A program made the position numbers and the translations under genes. Of a DNA stretch of 64,000 nt, positions 1 through 64,000 are shown one piece after another. The stretch lies in the IMG/VR virus record IMGVR_UViG_3300024255_001563, positions 64,001 to 128,000 of that record. One strand, given 5' to 3'. The notes below the pieces were generated by a model, which was given only the letters and a program-made list of their open reading frames with translations, was not told the origin of the DNA and ran no database searches. Position 1 is the first letter of the stretch; each line of letters begins with the position of its first letter. This DNA is from a virus (Duplodnaviria; Caudoviricetes).

Positions 1-83
1 CTAAAATGATCTACCGGGACGGTGTATACAGTTGTATTAGTTGCTGCTGTTAGCGCATTTGCCCCTAGTTTTCCGTTTGCCAT
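1..83 (-). CDS. 5' fragment of a small virion structural protein (runs off the left edge)
   Basis: SD GAGAGGA, then ATG at 83-81, reading MANGKLGANALTAATNTTVYTVPVDHF with no stop before the edge. Resembles the 110-130 aa paralogs at 13120, 22678 and 23068. Not in the ORF track. Confidence 0.75.
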   Translation of the reverse strand, partial: MANGKLGANALTAATNTTVYTVPVDHF

Positions 84-98
84 AAATTATCCTCTCTA

Positions 99-3000
99 TT
101 ATCTTAACATGTAATTATATGCGAGTGGTAATCCTAATACACCACCTTGGAAATTAACCCTTGCTTTAATATTTATCAATTCTCCTGACACTGTTGTAAT
201 TGTGTTAGTAGCTATAAAAATATCGCCTGCTGTTACAGAGTTAACGTTAAGTGACGCACCACCGCCACCAATTTGTGCTTCAATATATGCTTTGATAGCA
301 CGTTGAGTTGGAACAACATTATCACTATTCGCTGTAAAGAACGGATCTGTTGAAAACTCGCTCACTGCTGCTGAGTTACCACCTAGTGTAACCTCGCCCA
401 GTGTTAGTTCTTGTAGACCTGCAATGTTAAATGCTTCTGCATTCAATGTTGCAATACCAGTTGCTTGTTCAACACTGAACAAGTCACCAACTCTAAAGTT
501 ACCATCTTGGTCTGTAGCAGTAAAGAATACTCGTCCACCGTCTGCTGTAACTGTTTCATTGGCTGGCGCTGGACTATTAACTGGTACACCTGGATAATTA
601 GTATCGACAAAATTGCCTGTACCTATATCTAGGAAGTCGTGTCCTGTAAGTCTAACTTGTGAGAATCTGATACGTATTGTAACTGGATCACCATGTGCAG
701 GTGCATCCGGTATTTCCATATCTGGACTCAATTGTAGGAATGTTGTATAACTTCCATCATTGCTGCCTAAGAAACTAACAGTATTAACTAATTTAAATAT
801 TGTATCTGGTAAACTATCAAATACTATGTTAGATCCCGGTACTGGTCTATTTGTTAGCTGTCTTACTGCAACAAACAATCCAGTTTGGAAGAAGTCTGCA
901 TACCCATTACTTAAATCATCATTAACATCAGCATCAGCTGCTTCGAAGTTTGTTCCTCTTGCTTCAAATGATGGCTGAGCTAACGCACCCTTACCGACTC
1001 TTACTTCAAAAGTAGCGTCATTAATGTTTCCTGGGTCAGTTATTGTAATGGATGGTGCTGATGTGTAGTTACTGCCTGGTTCCCAAAGTTTTACTTCGAA
1101 AATTCTTTCACTAGCAACACTAACTCTACCTCTTGCTGTACAGCCTATACGGAAGTCATGTACAAGATTTGATGTGCCATCGCCTGCTACTATAAATTTA
1201 CCAGTTTGTCCAGGATTACCAAATGCTATTACACCTAACTGTGTACTACTTGCAAAAGTTGGTGTATATGTACTCCATGTTCTACCATTTTCTGAATAAT
1301 ATACTCTATTATTAGTACCTGCAGAAGTAGCAACAAATACACCATTACCATAAGTTATGCTGTCTATTGCTGCGGGCATTGCTATTGCTGTCCATGTTGC
1401 ACCATTGTCTGTACTTAATGCTGAGTTTCCTGAGCCGTCACAAACAATAACTTTATTCTTGCCAGCGATAATTTTATTCCAGGTACTACTACTCGGTAAT
1501 GTAGATGTTGTCCAGGTATCGCCATCGTCATTTGAATAAGCAAAGTTAGCAGTTCCACTATAACATGTAAAGAAGTGTCCCATTCCAAACGCAATTGTAT
1601 CAGGTCCTGATGTAACTGTTCCTCTACTTGACCATGTCTCACCACCGTCTACACTTGTATAAACTGCTGTATCATTATCACATAATCTCATAAAAATATT
1701 ATTACCGTATGCAACATGACTTGCACCTGTACCTGATGCCCAAGTACCGGTTGTCCAGGTTGTTCCGTTTTCACTATACGCATAATCCTGCGTATCGCCT
1801 ACAACAATGTATGATGGTTCATACAGTGTAGATCCGTCATCAATTGATCCTGATGCCATTTTTGCATTAGATACGCCACTGATTCCTGCTGGAAATGCTC
1901 CACTACTCCATGTAACACCGTCAATACTAAATTCATATAAATTTGTACTTTGAGCGCCTGCAATAAATATACCTTTTTGAGCTAGTCCTTCGTAGTCAAA
2001 CTCAACTACTTCGCCACTTGCTCCTACACTAGTTAGTGTAAGTGTAATATCATTTGCTGGAGTTGCTCCACCTACTGATGTACCAGCTATAGTTAATGTA
2101 TCAAGTCTAGAATATCCGCTACCGCCTGCATTTACTGTTACATAATATTTTGCACCTACTTTATCTATATCAAATGTTGCAAGTGTTCCGTCACCAGTTG
2201 TAGTTGATGCTATACCGATGTATTGTGCAGTAGTTGCATGATGTATTATCTGTCCCCAGTTTTTACTACTACTAAAGGCTCCTTGTGTAGCTGATTGTGG
2301 CGGAGCACTAAATGAAACATTTGGTTCAATTTGATAAGTTGAACTTGCGTTAGGCGCTGTAATATCTTTACCTTCTTGGAAGTTATCCCATCCTGCTGAA
2401 CCATCTGATTCTTTAAGAACTGTTGCTATTTTAGTACCTGCATTATAAGTATCAATAATACCGAAGTTTCCTACTCCAGCACCACCTGTGATAATAAGTT
2501 TCATACCAGGATATGCTGTACTTAAATTACCGTCTGTTTGTGCTAGTGTAAGTTGTGTTGTACTACCTGCTTGTGCAGTGTTTTGTGCAATAGTAAATCC
2601 ACTACCACCTGCTAAATCTTCTTCAGCATCTGATACTTGTGTAACACGTACATTAAATACTGCATCATCTCTAAAGTCTTTTGTATCTTCAAATGTAAGT
2701 ATTTCATTATCACCTGCACCAAAGATATTAAGTTCTGCTTCAGTATATTCATTACCAGCATGACTATACTCCATAACAATTAAGCCGTCACCGTCACAGA
2801 ACACATCACTAATTGTTGCATTATACTGGAACTTGTTATCTACAATTGCTGTTACTGGTGTTTCTTCTGCATCAACACCTTCTGCAACTGAGCCAAATGT
2901 ACCATATGAGTTATTGCCGTTTGTAGCACGTATTCTACCACCGCTTTCAGCTAGATAACCGATATGCGAGTAGTATGTGAATACAGACACAAGTTCTGCT

Positions 3001-6000
3001 CTACCGTTGTTAAGAATATGTGCGCCGATACCGTCACTAATAACCTGTGTAAAGTCATTACTAACAATCGAGTCATTACCACCGTCGTGTAACGCACCGT
3101 CAATCTTTTGTCCAGTCGCTGCATAACCAAATGTTGTACAGTTTTGTATATATGGAGAACGTGCAGTAATCCAAACTGCTTCATGCTTTGGTCCCCAACC
3201 TGGGTCAAGCGATCCATATGCTCCTGCTGTAACTCTTCTTGTACCATATTCGTTTAGTGGTCCTAAGTCACCTTGTAGACCATCTAATGTCATTAATCGT
3301 AAACCTGTGCCATTACGTAAGTAGAAGAAATCTTCTTCTTGACAACCTATGATTGAATTAGCATAATAACGAGCTGCCAACTTTGTTTTATAGTTATTTG
3401 GCATTACAACTCTAATGTCATTTGTATAGTCTCTAACAAAGTTTACAGGATATAATAGATCATCTTTAACAGCATCTAAGTAGGCATTAACATCTCTTGA
3501 ACATGTTGCTTGACTATATGTGTAATCTGCTTCTACTTTAAAACTACCTGCATTTGTTGATATTGTAGTTAATGATCCATTTAAAGAATCGCTTATTGTA
3601 AATGTTGTACTAGAAATTATATTTGCAACATAATATGTTGTGTTTTCAAGTAGTCCTGAATTGCCAACTGCTAACTCTGAGTCTTCAAGATTTATAAATT
3701 CTAAAGGCATACCTGGTGACAACCACGATGTATCAGCAACAGTTAGTGTATTGCCTACTGAGCTAGTTTCAGTAATTGTATCACTAAAATAATCAGCTAT
3801 AAAAGCATGTACTTCTGCCTTAATAAAATCTTTATTAAGTTCAATTTGTCTTACTGCAAAGTGACTGTTAGGATCAGCTGTAACTTTATTACTACCTTGA
3901 TTTACTGTAGCACTAAAGATCATATCGTTTGCATACTGATATGCAAAGTCAATTGCTGCGTCAGCTGACGCTTCTGATGCATTAGCTTTTACTAGTTCTG
4001 CTGCATAAAGATTTGCTGCTAGAGTTGCTTCTGCTTGATCACCGTATACTTTAGCTGATGCAGTTCTCTTGTAAGAAATGCCAGCAATTATCGAAGCCAT
4101 ATTTGAACCAAGTGCTGCGTCATATGCTGCTGCATATGCAATAAGTTGAATGTCTCTTTCGCATTTTGTTTGATTATATGTTAAGTTAGGGAAGTTTGTT
4201 GTAATAAATGTAATTACATTTGATTTAACTGTTGTTAAATTTCCTGCATTAATAATAGCTGCATGATCTGCTTGTAATCCTGCACTTGCTCCAGTAATAT
4301 CAGGATAATTAATTGTAGGTATTGTACCGGTATCAATAATTCCTGTTACAACATCCATCAATGTTTCAATACTAGTACCTGCTGCTACACTGCCGCCGAC
4401 TCCAGTATTCTGAATTGTTGCTGATTGTTCTGTAGGACTAACTGAAATACTTCTAGATATCGGAACAAGTATATCTTTGAGATAACCATATGCTGCAAGT
4501 GTTGCAGTTTTTTCTTCTGAATCTATTTGTAAAGCGCCGCCGGTACCTGAATAATATGCAGATCCTGCTGTAACACTTTGCCAATCACCACCGTATGTTA
4601 AATCGTATGTTAATGCATCAAGAATATAACCAACATCTTGTTTACATTTTGTTTTACTATATTTTACAGCTGGATAGTTATTTGTAATGTATGCTAATAC
4701 TTCTGCATTAATAAAATCTTTATTAGCTTTAATAAGATCTCTTGCATATCCGTATTCTGAATCAAACCCAGATGGAAGAGGTAAAACAGCTTCTATCTTA
4801 GTACCTAATCTAAAGTCTATATCTTTTTTGATTGTTCGAACTGCTTGAGTTGCCCCAGTACCTTGTACATCAATACCAAATGGATACTCTCTACTTTGTG
4901 CAGTAGTGTTACCTGTAGTAGGAGTAACAGCAATACCTTGTACAACATCACTTATAACATCTTCTATTCTTTGAATTGCACGGAAACTGTATTTGCTATC
5001 AAATATAGGTGTTAAAGTTGTATTTGATGCTTTTCTAGGTTGTACATTTGTCGAACGTAGTTCGTCACCGATAATGCAGCATTCTGCAGGAACTATAATA
5101 GGTAGCATTTCGTAGTATCTACCTGTAGACACTTTAACAAGTGTATTTCTAATTAATCTTGCTGGTAAGTTATCTGCATTACCTGCTGTAATTGCATCTG
5201 TAACTATACCAACTAAGTTTGTAATATCAAGAAGTACAGGTTCTGCAACAAGTGTTTCGTCAATAAATTGTTCAACAACTGCTGTTGAATTATCACCATT
5301 TGCAACTTGATAATTTACATCAGGTGCAGTATTTTGTAGTACTCTTTGTATTACTTCTAATCCATAATTTATTGATGCTACTGTTTCGGCTTCTTGTCCT
5401 AAAGTATAAAATTCAGGAGCATTATTAACATATTCTAATGCAACTTTTCTACTTTCAACATTACCACCGTGTGTTAGATCCCAAACCACTGCATCAACAA
5501 TGTAACCCATATCTCTTTCACATTTTGATTCAGCATATGTAAATCCATCAAATATTTCACCGGTGCCTGCATTTGCAATCTGCCAGTCTGTCCATTCTAC
5601 TATTTCTCTTTGAATAAAATATTTGTTTAATTCTAAAAGTCTTCTTGCATCAGGATTTTTTGCTCCTTTTTCAATTTGCTCACATGCAAATTTAATGCTT
5701 CTAAATGGTTTATCTAAAGTACGTCCGTGTAATGGAGTAGGACCATCAGTACCATGTTCAGCTACGTAATAAACATCGTCTGCAACACCATAATATGTCC
5801 ATTCAGGAAGATTGGATTCAGATACTCTTAGTAACTGTCCTTCTTTACCTATCGGTAGTCTAGTAGGGCCTGAACCTGAATAATATACTAAATCGCCATC
5901 AGTGTTAAGAACACTTGTTTCTGTACCGATAGCTAGCACGTTCCAGTATGCTCCGCCTGTATCTTGATCTGGACGTGAATTTTCTGCGCCGCCACCAGGC

Positions 6001-7124
6001 TGAATTGCAGTTTCTGTTGAGTAGTCGTCGCCTTCAGAAATATGTCCGTTTATACAAACATATGAGTTATTTCCGTAACGAACAACATCACCTAATACAT
6101 ATTCTCTATCGTCTAACCATATACCTGTCCATTTTAAGCCAGTGGCAAGTTGTGACCAGTAATCTGTATCAGTAGGATCGTTTCCTGAACCTTTTTGTTT
6201 TGCAACATAAAGATATCCGCCTCTTGAAACTGTTTCGCCTGCATCGTATTCAACAGCTGAAGAATCATCATTGTATTCACCTAAGAATTTTATACCTTGT
6301 GTAAACAATGACCAGTTTGTACCGTCATCTGTTTGAGGATCAGTGTTTTCATTAACAGTATTTGCAATATATTGATTGCCACCGCTTCGTACAACATCAC
6401 CTTGCTGATAAATTTTTTCAGGGATCCAAATGTCTTCAAATTGAAATCCTTGTACAAAACTAGTCCAGTTAGCAGCATCAGCACCAAAACTATCTGTTGA
6501 AGTATGAGCAGTAGAACATATATATAAACTTGCGCCGTAATTTACAACATCGTTTAATTTATATCTAGTAGGACTTGACCATGCATTTTTATATTCTATA
6601 CCTGCATTAAAGGTATCCCAGTTTGCGCTATTAGCTTCTAATCCGCTATCGGCAGTTGCAGCAGATGTATGAAGTGCGTTACAAACATAAGTAACACCGC
6701 CATATTTAACTAAGTCGTTTACTCTATATCTAGTTGATGTAGTCCATTCACCTTTCCAGTCTAGACCTTCGGCATATACTGACCAGTTTGATAAATCATC
6801 TTCTAATCCGTCGTTTGCAGTTTCAGCAGATGTATGAACTGTATTACAAATATAAAGCCTTGCTCCATATTTTACAATGTCATCATATACATAATATGTA
6901 TTTGTTGCCCACTCACCTTTATATGTTTGCCCATCACTAACTAAATTCCATTTAGATGGTACTACATCTAAATCTATAAAAAAGTCATTAGCTGATGAGT
7001 GCCCAATTGTACAAATATACATTTTGCCGCCGTAGGCCACAACGTCATCTTTGTAATATACTGTAGTAGTTGCCCAGTCATTTTTCCAAACAAATCTGAT
7101 TCTACCTAACTTAAATTCTGCCAT
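99..7124 (-). CDS. Giant virion fibre/structural protein (2341 aa): N-terminal CBM5/12-like repeats, helical repeats, beta-helix-like region, BNR/Asp-box propeller
   Basis: About 8 repeats of W.G.W...T.Y...DVV.Y.G..Y.C...H.S; YYVAEHGTD motif; Asp-box-like S.DG.TW repeats; C-terminus GHDFLDIGTGNF...GGRVFFT.TDQ.GNF shared with 7174..12663. SD GGAG and late promoter upstream. Confidence 0.8.
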   Translation of the reverse strand: MAEFKLGRIRFVWKNDWATTTVYYKDDVVAYGGKMYICTIGHSSANDFFIDLDVVPSKWNLVSDGQTYKGEWATNTYYVYDDIVKYGARLYICNTVHTSAETANDGLEDDLSNWSVYAEGLDWKGEWTTSTRYRVNDLVKYGGVTYVCNALHTSAATADSGLEANSANWDTFNAGIEYKNAWSSPTRYKLNDVVNYGASLYICSTAHTSTDSFGADAANWTSFVQGFQFEDIWIPEKIYQQGDVVRSGGNQYIANTVNENTDPQTDDGTNWSLFTQGIKFLGEYNDDSSAVEYDAGETVSRGGYLYVAKQKGSGNDPTDTDYWSQLATGLKWTGIWLDDREYVLGDVVRYGNNSYVCINGHISEGDDYSTETAIQPGGGAENSRPDQDTGGAYWNVLAIGTETSVLNTDGDLVYYSGSGPTRLPIGKEGQLLRVSESNLPEWTYYGVADDVYYVAEHGTDGPTPLHGRTLDKPFRSIKFACEQIEKGAKNPDARRLLELNKYFIQREIVEWTDWQIANAGTGEIFDGFTYAESKCERDMGYIVDAVVWDLTHGGNVESRKVALEYVNNAPEFYTLGQEAETVASINYGLEVIQRVLQNTAPDVNYQVANGDNSTAVVEQFIDETLVAEPVLLDITNLVGIVTDAITAGNADNLPARLIRNTLVKVSTGRYYEMLPIIVPAECCIIGDELRSTNVQPRKASNTTLTPIFDSKYSFRAIQRIEDVISDVVQGIAVTPTTGNTTAQSREYPFGIDVQGTGATQAVRTIKKDIDFRLGTKIEAVLPLPSGFDSEYGYARDLIKANKDFINAEVLAYITNNYPAVKYSKTKCKQDVGYILDALTYDLTYGGDWQSVTAGSAYYSGTGGALQIDSEEKTATLAAYGYLKDILVPISRSISVSPTEQSATIQNTGVGGSVAAGTSIETLMDVVTGIIDTGTIPTINYPDITGASAGLQADHAAIINAGNLTTVKSNVITFITTNFPNLTYNQTKCERDIQLIAYAAAYDAALGSNMASIIAGISYKRTASAKVYGDQAEATLAANLYAAELVKANASEASADAAIDFAYQYANDMIFSATVNQGSNKVTADPNSHFAVRQIELNKDFIKAEVHAFIADYFSDTITETSSVGNTLTVADTSWLSPGMPLEFINLEDSELAVGNSGLLENTTYYVANIISSTTFTISDSLNGSLTTISTNAGSFKVEADYTYSQATCSRDVNAYLDAVKDDLLYPVNFVRDYTNDIRVVMPNNYKTKLAARYYANSIIGCQEEDFFYLRNGTGLRLMTLDGLQGDLGPLNEYGTRRVTAGAYGSLDPGWGPKHEAVWITARSPYIQNCTTFGYAATGQKIDGALHDGGNDSIVSNDFTQVISDGIGAHILNNGRAELVSVFTYYSHIGYLAESGGRIRATNGNNSYGTFGSVAEGVDAEETPVTAIVDNKFQYNATISDVFCDGDGLIVMEYSHAGNEYTEAELNIFGAGDNEILTFEDTKDFRDDAVFNVRVTQVSDAEEDLAGGSGFTIAQNTAQAGSTTQLTLAQTDGNLSTAYPGMKLIITGGAGVGNFGIIDTYNAGTKIATVLKESDGSAGWDNFQEGKDITAPNASSTYQIEPNVSFSAPPQSATQGAFSSSKNWGQIIHHATTAQYIGIASTTTGDGTLATFDIDKVGAKYYVTVNAGGSGYSRLDTLTIAGTSVGGATPANDITLTLTSVGASGEVVEFDYEGLAQKGIFIAGAQSTNLYEFSIDGVTWSSGAFPAGISGVSNAKMASGSIDDGSTLYEPSYIVVGDTQDYAYSENGTTWTTGTWASGTGASHVAYGNNIFMRLCDNDTAVYTSVDGGETWSSRGTVTSGPDTIAFGMGHFFTCYSGTANFAYSNDDGDTWTTSTLPSSSTWNKIIAGKNKVIVCDGSGNSALSTDNGATWTAIAMPAAIDSITYGNGVFVATSAGTNNRVYYSENGRTWSTYTPTFASSTQLGVIAFGNPGQTGKFIVAGDGTSNLVHDFRIGCTARGRVSVASERIFEVKLWEPGSNYTSAPSITITDPGNINDATFEVRVGKGALAQPSFEARGTNFEAADADVNDDLSNGYADFFQTGLFVAVRQLTNRPVPGSNIVFDSLPDTIFKLVNTVSFLGSNDGSYTTFLQLSPDMEIPDAPAHGDPVTIRIRFSQVRLTGHDFLDIGTGNFVDTNYPGVPVNSPAPANETVTADGGRVFFTATDQDGNFRVGDLFSVEQATGIATLNAEAFNIAGLQELTLGEVTLGGNSAAVSEFSTDPFFTANSDNVVPTQRAIKAYIEAQIGGGGASLNVNSVTAGDIFIATNTITTVSGELINIKARVNFQGGVLGLPLAYNYMLR

Positions 7125-7143
7125 TTATCTTACTCCGTTGTAA

Positions 7144-7151
7144 TATTTATC
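7144..7151 (-). promoter_or_regulatory. T4-like late promoter
   Basis: GATAAATA in the 49-nt gap upstream of 99..7124. Confidence 0.7.
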
Positions 7152-7173
7152 TTTTCTTTCATAATGCTTAATA

Positions 7174-10100
7174 TTATGCTCGATCTTCGTTAAAGAAGCT
7201 CTGTCTTAAAAACATTGTTTGTGCTAGCATGGATCCTTGTATTCCATACCCTTCTCCACCATTAAAGTGTACTGGAACAGGTATAAACAATTCACCTTCT
7301 ACTACATCTATTCTATTTGCTTCGCTACCTATTAACACAACACCTGCTTGTAAATTATTTGTAGCAATCTCTGAACCACCTTGACTTAGTCTATTAGAAA
7401 AGAATGTTGCTATAGCTCGTTGTGTTGGAATAACATTATTAGAATCTTCTGTAAAGTTTACATCTGTACTAAATTCTCTAACAACTGTTCCTGAACCGCC
7501 TAGTCTTACGCCGCCTAGTGCAAGTTCACTCAAGCCGTCTAAGTTAAAGAATTCAGCACTAATAGTAACAATACCAGTTGCTTGCTCAACAGCAAACAAT
7601 TCTCCGCCTCTAAAGTTACCGTTTTGGTCTGTAGATGTATAAAATACTCTTCCGCCATCTACTTCAAATACTTCGTATTCTGGTGCAGCAACAAAGAAGT
7701 TACCATCTCTATAAATTGCAGGGTAGTTTGTTTCCTGAAAATTTCCTGTACCGATATCAAGGAAATCATGTCCACTAATACGACATTGAGAATATTGTGT
7801 TCTTATTTCGCATGTAGTGCCAGTTTGTAAACCATCTTCAATTTGCAAACTCGGAGTGATTTGAAATCTTGCACGTTTTGTACCAGCATTTTGACCATCA
7901 TCTCCTAAGTCAGTTATTGTTGACACAGTATAGATTTTTAAATCGCCTTCTTCCTCTGTATCAAGATCTTCGATAGTAGTAAATCTAAGCTGTGCTCCTG
8001 GACCAGGAATTTCTGCCGGTACACCAATAAGTGTAACTAATGTTCCTTCTGGAACAATATCAGCAAATCCGTCTCCAGTAATAGTAACTCTTGTAGTAGA
8101 TGTTCTATATCCTGTACCTCTATTTCTAAAAGTTGGCTGACCTAATACTCCATCGCCTAGGCGTAAATTATACAAAACTTCACTTGTATATGTATTATCA
8201 AAGATAGTTAATGTTGGGTCGTTTTCACCTTCAACATATCCACTACCTGGATCCCATATTTCCATTGTAGAAAGCTGTGAACCATTTACTACTGCTCTAA
8301 ACTTAGCTTGTGCACCTGTTCTAACTTTGTGCCAACCTTGTATTGTAGAATTATTAGCTAATACTACCCACGTTGGTTTTCCACTTAGTGTATTATAAGT
8401 TAGTGCTGAATAATCTTTAACCCAGAACATATCTCTACCTTGCCAGTTATAGCCGTCACTACTTGTAGCTACCCAAGAAGTTGCACCTGTAGCAGGTGTT
8501 GCATCGGCGCCGATGATTTGTCCATCGGTATTTGAAAGAGCAAACCAACTTCCGTTTGCAAATTTTACCTTGTTCCACTTCATTGTTGTAGAACCATCTT
8601 CAAGTGGCATATCAGGACCTTGTGCCCAAGTTAAACCTAAATCTAAACTATAAACTGTTGCACCGTCTCTGTCAACTGCTACAAATCTATTCTTACCGTA
8701 TGTTAATCCTACCCAAGCAAATGCGCCTGCTGGAAGAGCTGTGTCAAGTCTTGTCCAGGTAATTGCATCCTCGGAATATGCAACTGCTCGATCATTCCCT
8801 GCAATTACAACAAATCTGCCTCCGCCGTGTGCAATATTAGTCCATTGACTGGCTGTAGAATCTCCTAATGTATCGTCTGGAATAGTTGCTTGTGTCCATG
8901 TTACGCCATCTGTACTAGATATTACTGTATTACTATCTTCGGCACATATAACAAATTTACCTTCTGCAAAAACAACATCACTCCATGCTTCATTAGCTGG
9001 TAGTTGTTCAAATGTCCAGTTAATACCGTCAGATGATACTCCTACTCTATCGTCATCGTCGGCAATCAAAACAAATTTGCCGTTGCCGTTTGCTAGAGTA
9101 TGCCAGTTTCTAACTCTGTTTATAAATGTTTCATTCCAGTCTTGTGCATCTGCACTATATACAATAAAGTTAGGTTGTGCAACAGCAACATATATTCCAG
9201 ATAGAGCTGTACCTGTAGTAACTATACCTTGTATACTATTTGTACTATCGTCTGAATTAGCTGTAACTCTTATTACACAATCGTTAGCCGGTGTTTGGCC
9301 ACCTAGATCACTACCGAGTATTGTAATTTCGTCTCCTATAGCATAACCTGATCCGGGATTAACAATAGTTACTTCGTAATGCTGGCCGCTGCGTAATACG
9401 TTTACAACTGCTCCGGTCGGAACAACTGATGCATCAATTTCTCCGGTACCAAAGCCTAATGTTATTCCAGCATAATTTTGACTAGTTTCACCGTGAATTA
9501 AATCTTTAAAAGTTCTTTCATTAGGTAAAGTGCCTGCTTCCTTTTCGAATCCTGGATCACTCACTACAATTCTTGGTTCAATTCTATATACACAGTTGTT
9601 AGAAAGAGCAGGTTCAATTGTTGTTCCTGGAACAATATGATCCCAGCCAGGTTCTCCAGTACTTTCTTTTCTTACTGTTGCAACTTTTGTGTTTGCTACA
9701 TAATCGTCAACAATAGCATATTGTCCAGTTCCGTCGCCACTTACAATAAGTATTCTCATACCGTTATATGTATCATCTTGATTGTTATCTGATTGAGCAA
9801 GTGTGATTTGTGTAGTGTTTCCTACTTGAGCATTGTTACCATAGACACTATAACCACTACCGCCTGCAAGTCCTGAACCTTCATTTAGCAGTCGAGATTG
9901 GAATATGCTTCCATCTGTAATTTGGTCAAATACTACATCAATGCCGCCGCCGGCGCCAACTACATCTGCTGTAGCTGTTGTATAATTTTGTCCACAATGT
10001 ACATATTCAAATAGGAACACTTCGTCTTGAAATTCACCTGCATATACATTATTAACTATTGCGTCATTATTAGTATTATCAACACTTGTGTTTATAGGTG

Positions 10101-12663
10101 TTTCATTTGGATCAATACCTATTGAAACTGAACCAAATACTCCATATGAGTTATTACCGTTGGTTGCACGTATAATACCGCCATCTTCTGCTAGATATCC
10201 GATAGCTGCGTAATAGGTAAACACTGAAACAAGTTCTGCTCTTGCACCATTAGTTACCCAGGCACCTATGCCATCACTAATGACCTGTGTAAAATCGTTT
10301 GAAACAAATGATCTATTACCGCCGTTGTGTAGATTGCCATCAACTTTTTGTCCGATAGCAAATGTACCAAGAGTAGTAACACCTTGTATATATGGCGATC
10401 TATTATTAATCCAAACTGATTGATCGTCTGGACCCCAACCTGGATCTAATGCACAATATGCTCCACCGGTAGGACGTTGGTATAATTCAAATACATTAGC
10501 TTCATCAGGCGATCCAACTATACCGTCAACTGTCAGTTGTCTTATCCCGGTTGTATCTCTTAAATAGAACATATCAGGACCATTTGTACTACCGTTATAT
10601 CTATTATAATAAACTTCAGCTGCTCTTAGTGTTCTATAATTACCTTCGTATTTTAGATCGTAAAGTACAGAATCTATTAAAACAAGTATATCTCTTTTAA
10701 CTTTGTCCATATCATATGAGGCTGCATTTGTTTGTCTATATGCAAGTAATTCTGCTTGTAGCCATGCCTTATTTTGTTCAATAATATTAATTGCTGCTTC
10801 TCTATCAACATCTAATGTAGGAGCATTACTACCCGTAATTGTCGGCGCTGAGACCCCTGTATCATTTATATAAAATTCTAAATAATCTACAAAGTTAGTC
10901 AATAGTGCAACTGCTGCGGTTGCAACTTCTGATGTTGATGGAGCAAAATCAGTCGATAGTACTAGATCATTTCCGACAGTATTTTCAATTTCTACCAGCG
11001 TCAAAAAGTCTTCCATAATTTCTGACCAACGAGTTATATATCCATCTTTAGCAATAGGAAAATCATCAGCATAATCGCTATCAGGACCAGCTGCTTGAAT
11101 CGTAGTACTTCGTAGTTCGTCTCCCATAATTGTACAACCAGCAGGAACTGTGATAGGTAAAGTTTCATAATACCTTCCAGTACTAACTCTAATTTTTACC
11201 GGTGTAAGCGCATCATAATTACTTAATACAAATTCAGATGCATATTGTATTGTTTTAAATGGTTTTTCAGATTCTAGACCGTATCCAGTTTGATCTTTTC
11301 CGTGCATTGATACATAAACTACATCCGAATCTGAAATCCAATCTCTATAATATAATTCAATATCAGAGTCTACACTTAAAAATTCTTCGTAATTGCCGAT
11401 TGGCACATTAGTAGGTCCTTTTGTAGAACCGTCTCCAACGTTTCCTCTACTTAGACCATATGTAAGTAGATCACCTTCATCTTCTAATCCTGCATCTAAA
11501 CCAGCTTGAATAAATAATTCCCAGTATTCAAATCCGCTGCCGTTGTCACCTGGAAAATTATTATCTGCACTTATATGTTGTTCTACACAATTCCATGTAC
11601 TACCTTTATAAATTACAAGATCGTTTGGATAATATTGGTTTGCAATATTCCAAACATTATTCCATTTTACACTAGGGATTAATTTTTCCCATATACTCGG
11701 ATCTAAGAAATCGTTAGTCGATCCGTCAAGTTCTTCAACTTCTGAAACTGCAATGTAAACATCTCCACCACGTTGAATAACATCACCTGGTTTATAGTTA
11801 GCATTAATACTATAATCGCCTTTAAAGTTATATGAATATGAAAGTAATACCCAAACCGACGATCCTTTATCTTTAAATGGTTTTTGATTTGTATTATTTT
11901 GTATAGCATAATATGCATTACCGCTATAAATTACAACATCACCTATTTGATAATATGTAGCAGAATTCCATTCTCCGTCAAAATCAAAACCTGGTAACTC
12001 TACTACAAATTTTGTAATATCTATGTCATTTAACCCTGCTGTATGAGATTCAGTACAACGGTATAAAGTGCCACCGCTTCTTACAAGGTCGTTTTTTCTA
12101 TAACTTACGCCGCCAACAAATTCGCCTGCATAAGTTGTATTATCTAAAAATACTTCCCAGGCAGCAGCATTATCTTCTAACAACGTACCAGCAGCGTGTG
12201 CAGTTACACATTTATATGTAATACCATTATATCTTACTAGTGCGCCTGGAACATAATCTGCAGAACTGTCCCATGTACCAACATATGCTTGATGAGATCC
12301 TACAGACGTCCAGTTTTCTGATTGAGAACTGAATGCAGTAGCAGTATGATTTGTTGTACACTCCCAAAGTGTACCTTGATAAAATATAACATCGCCTAAG
12401 TCGTACGATGTTGCTTGCGACCACGGCCCAACGAATGAGCGGCCGCTTGTCATAACTCTCCATCGCGGATCTGCTAATGGTGGAGATGATTCTGGTACAA
12501 TGTAATCTAAATCTTCTCTAAAATCTGTAGACGCAGTATGTCCTACAAGACAAACATAAGATCTACCTTTTACTCGTATAATATCGTCTCTACTATATAC
12601 CGTGCCAGTGACCCAGTCACCTCGCCATACATACTTAAATCGTTCTAACTTAAACTCTGCCAT
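7174..12663 (-). CDS. Giant virion fibre/structural protein (1829 aa), paralog of 99..7124
   Basis: Same MAEFKL start and CBM-like repeats; SPYIQGVTT and NDFTQVISDGIGA blocks; six S.D..W Asp-box-like repeats; same conserved C-terminus. Confidence 0.8.
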   Translation of the reverse strand: MAEFKLERFKYVWRGDWVTGTVYSRDDIIRVKGRSYVCLVGHTASTDFREDLDYIVPESSPPLADPRWRVMTSGRSFVGPWSQATSYDLGDVIFYQGTLWECTTNHTATAFSSQSENWTSVGSHQAYVGTWDSSADYVPGALVRYNGITYKCVTAHAAGTLLEDNAAAWEVFLDNTTYAGEFVGGVSYRKNDLVRSGGTLYRCTESHTAGLNDIDITKFVVELPGFDFDGEWNSATYYQIGDVVIYSGNAYYAIQNNTNQKPFKDKGSSVWVLLSYSYNFKGDYSINANYKPGDVIQRGGDVYIAVSEVEELDGSTNDFLDPSIWEKLIPSVKWNNVWNIANQYYPNDLVIYKGSTWNCVEQHISADNNFPGDNGSGFEYWELFIQAGLDAGLEDEGDLLTYGLSRGNVGDGSTKGPTNVPIGNYEEFLSVDSDIELYYRDWISDSDVVYVSMHGKDQTGYGLESEKPFKTIQYASEFVLSNYDALTPVKIRVSTGRYYETLPITVPAGCTIMGDELRSTTIQAAGPDSDYADDFPIAKDGYITRWSEIMEDFLTLVEIENTVGNDLVLSTDFAPSTSEVATAAVALLTNFVDYLEFYINDTGVSAPTITGSNAPTLDVDREAAINIIEQNKAWLQAELLAYRQTNAASYDMDKVKRDILVLIDSVLYDLKYEGNYRTLRAAEVYYNRYNGSTNGPDMFYLRDTTGIRQLTVDGIVGSPDEANVFELYQRPTGGAYCALDPGWGPDDQSVWINNRSPYIQGVTTLGTFAIGQKVDGNLHNGGNRSFVSNDFTQVISDGIGAWVTNGARAELVSVFTYYAAIGYLAEDGGIIRATNGNNSYGVFGSVSIGIDPNETPINTSVDNTNNDAIVNNVYAGEFQDEVFLFEYVHCGQNYTTATADVVGAGGGIDVVFDQITDGSIFQSRLLNEGSGLAGGSGYSVYGNNAQVGNTTQITLAQSDNNQDDTYNGMRILIVSGDGTGQYAIVDDYVANTKVATVRKESTGEPGWDHIVPGTTIEPALSNNCVYRIEPRIVVSDPGFEKEAGTLPNERTFKDLIHGETSQNYAGITLGFGTGEIDASVVPTGAVVNVLRSGQHYEVTIVNPGSGYAIGDEITILGSDLGGQTPANDCVIRVTANSDDSTNSIQGIVTTGTALSGIYVAVAQPNFIVYSADAQDWNETFINRVRNWHTLANGNGKFVLIADDDDRVGVSSDGINWTFEQLPANEAWSDVVFAEGKFVICAEDSNTVISSTDGVTWTQATIPDDTLGDSTASQWTNIAHGGGRFVVIAGNDRAVAYSEDAITWTRLDTALPAGAFAWVGLTYGKNRFVAVDRDGATVYSLDLGLTWAQGPDMPLEDGSTTMKWNKVKFANGSWFALSNTDGQIIGADATPATGATSWVATSSDGYNWQGRDMFWVKDYSALTYNTLSGKPTWVVLANNSTIQGWHKVRTGAQAKFRAVVNGSQLSTMEIWDPGSGYVEGENDPTLTIFDNTYTSEVLYNLRLGDGVLGQPTFRNRGTGYRTSTTRVTITGDGFADIVPEGTLVTLIGVPAEIPGPGAQLRFTTIEDLDTEEEGDLKIYTVSTITDLGDDGQNAGTKRARFQITPSLQIEDGLQTGTTCEIRTQYSQCRISGHDFLDIGTGNFQETNYPAIYRDGNFFVAAPEYEVFEVDGGRVFYTSTDQNGNFRGGELFAVEQATGIVTISAEFFNLDGLSELALGGVRLGGSGTVVREFSTDVNFTEDSNNVIPTQRAIATFFSNRLSQGGSEIATNNLQAGVVLIGSEANRIDVVEGELFIPVPVHFNGGEGYGIQGSMLAQTMFLRQSFFNEDRA

Positions 12664-12674
12664 TTATCTTTTCC

Positions 12675-13109
12675 TTAGTACTCTGCACCGCCGGACAACT
12701 GTCCTACTACTACGCCGTCTAAACCTTCTCCGTATCCCGGACTAGATATTCCTTCTGGAAAATCATAACCTTCCGAAACTCTTAATACAAATTCGCCTGT
12801 ATCTGGGTCAATAAAATAGGTTAAACTTCTACCTTCCCATTTAAGTTGTGGATATCGAAGATTGTCATAAACAATATTATGTTCTTCATCAATCCCGTCT
12901 AAAAAATCAATTCCTTCTTCAAAATCTGGAAAGTTTTCACCTTCTACGCCGATATCGTTAATAACAACACTATTGCCTTCAGCAACTGATAATTGATCCG
13001 ATCTGATTAAGTATAGTTCACCATCGATATTTCTTCTTAGACCATAGAGGTATCTTTTAATAATACCTGCTAAAACGTCTTGTGGTGTATTACCTACATA
13101 ATGTGTCAT
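12675..13109 (-). CDS. Hypothetical protein in virion structural cluster (144 aa)
   Basis: Clean ORF with SD AAGGA, tightly packed in the operon. Confidence 0.65.
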   Translation of the reverse strand: MTHYVGNTPQDVLAGIIKRYLYGLRRNIDGELYLIRSDQLSVAEGNSVVINDIGVEGENFPDFEEGIDFLDGIDEEHNIVYDNLRYPQLKWEGRSLTYFIDPDTGEFVLRVSEGYDFPEGISSPGYGEGLDGVVVGQLSGGAEY

Positions 13110-13119
13110 TATATTTTCC

Positions 13120-13449
13120 TTACGTTATTTCAACGTAACTTACAATTACGTCTACTGCGTCATTTAAATTTGCACTAACAAGCAATTTATTTTCAGGAGC
13201 AATAATTAATTTTTCGCCCTGTTGTACTGCTCTTAAACTTGTGTTAGCTGGCAAAAGTGTATCTTTTAAATAAAATCCTGTATTACTTGTATCATCTTCA
13301 ACATATACGCTAATATATACAAAGTCAGTTGTTAAGTTTGTACAACTTAACCCGATAATTGTAAATCTACTTGTAGGTTCTGTTGCCACAATTTCTACTG
13401 GCTTTGATCCTACATTTTTGACTACTTTATTTCTAAAAAACGTTGCCAT
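13120..13449 (-). CDS. Small virion structural protein (109 aa), paralog family
   Basis: Beta-rich pattern ending EKLII.PEN.L.V...VDVIVSYVEIT, shared with 22678..23067 and 23068..23427. Confidence 0.7.
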   Translation of the reverse strand: MATFFRNKVVKNVGSKPVEIVATEPTSRFTIIGLSCTNLTTDFVYISVYVEDDTSNTGFYLKDTLLPANTSLRAVQQGEKLIIAPENKLLVSANLNDAVDVIVSYVEIT

Positions 13450-13460
13450 TTATTTCATCC

Positions 13461-16400
13461 TTATCCGAATATTACTGCCATTGTAATAGCAATATCTTCT
13501 GCATCAATTCTCGATATCGAACCAGTTTGCCCTGCAACAGATCCCCAAACTGATCCGTCATAAGCTTCAACTCTTCCGTCGGCTGTATTAAATCGAAGCA
13601 TACCTACTTCTGTGTATGCAGGATTTGGTCTATCTAAACTTGTACCTACCGGAAGTACAAATCCGTTTGATCCTGCTATTTTAACATAACCATTATTAGT
13701 ATTTACAAAAGTTGTAACACCGTCTTCTACAACGTTTGTAATTGTATTACTAGAAAATGCAAAATCTTCTAATACTACGCTACCTGTTCCTTGTGCAGAA
13801 AACTGTAAATCAACATCTGTATTAATTGTTGTAATAACATTAGTATCGATTTCTATATCATCAACAGTTACTCTGTTAACATCTAATTTTACACTATCAA
13901 GTGTTCCTATAACAGTATCTTCTACTATAAATCTGATAATATTATCATTTGCACCTTGTGTTGCTTCAGCAGTAATTCTTGTGTCACCGTCAACATCTTG
14001 TAAGCCATTTAGTTTAATCCAGTCACTACCGTCGTAACCTTCAAATCTTGTTAACTCAGAATTATATCTAATAATACCTGCTTCGGCTGTAGGTCTGCTT
14101 GCTATATCACCTGTTGGTAATTTTAACGAACCTGTTGAATTTATTTTAGTATATTCACTGCCAGGTTGTATAATTATATCACTAGCTGTGGAACTAATAG
14201 TATAAGAATCAATATTAAAATTATCGATAGTTATAAACCCTGCGCCGTTAGCTCTAAGCTCTAAATTTGCATCTGATGTAGTTGTTCTAATGTAGTTATC
14301 TGTAATTAAGATATCATCTACGTATGCACTTTCAACGTATAGATTCTTCCATATTTTATTAGCAAGACCTAAATTAAATGTACTAGTAACTGATGGTTTT
14401 ATATCTGAAGCAATTCCTGCAACTATTTGTATATTATCTGTAACTTCGTCGCCGATTACAATATTACCACCAATTGTAACGTTTCCGGTAACATCTAAGT
14501 CGCCGCTAATATTAACATTATTATTAAGATTAATTTGATCTGATGCTGCTGTAAAATTAACATCTCCTGATAAGCTTTCAAGAGTATTTCCGCTAATTCT
14601 TAAATTTCCAGTATCAATTTTATCAGCTAATATTGATGTAGTATTCACACCATCTGTAAATGTAAGACCTGTATCAGTATCAACATTAAAGTTTGCTGCA
14701 CTAAAAGTAACTTGTCCTGTGTCTTGATTTACGTAAAATAAATCACCAACTCTAAAGTCACCTCTATGGTCTACAGAATTATATCTCATTTTTGCATTAT
14801 TGAGTGCAACTACTTCATTTGCTTGAATTACTGTAGTAGGATCATTTGTAACTTCTTTACCGTTACCGATGTATGCTAAATTTTGTCCGATAGCATAAAC
14901 AATTACTCCAGGACCATTACCGTATAATCCGTAATTACCATATACACAAGCACTTCCTATCATACGTACTTCTGCGCCGAAATCGCTATAATCAGCTAAA
15001 GTAAATTGTGTTGCTACTGCGCCGCCACTAAATCTAATATCTTGCTGTTGAATAGTTTCGTCTGTGAACACAGTTGAACTGTCTTCACCGTTAAATCTCA
15101 TTAACAGTACAGTATCTTCTGTTGAATAAAGATTAACAATCGGTGCTGTAAAGTTACTTGTATATTGTGCTACACCTTTTTGGATTCTAAAATCATCAAA
15201 GTGAGCATTTGCCGATTCGGTACCATCATGTTTTGCACCTATAGTTAAAGGTTTTGCAACACCGTAATTATTGTTATCAGTATATGTTGACCCTACTTGT
15301 GTACCGTCTACAAAAAGTTTTGTATCTGTACCTGATCTAGTAATTGCAATATGATGCCACGTACTTGCTGTTAGAGCACTTGTTCCTAAAATTTTAACTG
15401 CACTATCTGTATAGTAAACTATATCACCTGTATTTGTTGTATATACATAGGGAGTAATATCTGCATCGATGCCTGCTCTAAAGTCAAACAATGTTTCATT
15501 AGTTGCTGGCAATGCACCATTTGAGTAATACCATGTTTCTATTGTAAAATCGTCTGTCCCAAATCCAAAATCATTTTGTGCTACAATAGTTAAGTAATCA
15601 CCTGATCCGCCTAAGTCTAAACTTGCACTACCGAATTTTTTAATATCTTGATCTATACTTGCTGCGCCGTTACCTGCAACAGTTTTGCCTATTCTAGAAG
15701 TAGGCGTTTCAAATCCTTCAGACTTTCCAGATATATAAATTTTACCATCTGCATCTACACTCGAAATTGTTCCGGTTGCTAGTACAGTTACACCGTCTGT
15801 ATCATAATATGTAATAGTTTCTGATGCAGAATACGATCCAGTAAGGTCTGATACTCTAAGTGCTGTTTCGCCAGCACTTTTCTTACCTAGTGTGCCGTCT
15901 ATTGCATATATGCCTTTATCTGCAAAATATGTAAAACAATTTAACCATTCTACTCTTACACCATTTGTTAGTGTTATTGCATCAACTCCGGGTGTGATAA
16001 AAGTTGCACTATGAAAAAGACAACCAGCTTCTTTTGAACTAGCATCCATTACACTACCATCTAGTAAAGCGCCTTTACCTGCATCACCCTGATTAAATCC
16101 TCTTGGATCTTCTGCTGTTGTTACACTACCAGTTGTAATTACACTAACATTTCTTATGTAAGGTGATCTAGTTGTAACAGTTGCAGCAGATGCAAATTTA
16201 AATGCATATCCTGGACTATAGAAATTACTTATAGTTAAGTCTTCAATTGTAACTTCACCGGTTAATAAAAATCCATCGTTATTTTGTGTAGCAACTGTAG
16301 GTATAATTCTTACAGAACGCATACTGTGACCTTTTACAGTTACCCCTGCAGGAACAGTTAACGGAAATATCTCAGTATATGTTCCTGGCGTAATATGAAT

Positions 16401-17186
16401 TGTATCGCCAGATGATGCTACACTAAGAGCTTGCGTTAAACTAGCATACGGATCTTGCGGATGTGTTCCTGAGTGTATGTCGTCTCCATTTTCAGAAACA
16501 TAATAAATATTTCCTTGGCGTAAAATAAGATCAATTCCGTCTGCTTCAATAGCAGTACTGTTTACTTCTTCTGCGTAGAAATTTTGTACGTAAATGTCGT
16601 TCCATCTTTTACCGCCAGAATCAGGATCACTACCTAATGTATATGTATCAGTTTGTGAAGGAATAATATTACTACTAAGTTCTGAATTAAATTCGATATA
16701 ATCTGTATCAGCATCGCCAATTGTAATAACACCGTCTGCTGTAATATTACCTGTAGCATAAATGTCGCCCTGTACATTCATGTCGCTATGTATTTCAACT
16801 CGTCCTGTACCCTGTGGGGCAAGTTCTAAATTAGCATTAGTAGTATTTGTTCTAATTCGATTACCTTCGATATCAATACTATCAATTGTTAATCTATTTT
16901 GATAAACTACGTTATCTAATGTGCCTAAGGCAAGTGTACTTGTAGCACTTGATATCGTGTTACCTTGTATTCTAACATCGCCTATTTCTGCTAAAGTAGT
17001 TACTTCTAGTGTAGGTGTTCTCGAAACACCGTTTACATCTAAATCGTACTGAGGTGTAGCGTTGTTAATACCGATGCGCTGGTTATTAACATCTAAATAT
17101 AGAAGATCCGTCTCAAAAGCTAGATTTACTCCCTCACGAAGTAAGTTTTGCTTTAAGAGCGGACCACTTATGCGACCTACAGCCAT
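13461..17186 (-). CDS. Tail-fibre-like virion protein with inserted LamG/concanavalin-like domain (1241 aa)
   Basis: YYVSENGDD motif; GVRVEWLNCFTYFADKG; LamG3-like segment (KFGSASLDLGG...DFTIETW...WHHIAITRSG...FDDFRI); two G.IRYN....FEGYDG..W motifs. Confidence 0.8.
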   Translation of the reverse strand: MAVGRISGPLLKQNLLREGVNLAFETDLLYLDVNNQRIGINNATPQYDLDVNGVSRTPTLEVTTLAEIGDVRIQGNTISSATSTLALGTLDNVVYQNRLTIDSIDIEGNRIRTNTTNANLELAPQGTGRVEIHSDMNVQGDIYATGNITADGVITIGDADTDYIEFNSELSSNIIPSQTDTYTLGSDPDSGGKRWNDIYVQNFYAEEVNSTAIEADGIDLILRQGNIYYVSENGDDIHSGTHPQDPYASLTQALSVASSGDTIHITPGTYTEIFPLTVPAGVTVKGHSMRSVRIIPTVATQNNDGFLLTGEVTIEDLTISNFYSPGYAFKFASAATVTTRSPYIRNVSVITTGSVTTAEDPRGFNQGDAGKGALLDGSVMDASSKEAGCLFHSATFITPGVDAITLTNGVRVEWLNCFTYFADKGIYAIDGTLGKKSAGETALRVSDLTGSYSASETITYYDTDGVTVLATGTISSVDADGKIYISGKSEGFETPTSRIGKTVAGNGAASIDQDIKKFGSASLDLGGSGDYLTIVAQNDFGFGTDDFTIETWYYSNGALPATNETLFDFRAGIDADITPYVYTTNTGDIVYYTDSAVKILGTSALTASTWHHIAITRSGTDTKLFVDGTQVGSTYTDNNNYGVAKPLTIGAKHDGTESANAHFDDFRIQKGVAQYTSNFTAPIVNLYSTEDTVLLMRFNGEDSSTVFTDETIQQQDIRFSGGAVATQFTLADYSDFGAEVRMIGSACVYGNYGLYGNGPGVIVYAIGQNLAYIGNGKEVTNDPTTVIQANEVVALNNAKMRYNSVDHRGDFRVGDLFYVNQDTGQVTFSAANFNVDTDTGLTFTDGVNTTSILADKIDTGNLRISGNTLESLSGDVNFTAASDQINLNNNVNISGDLDVTGNVTIGGNIVIGDEVTDNIQIVAGIASDIKPSVTSTFNLGLANKIWKNLYVESAYVDDILITDNYIRTTTSDANLELRANGAGFITIDNFNIDSYTISSTASDIIIQPGSEYTKINSTGSLKLPTGDIASRPTAEAGIIRYNSELTRFEGYDGSDWIKLNGLQDVDGDTRITAEATQGANDNIIRFIVEDTVIGTLDSVKLDVNRVTVDDIEIDTNVITTINTDVDLQFSAQGTGSVVLEDFAFSSNTITNVVEDGVTTFVNTNNGYVKIAGSNGFVLPVGTSLDRPNPAYTEVGMLRFNTADGRVEAYDGSVWGSVAGQTGSISRIDAEDIAITMAVIFG

Positions 17187-17286
17187 CTCTTTTCCTCAAT
17201 ACGGGGATCCTGTCCCTCCAACCACCTTACATTGCGGGTTGACCACAGTTTGTACCTGCAATACTTGGTCTATAGTGCATTAATAT

Positions 17287-17294
17287 TATTTATC
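17287..17294 (-). promoter_or_regulatory. T4-like late promoter followed by ~95 nt structured leader
   Basis: GATAAATA in the intergenic gap. Confidence 0.7.
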
Positions 17295-17305
17295 GTTTTT
17301 TACAA

Positions 17306-20300
17306 TTAACCTAGTAGAATGCTCCAAAGAGACACTTCTTCACGCATATAATCTTCTGTAACAGGATCTTCTTCAATACCCGTTCCGGGGATCCATGATA
17401 CATTATTCCAAACTTCTACACCTTTAATAGAAGGATTGTATCGGAATGCACCTATTTCTGGTCCAGGTCCGCTGTCTTCTGATACAGCAAGTACTAAATC
17501 AGTAACTGCGAATGCATTTAATCCTTTTTCATTTGTACCATTTTGAGAAATTCTAAATTTTATATTTGAAAAATCAACTGTCGAATCTTCGATGTTAAAT
17601 GTAATCTCAAAATCTTTCCATATAACAAATTCTGACCTATTTTCAATTTCCATTATTGGAGTTATTGTAACCATTCCGGCATCATCAGATCCGTCATAAG
17701 AGAACTCAAAATTTATATCGTCGCCTTCGTATAGTCTACTACCATTTGATCCGTCACCTAATATTAGTTTGCCTTTAAATCTTGCAGAGGTAAAATTACT
17801 TAAATCTAAACTATCAGTCACTGCATATCTAGTAGTGTTAGGTAAAATAGATGTATCTTCGTCAAATATATAATAATAGTTATTGCCATCAGGTGCATAT
17901 TCTACAAACTGATTTGTGTTTGTAGTAATTTTATATTGTATTTCTAGTTCCCAATTATTTGTCATACCAGAAACAAGAGTGTTTAGTGAACTCGGAACAG
18001 TTACTTCAACATTTATTCCATAATTTCCAGAGCCGCCTATTACTACTTGTGTTGGGAAAATACTTGCTTCTGTTCCTGTGTTAGAATATGTCCTAGTATC
18101 TTGCGGTACATCTCCAAACACTCCGGATATAGTCCAGTCTGTAGTATTACCGTTATCTTCAAATACACCTATTCTTGTTAGATATGTTGTTGCTGTGTCA
18201 TCGCTAGGCAATGTTATATCAACATATTCATTTGTATCTTGAAAGTTTCCTCTAAATCTTATTTGCGATAATTCTATATCGATTACATCTGAAATATCAT
18301 CTATACCAAAATCAATAAAATAGTTTTGTGATCCTGTACTAGTTGATCCTACTATCTGAGTATTAGTTACTGTTGTGGTGCCATTGCCGGTAGCAGTAGT
18401 TGTTGCTTGTGCAATTCTTACTCCGTTGTCAGATTCCCATAATGAACTTGCACTAATATCAGTCTCGGTAGATAAAGTATTAACATTGTCTGTTATTACT
18501 GTGCCAGCTAGTCCTATAATTGCAGCTAAAGTGCCTCCTGCTTTTACATAACCATTTTCACCACTTATAATTTCAAATGCACCAGCTGAAGGATTTGTCC
18601 AGGTCGTATTTCTAAAATATTCTTGATTATTAAGTGTTACCGTTCCTGTACCTTTTCTTCTAATCCAAAGATCAGCATCTGACTCAGAACTTGTAATTTC
18701 ATTATTATTAATTAAAACACTATCACTTTGTAATCCGGGTAGCGTAATACCTTCGTTGTTTATTTCTCCAACTTTTATAGCATTTATGTTAATATCAATA
18801 TAATTGTTTGTATCATTAGCAATTATACTAGTTCGTCTATCATCTGAATAGATGCCATCAAATGAAATTCTACCATCGCCGAAACCTTCAAAAACATTAT
18901 CTTCAGAACTAAATCTTAAAATTCCTACATCTTCAATTATTTCATCGTTTGTACCTACTGGTAGTCTTAATCCTTCCCCTTCAACAATTAAATTATTACT
19001 TGTAGTAAATTCAATATTTGTTGCATCAGTTGTTGTAATTGTGTTTTCTCTAAATCTAATTCCTTCAATTTCAACATAGCCTGCGCCATTTGATTGTAAA
19101 TTTAGATTAGCATCAGAAACAGTAGTTGTAATTGTAGTATCAAATATTTGTATATCGTCAATTACTATATTATCAGCATATACATCATTCCAAACTTTTG
19201 AATTACTACCTAAACTATGTGTTCTATCTTGATCGGGATAAAAATCTTGTTCTATGTTTACATTAAGATCTACAGTATCATCAGGATCATTACCTAGTCT
19301 AATCAACTCTCCTGAAATTGAAAGATCTCCTACAATATCTGTATTTTTATCAAATAATACATTTGAATTAAAGTTTGTAGTATTTGTTGCGCTATCAATA
19401 TTTAGATCACTTATTAGAGAATACATTGTTTCTCCTTCAAATCTAATATTTCCAGTTTCTACAAAAGATGTATTAAGTGTTGTTTGATCTGTACCGTTTG
19501 AGATTATAATTTGAGATAGTCCGTCTAGTGTAACATCCTCTGCATCAATACTTAATAATCCAGATTCTAAATCTACAAAAAATTCATTACCGACTTTAAA
19601 TTTACCCTTTTCGTCAGTGTTAGTTACATATATTTTTCCGCCATTAAGATCATTCCACTGTTGTTCTTCAATAACATCGTTAGGATCATTGTCTATTTTA
19701 TTTTGTGTACCTATGTATGCAAAATTATGATTAATAAGATACATAATTGTATCAGCACCGTCTGCATAGGCGCCATAGTAACCGTAAACATTAGCAGATC
19801 CAATACTACGAAGCTCTGCGCCATACTCTATAGTACTACCATCTGTACTAAGATGTCCTGTAGTGCCTCTTTCTGCAAATAAACCTTTGTCTGCAAAATA
19901 TGTAAAACTGTTAAGCCATTCTACTCGCACACCGTTAGTCATGTACAATCCAGTTACACCCGGAGTGATAAATGTTGCACTATGGAACAGCATACTAGCA
20001 GTCGGACTTGACGAATCGATAACGCCGCCGTCAACTGTTGCACCACTACCTGATTTAAATGCTGCTATTTTTAGTTCATAGCTATATGCAGTAGCTAATG
20101 TTATGCCGTCGGTTTCAAAATTACTACTCCTAAAAGGATATATGTCAGCATCTTTTGTAAGATTACGAAGATCATATCTGTAAAGGAAGTCAGTAGCCGG
20201 TCTATAAAAAAGATAATTGTCTACGATTGTATTACCGCTAACATTATTTGGTGTAGGAACTCCTGTCTTTGTTCCTGTAACACTTCCTGTGTTTAAATCA

Positions 20301-22144
20301 TATACTGTAATTGTATTAGATTCAACATTCACAAAAGTTGTTCCTTCAATTGCAAATTTTCCACCTGCATTTGAAGGTAAACCTAAATTACGTTGTAGTG
20401 TCCCTGTAGCAGTGTCGTAGACATCACCGTTGTTATCTCCTACAACAATATAATCATCACTAATAACAAATTTTGTTACTCCTAGTTCTAATGAATAAGA
20501 ATAACTTAGTTGTCCATTAGCATAACTGTCTAGTGTGTATACATTTATTGTGTCTTGTACAACAGCACTGGTATTGTATGCACTAGTAAGTGCTGCATAA
20601 TTGGTTGTGATCAACGATTCACCTTGTCCTAATTCTAGATCAGATCCAGATATACCAGACATGCCTGTAGGGGTAGGCACAGAACGTCGGCCAAAGCCTA
20701 AAGTAACTGTTTCTACTTGATTATCTTCGCCTATGACAAAAGTATTATGCGCAGGAAATCCATTACTTACAAAACTGCCTGCATCACCATAATTACCGCC
20801 AAACGAACCTATGCTTAAATCTTCTGAACCTTCTTCGCCAGTTTCTTTGTTAACCCATTTTAAATATGATCTAGCTGGAAAACCACTATATTCTCTAAAC
20901 CAGCCTATTGCCCAGTAATCTCTTGTATTAAGACCGTAATAACCTCTGTTTGATTGTTTGTTACCACTGGGACCAAACCATGTAACATCTTTTTGATCAG
21001 GATATAAAACTTTTTCAACATAACCTTCTGCTGTAATTACGCTTACATTTCTAACATATGGAGAGCGTGTGCTTAACACAGCATCTGTTGCAAAACTAAA
21101 TGCAGAACCTGGACTGTAAAAATCTTTTACAGTTAGATCTTCAACTGTTGAATTATCATTTAATTTAAACACATCTTCAAATTCATAACCAGCAGCAGGT
21201 TTTATAATTGTGTTTCTAATTTCTTCACCTTTAACTGTAACATTATCAGGAACTATCAAAGGTAGTTCTTCTTCATATTCACCTGCAAATATATGTACTG
21301 TTACAGTTCCTTCGCCGCTTGCATCAGCTGCTTCTAATGCACGTCTTACTGTTCTAAATGGCCCTTGTACATGATCGCCTACATTTGTATCGTCGCCGTT
21401 TTGCGAAACATAAAACATATTTCCAACTCTAGAATTGATAGTAACAAATCCTGAAATAACTTCGCCTGTTTCTACTGCTGCACCGTTTAGTAAATTTGAA
21501 TGTATTTCGCCAAATCTTCTATCACTACTACCTAAGTTGTATGTATCTGTAATGTCTGGAATAATATTACTTTGTACTTGCGTATCAAAACTAATTTCAT
21601 CAGGAGTCTCAGGACCAGTCCCAAATATTAAATCTCCGCCCATTGAAATGTTGCCTGTAGCATTCATACTACCGTATATGTCAACATTATTTAAAAATTC
21701 AACTGTGCCTGTTCCGCTTGGAATTAAATCTAAATTAGCATCACTATTATAAGTTGTAATTTTTTCATTATCTATGAGTATGTCAGAAGTTGCTAATGCA
21801 CTCAACTGTATATTAGGATCTGCTCCATCAACAGGAGTTGCTGTAAGATACAGTATGTCTGTGTCTACACCAACTGTATTATTTTGTGCTGTAAATAATG
21901 GAAAAACTTCCATAATATCTGCATTTAAATTTTCTGATCTAAATTTTGTCTTTACAGTTAAATCTTTACTAGGATTTTCTAAGTCTATACCTATTCGCCC
22001 AGTAACTGGATCAAGATGTAACAACGCAGTGTTAGATGCAGTGTTTTTAAAATTTAAATTTGGCTTGCCGGCGCCGCCTTGATATAACTCAAGATTGTCT
22101 TGTAATACGCCGCCGCCTATACGTCCAGTTTGTGGTTCAGGCAT
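17306..22144 (-). CDS. Tail-fibre-like virion protein (1612 aa), paralog of 13461..17186
   Basis: Shared GRI.G..L..NL start, FYVSQNGDD, SMLFHSATFITPGV and GVRVEWLNSFTYFADKG blocks; carries different inserted domains. Confidence 0.8.
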   Translation of the reverse strand: MPEPQTGRIGGGVLQDNLELYQGGAGKPNLNFKNTASNTALLHLDPVTGRIGIDLENPSKDLTVKTKFRSENLNADIMEVFPLFTAQNNTVGVDTDILYLTATPVDGADPNIQLSALATSDILIDNEKITTYNSDANLDLIPSGTGTVEFLNNVDIYGSMNATGNISMGGDLIFGTGPETPDEISFDTQVQSNIIPDITDTYNLGSSDRRFGEIHSNLLNGAAVETGEVISGFVTINSRVGNMFYVSQNGDDTNVGDHVQGPFRTVRRALEAADASGEGTVTVHIFAGEYEEELPLIVPDNVTVKGEEIRNTIIKPAAGYEFEDVFKLNDNSTVEDLTVKDFYSPGSAFSFATDAVLSTRSPYVRNVSVITAEGYVEKVLYPDQKDVTWFGPSGNKQSNRGYYGLNTRDYWAIGWFREYSGFPARSYLKWVNKETGEEGSEDLSIGSFGGNYGDAGSFVSNGFPAHNTFVIGEDNQVETVTLGFGRRSVPTPTGMSGISGSDLELGQGESLITTNYAALTSAYNTSAVVQDTINVYTLDSYANGQLSYSYSLELGVTKFVISDDYIVVGDNNGDVYDTATGTLQRNLGLPSNAGGKFAIEGTTFVNVESNTITVYDLNTGSVTGTKTGVPTPNNVSGNTIVDNYLFYRPATDFLYRYDLRNLTKDADIYPFRSSNFETDGITLATAYSYELKIAAFKSGSGATVDGGVIDSSSPTASMLFHSATFITPGVTGLYMTNGVRVEWLNSFTYFADKGLFAERGTTGHLSTDGSTIEYGAELRSIGSANVYGYYGAYADGADTIMYLINHNFAYIGTQNKIDNDPNDVIEEQQWNDLNGGKIYVTNTDEKGKFKVGNEFFVDLESGLLSIDAEDVTLDGLSQIIISNGTDQTTLNTSFVETGNIRFEGETMYSLISDLNIDSATNTTNFNSNVLFDKNTDIVGDLSISGELIRLGNDPDDTVDLNVNIEQDFYPDQDRTHSLGSNSKVWNDVYADNIVIDDIQIFDTTITTTVSDANLNLQSNGAGYVEIEGIRFRENTITTTDATNIEFTTSNNLIVEGEGLRLPVGTNDEIIEDVGILRFSSEDNVFEGFGDGRISFDGIYSDDRRTSIIANDTNNYIDININAIKVGEINNEGITLPGLQSDSVLINNNEITSSESDADLWIRRKGTGTVTLNNQEYFRNTTWTNPSAGAFEIISGENGYVKAGGTLAAIIGLAGTVITDNVNTLSTETDISASSLWESDNGVRIAQATTTATGNGTTTVTNTQIVGSTSTGSQNYFIDFGIDDISDVIDIELSQIRFRGNFQDTNEYVDITLPSDDTATTYLTRIGVFEDNGNTTDWTISGVFGDVPQDTRTYSNTGTEASIFPTQVVIGGSGNYGINVEVTVPSSLNTLVSGMTNNWELEIQYKITTNTNQFVEYAPDGNNYYYIFDEDTSILPNTTRYAVTDSLDLSNFTSARFKGKLILGDGSNGSRLYEGDDINFEFSYDGSDDAGMVTITPIMEIENRSEFVIWKDFEITFNIEDSTVDFSNIKFRISQNGTNEKGLNAFAVTDLVLAVSEDSGPGPEIGAFRYNPSIKGVEVWNNVSWIPGTGIEEDPVTEDYMREEVSLWSILLG

Positions 22145-22165
22145 TTTTTACTCCTTTGACATATG

Positions 22166-22173
22166 TATTTATT
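22166..22173 (-). promoter_or_regulatory. T4-like late promoter overlapping upstream stop codon
   Basis: AATAAATA, followed by CATATGTC identical to the 25417 promoter. Confidence 0.7.
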
Positions 22174-22693
22174 TGTCAAAGTTATGTAATACAGTTACAG
22201 GTTTACCTAAAGGTGGTGCAGATCCAAATCTTATATACCATCCTTCTGCTTTACCACTAGGATTTTGTTTTAATGTATAGTTTGTCGTTGGTAACTGATA
22301 AACATTTTCAACAAATACTAATATATTTTGTGCAGCGGCAGGAATAGGATAATCACTATCTTGACTATCAAGAGGACCGAAGTCAACTTCACTTGCATCG
22401 CCTACGCCTAAACTTTGTACTATAATACCTGGATCTTGATTTGGTTCTTTGAACCGTATTTCTCTCCAAGCACCATTTTGATAAGCTTCTAATTGCTCGT
22501 CACCTGTGTTATATCTTACATAACCATTTTCTGGATAGAAAGGTCTTTGAGATTCTTCACCTTTTGGAACTAACAACCCCTTTTTACTATCCATAATAAC
22601 TTGATCGTTTTCATCGTATCTTACGCCCGGACCAGTTATACTTCTTAAATTTGTTGTTTGTCTTTTAATTAATCTCATTATACTTCCAACCAA
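22169..22693 (-). CDS. Virion structural protein (174 aa; true start may be the downstream Met MRLIKRQ)
   Basis: Contains the GYVRYNT....LEAYQNGAW fibre motif also found in the larger fibre genes. Confidence 0.7.
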   Translation of the reverse strand: MVGSIMRLIKRQTTNLRSITGPGVRYDENDQVIMDSKKGLLVPKGEESQRPFYPENGYVRYNTGDEQLEAYQNGAWREIRFKEPNQDPGIIVQSLGVGDASEVDFGPLDSQDSDYPIPAAAQNILVFVENVYQLPTTNYTLKQNPSGKAEGWYIRFGSAPPLGKPVTVLHNFDK

Positions 22694-23067
22694 CTTACTG
22701 TAGCACTTAAATTTGTCGGACTATCTCCAACAATTACAATTCTATCTCCTGATTCTAAAACAATTTTTTCGCTATCGAATGTAAATGTTTCTCCTGAAGG
22801 CATTTGTAGTGAATTTACAACTTTATTAATATCACCTTTAGCTTCGTTACGTTTTACTATGTGCATATCAAAGTTTGTTGTTCCGGCTTCTTCGTGTACA
22901 ATATTCGGTACTTCATTATTACATACTAAAATATTAGTTACTGCATATCTTCTTGCCGGAGGATCTAATGGGTCTAATGGATCCCATGTTCCTATTGCCT
23001 TATAAGGATCTGGAACTTGTACTAAATCTTGATCTGTTGTTGTTATTAATAAATTGCGTATAGGCAT
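22678..23067 (-). CDS. Small virion structural protein (129 aa), paralog family
   Basis: YAVTNILVCN...FDMHIV...GETFTFDSEKIVLESGD...SWLEV, nearly colinear with the next gene. Confidence 0.7.
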   Translation of the reverse strand: MPIRNLLITTTDQDLVQVPDPYKAIGTWDPLDPLDPPARRYAVTNILVCNNEVPNIVHEEAGTTNFDMHIVKRNEAKGDINKVVNSLQMPSGETFTFDSEKIVLESGDRIVIVGDSPTNLSATVSWLEV

Positions 23068-23427
23068 TTATATCTCCAAATAACTTATTACAACTGCTAA
23101 AGTTGTGTTGCCAGGATTAGTAATATCATCCGGTGTTCCTATTCCTACAATAGAATCACTACTTTCAATAATTATTTTTTCACTATCAAACGTAAAAGTT
23201 TCGCCTGCACGTAAACTCATTTGATTTATAATTCTGTTAATATCACCTCTAGACTGACCATTAGGTATTAAGTGCAAATCAAAAGTTGCTAAACCTTCTT
23301 GATCGTCTGACGGATTAGGAACATATGTATTACATACAATTATTGTTGTAATTGCATATTGCTTTGCAGCTGGCACTGTAAGCAACGCTGTTTCTGTTAT
23401 TCCTATAAATTTGTGTTCTATAGCCAT
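23068..23427 (-). CDS. Small virion structural protein (119 aa), tandem paralog of 22678..23067
   Basis: YAITTIIVCN...FDLHLI...GETFTFDSEKIIIESSD...SYLEI. Confidence 0.7.
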   Translation of the reverse strand: MAIEHKFIGITETALLTVPAAKQYAITTIIVCNTYVPNPSDDQEGLATFDLHLIPNGQSRGDINRIINQMSLRAGETFTFDSEKIIIESSDSIVGIGTPDDITNPGNTTLAVVISYLEI

Positions 23428-23435
23428 AAAAATTC

Positions 23436-24485
23436 CTAAAATATCATACTGTAAATCATTGATTTATTGTTACTTACTATTTCGTCACGTCTATCAAAAC
23501 TATTTACAAAATATAATCCAGTGTCGCCAAATTGTGGAACGTTTGTATATAACTTTAATCCTGCAGAACTATCATCCGGAGCACTCGGTTCTAATAATCC
23601 ATCGTCGTCGCCCGGTGTTGCATTTATTTGTAATACATCGTTAATTCTTACTGTACCTGTTCCAGGCGCTGAAAGAGTAAGATCGCTATTACTAACAGTT
23701 GATTCTATTTTAGTATCTAAAATTCGTATTCCTTGAATTTCAGCTCTATTTTCATAAAATTCACTTACAACAACATCGTCAATACCTATTTGTACAACAC
23801 TCGGATTTCCAGTATCTTCTCTGTCAATAGTTTCAACAAATGTTTTTGTTATTGTACCTTCTTCAATTCTATCTTGGAACACCCCTGCAAAATAAGAATT
23901 AACATAATCAACAATTGATTTAGTATTCGGTATGTTATCTGGATCGATAACACCATCAGAATTAGAACCACCTGTTAAATCAACTGTACCTGTTGCGATA
24001 TCACTATATGTAAAAACATTATTTTCATAATCAGTAGTACCTGTGACAGTAATTACACCAGTACCGTTGCTTATTAAATATAAGTCACTTCCGCCTGTAT
24101 TAATATGATTTGTTTGTAGTCCTTTAAGTGTTCCACTACCTCCGTCGGCAATATAAAGCCTAAATGCACCATCAGTTCCTCCTGGAACTACATTTGCAAT
24201 ATTTTCATCAAATACAAAAAATGTATCTGCATTTGTTCCTCTATCTATTCTAATACCTGCAGAATCAAGTGTAATACCTGCGCCAGTCTCTCCGCTGTTT
24301 ACAATAATTATATTGTCTTTTACAGTCATATTTTCAGACTGTACAGTAGTTGCGTTACCTTGTACAATAAGGTCGCCTGTTACTCTTACAACACCATTTT
24401 CATTACCAGTGTTTAATACAATAACACCACCTTCTTGTGTTTCTATAGTATAGTCACCATATGGTATTTTTAGAAATTTTGACAT
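23436..24485 (-). CDS. Virion structural protein (349 aa)
   Basis: GDLIVQGNATTVQSENMTVKDNII fibre-shaft-like motif; start overlaps the upstream stop (TAATG coupling). Confidence 0.7.
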   Translation of the reverse strand: MSKFLKIPYGDYTIETQEGGVIVLNTGNENGVVRVTGDLIVQGNATTVQSENMTVKDNIIIVNSGETGAGITLDSAGIRIDRGTNADTFFVFDENIANVVPGGTDGAFRLYIADGGSGTLKGLQTNHINTGGSDLYLISNGTGVITVTGTTDYENNVFTYSDIATGTVDLTGGSNSDGVIDPDNIPNTKSIVDYVNSYFAGVFQDRIEEGTITKTFVETIDREDTGNPSVVQIGIDDVVVSEFYENRAEIQGIRILDTKIESTVSNSDLTLSAPGTGTVRINDVLQINATPGDDDGLLEPSAPDDSSAGLKLYTNVPQFGDTGLYFVNSFDRRDEIVSNNKSMIYSMIF

Positions 24486-24847
24486 TATATTGTCCTAAGT
24501 AAAATAATATTTTCAGTTGAATCGTGTTCTAGATCCCACTTATAATTGATATTCTTAAAATCAATCATTGTATCATTCATAATTTTTTTTATAAAAACAA
24601 AGCTACATATTTTTAAACAAAGTGCCCTTATCGACATTTCATTTTCTTTTAATTCTTCAGTTGTTTTTTCGACCAACCTACATATACCAATGTTTCCATT
24701 ATCGTCTGCAACCTCAAATGTATTTTCAGAAAGTTGTGCTAAGACTTCACCGTGTGGTGTTGCCTTAGCACTTCCAATCTTTACTGAAACTACTAAGTTT
24801 TTTAGATTTTCTAAGAAATCCCAAAAAACATTTATCGGTCGTCCCAT
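24485..24847 (-). CDS. Hypothetical protein, divergent paralog of 24859..25320
   Basis: MGRPIN vs MGRPLN start and similar spacing of beta-strand motifs. Confidence 0.55.
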   Translation of the reverse strand: MGRPINVFWDFLENLKNLVVSVKIGSAKATPHGEVLAQLSENTFEVADDNGNIGICRLVEKTTEELKENEMSIRALCLKICSFVFIKKIMNDTMIDFKNINYKWDLEHDSTENIILLRTI

Positions 24848-24858
24848 TAAGTTAGTCC

Positions 24859-25320
24859 TTATGCGTCTTCTGTGAAATCGTCGTCATCGGTTCCAACTAA
24901 TGTGTTGTCGTCGCCAGCTTCTTCAACTTGTGCTGCACCGTCTGCTACAGATGTACTAAAGTTCCATGCTACACTTACACCATCATAAGCATTACTACCT
25001 GTTGCACTTGGTGCTGACAATGTAGCTTTACGTCCAGAAATTTTACTTACTGTGTATGTTTCTGCATCGTCCATTTTGAATGAAATAGCCATTTCGCCTT
25101 CTGCTAATGCTGCTGGTAGTTTACCAGTTGTTAGCGTACAAGTAAATAAGCCTGGTGTTTCAATTTCTTCACATACAAATTTCTTTGATGCTTTTTGCTT
25201 TACAATGTAACCTTCTTTAACTGCTGTGCCGTTATGAAAATTTACTTTAATTTCGTTGCCGCCTGCTGTAGGTCCTACGCCTGCTACACCGAATAATCGT
25301 TTGTTTAGTGGTCTTCCCAT
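24859..25320 (-). CDS. Putative virion (possibly head-associated) protein, 153 aa
   Basis: Strong SD AGGAG, own late promoter, capsid-like codon usage, first structural gene after the capsid gene. Confidence 0.65.
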   Translation of the reverse strand: MGRPLNKRLFGVAGVGPTAGGNEIKVNFHNGTAVKEGYIVKQKASKKFVCEEIETPGLFTCTLTTGKLPAALAEGEMAISFKMDDAETYTVSKISGRKATLSAPSATGSNAYDGVSVAWNFSTSVADGAAQVEEAGDDNTLVGTDDDDFTEDA

Positions 25321-25416
25321 TTTTTTTCTCCTATAAAAAGTAGTCCTATGCCCGTTCTATGAGCTACGCTGCGGGTACAGCATAAGTCCGCCTTGCGGCA
25401 CACTATCTGACATATG

Positions 25417-25424
25417 TATTTATC
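25417..25424 (-). promoter_or_regulatory. T4-like late promoter followed by ~90 nt structured leader
   Basis: GATAAATA just downstream of the 25432-25465 terminator. Confidence 0.75.
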
Positions 25425-25431
25425 AAATAAG

Positions 25432-25465
25432 AAAAAAGCCCGACACAGTTAAGTATCGAGCTTTT
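25432..25465 (-). terminator. Intrinsic terminator
   Basis: Minus strand reads AAAAGCUCGAUAC-UUAACU-GUGUCGGGCUUUUUU; the G-U pairs form only on the minus strand. Confidence 0.8.
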
Positions 25466-25678
25466 AATAATAAGGGTGATAGGTTGGACTTTGAGAATAC
25501 CAACAACCTCCTAGTAGCTCTCGCTAAATTCGGAGGAGCCTAGCATCGGATAGTTACTTCCAAAAACATATCTTTGTATCTCTACAATCATATGCTGCCA
25601 CTACAGCTACTAGCCAAGTTGTGTCACTACGCAACACCGTTCCTTGCACTATCTAACTTAGACCGTCGCCTAACTTAT
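25432..25678 (-). ncRNA. Candidate ~245 nt structured non-coding RNA with own sigma70 promoter and terminator
   Basis: Promoter at 25685-25712, terminator at 25432-25465, a 9-bp long-range inverted repeat CUAGUAGCU/AGCUACUAG and several hairpins; no ORF with a good SD. Confidence 0.55.
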
Positions 25679-25684
25679 GTAACT

Positions 25685-25712
25685 AATATAACATCATTAC
25701 AAACAATGTCAA
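25685..25712 (-). promoter_or_regulatory. Sigma70-type early promoter
   Basis: TTGACA-N16-TATATT with an extended -10 TG and an A/T-tract UP-like element upstream. Confidence 0.7.
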
Positions 25713-25734
25713 CCACTTTTTTTAAAAAAGTCAT

Positions 25735-25761
25735 AAAAAAAGGCCCCGTAGGGCCTTTTTT
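25735..25761 (-). terminator. Intrinsic terminator after major capsid gene (potentially bidirectional)
   Basis: Plus strand AAAAAAAGGCCCCGTAGGGCCTTTTTT: GC stem flanked by A and T tracts, about 20 nt past the gp23 stop. Confidence 0.9.
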
Positions 25762-25780
25762 CGTTATTATAAAAATAATA

Positions 25781-26959
25781 TTAGCTAAAGCTTACATTAC
25801 CATTAGTAATTGCAACGTTAGCTAAGTAATCAGCTGCGTTACCAAGCGATGATGCTGTGTTGTTTAACTCAACATATCCGTAACGTGTCATGAATGACAC
25901 TGTTGGTTCGAATGATGTTGGGTCAAGCACAACGCCTGAGCTCATTAGTGGGATGTATGGGCAATAGAATGCTGCTGCATCTGATTCACTTGAACCTTTG
26001 TAGCCAACTAGTACTGCTGTACCGTCACCTGCATATGTGTCTACATAGACACGCATTGCGTTATTTAATGTACCAACCATTTTAGTGTTAGTTGGTGCTT
26101 CAAATGTACCCTCTGTTGTACGTGCAAATGCGCTTGTAGTAGCACTTTGTAGAATTGTTAGCGCAAATGGGCTAACGACTGCAAAGTTACCTGCGCCTCT
26201 GCGTGTACGCTGAGCGATTAGGTTTGATGCACGGTTGATTTGTACTGCAAGTGCTGCATGCTCGTCACCAACAAATGTTGCTGTACCAGACACGCCCGCT
26301 TGGTCGTATGTTTCAACTGCTGCACCACTTAGTGTGCGTAAAGAAGCTAATACTTCTTGATCGATTTCAGCAGTAATCTCTTGTGCTAGAGCAGCCATAA
26401 TTTCTGCTTCAACATCAATACCATGTTGGGACTGAGCATCTTGAGCTGATTCAAACGTCCAACGAGCACTCAACTTACGAGTTTTCGCTTCAACAGTTTG
26501 CTTCAAGATCTGAATGCTTAGTTGATTACCAGCTGCACCTTCAAGAGCTGCTGTACTGTTTGCTGCACCAGGGTTTGCTTCATCACCTGAATATGATGTT
26601 GCAATTTTGAATGGGCTTAGAGCCTCTTCACCTGCTGTTGCACCGTTGGCGCCCGCATTCACAGTGTCGCTATAACGAACACGTAGAGTGTGGATTTGAC
26701 CAACTGGACCAGTCATAGGCTGAACACCTACGATTTCATTAGCAATGACTGTTGGCATTACACGTCTGATCACTGGTAGGATCACACGATTTAGAGTTGC
26801 TACGTTACCGGCAGAAGTAGCGCCTGCAGTGGCTGTCTCTGACAAATACTTACGTGTATTTTCCAAAGTTGCGGCCATTACAGATTTCTTGTTGCCATTT
26901 AGGCCTTCAAGAAGTGCTGTCTTCGTATCCTGCCAGCGACTTTCTAGTAGTTCTGACAT
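25781..26959 (-). CDS. gp23: Major capsid protein, T4 gp23-like
   Basis: ILPVIRRVMPTVIANEIVGVQPMTGPVGQI, KTRKLSARWTFESAQD, FYCPYIPL, FMTRYG: hallmark gp23 motifs. Confidence 0.97.
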   Translation of the reverse strand: MSELLESRWQDTKTALLEGLNGNKKSVMAATLENTRKYLSETATAGATSAGNVATLNRVILPVIRRVMPTVIANEIVGVQPMTGPVGQIHTLRVRYSDTVNAGANGATAGEEALSPFKIATSYSGDEANPGAANSTAALEGAAGNQLSIQILKQTVEAKTRKLSARWTFESAQDAQSQHGIDVEAEIMAALAQEITAEIDQEVLASLRTLSGAAVETYDQAGVSGTATFVGDEHAALAVQINRASNLIAQRTRRGAGNFAVVSPFALTILQSATTSAFARTTEGTFEAPTNTKMVGTLNNAMRVYVDTYAGDGTAVLVGYKGSSESDAAAFYCPYIPLMSSGVVLDPTSFEPTVSFMTRYGYVELNNTASSLGNAADYLANVAITNGNVSFS

Positions 26960-26969
26960 TTCAATCTCC

Positions 26970-28070
26970 TTAATTCAATCCAGCAAGACGACGAATGTCT
27001 AATACATTACTATCATCTTCTGTACTACTGTTTGTTTGCGAAACCATTTCGCGGTTGCCTGTTACTTTTGTGCCTTCTGTAATTACTGCCTTACGCTTTG
27101 CTGGAGAATTTCCGTCAATAACTGATGGTAAGTACTTGTCAAAAGATTTTTGAAGTCTTTCGGTTTGTACTGATTCCAGTAAGTCTGTCATAATTTCTTT
27201 TTGATCCTTTGATAAAGGAGCAATTAAGTCATTAATTGTCTTCTCACGTTTTGCTGATTCAATTAAGCGTGATTTCTCTTTGTTAACTGATTCTGCGAGA
27301 GTTTTTGCTTTCGTAGCAAATGCCTTAGCTTCTGACAGTTGTCGATCTTTAACATCAATAACTTTTAGAAGTTTAGTTGTTTCTGATTTTTCATTTAAGT
27401 GAGAAACCATATATTCATTTGCAAATGCTTCAAAAATCTTACGACCGAAGTCGTTGCTACGTGCTGCATCGATATCTTCTTTCAGTGCTGAAATCTCTTT
27501 TTTGAGACCTTTTGCAACTGTTTCTGATACTGCTGTAGCACTTCTTTCGATAAAGTCTTTTTTGACTTTAGCAAAGTGCGTTTTAGCTTCACGTACTAAA
27601 CGTACTTTTGTTTCAGCTAAATCTTTTTTATCCTCATGGAACTCTGCTATCTCTGTAGATAGAGCTTCTACAACAAACTCTTCTAGCTTGGCATATGATT
27701 CTGCCATTGCTTTCTTGTCTGCTCGTAGTTCTTGAATTTCTTTTTGTAGCTGTTCAGCTACAAACCCTTTTAGTAGATTTGCATTTTCACGTTGTGCAAC
27801 GGCAAACTTAGCTTTTGCTTCAGCTAGCTGCGCACGATCTTGTGTAAATTCTGCAATTTCTTCTGTTAGGCGCTCAGAAAGCATGGCATCAATGGCTTCA
27901 ACCATTGTTGCTTTATCATGCTCGTATTTACTAGCAAATTCTTCACGTAACTCAGCAGTTGCCTGCATTTTGTTTTCGTGAATCTTGCCTTTCCAAGCTT
28001 CTTCAATCTGTGCTCTGATCTCGTCCGATACAACATCGTTTTCAAAGAGTGTTTTCAGTGCATCTATCAT
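26970..28070 (-). CDS. gp22: Prohead core scaffold protein, gp22-like
   Basis: Coiled-coil, Glu/Lys/Ala-rich, IEEAW motif, located between protease and capsid genes. Confidence 0.85.
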   Translation of the reverse strand: MIDALKTLFENDVVSDEIRAQIEEAWKGKIHENKMQATAELREEFASKYEHDKATMVEAIDAMLSERLTEEIAEFTQDRAQLAEAKAKFAVAQRENANLLKGFVAEQLQKEIQELRADKKAMAESYAKLEEFVVEALSTEIAEFHEDKKDLAETKVRLVREAKTHFAKVKKDFIERSATAVSETVAKGLKKEISALKEDIDAARSNDFGRKIFEAFANEYMVSHLNEKSETTKLLKVIDVKDRQLSEAKAFATKAKTLAESVNKEKSRLIESAKREKTINDLIAPLSKDQKEIMTDLLESVQTERLQKSFDKYLPSVIDGNSPAKRKAVITEGTKVTGNREMVSQTNSSTEDDSNVLDIRRLAGLN

Positions 28071-28083
28071 TACTTTCTCCTGT

Positions 28084-28707
28084 TCACTGGAGTTTGTTGA
28101 TTATATTAATCAACGATTCCTTAAGATACTTTTGTGCCTTAGTGTCATGTTTTGTTGCCTGTGCTAGTTCATATGCCTTCATTCCCCCACGTGCATTTAT
28201 CAAATGTTCATAAATTGGTGTAGGATATGCACCGGGGGCGCTGGGCTGAGCCACAACGTCCACGGTGATAATTTCGAAATCAGAAACGGTGTTACTGCCG
28301 TCGTCTGATACGTTACCACTACCACGCGACGAGACGCCTAGTTTAACGCCTGCCTCAAGCATCGTTTTAACTAGGTTTCCCATTGGTGTTGGTAGTATTT
28401 TTAGTTTACCGTAACCGTTATCACCTTCCATCCACGTTTCCGTGATCATATGGCTAACACGGTCAATGTTAATATTAAGACCTTCTGGATGATCAACTTC
28501 ACCGAGAACACTGTATCCTCCAGTAATTTGATCATTGAGAGTTTTGACAGCCCTGCCGATTTCATCTACAGGATACACTCGCTGATTAGCGTTGCGAACA
28601 CCACCTTGGATCATAATACCTTTTAAATAAAGGTCTTTTCCTTCGTTGGCACCCTCAAGCACTATATTAGCTTGGTCGAATGTCAAATGCTCTTGTAAGT
28701 TTCTCAT
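28084..28707 (-). CDS. gp21: Prohead maturation protease, gp21-like
   Basis: NANQRVYP, LGEVDHP (catalytic His), LGVSSRGSG (catalytic Ser), DVVAQPSAPGAYP. Confidence 0.95.
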   Translation of the reverse strand: MRNLQEHLTFDQANIVLEGANEGKDLYLKGIMIQGGVRNANQRVYPVDEIGRAVKTLNDQITGGYSVLGEVDHPEGLNINIDRVSHMITETWMEGDNGYGKLKILPTPMGNLVKTMLEAGVKLGVSSRGSGNVSDDGSNTVSDFEIITVDVVAQPSAPGAYPTPIYEHLINARGGMKAYELAQATKHDTKAQKYLKESLINIINKLQ

Positions 28708-28723
28708 CTAGATTTCCTTACGG

Positions 28724-29719
28724 TTATTTGCCTACAACAGATTTTTTGTTGTCAGCAGTCTCAGGCTTGCCCTTTTTCTCAGCGCCGTGGCCTGGTTGCG
28801 ACTTCATTGATTTTGAAGCCTTACCGCCTGGAACATTTACATTCCCTGCGTTATCTTCTTTTTCGGCTGGGTTAGCTAATCCACCGGATGTACCGCTTTC
28901 GTCAGCTGTTTCACCTTGTACAAGATTTCCTGCTGTGCCGCCCATATCGTTTTTACCTGCTACTGCTGACTTAGTGTTTGCACCGTTGTCACCCATTGTA
29001 GCTGATACTTTTTCTACATACTCACGCATTTGTTCGCCTGCGCTTTTTACTGATTCGTCCATGTCTTTAGCTGCATCACCATACTTCTTTTCAAATTCTG
29101 CTTTTGACATGTTTTCTTTGTCTTTGATCATCTGCTCTGAATGACCACCTTCTTCGATTTCAGTGTCGTCTGACTCGTCAACTTCTTCGTCGGTTGCTTC
29201 AAACGCAAATGCTTCTTCTGGCTCTTCTTCACCTTCGTCGTCGCCCATGTCATCCATGTCGTCGTCGCCTTCGTCGTCGCCAGCCATCATTTTTTCAAAT
29301 TCTGCTTTTAGGTCGTCTAGTGCGTCTTCTAGGTCTTCAACACGATCTTCAACATCGCCTTCGCCTTCTTCGTCGCCTTCGTCGTCGCCATCTTCGATGT
29401 CACCTATCATGTTGTCTGCTGCATCGCCACCTATATCCATTGGATCTGCTTCTACTTCAAACTCGTCTAGGTCAAAACCTTCTTCAACTTCTTCGTCAGT
29501 TGCTTCATCTAGGTCTTCATCTGATTCATCTACTTCTTCATCAGTTGCTTCTTCAACTTCGTCATCTGACTCGTCTACTTCTGCTTCATCTTCGAGTAGT
29601 GATTCATATATATCTCTTGATTTTTCTACCACAATCTCGTGGAATAATGCTTCTGCACCATCTTTATCTTCGTTGATAAGAAGGTCGAGCATTTCTTCGA
29701 ATTTATTACGATCTGCCAT
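28724..29719 (-). CDS. Highly acidic prohead core/internal protein (gp67/gp68-like position)
   Basis: Tandem EATDEEVDES-type repeats; lies immediately upstream of the protease gene; own late promoter. Confidence 0.7.
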   Translation of the reverse strand: MADRNKFEEMLDLLINEDKDGAEALFHEIVVEKSRDIYESLLEDEAEVDESDDEVEEATDEEVDESDEDLDEATDEEVEEGFDLDEFEVEADPMDIGGDAADNMIGDIEDGDDEGDEEGEGDVEDRVEDLEDALDDLKAEFEKMMAGDDEGDDDMDDMGDDEGEEEPEEAFAFEATDEEVDESDDTEIEEGGHSEQMIKDKENMSKAEFEKKYGDAAKDMDESVKSAGEQMREYVEKVSATMGDNGANTKSAVAGKNDMGGTAGNLVQGETADESGTSGGLANPAEKEDNAGNVNVPGGKASKSMKSQPGHGAEKKGKPETADNKKSVVGK

Positions 29720-29772
29720 ATCTATCTCCTATAAATTTTATCACACTTAACCAGTGTGGGGCTGTCATAATG

Positions 29773-29780
29773 TATTTACT
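29773..29780 (-). promoter_or_regulatory. T4-like late promoter for core/protease/scaffold/capsid genes
   Basis: AGTAAATA, followed by a leader hairpin CACAC-tggttaa-GTGTG and SD AGGAG. Confidence 0.65.
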
Positions 29781-29828
29781 TAATAGATATAAAAGTGCGC
29801 AGAAATAGGCTCAAAACAGGCCATTTAT

Positions 29829-30605
29829 TCACGAGTTAGTAGTTTCTTCAATAATTTCTATAAAACTCTTAACATTTATGTGTTTTAAATTCTTAAATTT
29901 AGCTAAATCTTTTGGTATATACGAGTCATCTTCAATAACTCTTACATAATTTATTTTTGGGTTTGTTTGTATAACACTTGATGTTTGACGCATCCAGTTT
30001 CCAAAGAAGGTTGCACTATCGGTAGATTTTTTATAATTTGCAGTGTTTGAATATACATTATTAAAATGTTTGCCATCATTTAATCCTCTATAATCAAATC
30101 CTAAAATATAAATTGTTTCATACTTGTGTTCTGAAGCTAACCATAATGCAGTAGGACCACTACTCCAACCTTTACTCGGATTAAAATAATTAAAATGTTT
30201 AAATTTTACATATGACCTGTTTGGATTTGTCCAAACTTCATTTTTCTTTTGATATCCTGATTTATTAATTTCTAATATCATTTTAGTATCAACAGCAACT
30301 AAGTAATCAGGTTTATAATGTCTATAAAGAGCATTACATCCGTAAACTCTTCCCATCTGTTGCAAAGGTGACAATGGAATATTAGCTCTGCTAGTACCGT
30401 TACCTAATACAAAGGCAATTTTACCTTTGCTTTCTTCTTTTTTATATTTGTTTTGATTTTCTAAATTGTCGCTTATTGTATTAACTTGAACTTGTTTTTT
30501 TGCAGCTTCGCGACTTTCTCTTTCTTGCTGCTTTGTCTTTTTTCTTTGTTCTTTGATAACTTTCCACTGAGACTTTGTGTATTGAGACTTATCTAGTTTT
30601 ACCAT
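29829..30605 (-). CDS. DUF115/Maf-like (sialyltransferase-fold) putative glycosyltransferase with basic N-terminal extension
   Basis: AFVLGNGTS...YGCNALY...DYLVAVD...WSSGPTAL...IYILGFD matches the GNGPS and LGFD motifs of this fold. Confidence 0.6.
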   Translation of the reverse strand: MVKLDKSQYTKSQWKVIKEQRKKTKQQERESREAAKKQVQVNTISDNLENQNKYKKEESKGKIAFVLGNGTSRANIPLSPLQQMGRVYGCNALYRHYKPDYLVAVDTKMILEINKSGYQKKNEVWTNPNRSYVKFKHFNYFNPSKGWSSGPTALWLASEHKYETIYILGFDYRGLNDGKHFNNVYSNTANYKKSTDSATFFGNWMRQTSSVIQTNPKINYVRVIEDDSYIPKDLAKFKNLKHINVKSFIEIIEETTNS

Positions 30606-30607
30606 TA

Positions 30608-30853
30608 TTAAACACCTGCTTCAGCATTAGATTGTATGCCATACATTTGTCTAACAAATACTAGTTCCTTCTCCTGTTCTTCTTTGTGAAATTCACTAGC
30701 TTTTCTTATTTTATTAATTTGGCTTAATGTTAATCTTGTTTTTCTTGTATCGTCATAATCTACTGGAGATTCATCAGATGCAGGATCGTAAGTAGTGTCA
30801 TCTACTGTCTCTAAAGTTTCTTTGTCAAAATAAAATAATTCACGTAGTATCAT
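30608..30853 (-). CDS. Small head-module protein (81 aa)
   Basis: Directly after the portal gene with its own late promoter; RKTRLTLSQINKIRK helix. Confidence 0.65.
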   Translation of the reverse strand: MILRELFYFDKETLETVDDTTYDPASDESPVDYDDTRKTRLTLSQINKIRKASEFHKEEQEKELVFVRQMYGIQSNAEAGV

Positions 30854-30858
30854 GTTAG

Positions 30859-30866
30859 TATTTATA
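30859..30866 (-). promoter_or_regulatory. T4-like late promoter overlapping portal stop codon
   Basis: TATAAATA, perfect T4 consensus. Confidence 0.75.
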
Positions 30867-32607
30867 CAGTTTGGCTAGTTGTTGTTGTTTCTGATCCTTG
30901 ACTATCAGTTGCACTAGAAGGACCATCTTCTGCTCCGCCTTCGATAGGAGTAACATCTCCTTCTAGTTCATCTTCTGCGCCAGTTAAATCGTCAGATATG
31001 CCTGCACCTGTAATTCCTTCGCTTCTAAGTTCTCCGCTAGCATCAGTTCCGTCTGCTGGCATTATGTCTTCATTTTCTTGTCGCCACAAGCGTTCGTTTT
31101 CTGCAACTTCTTCATCAGTCATTCCTAAGAACCTTTTTAGTGCAAATCTATTTGAAATATAAGGGATAGCACTCATTTGTGTGTATGTTGGTACACGAGC
31201 ATTATCAATTTCACTTTGACGATATGCAGCAAAGTTTTGTGGCGGTTGGAATCTAATATCAAACATTGAAGTATCAATGTTTATACCTTTTTCAAGTAAG
31301 TAGCGTTTAAACTCTGTGTTAAATTCTTCAATCACTAAGTTTTGTAAACGTTCACAGTAAGTATTAAATCTTAATTCTTGAATATATGCTGTACCCACTC
31401 TACCGTCATTATATTGGGCGGCACTGTCGTCAGCACCAGTTGGTAGGTAACTACTAGGTATACGCAAACCTCTAACCAATTTATTTGTGAAATATCTAAG
31501 GTCATCAATCTCTCCTAGGTTAGTACCGCCTGGTAGTGTTTCAACTTTTGATCCACGGCCTTCTGCTGTCTGTGGAAAAAAGTAATCTTCGTTGATTGAC
31601 AGAGGATTATATGAACTGTCTATGACATTTGATCCACCTCCTGTCGACGATGGGATACGTCTTTGATGTATTTCCGTTTTAACACGTTCCACAAATTGCA
31701 TAGCAAGGTGTGATGGCATGTTGCCCACATCAACGTAGAATACTCTGCGCTCTGGCGCACGTTGTACACGATAGATAATAATAGCATCTTCGAGTAATTC
31801 TTTTTGTTTGTATACTTTAAAAATAGTTTCAAGTAAACTATTACCAAAAGGAAAGTTGTTGTCTAAGCCTTCTGATAAACTTAAATGAACAACATGTTCA
31901 GCATCAACAGTGATTTCGTTTTCTTCTCTATGAAATCTGCTACCACTGGTCGATGTTTGAGGTTGTCCTACCATACCCCTTGCACCGCCGGAAGGTTGAT
32001 ACTGAGGATTACTGCTAGTAATATTACTTCCTGTTTGATAAGGAGATGTCATTACATTATCTTTAAAATTAATATTAAAGTTTTTAATTACATATTGTTC
32101 AGGAGTTTTGCCTTGAGATTCATTTACAATAATACTCGATACGTTTGCAGGATCTACATGAAACCATTTTTTAGTTTCTGGATCTCTTACAAAAAATTGA
32201 TCTCCATACTTGAATACATTTCTTAGCACTCTAAACATTTTTGTATCAAAAGAATTTAGTCTACACCATTGCTGTAGATATTTTTGTATAATTGTAGTTT
32301 CTGAATTTGTAGCTTGTTGTTTAAAGTCAATTTTAAAATGTGTATCATTTGACTTGTGTTTCTGTGTACAAAATTCAGCAAGGATATCTAATGCAGCATT
32401 TACTTCTGAATCTAAATCCATTGTATTATATTGACCGTAACGTTCAACACGATTCGGTGACCCAACATATACATCAGGTAAGTACGAACTATAATTAGTC
32501 CTAGCCGGACCTGCTTGAGAATTCGTATTCTTTGAACTCAAAGGAGAATATGTACCAGAAGGATTATCTCCTGTCGGCACCGGTGTAAAATATTTTTTCC
32601 AACTCAT
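30862..32607 (-). CDS. gp20: Portal protein, T4 gp20-like
   Basis: EVNAALDI, LLEDAIIIYRVQRAPERRVFYVDVGNMP, EDYFFPQTAEGRGSKVETLPGG, QELRFN. Confidence 0.97.
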   Translation of the reverse strand: MSWKKYFTPVPTGDNPSGTYSPLSSKNTNSQAGPARTNYSSYLPDVYVGSPNRVERYGQYNTMDLDSEVNAALDILAEFCTQKHKSNDTHFKIDFKQQATNSETTIIQKYLQQWCRLNSFDTKMFRVLRNVFKYGDQFFVRDPETKKWFHVDPANVSSIIVNESQGKTPEQYVIKNFNINFKDNVMTSPYQTGSNITSSNPQYQPSGGARGMVGQPQTSTSGSRFHREENEITVDAEHVVHLSLSEGLDNNFPFGNSLLETIFKVYKQKELLEDAIIIYRVQRAPERRVFYVDVGNMPSHLAMQFVERVKTEIHQRRIPSSTGGGSNVIDSSYNPLSINEDYFFPQTAEGRGSKVETLPGGTNLGEIDDLRYFTNKLVRGLRIPSSYLPTGADDSAAQYNDGRVGTAYIQELRFNTYCERLQNLVIEEFNTEFKRYLLEKGINIDTSMFDIRFQPPQNFAAYRQSEIDNARVPTYTQMSAIPYISNRFALKRFLGMTDEEVAENERLWRQENEDIMPADGTDASGELRSEGITGAGISDDLTGAEDELEGDVTPIEGGAEDGPSSATDSQGSETTTTSQTV

Positions 32608-32618
32608 TTAATTCTCCG

Positions 32619-34949
32619 TTATCTTAAAACTGTGCCTCTAATAGTATTAGAGCCTATACCTCTTATACTTCTGGACATATCTTTTTCAACTGTGTATGTT
32701 TTTTCAAGAACACTTAAAACGTGTCTCATAGTATTATTTAATTCCTGTATTGAACCACTTGATGCACTATTATAACTGCTATTCATTGCATTGTCAAGTA
32801 CTTTTCCTTCAGGACTATTTCTAGGAACAACTGCTTCGTTGCCGTGAAGTACTGAAAGTGTGCCTCTACCAAAATCTTTAAATCCTCCAGTGCCATTAGC
32901 ATAAGTGTTATTCACTAGTGCGTTATACACTTTGTTTACAAGTTCTGTTTCCTGTTCAGTAAGTCCGCCTTCACTAGTACGTCTTTTTTCAAGTTCATTT
33001 ATTGCTTGCTCTGTAACCCATGCCGGGTTCACCGGAAGGGTTATAGATTGCCCATATCCTGTTTCTGTGTACGTTGTACTTGTACCAGTTGCAGCAGCTA
33101 AATCTTTATATAGTTGAGATCCAGCATCAAGTCCGCCACCGATATCAGATAAATTAAAGACTCCTTTGCCTGTTAAGTCTTTTAGTTGTCCTTCAGCAGT
33201 TCCTGTATCTATACCAAATACTATTTTATTAAACGCTCTTGCAAACTGACTAGCCATCATATCAAACAACTTATCCATTATAGGCTTTAATGTTGCAGAA
33301 ATATCTGCCCAGAGATCGTCTATAGCTTTTTTAGGATCTGTATCAAAATCAGTAAAGAATTTTTGTAATCTGACATTAAGTTTTTGCATTTGTCCTGTGA
33401 TATATGCTATTGCAACACTAAATCTTGACCCTTCACCCGTTTCGTCTGCTGTAAACCCGCGCATCCACTCAGTAAAACTCTGAAGTGCAGGAGTAATTGC
33501 AGTATCAAGAAAAGGATTAACTAATTGTTCTTGAAGTGCTTTTCGTGTATCACCTAAAGATCTTCTAAACAATACTACTGCATCTCTTTCTTCGTTTGCT
33601 GTTTTAATGACTCCTTCATTGAAGTCTTTAATAAATGCCTCTTTCATAAAACTAAATGTACCGTCGGAATTTTCTTTTATGTAGTTTGATAACTGATCTA
33701 CCGATAAGTTTAGATTAGATAGTAGCGTAGCCGGAACACCGTCTATACCAGCTGCACCTGCTTTTATTAATGCTAAATTATCAGCACTTGCTGTTAATTG
33801 TGCTTCTAATTGAGCAGCTATTCTTTCACCTCTGGTTTTAGTCATAGTTTCGCTTGTTAGTTGACCTTTTAGTATTGCATCTAAATCATTTTTTAACAAT
33901 GTAAATGATTCTTTTTGTAGTGTCTGAAATACTTTCTGTTCTTCACTGATTGCTGGCATTCCTAAGAAACTTAATTTAATACTATCTACACCAGCTTGAC
34001 CCATTGTTTCTGCTGCTTCTGACATTAACTTATCTAGTGCAGCTCGTTGTTCAGGTTCTAATCTAGCTCTTTCCATTTGAAATGCAATATCTGCTTGTGC
34101 TAGTGCTAATTGTTCTTGTTGTGTTTTAATATCTTTACCAGTTAATTTTGCAAGTGTTGCAAAATTTTCAGTCAACGCTGCTGCTGCTAGTGCTTGTTCT
34201 TGTGCAGTTCTTTGTTCGCCTGCTCTACCTGCTCTGTCAATATATTGATAGTATGCCAACTGTTCGGCAACTTCATCAGTGGTTATACCTAATGCTCCAA
34301 ACTTTAACATTAATTCGTCGCTTATTGCACTTTGTAACTGACGTGTACTTCGCACGCCGCCATCTACTGTGCCGCCAAAGGCTGCCATTCTTTGTGAATT
34401 TTGTCCTACAAAATTAGATAGCGTACCAAGATCCATATATAGATCTTTTGCTGCCATTCTAAGATCACCTAAGTCGCCGCCAAAACTACCACCAACTTTA
34501 CTTAAATTTGCAAATGTATCATATGATTCATCTATTTGACTTGTAAAAAACGCAAGTCCTTGGCCTATTATCGGAATATGCCTTGCAAAATCAGTAATCT
34601 GAACAGTTGATCCTAATAATTCTTTTGTAAATCCTAGAAGAGTATCTACAGCCATATCTAAACCAGCTGAAAATACTCCTAGTGCCCCTTTTCCTAGTTG
34701 ACTTAGTTTACTAGCACTCTCGTCAACTGCATCAGTATGACTTTCTAATGCCTTTCTATTTGTATCAACAGTCTTAACACTATTTTTTATAGATGTATCA
34801 TACAGATTCATAGTTTTAGCTACTGATGATTTAGGATCGGCTCCTTGTTTACGTGCAAGAGCTTCAATTGCACCTACAAGTTTCTGTAGTGTTGCTTCAC
34901 TTGCAACACCGTCGCCACCTACATTTAAAATATTTGATTCTTCAGCCAA
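32619..34949 (-). CDS. Tape-measure-like protein (776 aa, TTG start)
   Basis: Long Ala/Gln/Leu helical protein ending in ANGTGGFKDFGRGTLSVLHGNEAVVP, a motif typical of tape-measure C-termini; divergent from the gp26-like gene. Confidence 0.75.
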   Translation of the reverse strand: MAEESNILNVGGDGVASEATLQKLVGAIEALARKQGADPKSSVAKTMNLYDTSIKNSVKTVDTNRKALESHTDAVDESASKLSQLGKGALGVFSAGLDMAVDTLLGFTKELLGSTVQITDFARHIPIIGQGLAFFTSQIDESYDTFANLSKVGGSFGGDLGDLRMAAKDLYMDLGTLSNFVGQNSQRMAAFGGTVDGGVRSTRQLQSAISDELMLKFGALGITTDEVAEQLAYYQYIDRAGRAGEQRTAQEQALAAAALTENFATLAKLTGKDIKTQQEQLALAQADIAFQMERARLEPEQRAALDKLMSEAAETMGQAGVDSIKLSFLGMPAISEEQKVFQTLQKESFTLLKNDLDAILKGQLTSETMTKTRGERIAAQLEAQLTASADNLALIKAGAAGIDGVPATLLSNLNLSVDQLSNYIKENSDGTFSFMKEAFIKDFNEGVIKTANEERDAVVLFRRSLGDTRKALQEQLVNPFLDTAITPALQSFTEWMRGFTADETGEGSRFSVAIAYITGQMQKLNVRLQKFFTDFDTDPKKAIDDLWADISATLKPIMDKLFDMMASQFARAFNKIVFGIDTGTAEGQLKDLTGKGVFNLSDIGGGLDAGSQLYKDLAAATGTSTTYTETGYGQSITLPVNPAWVTEQAINELEKRRTSEGGLTEQETELVNKVYNALVNNTYANGTGGFKDFGRGTLSVLHGNEAVVPRNSPEGKVLDNAMNSSYNSASSGSIQELNNTMRHVLSVLEKTYTVEKDMSRSIRGIGSNTIRGTVLR

Positions 34950-34975
34950 AAGACATGTTTTCCATTATATGCGCA

Positions 34976-35014
34976 CATAAATATACTGTATATATACTTA
35001 TAGTATTATTTATC
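34976..35014. promoter_or_regulatory. Face-to-face pair of late promoters
   Basis: CATAAATA on plus (34976-34983) and GATAAATA on minus (35007-35014). Confidence 0.65.
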
Positions 35015-35025
35015 CGGAGAACACA

Positions 35026-35889
35026 ATGCAGGAAATTCAACCAAGTGGGTCTAACCCATTAAGAAAATACTTTCGGCAACCTAAATTATATTTAGAATTG
35101 CCTAGTAAGGGTAGATTCTACCCAGAAGGCTCAATAGATATGCCTGAAAATGGAGAATTGCCAGTATTTCCCATGACAGCAAAAGACGAACTAACTATGA
35201 AAACTCCTGATGCACTAATGAACGGGCAAGCTACTGTTGATCTTGTAAAAAGCTGTGTGCCAAATATTATTGATCCTTGGAAAATGCCTTCAATTGATCT
35301 TGATACTATTTTAATAGCTATTAGAATAGCTACATTTGGACCAGAACTATCTGTTACACAAGTAATACCAGGATTAAATGAAGAAAGGTCCTTTAGTGTA
35401 GATTTAAGATATACTTTAGAAAAGTTTTCAAGAATAAATTATGTTAACGAAATTGAAGTTGACAATATGTTAGTAAAACTATCTCCACTAACGTATAGAC
35501 AATTTACTGATAGTAGTATGAAAACATTTGAAGAGCAAAGAATATTTGCATCTGTAAACAGTAAAACTATGACAGAAGTTGAAAAAATGGAAAAGTTTAG
35601 TACTAGTTTCCGTAAGCTTACTGAACTAACAGTAGGCATGATGATAGACAGTATAGAATCTATCACAGTTGACGACAACATAGTAGATAACAAAACATTT
35701 ATAAAAGAATTTATTGATAATGCTGATAAGAACGTATTTTCCACTGTTTTAGATCATTTAGAAGCACAAAAAAATTCATTTGTAATGGAACCATTACAAG
35801 TTACGTTTAATGAAGAAGATGTAGCTAACGGTGCACCTAAAAATATGGAAATTCCTCTATCTTTTGATCAATCAAATTTTTTCGTGTAA
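35026..35889 (+). CDS. Baseplate hub/tail assembly chaperone, T4 gp26-like
   Basis: LPSKGRFYP...PMTAKDELTMKTPDALMNG...DLDTILIAIRIATFG motif. Confidence 0.8.
   Translation: MQEIQPSGSNPLRKYFRQPKLYLELPSKGRFYPEGSIDMPENGELPVFPMTAKDELTMKTPDALMNGQATVDLVKSCVPNIIDPWKMPSIDLDTILIAIRIATFGPELSVTQVIPGLNEERSFSVDLRYTLEKFSRINYVNEIEVDNMLVKLSPLTYRQFTDSSMKTFEEQRIFASVNSKTMTEVEKMEKFSTSFRKLTELTVGMMIDSIESITVDDNIVDNKTFIKEFIDNADKNVFSTVLDHLEAQKNSFVMEPLQVTFNEEDVANGAPKNMEIPLSFDQSNFFV
35874..35883 (+). promoter_or_regulatory. Candidate -1 ribosomal frameshift site (A AAT TTT / T TTT TTC)
   Basis: Two overlapping XXXYYYZ heptamers just before the TAA stop; the -1 frame is open (RVSIISTG) into ATG 35907. Confidence 0.7.
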
Positions 35890-35906
35890 GTATTATATCT
35901 ACAGGT

Positions 35907-36113
35907 ATGGAAGAAATTCTAGATCTAATGAAACAAATGGAATTAGATCAAAAAAATCTAAAACATGAACTATATAAATTGTGTTGGTATATGCGGGGAA
36001 GTGTTTCTGCAGACGAAGCTTTCACTATGTGTATAGAAGATAGAGAAATTATCGGTAAAATAATAGCAGAAAATTTAGAAACAACTAAAAATACAAATTT
36101 ACCGTTTTATTAA
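35907..36113 (+). CDS. Small tail-assembly ORF (68 aa), probably the C-terminal part of a frameshift fusion
   Basis: LYKLCWYMRGSVSADEAFTMCIEDREII; no well-spaced SD before ATG 35907. Confidence 0.65.
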   Translation: MEEILDLMKQMELDQKNLKHELYKLCWYMRGSVSADEAFTMCIEDREIIGKIIAENLETTKNTNLPFY

Positions 36114-36583
36114 CTATATTTTTTTAGTATTGCTTTAGCTAATGCTACTTTTTCACTATCTGACATTTTACTTACAACATTAACAACATTAGCCGGAACT
36201 TTTGGCTTGTTAGATACTTTATTTCCTTTTGGAGTAACCTTTGGTGCAGCGGATTTTTTAGGAGTCGGTGCTTTGAATGGAAGCGCCATTGCTTTTTGAG
36301 CAACATCTCTAAATACCTTCTTTAGATTTGGCTTTGCTGTAGTATCTAGTTTACTAGTGTCAACTTTTTTATAAGAAAGAAAATCTATAATATCTTGCCA
36401 AACTACTTGATTTAGTTTTTTGCCTTGTGTTCCCATATATCCTGCAAATTCACTGTTTAATTTATCAGCAGTTGCAATCATATCTTTTTTGCCAGCTTTC
36501 TGAGCTTTACTCATAGTACGAGCTCTTTTAGTTAAAGGGATAAACTCTACTAATTCTTCATTTAAGATATCATTTATTTTCAT
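36110..36583 (-). CDS. Late hypothetical protein (157 aa), possible internal head protein
   Basis: Perfect TATAAATA promoter; MKINDILNEELVE leader resembles gp21-type cleavage sites; Lys/Pro-rich body. Confidence 0.55.
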   Translation of the reverse strand: MKINDILNEELVEFIPLTKRARTMSKAQKAGKKDMIATADKLNSEFAGYMGTQGKKLNQVVWQDIIDFLSYKKVDTSKLDTTAKPNLKKVFRDVAQKAMALPFKAPTPKKSAAPKVTPKGNKVSNKPKVPANVVNVVSKMSDSEKVALAKAILKKYS

Positions 36584-36607
36584 TTTCTAATAACCTTTTG
36601 TGTATAG

Positions 36608-36615
36608 TATTTATA
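36608..36615 (-). promoter_or_regulatory. T4-like late promoter
   Basis: TATAAATA upstream of 36110..36583. Confidence 0.75.
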
Positions 36616-36715
36616 TATCTACTCCGTAGATATAAGTTTTCGCTAACGCTCAAACTACAAACTTTTTTCTTAATACATAATTTATATAGAAAGCATTAAT
36701 ACGAATGTATTAATG
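36614..36715. repeat. AT-rich tract with two 9-bp inverted repeats
   Basis: TATATCTAC-tcc-GTAGATATA (36614-36634) and CATTAATAC-gaat-GTATTAATG (36694-36715). Confidence 0.7.
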
Positions 36716-36719
36716 TTTA

Positions 36720-37095
36720 AGTTTCATGTAGATTGTTTCAGTCAGACGGAACCTGTTACGGTCCCATCTAATCTCAAAATGCGCTTCATGTGAGTCTGCA
36801 CCAGCCGAGACATTGGAAGTAGGTAATTGTTTATACACAAAGTACAATGGGCTCTGACCTTTCCCAACCTACGTCGACATCGCTGTTTCCAGCTACCTCT
36901 CGCTTCGTTCCTATTGCTAAAGAGTTTTTATGTACTGTGTTTGTGTTTTTCGACTGCCAACAAAACAATCTATATCAACCAGTGAGCCCAATTTGTTTGG
37001 TGGCTTCCTACCTCTGGGTAGTCGATCAATATGTTACGTGTGCTTCTATACGAGAGCTTTTTCCACAGCGGTATTAGTAAACTGGCCCGCTAACC
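36720..37095 (-). ncRNA. Candidate large structured RNA downstream of GIY-YIG gene
   Basis: No credible ORF; 10-, 7- and 6-bp long-range inverted repeats, a GAAA tetraloop hairpin, and a 12-bp hairpin whose G-U pairs form only on the minus strand. Confidence 0.55.
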
Positions 37096-44957: not shown

Positions 44958-46709
44958 ATGGCACTTGAAAGAAGAGATAATAGCGACAGAGCGTCAAATA
45001 ACACAGGTGTATTTTTAGGTAAAGTAGTAAGTCACCTTGATACAACTTACATGGGCGGCGTACAAGTAGAAATATTAAAAAACAACGAAAGTGGTAGCAT
45101 TACAGGACAAACTGTAAACTGTAAGTATGCTAGTCCGTTTTACGGACAAAGTCCGTATTCTGGGTTAGGAAGAGGTACTGATTATGCAAGTACGCAGAAA
45201 AGTTACGGGTTTTGGGCTGTACCGCCTGATATAGGAACACAAGTAATTGTAGTAATGCCAGAAGGTAACTATTCTAGTGCTTATTGGATAGGATGTGTAC
45301 CTGATACAGGTATGAATTTTATGACTCCGGGCAATGCAGGAACAACATTTAATAATGCTGATCAGTCAGCTGCATTACCAGTTGGTGAATTCAACAAATT
45401 AACAACACAACTCAATGGTAGCGATCCAACAAAGGCAACTAAGCCGGCAATAGATAGTGACCGCTTTACACGTTACAACGAGACTGGATTAATAAAAGAT
45501 CATATTAGAGGATCTAATACTTCTAGTGCTAGGCGAGAAGTTCCAAGTAAAGTATTTGGCATAAGTACTCCGGGACCTGAAGACATACAGGGCCCTAAGC
45601 ATCAATACGGTCCTACACCTGCTACTTCGATACAACGACCATATAACAGATTAGGCGGCTCTAGTTTTGTAATGGACGACGGCGACATGACACTGTTTAG
45701 AAAAAAGCCAGCAGCTGATGGTCCGCTAGAATATGCCAATGCCGAAAAAGGTGATCAAAGTGGTGACCCAACATTGCCAGCAAATGATCTGATTAGATTA
45801 CAAACTAGAACTGGTCATCAAATTTTAATGCACAACACGGAAGATTTAATTTATATTTCTCATGGCAGCGGAAACAGTTGGATAGAAATGACTGCTAATG
45901 GCAAAATTGAAATATATTCTAAAGATAGCATAAGTGTTAATACCGAAAATGATATAAATTTTAATGCAGGAAGAGACATAAATTTTGCTGCTAAAGAAGA
46001 CATTAATTTTGTTGCAGATAAAAATATCAAAATGCATTCATTGGAAACTACAACGCATCATGCGTTAAATTATAAAATGCATGTAGAAGAAAATTCAGAC
46101 ATTAGAATTGACAAAGAGTCATTTACCTATGTTGAACAAGACAAACATTTAGTTGTCAAAGGCAACAAATTAGTATTTGTAGAAGGCAGTGCAGAAACCG
46201 AAGTAAGTTCAGATGTAAAAATGACCCAACGGAACTTTGATATTAAGACTCAACAAGATATTAATTTTTCAGCAGACGCAGGATCTATTAGTCTTACTGC
46301 ACAGCAGAATATTGCAGGAACTGCAACTGCAACTGTAGGTTTTGAAGGGCAAAATGTAGGACTATCTGGTAGGTCAACTGCTGCAATAAGTGCGGGCTTT
46401 ATAGGGTTAAATGGTACAGTACATGCACCTGACCCTGTACCAGGAAATACAACAGTCTCGATGCCCGCCGTCGAAGGAGCAAGAGCGGTAGTAACTTCCG
46501 CTGACGAAGCAGCCGAGTTTGAAGGTGAAGAATTTGCATGTTACCCAAAACGCATTCCGCAGCACGAACCTTGGAAAGAACACGAAAATTTAGACCCAGG
46601 ATCTTATGTTCCAGATGAAACTCGGTCTACAGAAAATGAAAGACCAGAACCGGATGATTCTCCGTTTGAATTTCCGCCACAGGATGATACATTTGCAAAG
46701 GGGCAATAA
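44958..46709 (+). CDS. Baseplate central spike, gp5/VgrG-like (no obvious lysozyme domain)
   Basis: OB-fold GFWAVPPDIGTQVIV...AYWIG; RLQTRTGHQILMHN; beta-helix repeats with DINF.A; C-terminal RIPQHEPW. Confidence 0.85.
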   Translation: MALERRDNSDRASNNTGVFLGKVVSHLDTTYMGGVQVEILKNNESGSITGQTVNCKYASPFYGQSPYSGLGRGTDYASTQKSYGFWAVPPDIGTQVIVVMPEGNYSSAYWIGCVPDTGMNFMTPGNAGTTFNNADQSAALPVGEFNKLTTQLNGSDPTKATKPAIDSDRFTRYNETGLIKDHIRGSNTSSARREVPSKVFGISTPGPEDIQGPKHQYGPTPATSIQRPYNRLGGSSFVMDDGDMTLFRKKPAADGPLEYANAEKGDQSGDPTLPANDLIRLQTRTGHQILMHNTEDLIYISHGSGNSWIEMTANGKIEIYSKDSISVNTENDINFNAGRDINFAAKEDINFVADKNIKMHSLETTTHHALNYKMHVEENSDIRIDKESFTYVEQDKHLVVKGNKLVFVEGSAETEVSSDVKMTQRNFDIKTQQDINFSADAGSISLTAQQNIAGTATATVGFEGQNVGLSGRSTAAISAGFIGLNGTVHAPDPVPGNTTVSMPAVEGARAVVTSADEAAEFEGEEFACYPKRIPQHEPWKEHENLDPGSYVPDETRSTENERPEPDDSPFEFPPQDDTFAKGQ

Positions 46710-47162
46710 ATGAGTACAATAGAAAAAAAGTTATATAAACAAGTTAGCGTAAAGAGTAATACTAATAAAGATTTAGAGTATGTAAAGGCACCTACATACA
46801 AAGGATTTAGTACTATTAGCACTTATGGCGACAGTAATGTTTTGTATGATATTTCCCTTATTAAACAGGATATTATTAATCACTTCCACATACGAAAGGG
46901 TGAAAAGTTATCAGATCCAAGTTTTGGCACCATTATTTGGGATATATTGTTTGAACCTCTAACTGATCAGATAAAAAATAAAATAATACAAGATGTTTCG
47001 GAGATTGTTAATTATGATCAGCGTGTAAGTGTAAACCAGATTATTGTTGATAGTTACGAAAACGGTATTTCTATATCTTGCGAACTAGTGTATCTACCTT
47101 ATTCTATAGTTGAAAAATTACAGTTACAATTCGACGAAGATGCCGGATTTTTTACAGCATAA
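46710..47162 (+). CDS. gp25: Baseplate wedge/sheath initiator, gp25-like
   Basis: IKQDIINHFHIRKGEKLSDPSFGTIIWDILFEPL...IVNYDQRV. Confidence 0.9.
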   Translation: MSTIEKKLYKQVSVKSNTNKDLEYVKAPTYKGFSTISTYGDSNVLYDISLIKQDIINHFHIRKGEKLSDPSFGTIIWDILFEPLTDQIKNKIIQDVSEIVNYDQRVSVNQIIVDSYENGISISCELVYLPYSIVEKLQLQFDEDAGFFTA

Positions 47163-47186
47163 TTATATACGCAGTTATCTTAAATT

Positions 47187-47194
47187 GCTAAATA
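47187..47194 (+). promoter_or_regulatory. T4-like late promoter for gp6/gp7
   Basis: GCTAAATA, 23 nt before ATG 47218, SD AAGGA. Confidence 0.65.
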
Positions 47195-47217
47195 TTACAA
47201 TAAGATAAGGAATACAA

Positions 47218-50200
47218 ATGTCCTCAAGCGATAGACAAAATAGATTACTACTTTCTGAAGACTGGAAACGTGTTTACCAAAGTTTTAGAAATGCAGATTT
47301 TAAAAGCTACGATTTTGATAATCTTCGTAGAACAATGGTTCAGTATTTACGGGAAAATTATCCTGAAGATTTTAACGATTATACAGAAAGTTCCGAATAC
47401 CTTGCACTTATTGACCTTATCGCCTACCTAGGACAAAATATTGCATTCCGTATAGATCTTAATGCAAGAGAAAACTATTTAGAACTTGCAGAACGTAGAG
47501 AAAGTGTACTGCGTCTAGCACGTTTGTTGTCTTACAATCCTAAGCGTAATCAAGCAGCAAACGGTCTTTTAAAATTACAAAGCGTTAGAACATCTGAAGA
47601 AGTTTATGATAGTAATAATATAAATTTACAAGGACAAACTATTGTTTGGAATGACCCGTCTAATTCAGAGTGGTATGAACAGTTTATTAAAATTTTAAAT
47701 TTATCACTTCCTGTAAACAATACTTTTGGGCGCTCTAATAAAAACGAAATTATTAATGGTATAACTACTGAGCAGTACCGATTTAACAGTGTAAATAACG
47801 ATGTCCCGATATTTTCTTTTAATAAAGTAATTGATGGAAGAAGTTTGCAGTTCGAAATAACATCAACAGATATAAGTGCTGATGCTGTTTTAGAAGAAGC
47901 ACCGTTTCCAGGAAATAAATTTGCATTTATTTTTAAGGATGATGGCAAAGGAATTACAAGTCCAAATACAGGATTTTTCTCGCACTTTAGACAAGGCACA
48001 TTAGACCAGGGAGTATTTACTGTAAACAGTCCTAGTACTAATCAGGCAATATCAGTTGAAGCGTTAGATATTAATGACTCTGATGTATGGCTTTATGGTT
48101 TAGATAGTTTAGGCAATGAAAGTGAACTTTGGACTAAAGTTGAAGCATTGCAAGGCAACAATATTATTTACAATAGTTTGTCTAAAAAAGAAAGAAATAT
48201 TTACAGTGTTCTTACTCGTGTAGATGACAGAATAAGTTTAATGTTTAGTGATGGTATTTTTGGAAACTTACCAAAGGGTTCATTTAGAGTATATTACAGA
48301 ACAAGCCAAAATGACAGAACAATTGTAACTCCCAGAGATCTTAGCAATGTTTCTATTAGTATCTCGTATATCTCAAGAAGTGGAAAAACAGAAACATTAA
48401 GATTAATATACAATCTTCAGTATACTGTTGATAACAGTGCAGAAAGCGAATCTACAGACAGTATACGATTCAATGCACCGTCAACATATTATACACAAAA
48501 TAGAATGGTAACGGGTGAAGACTATCAACTTGCTCCACTAGGAATTAGTCAAAATATTGTAAAATCAAAATCAGTAAACAGAACATCAAGTGGCATTAGT
48601 CGATATTTTGATTTAATTGATGCTACTGGAAAATACAGTAAAACTACACTATATGGCAACGACGGAGTCTTGTATAAAGAATATAGTGATTTGTTAGTAA
48701 ATTTTGCATTTCAAACTAAGACAGACGTTGAGGGAGTTATATTAAATTCTATTTTACCAGTATTGTCTAATAAAAAAGTTAGGAATTATTACTTTGACAA
48801 GTTTCCAAGAATTTTAACAGGAGACTTAGAAATTACTTGGAATCAAGAAACAACTGAAACTAATTTAAGTACAGGATATTTTAAAAATAAAGAAGGTGCT
48901 GCACTAAAATTAGGTAGCTTTACATCTTCAATCCTTTCACTACTAAAACAAGGCACACTTATTAAATTTATTGCACCAACAGGCTCGCACTTTAATAAAG
49001 ATTTAGACATTGTTTCGGGTAATCCTTCAATTATAGGAGATACAACATATAAATGGGTTAAATTAATTTCAGTTAACGGAACAGGATTTGAAATTAGAGA
49101 TGATAATACCGGTGCTGTTTACTTAAATGACGAAATTCCAACAGGTGCAATTTTATCAGAAATTAAACCGGCATTGCCAAATAACTTAATTGCAAGCGTA
49201 AAACAACAAGTTATTGATCAGATCTTTGCCTACAAAACGTTTGGTCTACGATTTGATCAAACAGCTAGTGAATGGAGAATTGTTACAGAAAACAACCTAT
49301 CCATTGGCTCAGAGTTTTCGACTGGTAAATCAGGAGACACTACAAATCAACAACTTGATGCTAGTTGGATCTTACTTTTTGAAACAGATGGAGAACGTTA
49401 TAGTGTGACCTATAGAGGCATGCGTTACGTTTTTGAAAGCGACAAGGAAATTAAATTTTATTATGATCCGACAGAAAAAATTTATGATAGTAATTCAGGT
49501 AAAATTATTAAAGATCTAATATCAGTTTTAAGTGTAAACTATCAGCCGGACAGTACGAGTGCGTTTACTAAAGATTATAACTGGGAAATTGTTGACATAT
49601 ACCGTGATGTTGAAGGGTATGTTGATAGCAAAAAAATTGAAATAAGTTTTTTTGATGCAGACGAAGACGGAATTGTTGATGACGCAGACTTGTTTGAAGA
49701 AATTGCTTCACCATCAGTAAACACATTAAACAAATATGTTATTTTTAAAAGAATAAAATCTACTGACGGCGTTGAAGATTTCAATTATCTTGACAATGCT
49801 AATAAAGAAGTTATTATTTTAAGTTCTAAATCAGAAGTACGTCCATTTAGTGAATATAGTAACGGCCAAGTATTTTATTATATAGATAATGACATTTTTG
49901 AAGTATTAGATCAGTCGATTTTAAAATTAAATATTAGTGCAGATTACAAAGCTAGACTAGGTAGAACTGATCTTAAATTTAGATATGTTCATTCTGCAAG
50001 TGCAAATGAAAGAATTGATCCTAGCGCAAGTAATATCATTGATATGTATTTGCTAGAAAGAAATTATGATACATCTTATAGAAATTGGCTATTGAATAAA
50101 TCAACAACAAAGCCATTGCCGCCGAGTAGCGATCAGATGCATATTTCTTATGCACCAAGTTTAAACCAAATTAAGTCACTTACAGACGAAATTATATATC

Positions 50201-50709
50201 ATCCAGTTAAGTACAAAGTACTATTTGGATCAAATGCGGAAGAAGATTTGCAAGCTACATTTAAAGTTGTAAAAAATAAAGACAAAGTTTTAAACAACAA
50301 CGACATAAAGACAAGAGTAATTACAGCAATTAATCAATTTTTTGCATTAGAAAATTGGGATTTTGGCGAAACATTTTATTTCTCAGAACTTGCAAATTAT
50401 GTAATGTACAAATTATCGCCTGACTTATCAACATTTATAATAGTTCCAAATCAAGGCGATCAAGGTTTTGGAAGTCTATTTGAAATAAAATCAGAAAGCA
50501 ATGAAATTTTTATTAGCGGAGCGTCCGTGGATAATATTGAAATAATTGATGCGGTTACTGCGTCAAAGCTTAAAGCAGATAGTAATATAGTAACAGAAGT
50601 GTCGTCGGCAAATGTAGGAATTCAAAGTTCTGCGTTGGACGAAACAGCTACAAAAGTTAGTCCAACACAAAATGTAATTACTAATATTAATAGAGGAAAT
50701 ACTTACTAA
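47218..50709 (+). CDS. gp6: Baseplate wedge subunit, gp6-like
   Basis: SYDFDNLR...FNDYTESSE..ALIDLIAYLG...RENYLELAERRESVLRLARLLSYNP; QNRMVT.EDY. Confidence 0.9.
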   Translation: MSSSDRQNRLLLSEDWKRVYQSFRNADFKSYDFDNLRRTMVQYLRENYPEDFNDYTESSEYLALIDLIAYLGQNIAFRIDLNARENYLELAERRESVLRLARLLSYNPKRNQAANGLLKLQSVRTSEEVYDSNNINLQGQTIVWNDPSNSEWYEQFIKILNLSLPVNNTFGRSNKNEIINGITTEQYRFNSVNNDVPIFSFNKVIDGRSLQFEITSTDISADAVLEEAPFPGNKFAFIFKDDGKGITSPNTGFFSHFRQGTLDQGVFTVNSPSTNQAISVEALDINDSDVWLYGLDSLGNESELWTKVEALQGNNIIYNSLSKKERNIYSVLTRVDDRISLMFSDGIFGNLPKGSFRVYYRTSQNDRTIVTPRDLSNVSISISYISRSGKTETLRLIYNLQYTVDNSAESESTDSIRFNAPSTYYTQNRMVTGEDYQLAPLGISQNIVKSKSVNRTSSGISRYFDLIDATGKYSKTTLYGNDGVLYKEYSDLLVNFAFQTKTDVEGVILNSILPVLSNKKVRNYYFDKFPRILTGDLEITWNQETTETNLSTGYFKNKEGAALKLGSFTSSILSLLKQGTLIKFIAPTGSHFNKDLDIVSGNPSIIGDTTYKWVKLISVNGTGFEIRDDNTGAVYLNDEIPTGAILSEIKPALPNNLIASVKQQVIDQIFAYKTFGLRFDQTASEWRIVTENNLSIGSEFSTGKSGDTTNQQLDASWILLFETDGERYSVTYRGMRYVFESDKEIKFYYDPTEKIYDSNSGKIIKDLISVLSVNYQPDSTSAFTKDYNWEIVDIYRDVEGYVDSKKIEISFFDADEDGIVDDADLFEEIASPSVNTLNKYVIFKRIKSTDGVEDFNYLDNANKEVIILSSKSEVRPFSEYSNGQVFYYIDNDIFEVLDQSILKLNISADYKARLGRTDLKFRYVHSASANERIDPSASNIIDMYLLERNYDTSYRNWLLNKSTTKPLPPSSDQMHISYAPSLNQIKSLTDEIIYHPVKYKVLFGSNAEEDLQATFKVVKNKDKVLNNNDIKTRVITAINQFFALENWDFGETFYFSELANYVMYKLSPDLSTFIIVPNQGDQGFGSLFEIKSESNEIFISGASVDNIEIIDAVTASKLKADSNIVTEVSSANVGIQSSALDETATKVSPTQNVITNINRGNTY

Positions 50710-53700
50710 TGGCTCATAACGATAATCAAAAAGAATTTCCAATTCCGGACGGTAACTCGAATAAAAGAGAAACTGCTAGACATTTACCTAAGTACTTTAG
50801 AACAGAAAAAAATCAAAAGTTTTTACAATCTACATTAGATCAATTATTACAGCCAGGAACTGCTGAAAAAACTAATTCTTTTGTTGGAAGAAAAACAGCT
50901 AAATCTTTTTCTCTTAATGATACTTATTTAGACGAAGTATCAGACGATAGAGCTAATTATCAATTAGAGCCTGTAAGCGTTATTAAAGATCAGAATAATA
51001 ATGTAACGTATTATCAAGAATACAGAGATTATATTAATCAGATTGCAAACTTTGGTGGCGTTAATAATAATCATAGTAGAAATACTAAACAAGAATTTTA
51101 TACAATTGATCCACATATTGACTGGGATAAGTTTACTAATTTTAGAAATTACTATTGGCTTCCGAATGGTCCTCAAGCAGTAGATATTCCTGGCGAACAA
51201 AAAGAAATTGCAAGTACTTACACTGTAGAATTACAGTCGGCATTGGGCGATTATTCCTACGTATTCAGTCCAGACGGGTTAACTAACAATCCAACATTAA
51301 AATTATACAGAGGTGTAAAGTATAGGTTTGAAATTACAACTCCCGGAGTTCCATTAACTTTTAGAACAAAACGAACATTAGACGATGAATTTTTATTAGA
51401 TGAAGGAATAACGGCGCAAGAAGTTGAAAGCGGCGTTATAGAATTAACATTAGGAACAGAATCCCCGGATGAATTGTTTTATGTAGCTAGTAATGATATT
51501 AATATTGGCGGCCTGATTAGAGTTGCAAACCAAGAAGATGCCTCGTTTATCGATGTTACTAGCGAAATACTAAACAAAAAAGCATATACTACTAGAGACG
51601 GCTGGGCGCTAACTAACGGATTAAAGATTAAATTTGCTGGCGAAACCATCCCTTCGACATATGCAGAAGGCGAATGGTACGTAGAAGGTATAGGCGATAA
51701 AATTAACCTAGTTTCAAGTACAGACGTTGACGTATCTTTTCCGGTCGGAATTGATTTAACTGTTCCGTTTGATGATATTGATGGTGAAGGTTTTGACGGA
51801 TTGCCGTTCTCTCAAGCTATTGGATATCCTAAAGATAAAGACTATATTCTTATTAACCGTGCTAGTGTTGATGGTAATTTTTGGGCAAGATACAATAGAT
51901 GGTTCCATAAAGATGTTATCGACTTATCTTCTCGAGTCAACGGAGTTTCGGTTAACTTAGATCAAACACAGCGAGCTAGCCGTCCTATTATTGAATTTGA
52001 TGCAGGCTTAAAATTATATAACTTTGGTACAAAAAATAAATCTAGTGTCGATCTTATAGATAATTTTACATCAGACGTTTTTAGTACTATTGAAGGCGGC
52101 CTTGGATATAATGTTGACGGAATACAACTATCTCAAGGCATGCGAGTATTATTTTTAAATGATCCTGATCCTCTTGTAAAAGGTAGAGTCTTTGAAGTAA
52201 CCTTTATTAATTTTAAAGGTTCTGGCGAAACAGGACAAATTAGTTTAGTAGAGACTGATGATAGTATTCCTCAGTCTGGAGAAAATGTATTAGTAATAAG
52301 AGGCAACGAAAACGGCGGCAAAATATGGTATTTTGATGGAGAAATCTGGAATATTGCACAAGAAAAAACTTCAGTAAACCAACCTCCGATATTTGATGTT
52401 TTTGATAAAGACGACGAAAGCTTTTCAAATACAGAAAAATATATTGCAAGCTCATTTAGAGGAACTAAGATTTTTGGGTATAAAGAAAATCAATTAACAA
52501 CAGATTCTGAATTGGGATTTGGTATTTCTTATAGGAGTATCAGTAACGTAGGTGATATTGTTTTTGATTTTAATTATAACACAGATGCGTTTAATTATCA
52601 AGATAATGATCAAATTACTACTATTCCGATCAACAAAGGCTTTTTAAGAAAGTATTATAACAATAATACATTTGAATCTGTAGGTATTTACACTAAAGCT
52701 CATAGGATGAGTGAACAAAAAGTTATTCTACAGTATGTTAACGACAGAACAAGATTAACATATCCTATTAATTGTTATAACCAAAGTTCTTATTTAGATG
52801 ACTTAACAGTAGCAGTTTATGTTAACAATATAAGACAGAAAGAAAATGTTGACTTTGTATTAGAAAATAATGCAGATAAATTTAAACATGTAAAGTTTAA
52901 TAATACTGTTCCAGTTGATTCGACAATTATTATTAAATGTGCTTCGTCTAAACCTAAAAATAAAAACGGCTATTACGAAATTGCTTCTAATTTAGAAAAA
53001 AACCCGTTGAATGACGACATTGAATCATTAACGTTAGGTGAAATCAGTGAACATGTTGCAACAATAGTTGACAGTTTAATAGATGAAATTGGTGATGAGT
53101 TTACTAGTACAAACTTTAGAGATATTAGTAATTCGTCTAAGTACGGCAAAAAGTTTTTAAAACATAGTTCGCCGCTAAACTTATCAATGTATAGTTTATT
53201 AGATAAAGACTCTAATCTTATAAAATCTATTAGATATGCTAAAAAAGAATATTCCAAATTTAAAAGAGAATTTTTAGAAATTGCAGAAGGATTAGAATTT
53301 AATGGATCTAATAAACAACATGTTGATGAAATTATTAAGGAATTAACAAAAAGTAAAACATCTTCAATGCCATTTTATTTTAGCGATATGATTCCTTATG
53401 GCACAGCAATTAAGACTAGGATCATAGTAGAAGACCCTGATGCTAGATTCTTTGCCTTAAATAGACAATTTACTTTAGATACATTAAGCACACAAGCAGT
53501 AACAGTTTACTTAAATAATACCCAGCTTTTACACGAAAAAGACTATATCTTTAATAGTCAAGGTTTTATCGAAATTACTGCAACAAAGAGCTTTCAAGAC
53601 ATAATCGAAATAAACGAGTACGATACAACTAATGGATCGTTTATACCTCCAACTCCGACAAAATTAGGATTATATCCGTTACATCAACCTGAACAGTTTG

Positions 53701-56700
53701 TTGACAATTCTTACAGCACTCCGGTAACGTTAATTAAAGGACACGATGGAAGCATTGTAAGAGCGTTTAATGACTATAGAGATGAGCTGATTCTAGAATT
53801 AGAAAAGAGAATTTTTAATAATATTAAAGTTAAATATGATCAGACACTGTTTAACATACATAATTACTTACCGGGACTAAATCGTAATACAGGGTTTAGT
53901 AGACAAGAAGTTTACACTCCGATGATTAGTGACTTTTTACAATGGATGACACTTGTTGACACAGATTATACTATAAACAGTTATTACGATAGGCAAAATA
54001 GTTTCACATTTAATTATTCTAAATTATCAGATAAAAACGGCGACATGTTACCGGGTTGGTGGAAAGGTGCATTTAGACATTACTTTGACACTATTACACC
54101 TCACTTAACTCCTTGGACAATGCTAGGTTATACTATAAAACCTACATGGTGGGAAGACCAATATGGCCCGGCACCTTACACTAAAAATAATTATCTTTTA
54201 TGGGAAGATTTAGAAAAGGGCATTATTAGAGAGCCAGGAAAAGGTTTTGTAATCAATCCGCTTTATGCTCGTCCTGGATTAACAACGTTTATACCTGTTG
54301 ACAAAAATGGCAATTTGTTAGGACCTTCAGATTGTAACATTCCTAAGAAGTTTAACACAGTTAATCTTAACGATGGATTTGTATTTGGAGATTCGGCTCC
54401 TGTTGAAGAAGCTTGGAGAAATAGTTCTGAGTTTCCATTTGCATTATTAACTAGCTTGGCAATAAATAATGCACCGTTATTACTAGCTACTGGATACGAT
54501 AGATCTAGACAAGTTCGAAATCAGTTAGGGCATATAGTTTATTCTGAAACAGATACTTACATAAAATTACAAGATATTGTTACTTTCAGTGATGCACAAG
54601 ACTCTCAGTTAATACAAACTTCAGGTGTTGTAAATTATGTGCAAGGATATATGGCTTCTACACTATCAGATAATTTTTATAATTATCAAACAGCATTAAC
54701 GTCGATTCAAAATAATCTAGCATTTAAAGTAGGCGGCTTTACTGATAAAAGTAAGTTTAAATTAATACTTGATAGTAGAACTCCGTTAAACGACGGTAAT
54801 GTATTCATTCCTGAAGAAAACTATCAAATTTTCTTAAGAACTAGCTCTCCATTAAAGACAATTAACTACAGTGGTGTTATTATCGAATTAAGTGCCCAGG
54901 GATTTGTAATTAGAGGTTACGATAGAGAAATACCTGCATTTACTTACTATCCTTCGTACCAGTCATCTAACGATATAAGCACAAATGTTGGCGGAGTTTC
55001 AGAATCGTTTGTGAGATGGGAAGCAAATAGAACGTATTCAAAAGATACTATAGTTGAAGGTGCAGCAGGAGTTTACTACAGGGCTACGTCTACCTTTACT
55101 TCAGTTAATCAAATTGACACTAAGAACTTAGTAAAACTTCCTAAACTACCGGTAACAGGCGGAATTGATGCAATATTTAAAAGCAAGTTTAATAAATCAC
55201 AAACACTAAGTTTGCAATATGGAAGTACACTACGTACTGTACAAGAAGTAATTGATTTTTTATTGGGATATGAAGCTTGGTTAAAAGATCAAGGATTTAG
55301 ATTTGAGTATTTTGACGGCAATGAGCAGATCATTTCAGACTGGAAAGCATCTGCTAAAGAATTTATGTTTTGGGTTACACATAAATGGGGCGAAGGCGCA
55401 TTAATCTCGCTCAGTCCGGCAGCAGATCAAGTGTATTTTGAAACAGAATATTCGATAGTTGATAGCGTAACTGATAATTTTTATGGATATAGCTTACTTA
55501 AAGCAGACGGTAAATCATTAACACAAGACCTTATTAAAATTAATCGTATAGAAGATAACGTTTTTAAACTAGAGCCTGCTAGTGCAACAGATGGAATTTA
55601 TGCTATTAAGCTTCCTGTTGTACAAAAAGAGCATGTTGTATTAATTGACAATTTATCAGTATTTAATGATATTGTTTATCAGCCAGAAACAGGATACAGG
55701 CAAGACAGAATTAAAATATTTGGATACCGCACAGGCGACTGGAACGGTAGTTTAAATATTCCTGGATTTATATATTCGGAAGTTAACATAAGTGACTGGG
55801 AGCCTTGGAAAGATTACAAAGTAGGCGATATAGTAAAATACAAAGAATTTTATTATACTGCTGATAAACAAGTACCTGGAGAAGAATTCTTTAATTTCTA
55901 TAGTTGGAAACGTCTAGACGATGTTCCATCTAGCAAACTACAGCCAAATTTTGATTATAAAGCTACACAGTTTACAGATTTTTATGATCTAGACACTGAC
56001 AATTTTGATGTCGAGCAGCAACAGCTTGCACAACATTTAATTGGTTATCAAAAGCGCCAGTATTTAGAAAATATTGTTAATGACGAAGTTAGTGCGTATA
56101 AATTTTATCAAGGAATGATTAAAGAAAAAGGGTCTAAAAATAGTCTTGATAAATTATTTGATGTACTAAGCGAGACAGATTCTGATAGCCTTGATTTTTA
56201 TGAAGAGTGGGCAATTAAACAAGGTCAATACGGATCAGCCGAAGGCTTTGATGAAGTTGAATTTAAATTAGACGAGCAAAAGTTTAGGTTAAACCCGCAA
56301 CCGATAAAATTAACAAATTTAGATAATCTAGAGGGATTAACATACGGAATTAAAGACTACGAAGTATTTAAAAAACCTAGCAATTATTCTACAGATTTAT
56401 TTCCGACACTAGATACTTATAGCCAGTTTACACGTAGTCCCGGATTTGTTAATCTTGACGATACAAAATATATACTATCTAATTATGATGACTTACTAAC
56501 ATTAAACATAGATACAACATTAAAAGGCGAGTATGTTTGGGTAGGATCTAGTTTAAATTCTTGGAATGTTTATCAATATGATAAAATAGATACAACTTTA
56601 ATTGGGGTTCAAACACTTCCTGAAAAAGTAACTGATACAACATCAGCTTATGAATTAAAATTAACTTTAAATAATTCTCCTAGTGTCGACGTTGGAGAAA

Positions 56701-59700
56701 TTATCGGAGTATATGATGTAATTACAGAGACAGTAAGTGCCAACTCTGTAACTACAATTCAGGAACAAAACAGTTTTAGTGGTTTCTTTAAAGTTACTAA
56801 AAAGGTATTAAACATTATATATGTTGAATCAGATGATCAATATCCTGAGGTAATTGACTGTATTGGAATTATTACTAAGTTTGACTCTGTTAAAGTAGCA
56901 AATTATAAAGAAGCAAATGAGTTTGCACAGTCGGGCATAATCAAAGACTCGTTGATTTGGGTTGAAAACAATAATCAAAATTGGAAAGTTCTTAAAAACA
57001 CTCAGCCATACAACTTACTGCAAAAAATAGAAGGCGATACTTCTGAAATTAATGACGACTTTTCTAGATCTATTGCAGTTAATGATAGAAACAGTATAAT
57101 CTCAATCGCATCACCAAACGCAGGCAATGACGGCAAAATATCAATATACAATAGAGGCGGAAATAATCAAGACTATCAGTTTTCGCAATTTATTGAACCA
57201 AATATAGAAGTTGCAAACTTTGGAAAGCAATTTGGGTTAGGACAAGGCTTTTCGTTAGACGGAAAATATTTACTAGTAGGTGCACCAAGTGCAGCAAATG
57301 TAAAATCAAGATTTAAGGGTCCTTGGGACGAAAATACAGATTATCAAAATGGTGATATTGTAAAATATGAAGGCCTATTATGGGAAATAATAGTAGACAT
57401 TCAGGGTGCTGCTTCAGCACAAGAATTTGGAAGTTTTGGATCGATTATTGAAATTTTGCAAAAAAATAATATTTTTGCAGCAGAAGCATCATTTAAAAAC
57501 ATTGTTACTGGTAATTATCCGTTTAGTGACGTTGAAACTGATCATGTTTTAATTAGAGCACCTAGAGATCAATATAATGCAACAGGTACAGGAGATACTG
57601 TATTTTTTGATTGGTATTTACAAACTACTGCAAATCAGGATCAAGATGTTTTAGAAGACAGACAGCCGTTTGACGGAGCTATTCCGCAAATAAATGAAAC
57701 ATTCTTAGAATCAGGATTAACAATTCAGAAAAAGGTCGACGTTGTTCTTTATATTGACGTCATATCAGCAATTCCAGAAATTGGCGATCAAGTTGAAGCA
57801 GAAAATGTATTTGGGTATGTTAATTATGTGTTTGTAGATGCAGGTGCAGCAACAATTTATATTGAAAGAACATCGGGGCAGTGGAGTACTACTGATAATA
57901 TTTTCTTAGAAAGTGGTGAGTTTGTTGGACAATATGTTAAACAACTGCCCGACGAACAAATTGATGTAACAGCAGATTTAGGCGGTTACTGGTATTTTGA
58001 TTTAGGAACAACTATTACAGTAGGTGACACAAGAACTGACGAAGGAAGATCATTAGCAGTTTATAATATAGTTCCTCAAGGAAGTGTAGATCTAGAGGCA
58101 GCTGGCGGCAACATCTACGATTTAAATAACAGTGTAACTAATATTGGCGAAAATTCTATTAACAGTTATATTAGAACGTTAACATATCAAGGTACACCAG
58201 GCCCTGGAGGAAGTTTAAATATTATTCCTAGTGATCTGTTTATAGTTAGAGCACCAAAAGATTTAACAGATAAGTTAGTTGTAGGTGACGAAGTAGGATT
58301 AGAAATTTTAAGATTTCCAAAATACAGTGATGATAGCTATGTAGATATAACTCCTACAGGACTCTCATATACAGACACTAACAAGAAACATACATTGTAT
58401 GATTTATGGACTGGTTACATTGATTTTGACCTAGACGAGTTAACGCCTCCGGATCAAGGCGGACAGCCTTACGAACCAAGAGTTGGCCAATTTGTTCGAG
58501 AAAGAACTCCTAATCCAGGCGGAACAGCTAGAGTAGTATTTTTCCAAAAGTTTAACAACAGCCGTGGCAGAGTATATGTTACTGATGTACAAGGAGACTG
58601 GGGAATCGGTAACGACGGCAGATATCTTGAAATGATTGGCACCGAATCTGATACGTTTACGAGTCAAACATTAGGCGACATTAGAGCAACTGCGTTAGGT
58701 AGTGAAGATTTAAATATTGGTAGTCTTTGTGTATTTCAGTTAGATGCTGAAATTGAAGATGTTCCGCCAGCAAGTACTATCATAGGAGCAGAATATCTAA
58801 TATACAAAGATTTTGAAATTTTAGGATTACCGCTTCTTCCTAATTTTCCAAGTTCAGATAATTTTGATTATAAGCAAGTTTTTAATATTAAAACTGATCC
58901 TAATGGTAGCGGTAACGGGCTATCTAACTTTGGTTATTTTGCAGTATACGAAAAAGAAAATGTTTCGTCATTTAATGTTGTAAATTCATTTATTGTTCCA
59001 GACGAACTTGATAATTTAAGAATTGGTTCTACAATTAAAATTGCAAAACGTAACGATCTATATAAAGCATTTATTGGATGTGCAGGCAACGGAACGACTA
59101 ACAACCCTGGAAGAATTTACTTTGTAAATAACGGTACAGACGATGAAGGTATAGTTTATAATTGGGAACTTGCGAAAGACAAGCGTTATAAAGGAGAATT
59201 TAATTCTAATAAAAACTTTTTTGTAAATGATTATGTTTATTATGAAGGTTATTTTTACGAAGCGTTAACTAACATTGCTGGTGACGGATCTACATTTATT
59301 CCAACTGAATGGCAATTAATCAATAGTGATCAAATTAGAAGTATTGATTACTTAGGATATGTGCCAAATGATACAAACATATTACCTGAAGATTTTAATT
59401 ATAAAGGATTCTTTACTAAACGCTCTAACTACATTGTTGACGAAATTATACAATACCAAAACGGAAATTTTTACAAAGCACTAAGAAATATTCCTTTAAA
59501 TTATAACGGATTTATTGATAATAATGGTGTAATAGAAGTTCCGTCAGCAGATTGGGAGTTAATAAACTTTACTCTTGGAGGCGATCAAGACTTAAGACTT
59601 GACTCTACAAACTTAGTTAAATTTGCAGAAAAGTTTGATGTAAGCGATAACGCAGAAGTGTTAGTTGTAACTGCTGAATTTAATAACGGTATAAGAAAAG

Positions 59701-62700
59701 TTGTTATTTATAGAAATGTAAATGATAATTACCAAAAAACACAGGAACTTGTATCTCCATTAGTTAACGATCTTAACATAGAGTTTGGCAAGTCTTTGAG
59801 CATTAGCCAAGATGGAAATTTAATTGCAATAGGCGCCCCTGGCGCAGATGACTCTACATTAGGCGATAACATTGGCGCAGTTTATATATACGAACAAAAA
59901 GACGGAACCTTTGAGCTATCTCAGACACTAACAAGCGCAACGCCTGCAGAAGGTGAAGCATTTGGAAGTACTATTGATTTTGATGGTAGAACATTATACG
60001 TTAGTGCGTATAACGCATCGAGCGATGATGATACTACATTTGACAATACGTCAACAACGTTTGATAATTTATTTACAGCATTTAAAAATAAAATTAAAAT
60101 TAACGGTGCGGTTTATGTTTATGACAGGATTGATAATTCGTTAATATTTGGACAAGCAATTGATTATCACACTTACTTAGATCGAGACAGTGTAGCAGAA
60201 ATTGACAGATTTGGTAGAAATATTCTTGCTAAAAATAATCACATTTATGTTGCAGTTCCTGAGTATACTAACTCTAGCGGAAATACTGGAATTTTATTAG
60301 ATTACAGACGTCCAGGCACTGAAAAATTATGGAGTATCCATAGAGAAAACCAACCAACTGTTGATTTAGAAAAAATTAAAAGTATTTTCTTATATGATTC
60401 TAAGAAAAATGAACTTGTACAGTATCTAGATTATATTGATCCTGCACAAGGCAAAATTGCAGGTCCTGCAGATCAAGAAATTAGATATAAAACAACTGTA
60501 GATCCTGCTGTTTACACACTAGGAACTAGCAATTTAGTAGTAGACGAAACATTATCATGGGGTCCTGAACAAAAAGGCAGAGTATGGTGGGATTTATCTA
60601 ATGCAAAATTTTATGATGTATATCAAGGCAACTTAATATATAAAGCAAATAACTTTAATACACTGTATCCTGGAGCATCAATAGATGTTTACGAATGGGT
60701 AGAAAGTAAATACACTCCTGAAGATTGGGACAAACTTTCTATCACTTCCCGAGGTGCAGCTGAAAACATCACAGGAACTACAAAATACGGAAGTGTATCA
60801 TATAGTTCACGACGAGTATATGATCCTGTTGTAGGAAGTTTTACAACTTATTTTTATTATTGGGTTAAGAATAAAACAACAGTTCCTGACATATTAGGAA
60901 GAAAACTATCAGTTAACGCTGTATCTAAGTTAATTGAAGATCCTAAGGGAGAACAATATAAATTTATTTCTTTTGCTGATTCGTCTTCGTTTGTGTTACA
61001 CAACTGTGGGAAGCTATTAAAAGATAGTGACATTGTTCTTAATATACAATACTGGACTACTGGAAACAAGTATTCTAATATTCATAACCAATATCAAATT
61101 GTAACCGAAGGCCTGTCAACTAGTGTGCCTAACGATACTATTATTAATAAAGTTTTTGACAGTTTAGTTGGATACGATTCTCAAGGCAGAAATGTTCCTG
61201 ATGCTACATTGTCAGTAAGAGAAAAATATGGGATACTTAACAAACCAAGACAGTCAATGTTTGTTAATAGATCAGAAGCATTAAAGCAGGTTATCGAACG
61301 TGTTAATTTAATATTCAAAGAAAATTTAATCATAGACGAAAAAGACACTTCGTTATTATTTGATAATGATCCTGCTCCAAAAATTACATCAGGTAGATAC
61401 GACACTGTTATTGACAATCATGTAGATTTACAATTTGTTAGTTCGGCAAGAGCACAAACAGCAGAGTTAACTCCAATAGTTGAAAATGGTAGAATTGTTC
61501 GTGTAGATATTGCAAATCCTGGAAGAAGCTACAAAGTTGTTCCTACATACGAAATAACAGGACAAGGCGCAGACGCTAAACTTGCAATATCGTTAAACGC
61601 ATTGGGACAAATAGATAATGTTGCAGTTTTAAATCAAGGATATAACTATAACGAAAATACAGTGATATCTGTTAGACCAATCGCTGTATTAGTTAATTCA
61701 GACGAAACTGCAAACAGTCAGTGGGCGCTTTATCATAGAATTAGTAACGAATGGATAAGAGTTGCATCTCAAGCATATGACGTTAAGTCTTATTGGGATT
61801 ACATTGATTGGTATGCCACAGATTATGATCAGTTTACTCAAGTAAATCATCTAATTGACTTTACATATAATTTGCAAGGCTTAGACGCAAATAATGGCGA
61901 TATCGTTAAGGTATTAAATGCTGGCGGCGAGGGCTGGATCTTATTAGAAAAAATTGACGAGCAAGATACTATTGACTATACTGTAAATTATAAAACAGTT
62001 GGAAAACAAAATGGTACAATTAAATTAAAAGAAACATTGTATAGTTTTGATAATAGCTTAATTGGATTTGACAATCAAACGTTTGATACACAATTCTTTG
62101 ATAAACAGCCTATTGCAGAAGTACGTATAATTTTAAAAGCACTAAAGGATAATATTTTTGTTGCAGACTTGGCAGACGAATTTAACAACCTATTCTTTGT
62201 TTGTTTGAGATATGTATTTACAGAACAAGGCTATGTTGATTGGGCGTTTAAAACTAGCTTCATAAAGGCACAACATAATGTTGGAGACCTACAACAAAAA
62301 GTAACGTTTAAAAATGACAATTTAACAAGTTTTGAGAATTATATTAACGAAGTAAAACCATATAAGTCTAAGATTAGAGAATACGTGTCAACTTATTCTA
62401 AACTAGAAAACACTTCAAATATAATTTCTGACTTTGATAGTCCGCCGCGATTTAATAGTACTACAGGAGCAATTACAGCAACAGATGTTAAAGTTGTTAA
62501 CGGGGTACTGTTTAATACAGGACAAACAGCAGTAATTGATCAATCTTGGTTAGCTAATTTAACATATGAAGTAATTGAAATCAATATAAGTGATTCGGGA
62601 GAAGGATATGTATTTCCTCCATTAATTGAAATTGAAGGAGACGCAACGGCTAAAGTATCACTAGGGCCAAATGGAATATTGTCTAAAGTAATAATTACTA

Positions 62701-64000
62701 ACTCCGGAAGTGGTTATATTTCAAAGCCTAATATTGTAATTAACGGGGCACTAAAAGAAGGCGGCAGACCAGCAAAGTTAGATGCAGTAATTGGAAATTC
62801 TCCTGTACGTAGCATGCATACTGTTGTTAAATTTGACAGAATATCGGGACAGTTTTTTATTACACAACTAAATGAAACTGAATCCTTTGTTGCAACAGGA
62901 TCAAAAACAGTGTTTGATTTAAAATGGCCTATGGACATGAGAACTAATACTGTTGAAGTTACGGTCGATGGCGAGCTGGTTCTTGGTAGTAATTACTCGT
63001 ACAACAATCTTATTAATAGAAAAGATGGGTACGATAAATTTTATGGAAGAATTGAATTTATTGATCCTCCAGCTAACGAAGTAGTAGTTGAAGTAAACTA
63101 TAAAAAATCTATCAATATGTTAGATGCTCAGGATAGAATCAATTTGTTCTATAACCCAACAGACGGGCAAATTGGTAAAGATATCAGTCAATTAATGGAC
63201 GGTGTTGATTACGGCGGCGTCGAAGTTAAGAGTTTTGAATTTGGTGCACCTCCAGGATGGGATACCGGAGACTGGTATACGGATAACTGGGATGTCTTTG
63301 ATGAAAATTACGACGACGAAAGTTTTGAAACAGACGGATCAACTTTAGTATTTGATTTAGCTAAACCTTTAGAAAGTGGCGTTACTTATAACGTTTACAT
63401 TAATGGTACTAGAGTCGACGATAGCAACTGGGACGGAACATCATCGGTAGAATCTAATCCCTACGCATTTATGGCGCCGCTTATCGGTGATGGGGTTACT
63501 GATACATTAGTATTTGATAATGAAATTAGATTCCGCCAAGTTGTAGACGAACTAGATAATGGTAGCGGCAATGATAATCCTCCAGGAAATATTATTACTA
63601 TTCGCAGAGCAACGTCAGATGGAAGCCAAGAAGTTAGCGGGTCGTCTTATGACACTGCACTAACAGGAGGCGACTTAGCTTATACTACCGCAACAGGCAT
63701 ATCGGCAGAAGATATTAATATTGACGGTGACGGATTTGTAACTCCGACTACTTCAAAAGGTCCAGAAGAAGTTGTCCCAGGACAGATAATGGATACTCTT
63801 GATATTACTGTTTACGAACGTCCAAACAGCGGTACTGGTGTTATAGAAGTTGACAACTTTAAAGGTGATGGACAAACACAAGAATTTAATTTAACACAAA
63901 CACCAATCTCTTTACAAAGTGTAATAGTTAAGAAGAATTATATAATTGTTAATCCAGCTGAGTATAGAGTTGATATTCCAAATAGCAAAGTAGTATTTTA
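50709..64000 (+). CDS. Giant baseplate wedge protein, gp7-like, >4,400 aa, runs off the right edge
   Basis: ATG overlaps the gp6 stop (TAATG). Reads MAHNDNQKEF...LPKYFRTEKNQKFLQSTLDQL. The same frame was checked at 57300, 59181, 59781 and at the end (EYRVDIPNSKVVF). Its absence from the ORF track is consistent with no in-frame stop. Confidence 0.85.
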   Translation, partial: MAHNDNQKEFPIPDGNSNKRETARHLPKYFRTEKNQKFLQSTLDQLLQPGTAEKTNSFVGRKTAKSFSLNDTYLDEVSDDRANYQLEPVSVIKDQNNNVTYYQEYRDYINQIANFGGVNNNHSRNTKQEFYTIDPHIDWDKFTNFRNYYWLPNGPQAVDIPGEQKEIASTYTVELQSALGDYSYVFSPDGLTNNPTLKLYRGVKYRFEITTPGVPLTFRTKRTLDDEFLLDEGITAQEVESGVIELTLGTESPDELFYVASNDINIGGLIRVANQEDASFIDVTSEILNKKAYTTRDGWALTNGLKIKFAGETIPSTYAEGEWYVEGIGDKINLVSSTDVDVSFPVGIDLTVPFDDIDGEGFDGLPFSQAIGYPKDKDYILINRASVDGNFWARYNRWFHKDVIDLSSRVNGVSVNLDQTQRASRPIIEFDAGLKLYNFGTKNKSSVDLIDNFTSDVFSTIEGGLGYNVDGIQLSQGMRVLFLNDPDPLVKGRVFEVTFINFKGSGETGQISLVETDDSIPQSGENVLVIRGNENGGKIWYFDGEIWNIAQEKTSVNQPPIFDVFDKDDESFSNTEKYIASSFRGTKIFGYKENQLTTDSELGFGISYRSISNVGDIVFDFNYNTDAFNYQDNDQITTIPINKGFLRKYYNNNTFESVGIYTKAHRMSEQKVILQYVNDRTRLTYPINCYNQSSYLDDLTVAVYVNNIRQKENVDFVLENNADKFKHVKFNNTVPVDSTIIIKCASSKPKNKNGYYEIASNLEKNPLNDDIESLTLGEISEHVATIVDSLIDEIGDEFTSTNFRDISNSSKYGKKFLKHSSPLNLSMYSLLDKDSNLIKSIRYAKKEYSKFKREFLEIAEGLEFNGSNKQHVDEIIKELTKSKTSSMPFYFSDMIPYGTAIKTRIIVEDPDARFFALNRQFTLDTLSTQAVTVYLNNTQLLHEKDYIFNSQGFIEITATKSFQDIIEINEYDTTNGSFIPPTPTKLGLYPLHQPEQFVDNSYSTPVTLIKGHDGSIVRAFNDYRDELILELEKRIFNNIKVKYDQTLFNIHNYLPGLNRNTGFSRQEVYTPMISDFLQWMTLVDTDYTINSYYDRQNSFTFNYSKLSDKNGDMLPGWWKGAFRHYFDTITPHLTPWTMLGYTIKPTWWEDQYGPAPYTKNNYLLWEDLEKGIIREPGKGFVINPLYARPGLTTFIPVDKNGNLLGPSDCNIPKKFNTVNLNDGFVFGDSAPVEEAWRNSSEFPFALLTSLAINNAPLLLATGYDRSRQVRNQLGHIVYSETDTYIKLQDIVTFSDAQDSQLIQTSGVVNYVQGYMASTLSDNFYNYQTALTSIQNNLAFKVGGFTDKSKFKLILDSRTPLNDGNVFIPEENYQIFLRTSSPLKTINYSGVIIELSAQGFVIRGYDREIPAFTYYPSYQSSNDISTNVGGVSESFVRWEANRTYSKDTIVEGAAGVYYRATSTFTSVNQIDTKNLVKLPKLPVTGGIDAIFKSKFNKSQTLSLQYGSTLRTVQEVIDFLLGYEAWLKDQGFRFEYFDGNEQIISDWKASAKEFMFWVTHKWGEGALISLSPAADQVYFETEYSIVDSVTDNFYGYSLLKADGKSLTQDLIKINRIEDNVFKLEPASATDGIYAIKLPVVQKEHVVLIDNLSVFNDIVYQPETGYRQDRIKIFGYRTGDWNGSLNIPGFIYSEVNISDWEPWKDYKVGDIVKYKEFYYTADKQVPGEEFFNFYSWKRLDDVPSSKLQPNFDYKATQFTDFYDLDTDNFDVEQQQLAQHLIGYQKRQYLENIVNDEVSAYKFYQGMIKEKGSKNSLDKLFDVLSETDSDSLDFYEEWAIKQGQYGSAEGFDEVEFKLDEQKFRLNPQPIKLTNLDNLEGLTYGIKDYEVFKKPSNYSTDLFPTLDTYSQFTRSPGFVNLDDTKYILSNYDDLLTLNIDTTLKGEYVWVGSSLNSWNVYQYDKIDTTLIGVQTLPEKVTDTTSAYELKLTLNNSPSVDVGEIIGVYDVITETVSANSVTTIQEQNSFSGFFKVTKKVLNIIYVESDDQYPEVIDCIGIITKFDSVKVANYKEANEFAQSGIIKDSLIWVENNNQNWKVLKNTQPYNLLQKIEGDTSEINDDFSRSIAVNDRNSIISIASPNAGNDGKISIYNRGGNNQDYQFSQFIEPNIEVANFGKQFGLGQGFSLDGKYLLVGAPSAANVKSRFKGPWDENTDYQNGDIVKYEGLLWEIIVDIQGAASAQEFGSFGSIIEILQKNNIFAAEASFKNIVTGNYPFSDVETDHVLIRAPRDQYNATGTGDTVFFDWYLQTTANQDQDVLEDRQPFDGAIPQINETFLESGLTIQKKVDVVLYIDVISAIPEIGDQVEAENVFGYVNYVFVDAGAATIYIERTSGQWSTTDNIFLESGEFVGQYVKQLPDEQIDVTADLGGYWYFDLGTTITVGDTRTDEGRSLAVYNIVPQGSVDLEAAGGNIYDLNNSVTNIGENSINSYIRTLTYQGTPGPGGSLNIIPSDLFIVRAPKDLTDKLVVGDEVGLEILRFPKYSDDSYVDITPTGLSYTDTNKKHTLYDLWTGYIDFDLDELTPPDQGGQPYEPRVGQFVRERTPNPGGTARVVFFQKFNNSRGRVYVTDVQGDWGIGNDGRYLEMIGTESDTFTSQTLGDIRATALGSEDLNIGSLCVFQLDAEIEDVPPASTIIGAEYLIYKDFEILGLPLLPNFPSSDNFDYKQVFNIKTDPNGSGNGLSNFGYFAVYEKENVSSFNVVNSFIVPDELDNLRIGSTIKIAKRNDLYKAFIGCAGNGTTNNPGRIYFVNNGTDDEGIVYNWELAKDKRYKGEFNSNKNFFVNDYVYYEGYFYEALTNIAGDGSTFIPTEWQLINSDQIRSIDYLGYVPNDTNILPEDFNYKGFFTKRSNYIVDEIIQYQNGNFYKALRNIPLNYNGFIDNNGVIEVPSADWELINFTLGGDQDLRLDSTNLVKFAEKFDVSDNAEVLVVTAEFNNGIRKVVIYRNVNDNYQKTQELVSPLVNDLNIEFGKSLSISQDGNLIAIGAPGADDSTLGDNIGAVYIYEQKDGTFELSQTLTSATPAEGEAFGSTIDFDGRTLYVSAYNASSDDDTTFDNTSTTFDNLFTAFKNKIKINGAVYVYDRIDNSLIFGQAIDYHTYLDRDSVAEIDRFGRNILAKNNHIYVAVPEYTNSSGNTGILLDYRRPGTEKLWSIHRENQPTVDLEKIKSIFLYDSKKNELVQYLDYIDPAQGKIAGPADQEIRYKTTVDPAVYTLGTSNLVVDETLSWGPEQKGRVWWDLSNAKFYDVYQGNLIYKANNFNTLYPGASIDVYEWVESKYTPEDWDKLSITSRGAAENITGTTKYGSVSYSSRRVYDPVVGSFTTYFYYWVKNKTTVPDILGRKLSVNAVSKLIEDPKGEQYKFISFADSSSFVLHNCGKLLKDSDIVLNIQYWTTGNKYSNIHNQYQIVTEGLSTSVPNDTIINKVFDSLVGYDSQGRNVPDATLSVREKYGILNKPRQSMFVNRSEALKQVIERVNLIFKENLIIDEKDTSLLFDNDPAPKITSGRYDTVIDNHVDLQFVSSARAQTAELTPIVENGRIVRVDIANPGRSYKVVPTYEITGQGADAKLAISLNALGQIDNVAVLNQGYNYNENTVISVRPIAVLVNSDETANSQWALYHRISNEWIRVASQAYDVKSYWDYIDWYATDYDQFTQVNHLIDFTYNLQGLDANNGDIVKVLNAGGEGWILLEKIDEQDTIDYTVNYKTVGKQNGTIKLKETLYSFDNSLIGFDNQTFDTQFFDKQPIAEVRIILKALKDNIFVADLADEFNNLFFVCLRYVFTEQGYVDWAFKTSFIKAQHNVGDLQQKVTFKNDNLTSFENYINEVKPYKSKIREYVSTYSKLENTSNIISDFDSPPRFNSTTGAITATDVKVVNGVLFNTGQTAVIDQSWLANLTYEVIEINISDSGEGYVFPPLIEIEGDATAKVSLGPNGILSKVIITNSGSGYISKPNIVINGALKEGGRPAKLDAVIGNSPVRSMHTVVKFDRISGQFFITQLNETESFVATGSKTVFDLKWPMDMRTNTVEVTVDGELVLGSNYSYNNLINRKDGYDKFYGRIEFIDPPANEVVVEVNYKKSINMLDAQDRINLFYNPTDGQIGKDISQLMDGVDYGGVEVKSFEFGAPPGWDTGDWYTDNWDVFDENYDDESFETDGSTLVFDLAKPLESGVTYNVYINGTRVDDSNWDGTSSVESNPYAFMAPLIGDGVTDTLVFDNEIRFRQVVDELDNGSGNDNPPGNIITIRRATSDGSQEVSGSSYDTALTGGDLAYTTATGISAEDINIDGDGFVTPTTSKGPEEVVPGQIMDTLDITVYERPNSGTGVIEVDNFKGDGQTQEFNLTQTPISLQSVIVKKNYIIVNPAEYRVDIPNSKVVF

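Follow-up and report, generated by a model that had tools for sequence, protein, structure and literature searches.

A covarying RNA leader between the late promoter and the start codon of a fibre gene family in uncultured phages

The mRNA of gene 32 of phage T4 carries a pseudoknot at the 5' end of its leader and is controlled by an autogenous translational operator: the pseudoknot nucleates cooperative binding of the ssDNA-binding protein along an unstructured A/U-rich tract that reaches the ribosome binding site (RBS). In the alpha-operon of Escherichia coli, as reportedly described by Tang and Draper in 1989, the loop of an upstream hairpin pairs with the bases just after the start codon. 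The operator of this operon is a pseudoknot that contains the RBS of rpsM and captures the 30S subunit; its repressor, S4, traps the mRNA in a form that binds 30S yet is unable to initiate (PMC10931766). The Rfam family freshwater-2 (RF02980) is a cis-regulatory motif of unknown function. Here, we describe a structured leader in front of a phage fibre gene and compare it with these three systems.

The DNA stretch that was analysed (the window, 64,000 nt) comprises bases 64001-128000 of a 200,843-bp IMG/VR virus record. According to its gene annotation, it carries the structural module of a T4-like myovirus, in which several giant virion proteins are encoded alongside the head protein and the portal. 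The leader lies on the minus strand in a 119-nt gap that separates two paralogous giant genes. The genes and the known RNA referred to below are located as follows:

13461-17186 (-): downstream gene, encoding a virion protein of 1241 aa (Pfam, PHROG)
17306-22144 (-): upstream paralogue of 1612 aa, with a late box AATAAATA 21 nt before its AUG
25318-25402 (-): full-length freshwater-2 RNA (RF02980), 66.9 bits against a gathering score of 49.9
25781-26959: gp23-type major head protein
30862-32607: portal

In the 1241-aa protein, Pfam places a DUF1565 domain at residues 233-287 and a Laminin_G_3 domain at 527-670. Its best PHROG is phrog_13163, 'baseplate wedge subunit' (E = 5.7e-199), and tail fiber families match too. 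The conserved N-terminal module of the protein opens MAVGRISGPLLK..., and the N-terminus of the 1612-aa paralogue is distantly similar (GRIGGGVLQDNLE...). The leader of this upstream paralogue is short and plain (22145-22170); of the two paralogues, only the second, downstream one has a structured leader. The freshwater-2 RNA follows a late box GATAAATA at 25424-25417 and is itself followed by the SD and AUG of a 153-aa ORF (24859-25320). Between this leader and the terminator of the head-protein gene (25762-25735) lies a stand-alone, sRNA-like unit (25434-25712, minus strand), which consists of a near-consensus sigma-70 promoter (TTGACA, 16 nt, TG-TATATT; 11 of 12 matches), ~215 nt without an ORF of at least 80 aa on that strand, and a 13-bp terminator with a U-run (25465-25434); the whole-window scan assigned it to no Rfam family at gathering score. 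No tRNA genes were found in the window.

A first-pass annotation of the window had read the gap between the paralogues as a structured late leader of ~95 nt. The strings that it quoted are all present on the minus strand where it had placed them, and the length is indeed ~95 nt when counted from the late box GATAAATA (17294-17287). From the late promoter to the beginning of the gene, the following features can be distinguished:

17287-17294 (-): late promoter box, T4-type, GATAAATA; ATAAATA invariant in relatives
17257-17279 (-): P1, 5'-end hairpin UGCA(C)UAU / GUA(U)UGCA with the apical loop AGACCAA (17271-17265); covariation
17267-17270 (-): conserved GACC in the P1 loop, able to pair either with GGUC of codons 4-5 or with UGGUC in the leader
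17248-17252 (-): CAAAC, tentative 5' strand of a possible closing helix P0, with the partner GU(A)UUG (17197-17202)
17245-17247 (-): UGU, 5' strand of a 3-bp helix, with the partner GCA (17233-17235)
17233-17235 (-): GCA, 3' strand of the UGU/GCA helix, within the P2 loop
17219-17241 (-): P2, CAACC(C) (17241-17236) with G17225 and GGUUG (17223-17219), U17224 being bulged; covariation
17204-17216 (-): P3, hairpin GGGA-CAGGA-UCCC, 6 nt upstream of the SD; 100% of cells paired
17184-17202 (-): translation initiation region, comprising GUAUUG, the SD GAGGAA (17197-17192), a spacer and the AUG (17186-17184)
17173-17177 (-): GGUCG, codons 4-5 (Gly-Arg), with which the P1 loop may pair at long range

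TATAAAT is a T4-like late box (PMC9004378), and ATAAATA is invariant, at a fixed distance from P1, in 54/54 homologous leaders selected by protein similarity. By analogy with T4, the transcript is predicted to start near 17281, and P1 begins ~2 nt past the predicted start in all members. From the late box to the start codon there are 100 nt, versus 19, 21, 24, 42 and 57 nt elsewhere in the window, in agreement with the earlier remark that the other late promoters mostly lie near their start codons. The exception is the freshwater-2 leader (25318-25402), where the distance is 96 nt; apart from these two, the window has no long late leader. It had also been noticed that the fibre leader is richer in G+C than its surroundings, and the contents are 0.52 at 17150-17249 versus 0.23-0.44 in the flanks. 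The SD lies 5 nt before the AUG, and in 80/80 loci selected by a DNA pattern (see below), an SD with AUG or GUG is found 11-16 nt past P3. Both SD and AUG are outside all supported helices; thermodynamic folding assigns the SD a middling pairing probability of 0.47, and no conserved helix masking SD or AUG was found among the homologous leaders. Since the leader contains neither a terminator nor a sigma-70 promoter, and no terminator-like site was found in 17100-17450, transcriptional attenuation is unlikely. Contigs assembled from RNA libraries (three runs) yielded only fragments of the stretch or of the cores of its relatives. A leader peptide starting at a conserved AAUG was considered and rejected: the AUG is missing in 24/84 leaders, its frame relative to the core is split 34/19/7, and the peptides range from 1 to 40 aa.

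As a single sequence, the leader folds no better than its shuffled copies: the minimum free energy is -21.2 kcal/mol versus a shuffled mean of -21.3 to -24.05, with z = 0.83 for 126 nt and 0.03 for 100 nt. The structural case therefore rests wholly on the relatives. Covariation in homologous leaders, proposed as a check by the first-pass annotation, was found in an alignment of 100 distinct sequences made with the extended model R2 (A7): 94.5% of cells are in standard pairs (75.8% in shuffled alignments), and both sides change in 19 of the 23 pairs (378 cells), values reached by 0/500 shuffles, although these shuffle figures overstate the significance because the alignments are fitted to the model and the sequences are related. 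Slid controls were 29-48% paired, and an alignment selected by protein similarity only gives the same picture. The bias of the shuffle statistics does not affect how many pair types occur in a column (as many as six in P1).

The strength of this evidence differs among the helices. In P1, which was missing from the fold first proposed, 9/9 modelled pairs change on both sides, and 88-95% of cells are paired. Its stem, rich in strand-specific G.U pairs, varies in length and sequence and carries inserts in some phages, with the loop xGACCAx kept. The AACC/GGUU stem of the first-pass annotation (CAACC 17241-17237, GGUUG 17223-17219) corresponds to P2 and is confirmed by comparison: 6/6 pairs change on both sides (for example UA 60 / CG 35, or AU 42 / GC 35 / UG 3), and one of the six, added from a pairwise scan, occurs as AU 43 / CG 35 / GU 14 / GC 3. 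The window has the short form of P2, with the loop GCAAUGUAAG; in most relatives, P2 holds an inner hairpin, P2a. Together with P2, the UGU/GCA helix forms an H-type pseudoknot. Its outer pair changes from U-A to C-G in 5/54 sequences and in 13/13 of a divergent ACCGUGG clade, probably in one evolutionary event; extended by GG (17243-17244) and CC (17236-17237), the same helix becomes a hairpin that competes with P2. P3 (17216-17204), likewise proposed earlier, is borne out by the relatives, in which one pair changes from G-C to C-G in 8/100 sequences and the hairpin is otherwise invariant, loop included. The same clade has the exchanges in UGU/GCA and in P3, and either compensation may thus go back to one event. 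A closing helix P0 adjoining the SD is possible, if weakly supported by the relatives: best-register pairing is 4.41 of 5 versus 4.29 with shuffled partners, a value reached by 1/1000 shuffles, and a clade with proteins of 350 aa has UUUAC with GUA(U)AA. Pairing of the leader CUGU with ACAG of the P3 loop was rejected; it is broken without compensation in the ACCGUGG clade, which instead compensates at GCGA.

Other parts of the fold proposed at first did not hold. The complementarity of GACCA (17270-17266) to UGGUC (17245-17241) is conserved, with 93-96% of cells paired, but AUUGCAGG is not enclosed by GACCA, which forms the apical loop of P1. The kissing pair suggested between AUUGCAGG (17262-17255) and CCCGCAAU (17238-17231), which in the window are complementary save for one A.C mismatch, shows no covariation and is 61.6% paired versus 61.5% after shuffling; it remains at chance level since AUUGCA, as the 3' strand of P1, is free to vary. 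What stands of the idea of a cis-regulatory RNA is a conserved, covarying structure at a fixed place between the late promoter and the SD of one gene family; the fold attached to this idea was partly wrong.

The family was collected from two sides. When IMG/VR was queried with the first 200 aa of the downstream protein, 80 loci with 60-99% identity were obtained, nearly all of which have a recognisably similar leader before the start codon. A covariance model built from 15 of the protein-retrieved loci (R1) has exactly one match per locus in 54/54 distinct protein-selected loci, one in the window's own 200,843-bp record and one in each of 100 sources (80 pattern-selected loci, the window and 19 earlier loci), and no matches elsewhere in the ~0.9 Mb searched. 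A gene-blind DNA pattern (ACTGTGG, 20-50 nt, GGGACAGGATCCCCGT), run against IMG/VR, matched more than 120 viral contigs as a lower bound. In all 80 loci examined, the motif is located 11-16 nt upstream of an ORF that starts MA[V/I/L]GRISGPLLK or, in a few cases, MSA[I/L]GRISGPLLK; a few members have a GUG start. The pattern-selected loci thus all precede the same N-terminus, which ties the leader to the conserved N-terminal module, the C-terminal part being variable. In these 80 loci, the N-terminus is constant at ORF lengths of 350-1808 aa, and the first ~50 residues are nearly unchanged (loci L085-L164); a constant N-terminus combined with variable length is typical of a modular fibre whose distal parts can be exchanged.

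Seawater metagenomes from at least 15 studies contain nearly identical DNA. In one seawater metagenome assembly, a 53-nt core (17201-17253) reaches a summed depth of 181 versus ~12 in the flanking DNA, and loose ends lie at its two borders; it is nearly letter-for-letter common to co-occurring phages, and assemblies break there. Conservation is stricter in the core than in the coding sequence next to it. Judged by this comparative evidence, the leader is a real folded RNA that is widespread in well over a hundred uncultured phages, which are best explained as marine and T4-like (Kyanoviridae-like). Among 50,697 phage records, from which close relatives of the window may have been excluded, blastn with 1.1 kb and tblastn with the N-terminal 200 aa revealed neither an annotated counterpart of the leader nor one of the N-terminal module; the matches obtained are partial, covering an internal domain in Melnitz and HTVC008M with 34-47% identity. 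The motif is also present on five contigs of metagenome-assembled genomes (L205-L209; GTDB genomes), two of which measure 153 kb and 335 kb. They are labelled Neomarinimicrobiota, Dehalococcoidia, Chitinophagales and Crocinitomicaceae, and since these represent four unrelated phyla, the contigs are probably mis-binned phage DNA.

A scan against Rfam, the other check proposed in the first-pass annotation, returned no match to the fibre leader. With Rfam 15 at gathering score, the only family found in the whole window was freshwater-2, at its separate site; at E values up to 10, the window leader, a long-form relative (L005) and a divergent relative (L061) matched no family, the chance matches being to miRNA and lncRNA models and one viral UPD pseudoknot model (10.9-18 bits). 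No description of the leader motif was found in the literature searches.

The conserved GACC loop of P1 has two candidate partners. Codons 4-5 of the downstream gene read GGU CG(N) and are complementary to (C)GACC, with which they could form a helix of 4-5 bp. Codon 4 is GGT in 101 of 102 distinct sequences, and the third positions of its neighbours vary; in the genes of the window, GGT accounts for 43% of Gly codons. The lone sequence with GGA as codon 4 is also the sole one with a GUCC loop. Between the loop and GGUC of codons 4-5, 94-99% of cells are paired (A-U 79, G-U 4, U-A 2), and the number of cells changed on both sides was reached by 0/500 shuffles. The loop variants GGCC, GACU and GAUC are wobble-compatible with GGUC, and GUCC is the one transversion among the variants. 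When IMG/VR and the JGI metagenomes were scanned for members with GGV as codon 4, two haplotypes were obtained (four viral contigs and three metagenome records), all with GGA and the GUCC loop; the JGI scan gave 117 stretches, and the three true members among the 80 examined are the same records as IMG/VR matches. A second, independent loop-codon compensation was not found in IMG/VR or in the examined JGI stretches. The reciprocal pattern for the GUCC loop (AGTCCA...TACTGTGGT) proved unspecific, with chance matches among those listed; among 398 loci, the GUCC loop occurs only in the four contigs with the GGA codon.

The leader itself offers a second partner, UGGUY, which is equally complementary to the loop (93% paired). 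In the sequences with the GUCC loop, this partner is still UGGUC and is mismatched. The lineage combining GUCC with GGA favours the codon partner over UGGUC in the leader; this comparison of sequences is suggestive and not decisive, because it concerns a single lineage with two haplotypes. The two partners may also be used in turn. Farther into the gene, codons 8-10 (GGU CCG CUC; 17157-17165, minus strand) are fixed at synonymous sites, with GGT in 89, CCG in 84 and CTC in 93 of 102 sequences, in contrast to the A+T-rich genome. No compensated pairing partner of these codons was found among the relatives; the loop might also pair with the second GGUC, at +22. A helix between the spacer AAGAG and CUCUU of codons 10-11, complementary in the commonest form, was rejected as the variant spacers CAAAG and AGAAU are, by eye, uncompensated, which leaves the synonymous conservation of codons 9-10 (CCG CUC) without an explanation.

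We lean, if only slightly, towards a leader that acts in cis to control translation initiation with the help of a loop-codon pseudoknot. The P1 loop would pair with GGUC of codons 4-5, and the SD and AUG would then be situated between the core and the long-range pseudoknot helix; the candidate helix, at +10 to +13, falls inside the ribosome footprint. The initiation region would thereby be held in a pseudoknotted frame, and the rate of fibre synthesis may be held down or set. More speculatively, a trans-acting factor may stabilise the closed form, much as ribosomal protein S4 traps the alpha-operon pseudoknot of E. coli. A protein is slightly favoured over a metabolite for this part, and the conserved N-terminal domain of the fibre itself or a partner in assembly might provide it. 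The leader is present in one copy per genome and always before the same N-terminal coding module. Near-invariant loops and junctions, the invariant P3 and the collapse of the relatives' contigs on the 53-nt core point to recognition by a macromolecule or a ligand over simple stability, as far as conservation patterns can tell. We rank a protein operator first, a riboswitch second and a passive element third. The most far-reaching version of control in trans is a switch that senses such a factor and gates the translation of a host-range protein, whether as a riboswitch of a new class or as an operator for autogenous control to which the N-terminal domain of the fibre binds, by opening and closing the pseudoknot with codons 4-5; it appears rather unlikely to us. 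We know of no phage virion protein for which autogenous control of such a kind has been described.

The rival explanations account for different parts of these observations. Invariant unpaired nucleotides (CAAACUGUGGU, NGCAA and the CAGGA loop of P3) beside freely covarying stems, optional stems (P2a and the inserts in P1), pseudoknot potential and the mutually exclusive pairings at GG/CC, where the UGUGG/CCNGCA hairpin competes with P2, would all suit a new class of riboswitch, in which the UGU/GCA helix, the internal loop of P2 and P3 form a small-molecule aptamer that alters access to the initiation region. Riboswitches borne by phages also have a precedent among related marine myophages: Melnitz carries one for glutamine (PMC9004378). 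An expression platform, however, was not found (neither a terminator in 17100-17450 nor a conserved SD-masking helix), the gene encodes a structural protein of the virion and has no link to metabolism that would hint at a ligand, and no Rfam riboswitch family matches; P3, moreover, shows an invariant sequence in place of covariation, and this would suit a macromolecule as the binding partner equally well. We thus regard a riboswitch as unlikely. The leader might also work without any factor, its 5' hairpin and core shielding the late mRNA from decay that depends on the 5' end and displaying SD and AUG single-stranded, with the rate of translation set high or low. Such a passive role agrees with the constant position of P1 just behind the predicted start, with the location of SD and AUG outside the supported helices and with a second structured late leader at the same position in the same genome (freshwater-2). 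Protection, however, requires neither near-invariant loops nor an invariant P3 nor a synonymous constraint on codon 4, and the other late genes of the window do without such a leader, which makes this role still less likely.

Selection could, finally, act on the DNA: as a recombination anchor, the leader and the N-terminal module would let phages swap the variable C-terminal, receptor-binding part. The constancy of the first ~50 codons in ORFs of 350-1808 aa and the core that gathers contigs of co-occurring relatives at a depth of 181 versus 12 (17201-17253) are in line with this, but helix-keeping compensatory changes and the strand-specific G.U pairs in P1 would be unexpected, as would a position exactly between promoter and SD. 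As the explanation of the leader, an anchor is very improbable; its role would be a minor contribution that could coexist with a role of the RNA.

Structured leaders of phage late genes have hardly been explored, and the fibre leader is abundant in the sea. It stands before a gene family whose variable C-terminal end probably decides host attachment, and it could serve as a small, experimentally tractable example of how the supply of a virion protein may be controlled after transcription. The apparent pairing of the loop with codons 4-5 would be an instance of RNA structure constraining a synonymous codon position. As a candidate for a new Rfam family, the leader would improve the annotation of marine viromes.

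Among the known systems, the leader of T4 gene 32 resembles the proposed fold of the fibre leader in having a pseudoknot at the 5' end of the mRNA leader of a T4-type phage. In contrast to gene 32, the fibre leader remains folded until 6 nt before the SD, and its product is a baseplate/fibre virion protein; no homology between the two was detected. Closest in its proposed function is the S4 operator of the alpha-operon (RF00140), the proposed loop-codon geometry being alike, although the loop-codon helix of the fibre leader rests on one compensatory lineage. The alpha-operon encodes ribosomal proteins, whereas the fibre leader precedes a late structural gene of a phage, and cmscan at E values up to 10 found no similarity of sequence or model between RF00140 and the fibre leader. 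Freshwater-2 shares with the fibre leader the order of late box, multi-hairpin leader of ~95 nt, SD and AUG, and both occur in uncultured aquatic T4-like phages; it differs in its three simple hairpins, its sequence and its gene (the 153-aa ORF), and RF02980 has no match at 17100-17400 with E values up to 10. The fibre leader belongs neither to the alpha-operon S4 operator nor to freshwater-2 and forms a family that is new to Rfam 15 and to the literature searched.

Follow-up and report, generated by a model that had tools for sequence, protein, structure and literature searches.

A divergent manA-family RNA, probably a stand-alone gene, downstream of the capsid gene of an uncultured jumbo phage

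Described in 2010 as a 'riboswitch candidate' (Weinberg et al. 2010, PMC2864571), the manA RNA (Rfam RF01745) has since stayed an orphan. In that work ibpA chaperones were listed among the genes downstream of manA RNAs, and the manA figure of the paper carries the mark 'pseudoknot?' (PMC2864571). Structural information is given by cryo-EM, in which manA RNAs formed pentamers, pentamer-based decamers, and a 60-subunit icosahedral-like cage, RNA-only manA cages having been built in the test tube (preprint 10.64898/2026.07.01.735769). Kissing contacts between molecules, L5-L7' and L8-L9', hold the multimers together, and another manA variant makes an L6-P6' GNRA-receptor contact along with L5-L7' and L3-L8' contacts; these RNAs are other, distant members of the family and were refolded and assembled in vitro at high RNA concentration (10.64898/2026.07.01.735769).

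The RNA described here is encoded within a 64-kb window (64,000 nucleotides, the whole stretch of DNA that was analysed), which is a portion of a 200.8-kb viral record. It shares with manA a full-length alignment and the order of nine helices, as well as the GACG loop on P1, the GUG after the 5' strand of P2, the GGUA...UCC of P9 and the CAC of the 3' tail. Complementarity of L5 with L7 and of L8 with L9 is common to the window RNA and the family, and both are found in T4-type phages from aquatic metagenomes. The window RNA differs from the family in its score (42.5 bits, below the gathering score of 55.2), in its P3 internal loop and in its loop words. It also differs in that it is a closed unit with its own promoter and terminator rather than part of a 5' UTR, and its carrier is a jumbo phage of the Vibrio 2.275.O/Phosso/PA5oct capsid lineage rather than a cyanomyovirus. 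With respect to the cryo-EM multimers, the loops that kiss in L5-L7' and L8-L9' are complementary in the window, the L8-L9 pair covaries strongly in nature, and L6 of the window is a GNRA tetraloop (GAGA), the loop type of the L6-P6' contact of one variant; the assemblies were, however, obtained from other members refolded in vitro.

Comparison can also be made with other structured RNAs. In phage phi29 the pRNA (RF00044) is transcribed early and assembles into a ring whose subunits are joined by 4-nt intermolecular loop pairs that covary; to our knowledge, all phages of its group carry it and depend on it. Both it and the window RNA are phage RNAs of about 170–250 nt with a host-type early promoter and covarying loop pairs of approximately 4 nt, multimerization having been shown for the pRNA and being predicted here. 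The two have no similarity in sequence or model, and the manA cassette is dispensable. ROOL (RF03087) and GOLLD (RF01998) are large, ornate phage-borne RNAs of 400–800 nt for which RNA-only multimers have been reported. They are likewise phage-encoded, highly structured non-coding RNAs that are sometimes found by tRNA genes, as is the case here for three relatives, but they are much larger and belong to families unrelated to the manA of the window. Transcription-terminating riboswitches resemble the unit in having a complex conserved fold directly before an intrinsic terminator; the window unit differs from them in that it has no conserved antiterminator pairing, its downstream genes vary, and the next gene has its own promoter.

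We conclude that the minus-strand segment from 25712 to 25432 is most probably a stand-alone gene for a divergent manA (RF01745) RNA that acts as a free molecule. The RNA unit and its flanking genes all lie on the minus strand of the window, and the carrier, which is uncultured, is a jumbo phage whose capsid is of the T4 type (gp23-like). The 392-aa capsid protein encoded upstream of the unit is approximately 70% identical to the capsid proteins of the cultured jumbo phages Vibrio phage 2.275.O, Sinorhizobium phage Phosso and PA5oct. Downstream of the unit is an 85-nt match to the freshwater-2 RNA motif, which spans the leader, the Shine-Dalgarno site and the ATG of a 153-aa ORF. No Pfam or PHROG family matched the 153-aa protein or the ORFs found in approximately 1-kb inserts of relatives. 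A literature search for freshwater-2 returned unrelated papers only, and blastn of the manA region against 50,697 phage records gave no match. Coordinates are collected in Table 1.

Table 1. Features of the manA unit and its surroundings, in window coordinates.
Feature	Position	Strand	Evidence or remark
Major capsid (gp23-type) gene, 392 aa, upstream of the RNA unit	25781..26959	-	PHROG 138 major head protein, E 8e-100
Capsid-gene intrinsic terminator	25735..25762	-	12-pair stem and T-run
A/T-rich tract, 5' of the -35 hexamer	25713..25730	-	Read directly from the sequence
Sigma70-type promoter: TTGACA, 16 nt, TATATT	25685..25712	-	11/12 matches, TG upstream
Promoter parts: -35 TTGACA; TG; -10 TATATT	25712-25707; 25693-25692; 25690-25685	-	Sequence match
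Predicted primary transcript, ~247 nt	25432..25678	-	Inferred from promoter and terminator positions
manA-family RNA core, helices P1-P9, 201 nt	25473..25673	-	Rfam RF01745 full-length match
Loop L5 (GUAGU), complementary to L7	25600..25604	-	UAGU:ACUA, 4 bp
Loop L7 (AGUAACUA)	25551..25558	-	Shares UAGU:ACUA with L5
Apical loop L8 (GAGA) on the inner P8 stem UAGC/GCUA	25519..25522	-	Complement of the L9 core
L9 core word (UCUC), in loop 25499-25488	25493..25496	-	Exact complement of L8 GAGA
26-codon ORF within the RNA, judged non-coding	25511..25591	-	Not conserved in relatives
RNA-gene intrinsic terminator; stem 25465-25434, U-tract to ~25432	25432..25465	-	13-pair stem
Late-promoter-like word GATAAATAC, assigned to the next gene	25416..25424	-	Conserved upstream of the leader in relatives
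Freshwater-2 RNA motif (RF02980), outside the manA unit	25318..25402	-	66.9 bits against a gathering score of 49.9
153-aa ORF downstream of the manA unit	24859..25320	-	No Pfam/PHROG match

A sequence-only reading of the locus had described, directly after the terminator of gp23, a sigma70 promoter with an extended -10 element and an upstream A-tract, an RNA of approximately 245 nt, a second intrinsic terminator, and then a late promoter. We confirmed the promoter, which is preceded by a tract that is rich in A and T, and found the second terminator with its T-run followed by the late-promoter-like word. The ends predicted for the transcript, a start approximately 7 nt past the -10 hexamer and an end in the U-tract of the terminator, would give an RNA of about the length that had been claimed. 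The A/T-rich tract may have an UP-element-like function; a T-run/A-run stands ahead of the -35 hexamer in most relatives too. For each of 41 distinct relatives scanned (41/41), the best promoter was TTGACx-N16/17-(TG)n-TATATT or a near variant, located at a near-constant distance of 13–26 nt upstream of the RNA. The terminator of the window RNA has a dG of about -15.6 kcal/mol, and an intrinsic terminator was found 4–18 nt past the RNA in 41/56 distinct sequences of the RNA with its flanks. These 41 terminators have dG values of -10 to -18 kcal/mol and stem sequences that differ among lineages. The genome contains approximately 18 intergenic promoters of the form TTGACA-N16-18-TAnnnT. Within the first 36 kb of the window, a region of head genes and long ORFs downstream of them, no intergenic promoter of the TTGACA class other than that of manA is present; elsewhere in the genome this class, which is host-type, precedes non-structural genes. 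Based on its promoter class, the manA RNA can reasonably be expected to be expressed early. The sequence-only reading had further suggested a regulatory or decoy function, which is a putative role for the RNA. Taken with the covariation described below, the promoter and terminator support the earlier proposal of an independently transcribed, insulated and structured non-coding RNA within the late structural cluster.

The RNA had been taken as unclassified, but an Rfam check assigned it to a known family. A permissive Rfam scan of positions 25250–25850 matched manA over model positions 1–192 (42.5 bits, E 1.3e-9), and in a search of the whole genome the manA core was a single match (E 1e-10). 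The further claim that no tRNA, tmRNA or SRP signature is present holds, the known-family match being manA instead. STnc130, csRNA, NsiR1, Trp leader and other local Rfam matches were far below their cut-offs and were driven by the terminators, and they were dismissed.

A potential concern with this assignment is that the window RNA fails the manA gathering score. Membership of the sub-threshold RNA therefore rests on bridging relatives and on a common architecture. As had been suggested, we searched the interval downstream of gp23 in related phages, and this search recovered homologous RNAs that exhibit covariation. The homologous RNA gave a full-length manA match of 30–48 bits in 8 of the 11 contigs scanned with Rfam, and in a more diverged set of phages, with capsids 85–88% identical, the RNAs occupying this position scored 79.9, 78.6, 56.4, 55.7 and 55.5 bits against the cut-off of 55.2. 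These RNAs were detected at E-values of 1e-18 to 1e-27 by a covariance model (R1, from alignment A1) for which only the window RNA and ten of its close relatives were used; the above-threshold manA RNAs L017, L049, L026, L048 and L007 were matched full-length, at 60–73 bits and E-values of 1e-22 to 1e-27. By the score gradient in the relatives and the matches of this model, the window RNA is part of a continuous series with undisputed manA RNAs, and the Rfam gathering score misses the manA subfamily of the window. The P3 internal loop departs from the consensus, being AAGGAACGG ... ACAACUUGG in the window where the consensus is CUGAAUAA ... UAAG, and above-threshold relatives such as L017 retain AAUAA ... 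UAAG. The 5'-UTR location described for manA was not found here, as the RNA is followed first by a strong terminator and then by a distinct late-promoter word before the next gene is reached; this location is a matter of classification (the basis of the 'cis-regulatory' label) and not a structural criterion.

We also examined the fold by comparison among relatives. RNAalifold, applied de novo to eleven sequences, recovered the manA architecture, with 31 of the 55 pairs showing compensatory changes. In this architecture a P1 hairpin is followed by the closing stem P2, which surrounds hairpin P3, a P4 domain containing P5, P6 and P7, and hairpins P8 and P9. Covariation was then determined over 60 aligned matches, 55 of them distinct. 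Standard pairing was found in 94.7% of cells of the 55 distinct sequences, and two-sided changes were present in 49/55 pairs. None of 500 shuffles reached these values (0/500), and when partners were slid by 1–3 columns only 32–44% paired. This comparative analysis shows that the RNA folds into the nine-helix manA core. Several of the pairings proposed from the single sequence can be located in this core. Both CCUCC/GGAGG and UAGC-GAGA-GCUA are conserved, as outer P8 and inner P8, respectively. For the proposed helix GAUAGU/ACUAUC the GAUAG strand was correct, but its true partner is CUAUC at 25482-25478, with which it forms P2, and not the ACUAUC of loop 7. The pairing AGGUUG/CAACCU was in the wrong register, the covarying stem being GUUGG/CCAAC (P9), and the 9-bp helix CUAGUAGCU/AGCUACUAG was not conserved; CUAGUA pairs with UGCUAG to form P4. 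Pairing of the ends through AUAAG/CUUAU is possible, and is AU-rich and without consistent covariation.

The loops that kiss in the cryo-EM structures were analyzed in the close subfamily. For this purpose, the L9 word was defined as 4 nt at fixed positions and its complement was sought in the L8 region. An exact complement was present in 28 of 35 distinct combinations (32/35 when one wobble pair was allowed), compared to 50 of 1006 when partners were mismatched, and none of 2000 permutations reached the observed value. Six L8:L9 word pairs were found: GAGA:UCUC, AUGA:UCAU, AGGA:UCCU, CAGA:UCUG, CUGA:UCAG and GUGG:UCAC. Three relatives (L039, L154 and L135) had no L8-L9 complementarity. The six covarying word pairs and the permutation result indicate that L8-L9 pairing is under selection; this covariation is compatible with a contact inside one molecule or between molecules and does not tell the two apart. 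The L5-L7 pair, UAGU:ACUA in the window and UGGU:ACCA in the Rfam consensus, varies little in the subfamily, and its covariation was not significant (204/2000 permutations reached the observed value).

We sampled 80 viral contigs with a capsid protein 80–91% identical and added further contigs through a 14-nt conserved word of the RNA. Of the capsid loci that were informative (63), 25 carried the manA cassette and the other 38 (60%) lacked it. In most carriers the RNA lies directly downstream of the capsid gene, and the usual follower of the cassette is the freshwater-2 gene. This partner is not constant. An unrelated ORF follows the cassette, behind the same late word, in L145, L084 and L140. 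A tRNA-Gly(UCC) is found 5 nt downstream of the RNA in L024, L100 and L180, with the terminator after the tRNA. A second context was found in L089, L128, L186 and L111, where the promoter and RNA lie between a translation-initiation-factor-like gene with an S21-like gene on one side and an Hsp20 gene on the other. In this context the same promoter is present without the terminator, and approximately 300 nt of additional conserved sequence follows, a spacer with no Rfam match; here the manA RNA could belong to a 5' UTR. In Vibrio 2.275.O, Phosso and PA5oct, which are the nearest cultured phages by capsid protein, only about 100–120 nt follow the capsid gene, and a search of these genomes for manA gave no match, the control genomes of the search likewise giving none. 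Immediately ahead of the freshwater-2 leader, relatives conserve the word GATAAATAC or (G/T)ATAAATAC, and GATAAATAC is found there in relatives both with and without the manA cassette. The order in loci that lack the cassette (L019, L005 and L051) is capsid gene, terminator, GATAAATAC, freshwater-2 and gene.

In the reading that we prefer, the conserved promoter and terminator suggest that the unit is transcribed by host RNA polymerase into a separate RNA of approximately 247 nt, probably from early infection, and this transcript would fold into the nine-helix manA core. It would then act as a free molecule rather than as a switch for a neighbouring gene, and copies of it probably join into pentamer-based multimers through L5-L7' and L8-L9'. 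The case for a free and probably self-assembling action is based on the insulation of the unit, its behaviour as a cassette, its variable neighbours, the loop covariation, and the cryo-EM preprint. In particular, the closed gene, the gain and loss of the cassette and the L8-L9 covariation together argue that manA is a free RNA and not a gene-leader switch.

Against the free-RNA reading stands the layout of the unit, an aptamer with a terminator directly after it, an arrangement that is classic for transcriptional riboswitches as well. Were the unit to act in cis, as a riboswitch or attenuator, its manA fold would sense a ligand or condition and, by setting read-through at 25465-25432, control how much transcription from the host-type promoter reaches the freshwater-2 leader and, beyond it, the 153-aa gene. 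Rfam lists manA among candidate cis-regulatory riboswitches, as does the 2010 paper (PMC2864571), and the main support for such a role is the S21-like/Hsp20 context, in which the same promoter stands, without a terminator, upstream of an ibpA-type chaperone gene. However, we found no antiterminator pairing: the arms of the terminator showed no greater complementarity to the 3'-terminal 70 nt of the RNA than shuffled arms did (mean z -0.30 and -0.59). In addition, when full transcripts were folded, all 41 minimum-energy structures (41/41) contained an intact terminator beside the manA fold. Because the arms lack complementarity and the terminator coexists with the fold, no expression platform was found. 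The remaining evidence against a switch comes from the neighbourhood. Relatives without the cassette retain the late-promoter word of the downstream gene, the cassette is missing from the majority of related loci as given above, and no consistent class of downstream gene was found (freshwater-2 gene, unrelated ORFs, tRNA-Gly, Hsp20). We consider a riboswitch at this locus to be unlikely.

The location of the RNA (immediately after the capsid gene in the majority of carriers), its host-type promoter, its covarying 4-nt loop-loop words, and the ability of manA RNAs to form pentamer-based assemblies in vitro (10.64898/2026.07.01.735769) would all fit a capsid-associated structural or packaging RNA similar to the phi29 pRNA, in which a multimeric ring or cage docks on the prohead. 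This is very unlikely. No Rfam pRNA match was obtained at E-values up to 10 (34 matches in the local scan), and the absence of the cassette from 60% of closely related capsid loci and from the three cultured relatives (with the control genomes of that search also unmatched) indicates that assembly cannot depend on the RNA. This RNA also occurs beside translation and chaperone genes, and classic manA RNAs lie near metabolic genes, two of them in bacteria (PMC2864571). The sequence-only reading had also offered a small-peptide mRNA, in which the RNA encodes a 26-residue peptide and its structure serves as a translational switch. An ATG-initiated ORF of 26 codons does exist on the RNA strand, and its length is kept in the six nearest sequences, and the frame also spans 26 codons in three more-distant relatives, where the peptide is largely different. 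In most of the approximately 50 other relatives the frame is broken or start-less, being 0–12 codons long or having AAG, TAG, TTC or GTT where the start codon would be. Variable columns are distributed equally over the codon positions (22/23/22), no Shine-Dalgarno site had been seen in the original reading, and the covarying helices P6-P8 fully explain the ORF region. A role as the mRNA of this peptide is thus extremely improbable.

Returning to the free RNA, the natural covariation of L8 with L9 argues that selection acts in vivo on the loop contacts observed in vitro. A more elaborate version, which we regard as quite unlikely, is that the early, free manA RNA self-assembles into a pentamer-based particle in the infected cell and that the divergent L8-L9 words serve as 'addresses' by which the RNA of each lineage assembles with itself only, together making an orthogonal RNA-nanocage system. 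Such a system might act in a pRNA-like manner on the five-fold sites of the capsid, or as a sponge for host factors. The six natural word pairs are ready compensatory variants for tests of assembly and specificity.

The late-promoter word assigned to the gene downstream of the RNA unit was also considered across the window. The consensus for T4 late promoters is TATAAATA. ATAAATA is strongly under-represented in the window, with 14 copies compared to 37 +/- 6 expected, and 8 of these 14 copies are located 6–101 nt upstream of ORFs on the same strand. This rarity and placement before ORFs fit a T4-type late promoter word.

The spacer that follows the capsid gene has the appearance of an insertion hot spot. 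Several of the related viral contigs (identified by handles beginning with L) carry a glutamine riboswitch aptamer (RF01739) after the capsid gene and ahead of the manA cassette, with scores of 43–55 bits against a cut-off of 35 for this family; the spacer can thus carry three consecutive Rfam RNA families. The window lacks this aptamer. In six contigs (L028, L159, L057, L042, L144, and L177) inserts of approximately 1–1.4 kb separate the manA cassette from the capsid gene, encoding ORFs of 237, 67, or 338 amino acids for which no family was found in Pfam or PHROG. The corresponding spot after the capsid gene of the cultured jumbo phage PA5oct is occupied by a gene for a Hef-like homing endonuclease.

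Downstream of manA in the window, a 153-aa ORF, which had no family in Pfam or PHROG, has the freshwater-2 RNA motif (RF02980) as its leader, and the conserved late-promoter-like word GATAAATAC is found directly ahead of this leader. The freshwater-2 motif was not known outside metagenomes, where it precedes genes without a known function. The window and more than 15 relatives place it in a jumbo-phage head-gene module, right after the capsid gene. The word ATAAATA is strongly avoided across the whole window (14 copies compared to 37 ± 6 expected), and 8 of the 14 copies lie 6–101 nt upstream of an ORF on the same strand. This avoidance and placement are consistent with ATAAATA serving as a T4-like late promoter word. 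In many relatives, the sequence separating the manA terminator from the late-promoter word contains an additional conserved word, ACATTATAACCCATTTT; it is not present in the window.

Locations of features in the window and in related viral contigs
Feature	Location	Strand	Remark
Glutamine riboswitch aptamer (RF01739)	L001 4234-4281; L033 4236-4282; L017 4233-4280; L007 3972-4021; L048 4666-4713
Insert between capsid gene and manA cassette	L028 2160-3150; L159 7510-8850
Freshwater-2 RNA motif (RF02980) and late-promoter-like word	window 25318-25424	-	freshwater-2 score 66.9 bits
ATAAATA copies, examples	window 7144-7150, 17287-17293, 22166-22172, 30859-30865, 35007-35013, 36608-36614	-
ACATTATAACCCATTTT	L028, L171, L039, L176, L055, L057 and others		10-45 nt after manA terminator
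Promoter-manA unit, second context	L089 3640-4210		also L128, L186, L111
manA deletion variant	L177 4200-4400
manA loop L6 (GAGA)	window 25579-25582	-
manA and tRNA-Gly(UCC)	L024 4289-4573; L100 4157-4439; L180 777-1058

The promoter-manA unit is also found in a second genomic context, typified by L089, where it follows genes for translation-initiation-factor-like and ribosomal-protein-S21-like products and precedes an Hsp20 gene. All four contigs of this type lack a terminator after manA. A conserved spacer of approximately 300 nt, without a match in Rfam, lies 3' of the RNA and contains a long hairpin, which is shared with L147, there 3' of a manA RNA behind the capsid gene. Between the two hairpin sequences there are changes that appear compensatory.

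Contig L177 has a deletion variant, in which the 5' half of manA is fused to sequence comprising the freshwater-2 leader's 3' end and the ATG start codon of the next gene. In L002, L132, L163, L001, and L031, the 5' arm of the terminator duplicates the manA 3' strand (CUAUCA), so the 3' strand of the closing stem P2 is a possible second partner for the terminator 3' arm; this alternative pairing is not kept across the family and overall is not significant. Loop L6 is a GNRA tetraloop (GAGA) in the window; nearly all relatives have GAGA or GAAA there, the exceptions being GUGA and UAGC in two. A loop of this kind makes the L6-P6' loop-receptor contact in one of the manA variants analyzed by cryo-EM (preprint 10.64898/2026.07.01.735769).

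In three contigs (L024, L100, and L180), a tRNA-Gly(UCC) gene begins 5 nt past the manA RNA, with the terminator located only after the tRNA and not between the two. This arrangement suggests a manA-tRNA co-transcript, which would require processing.
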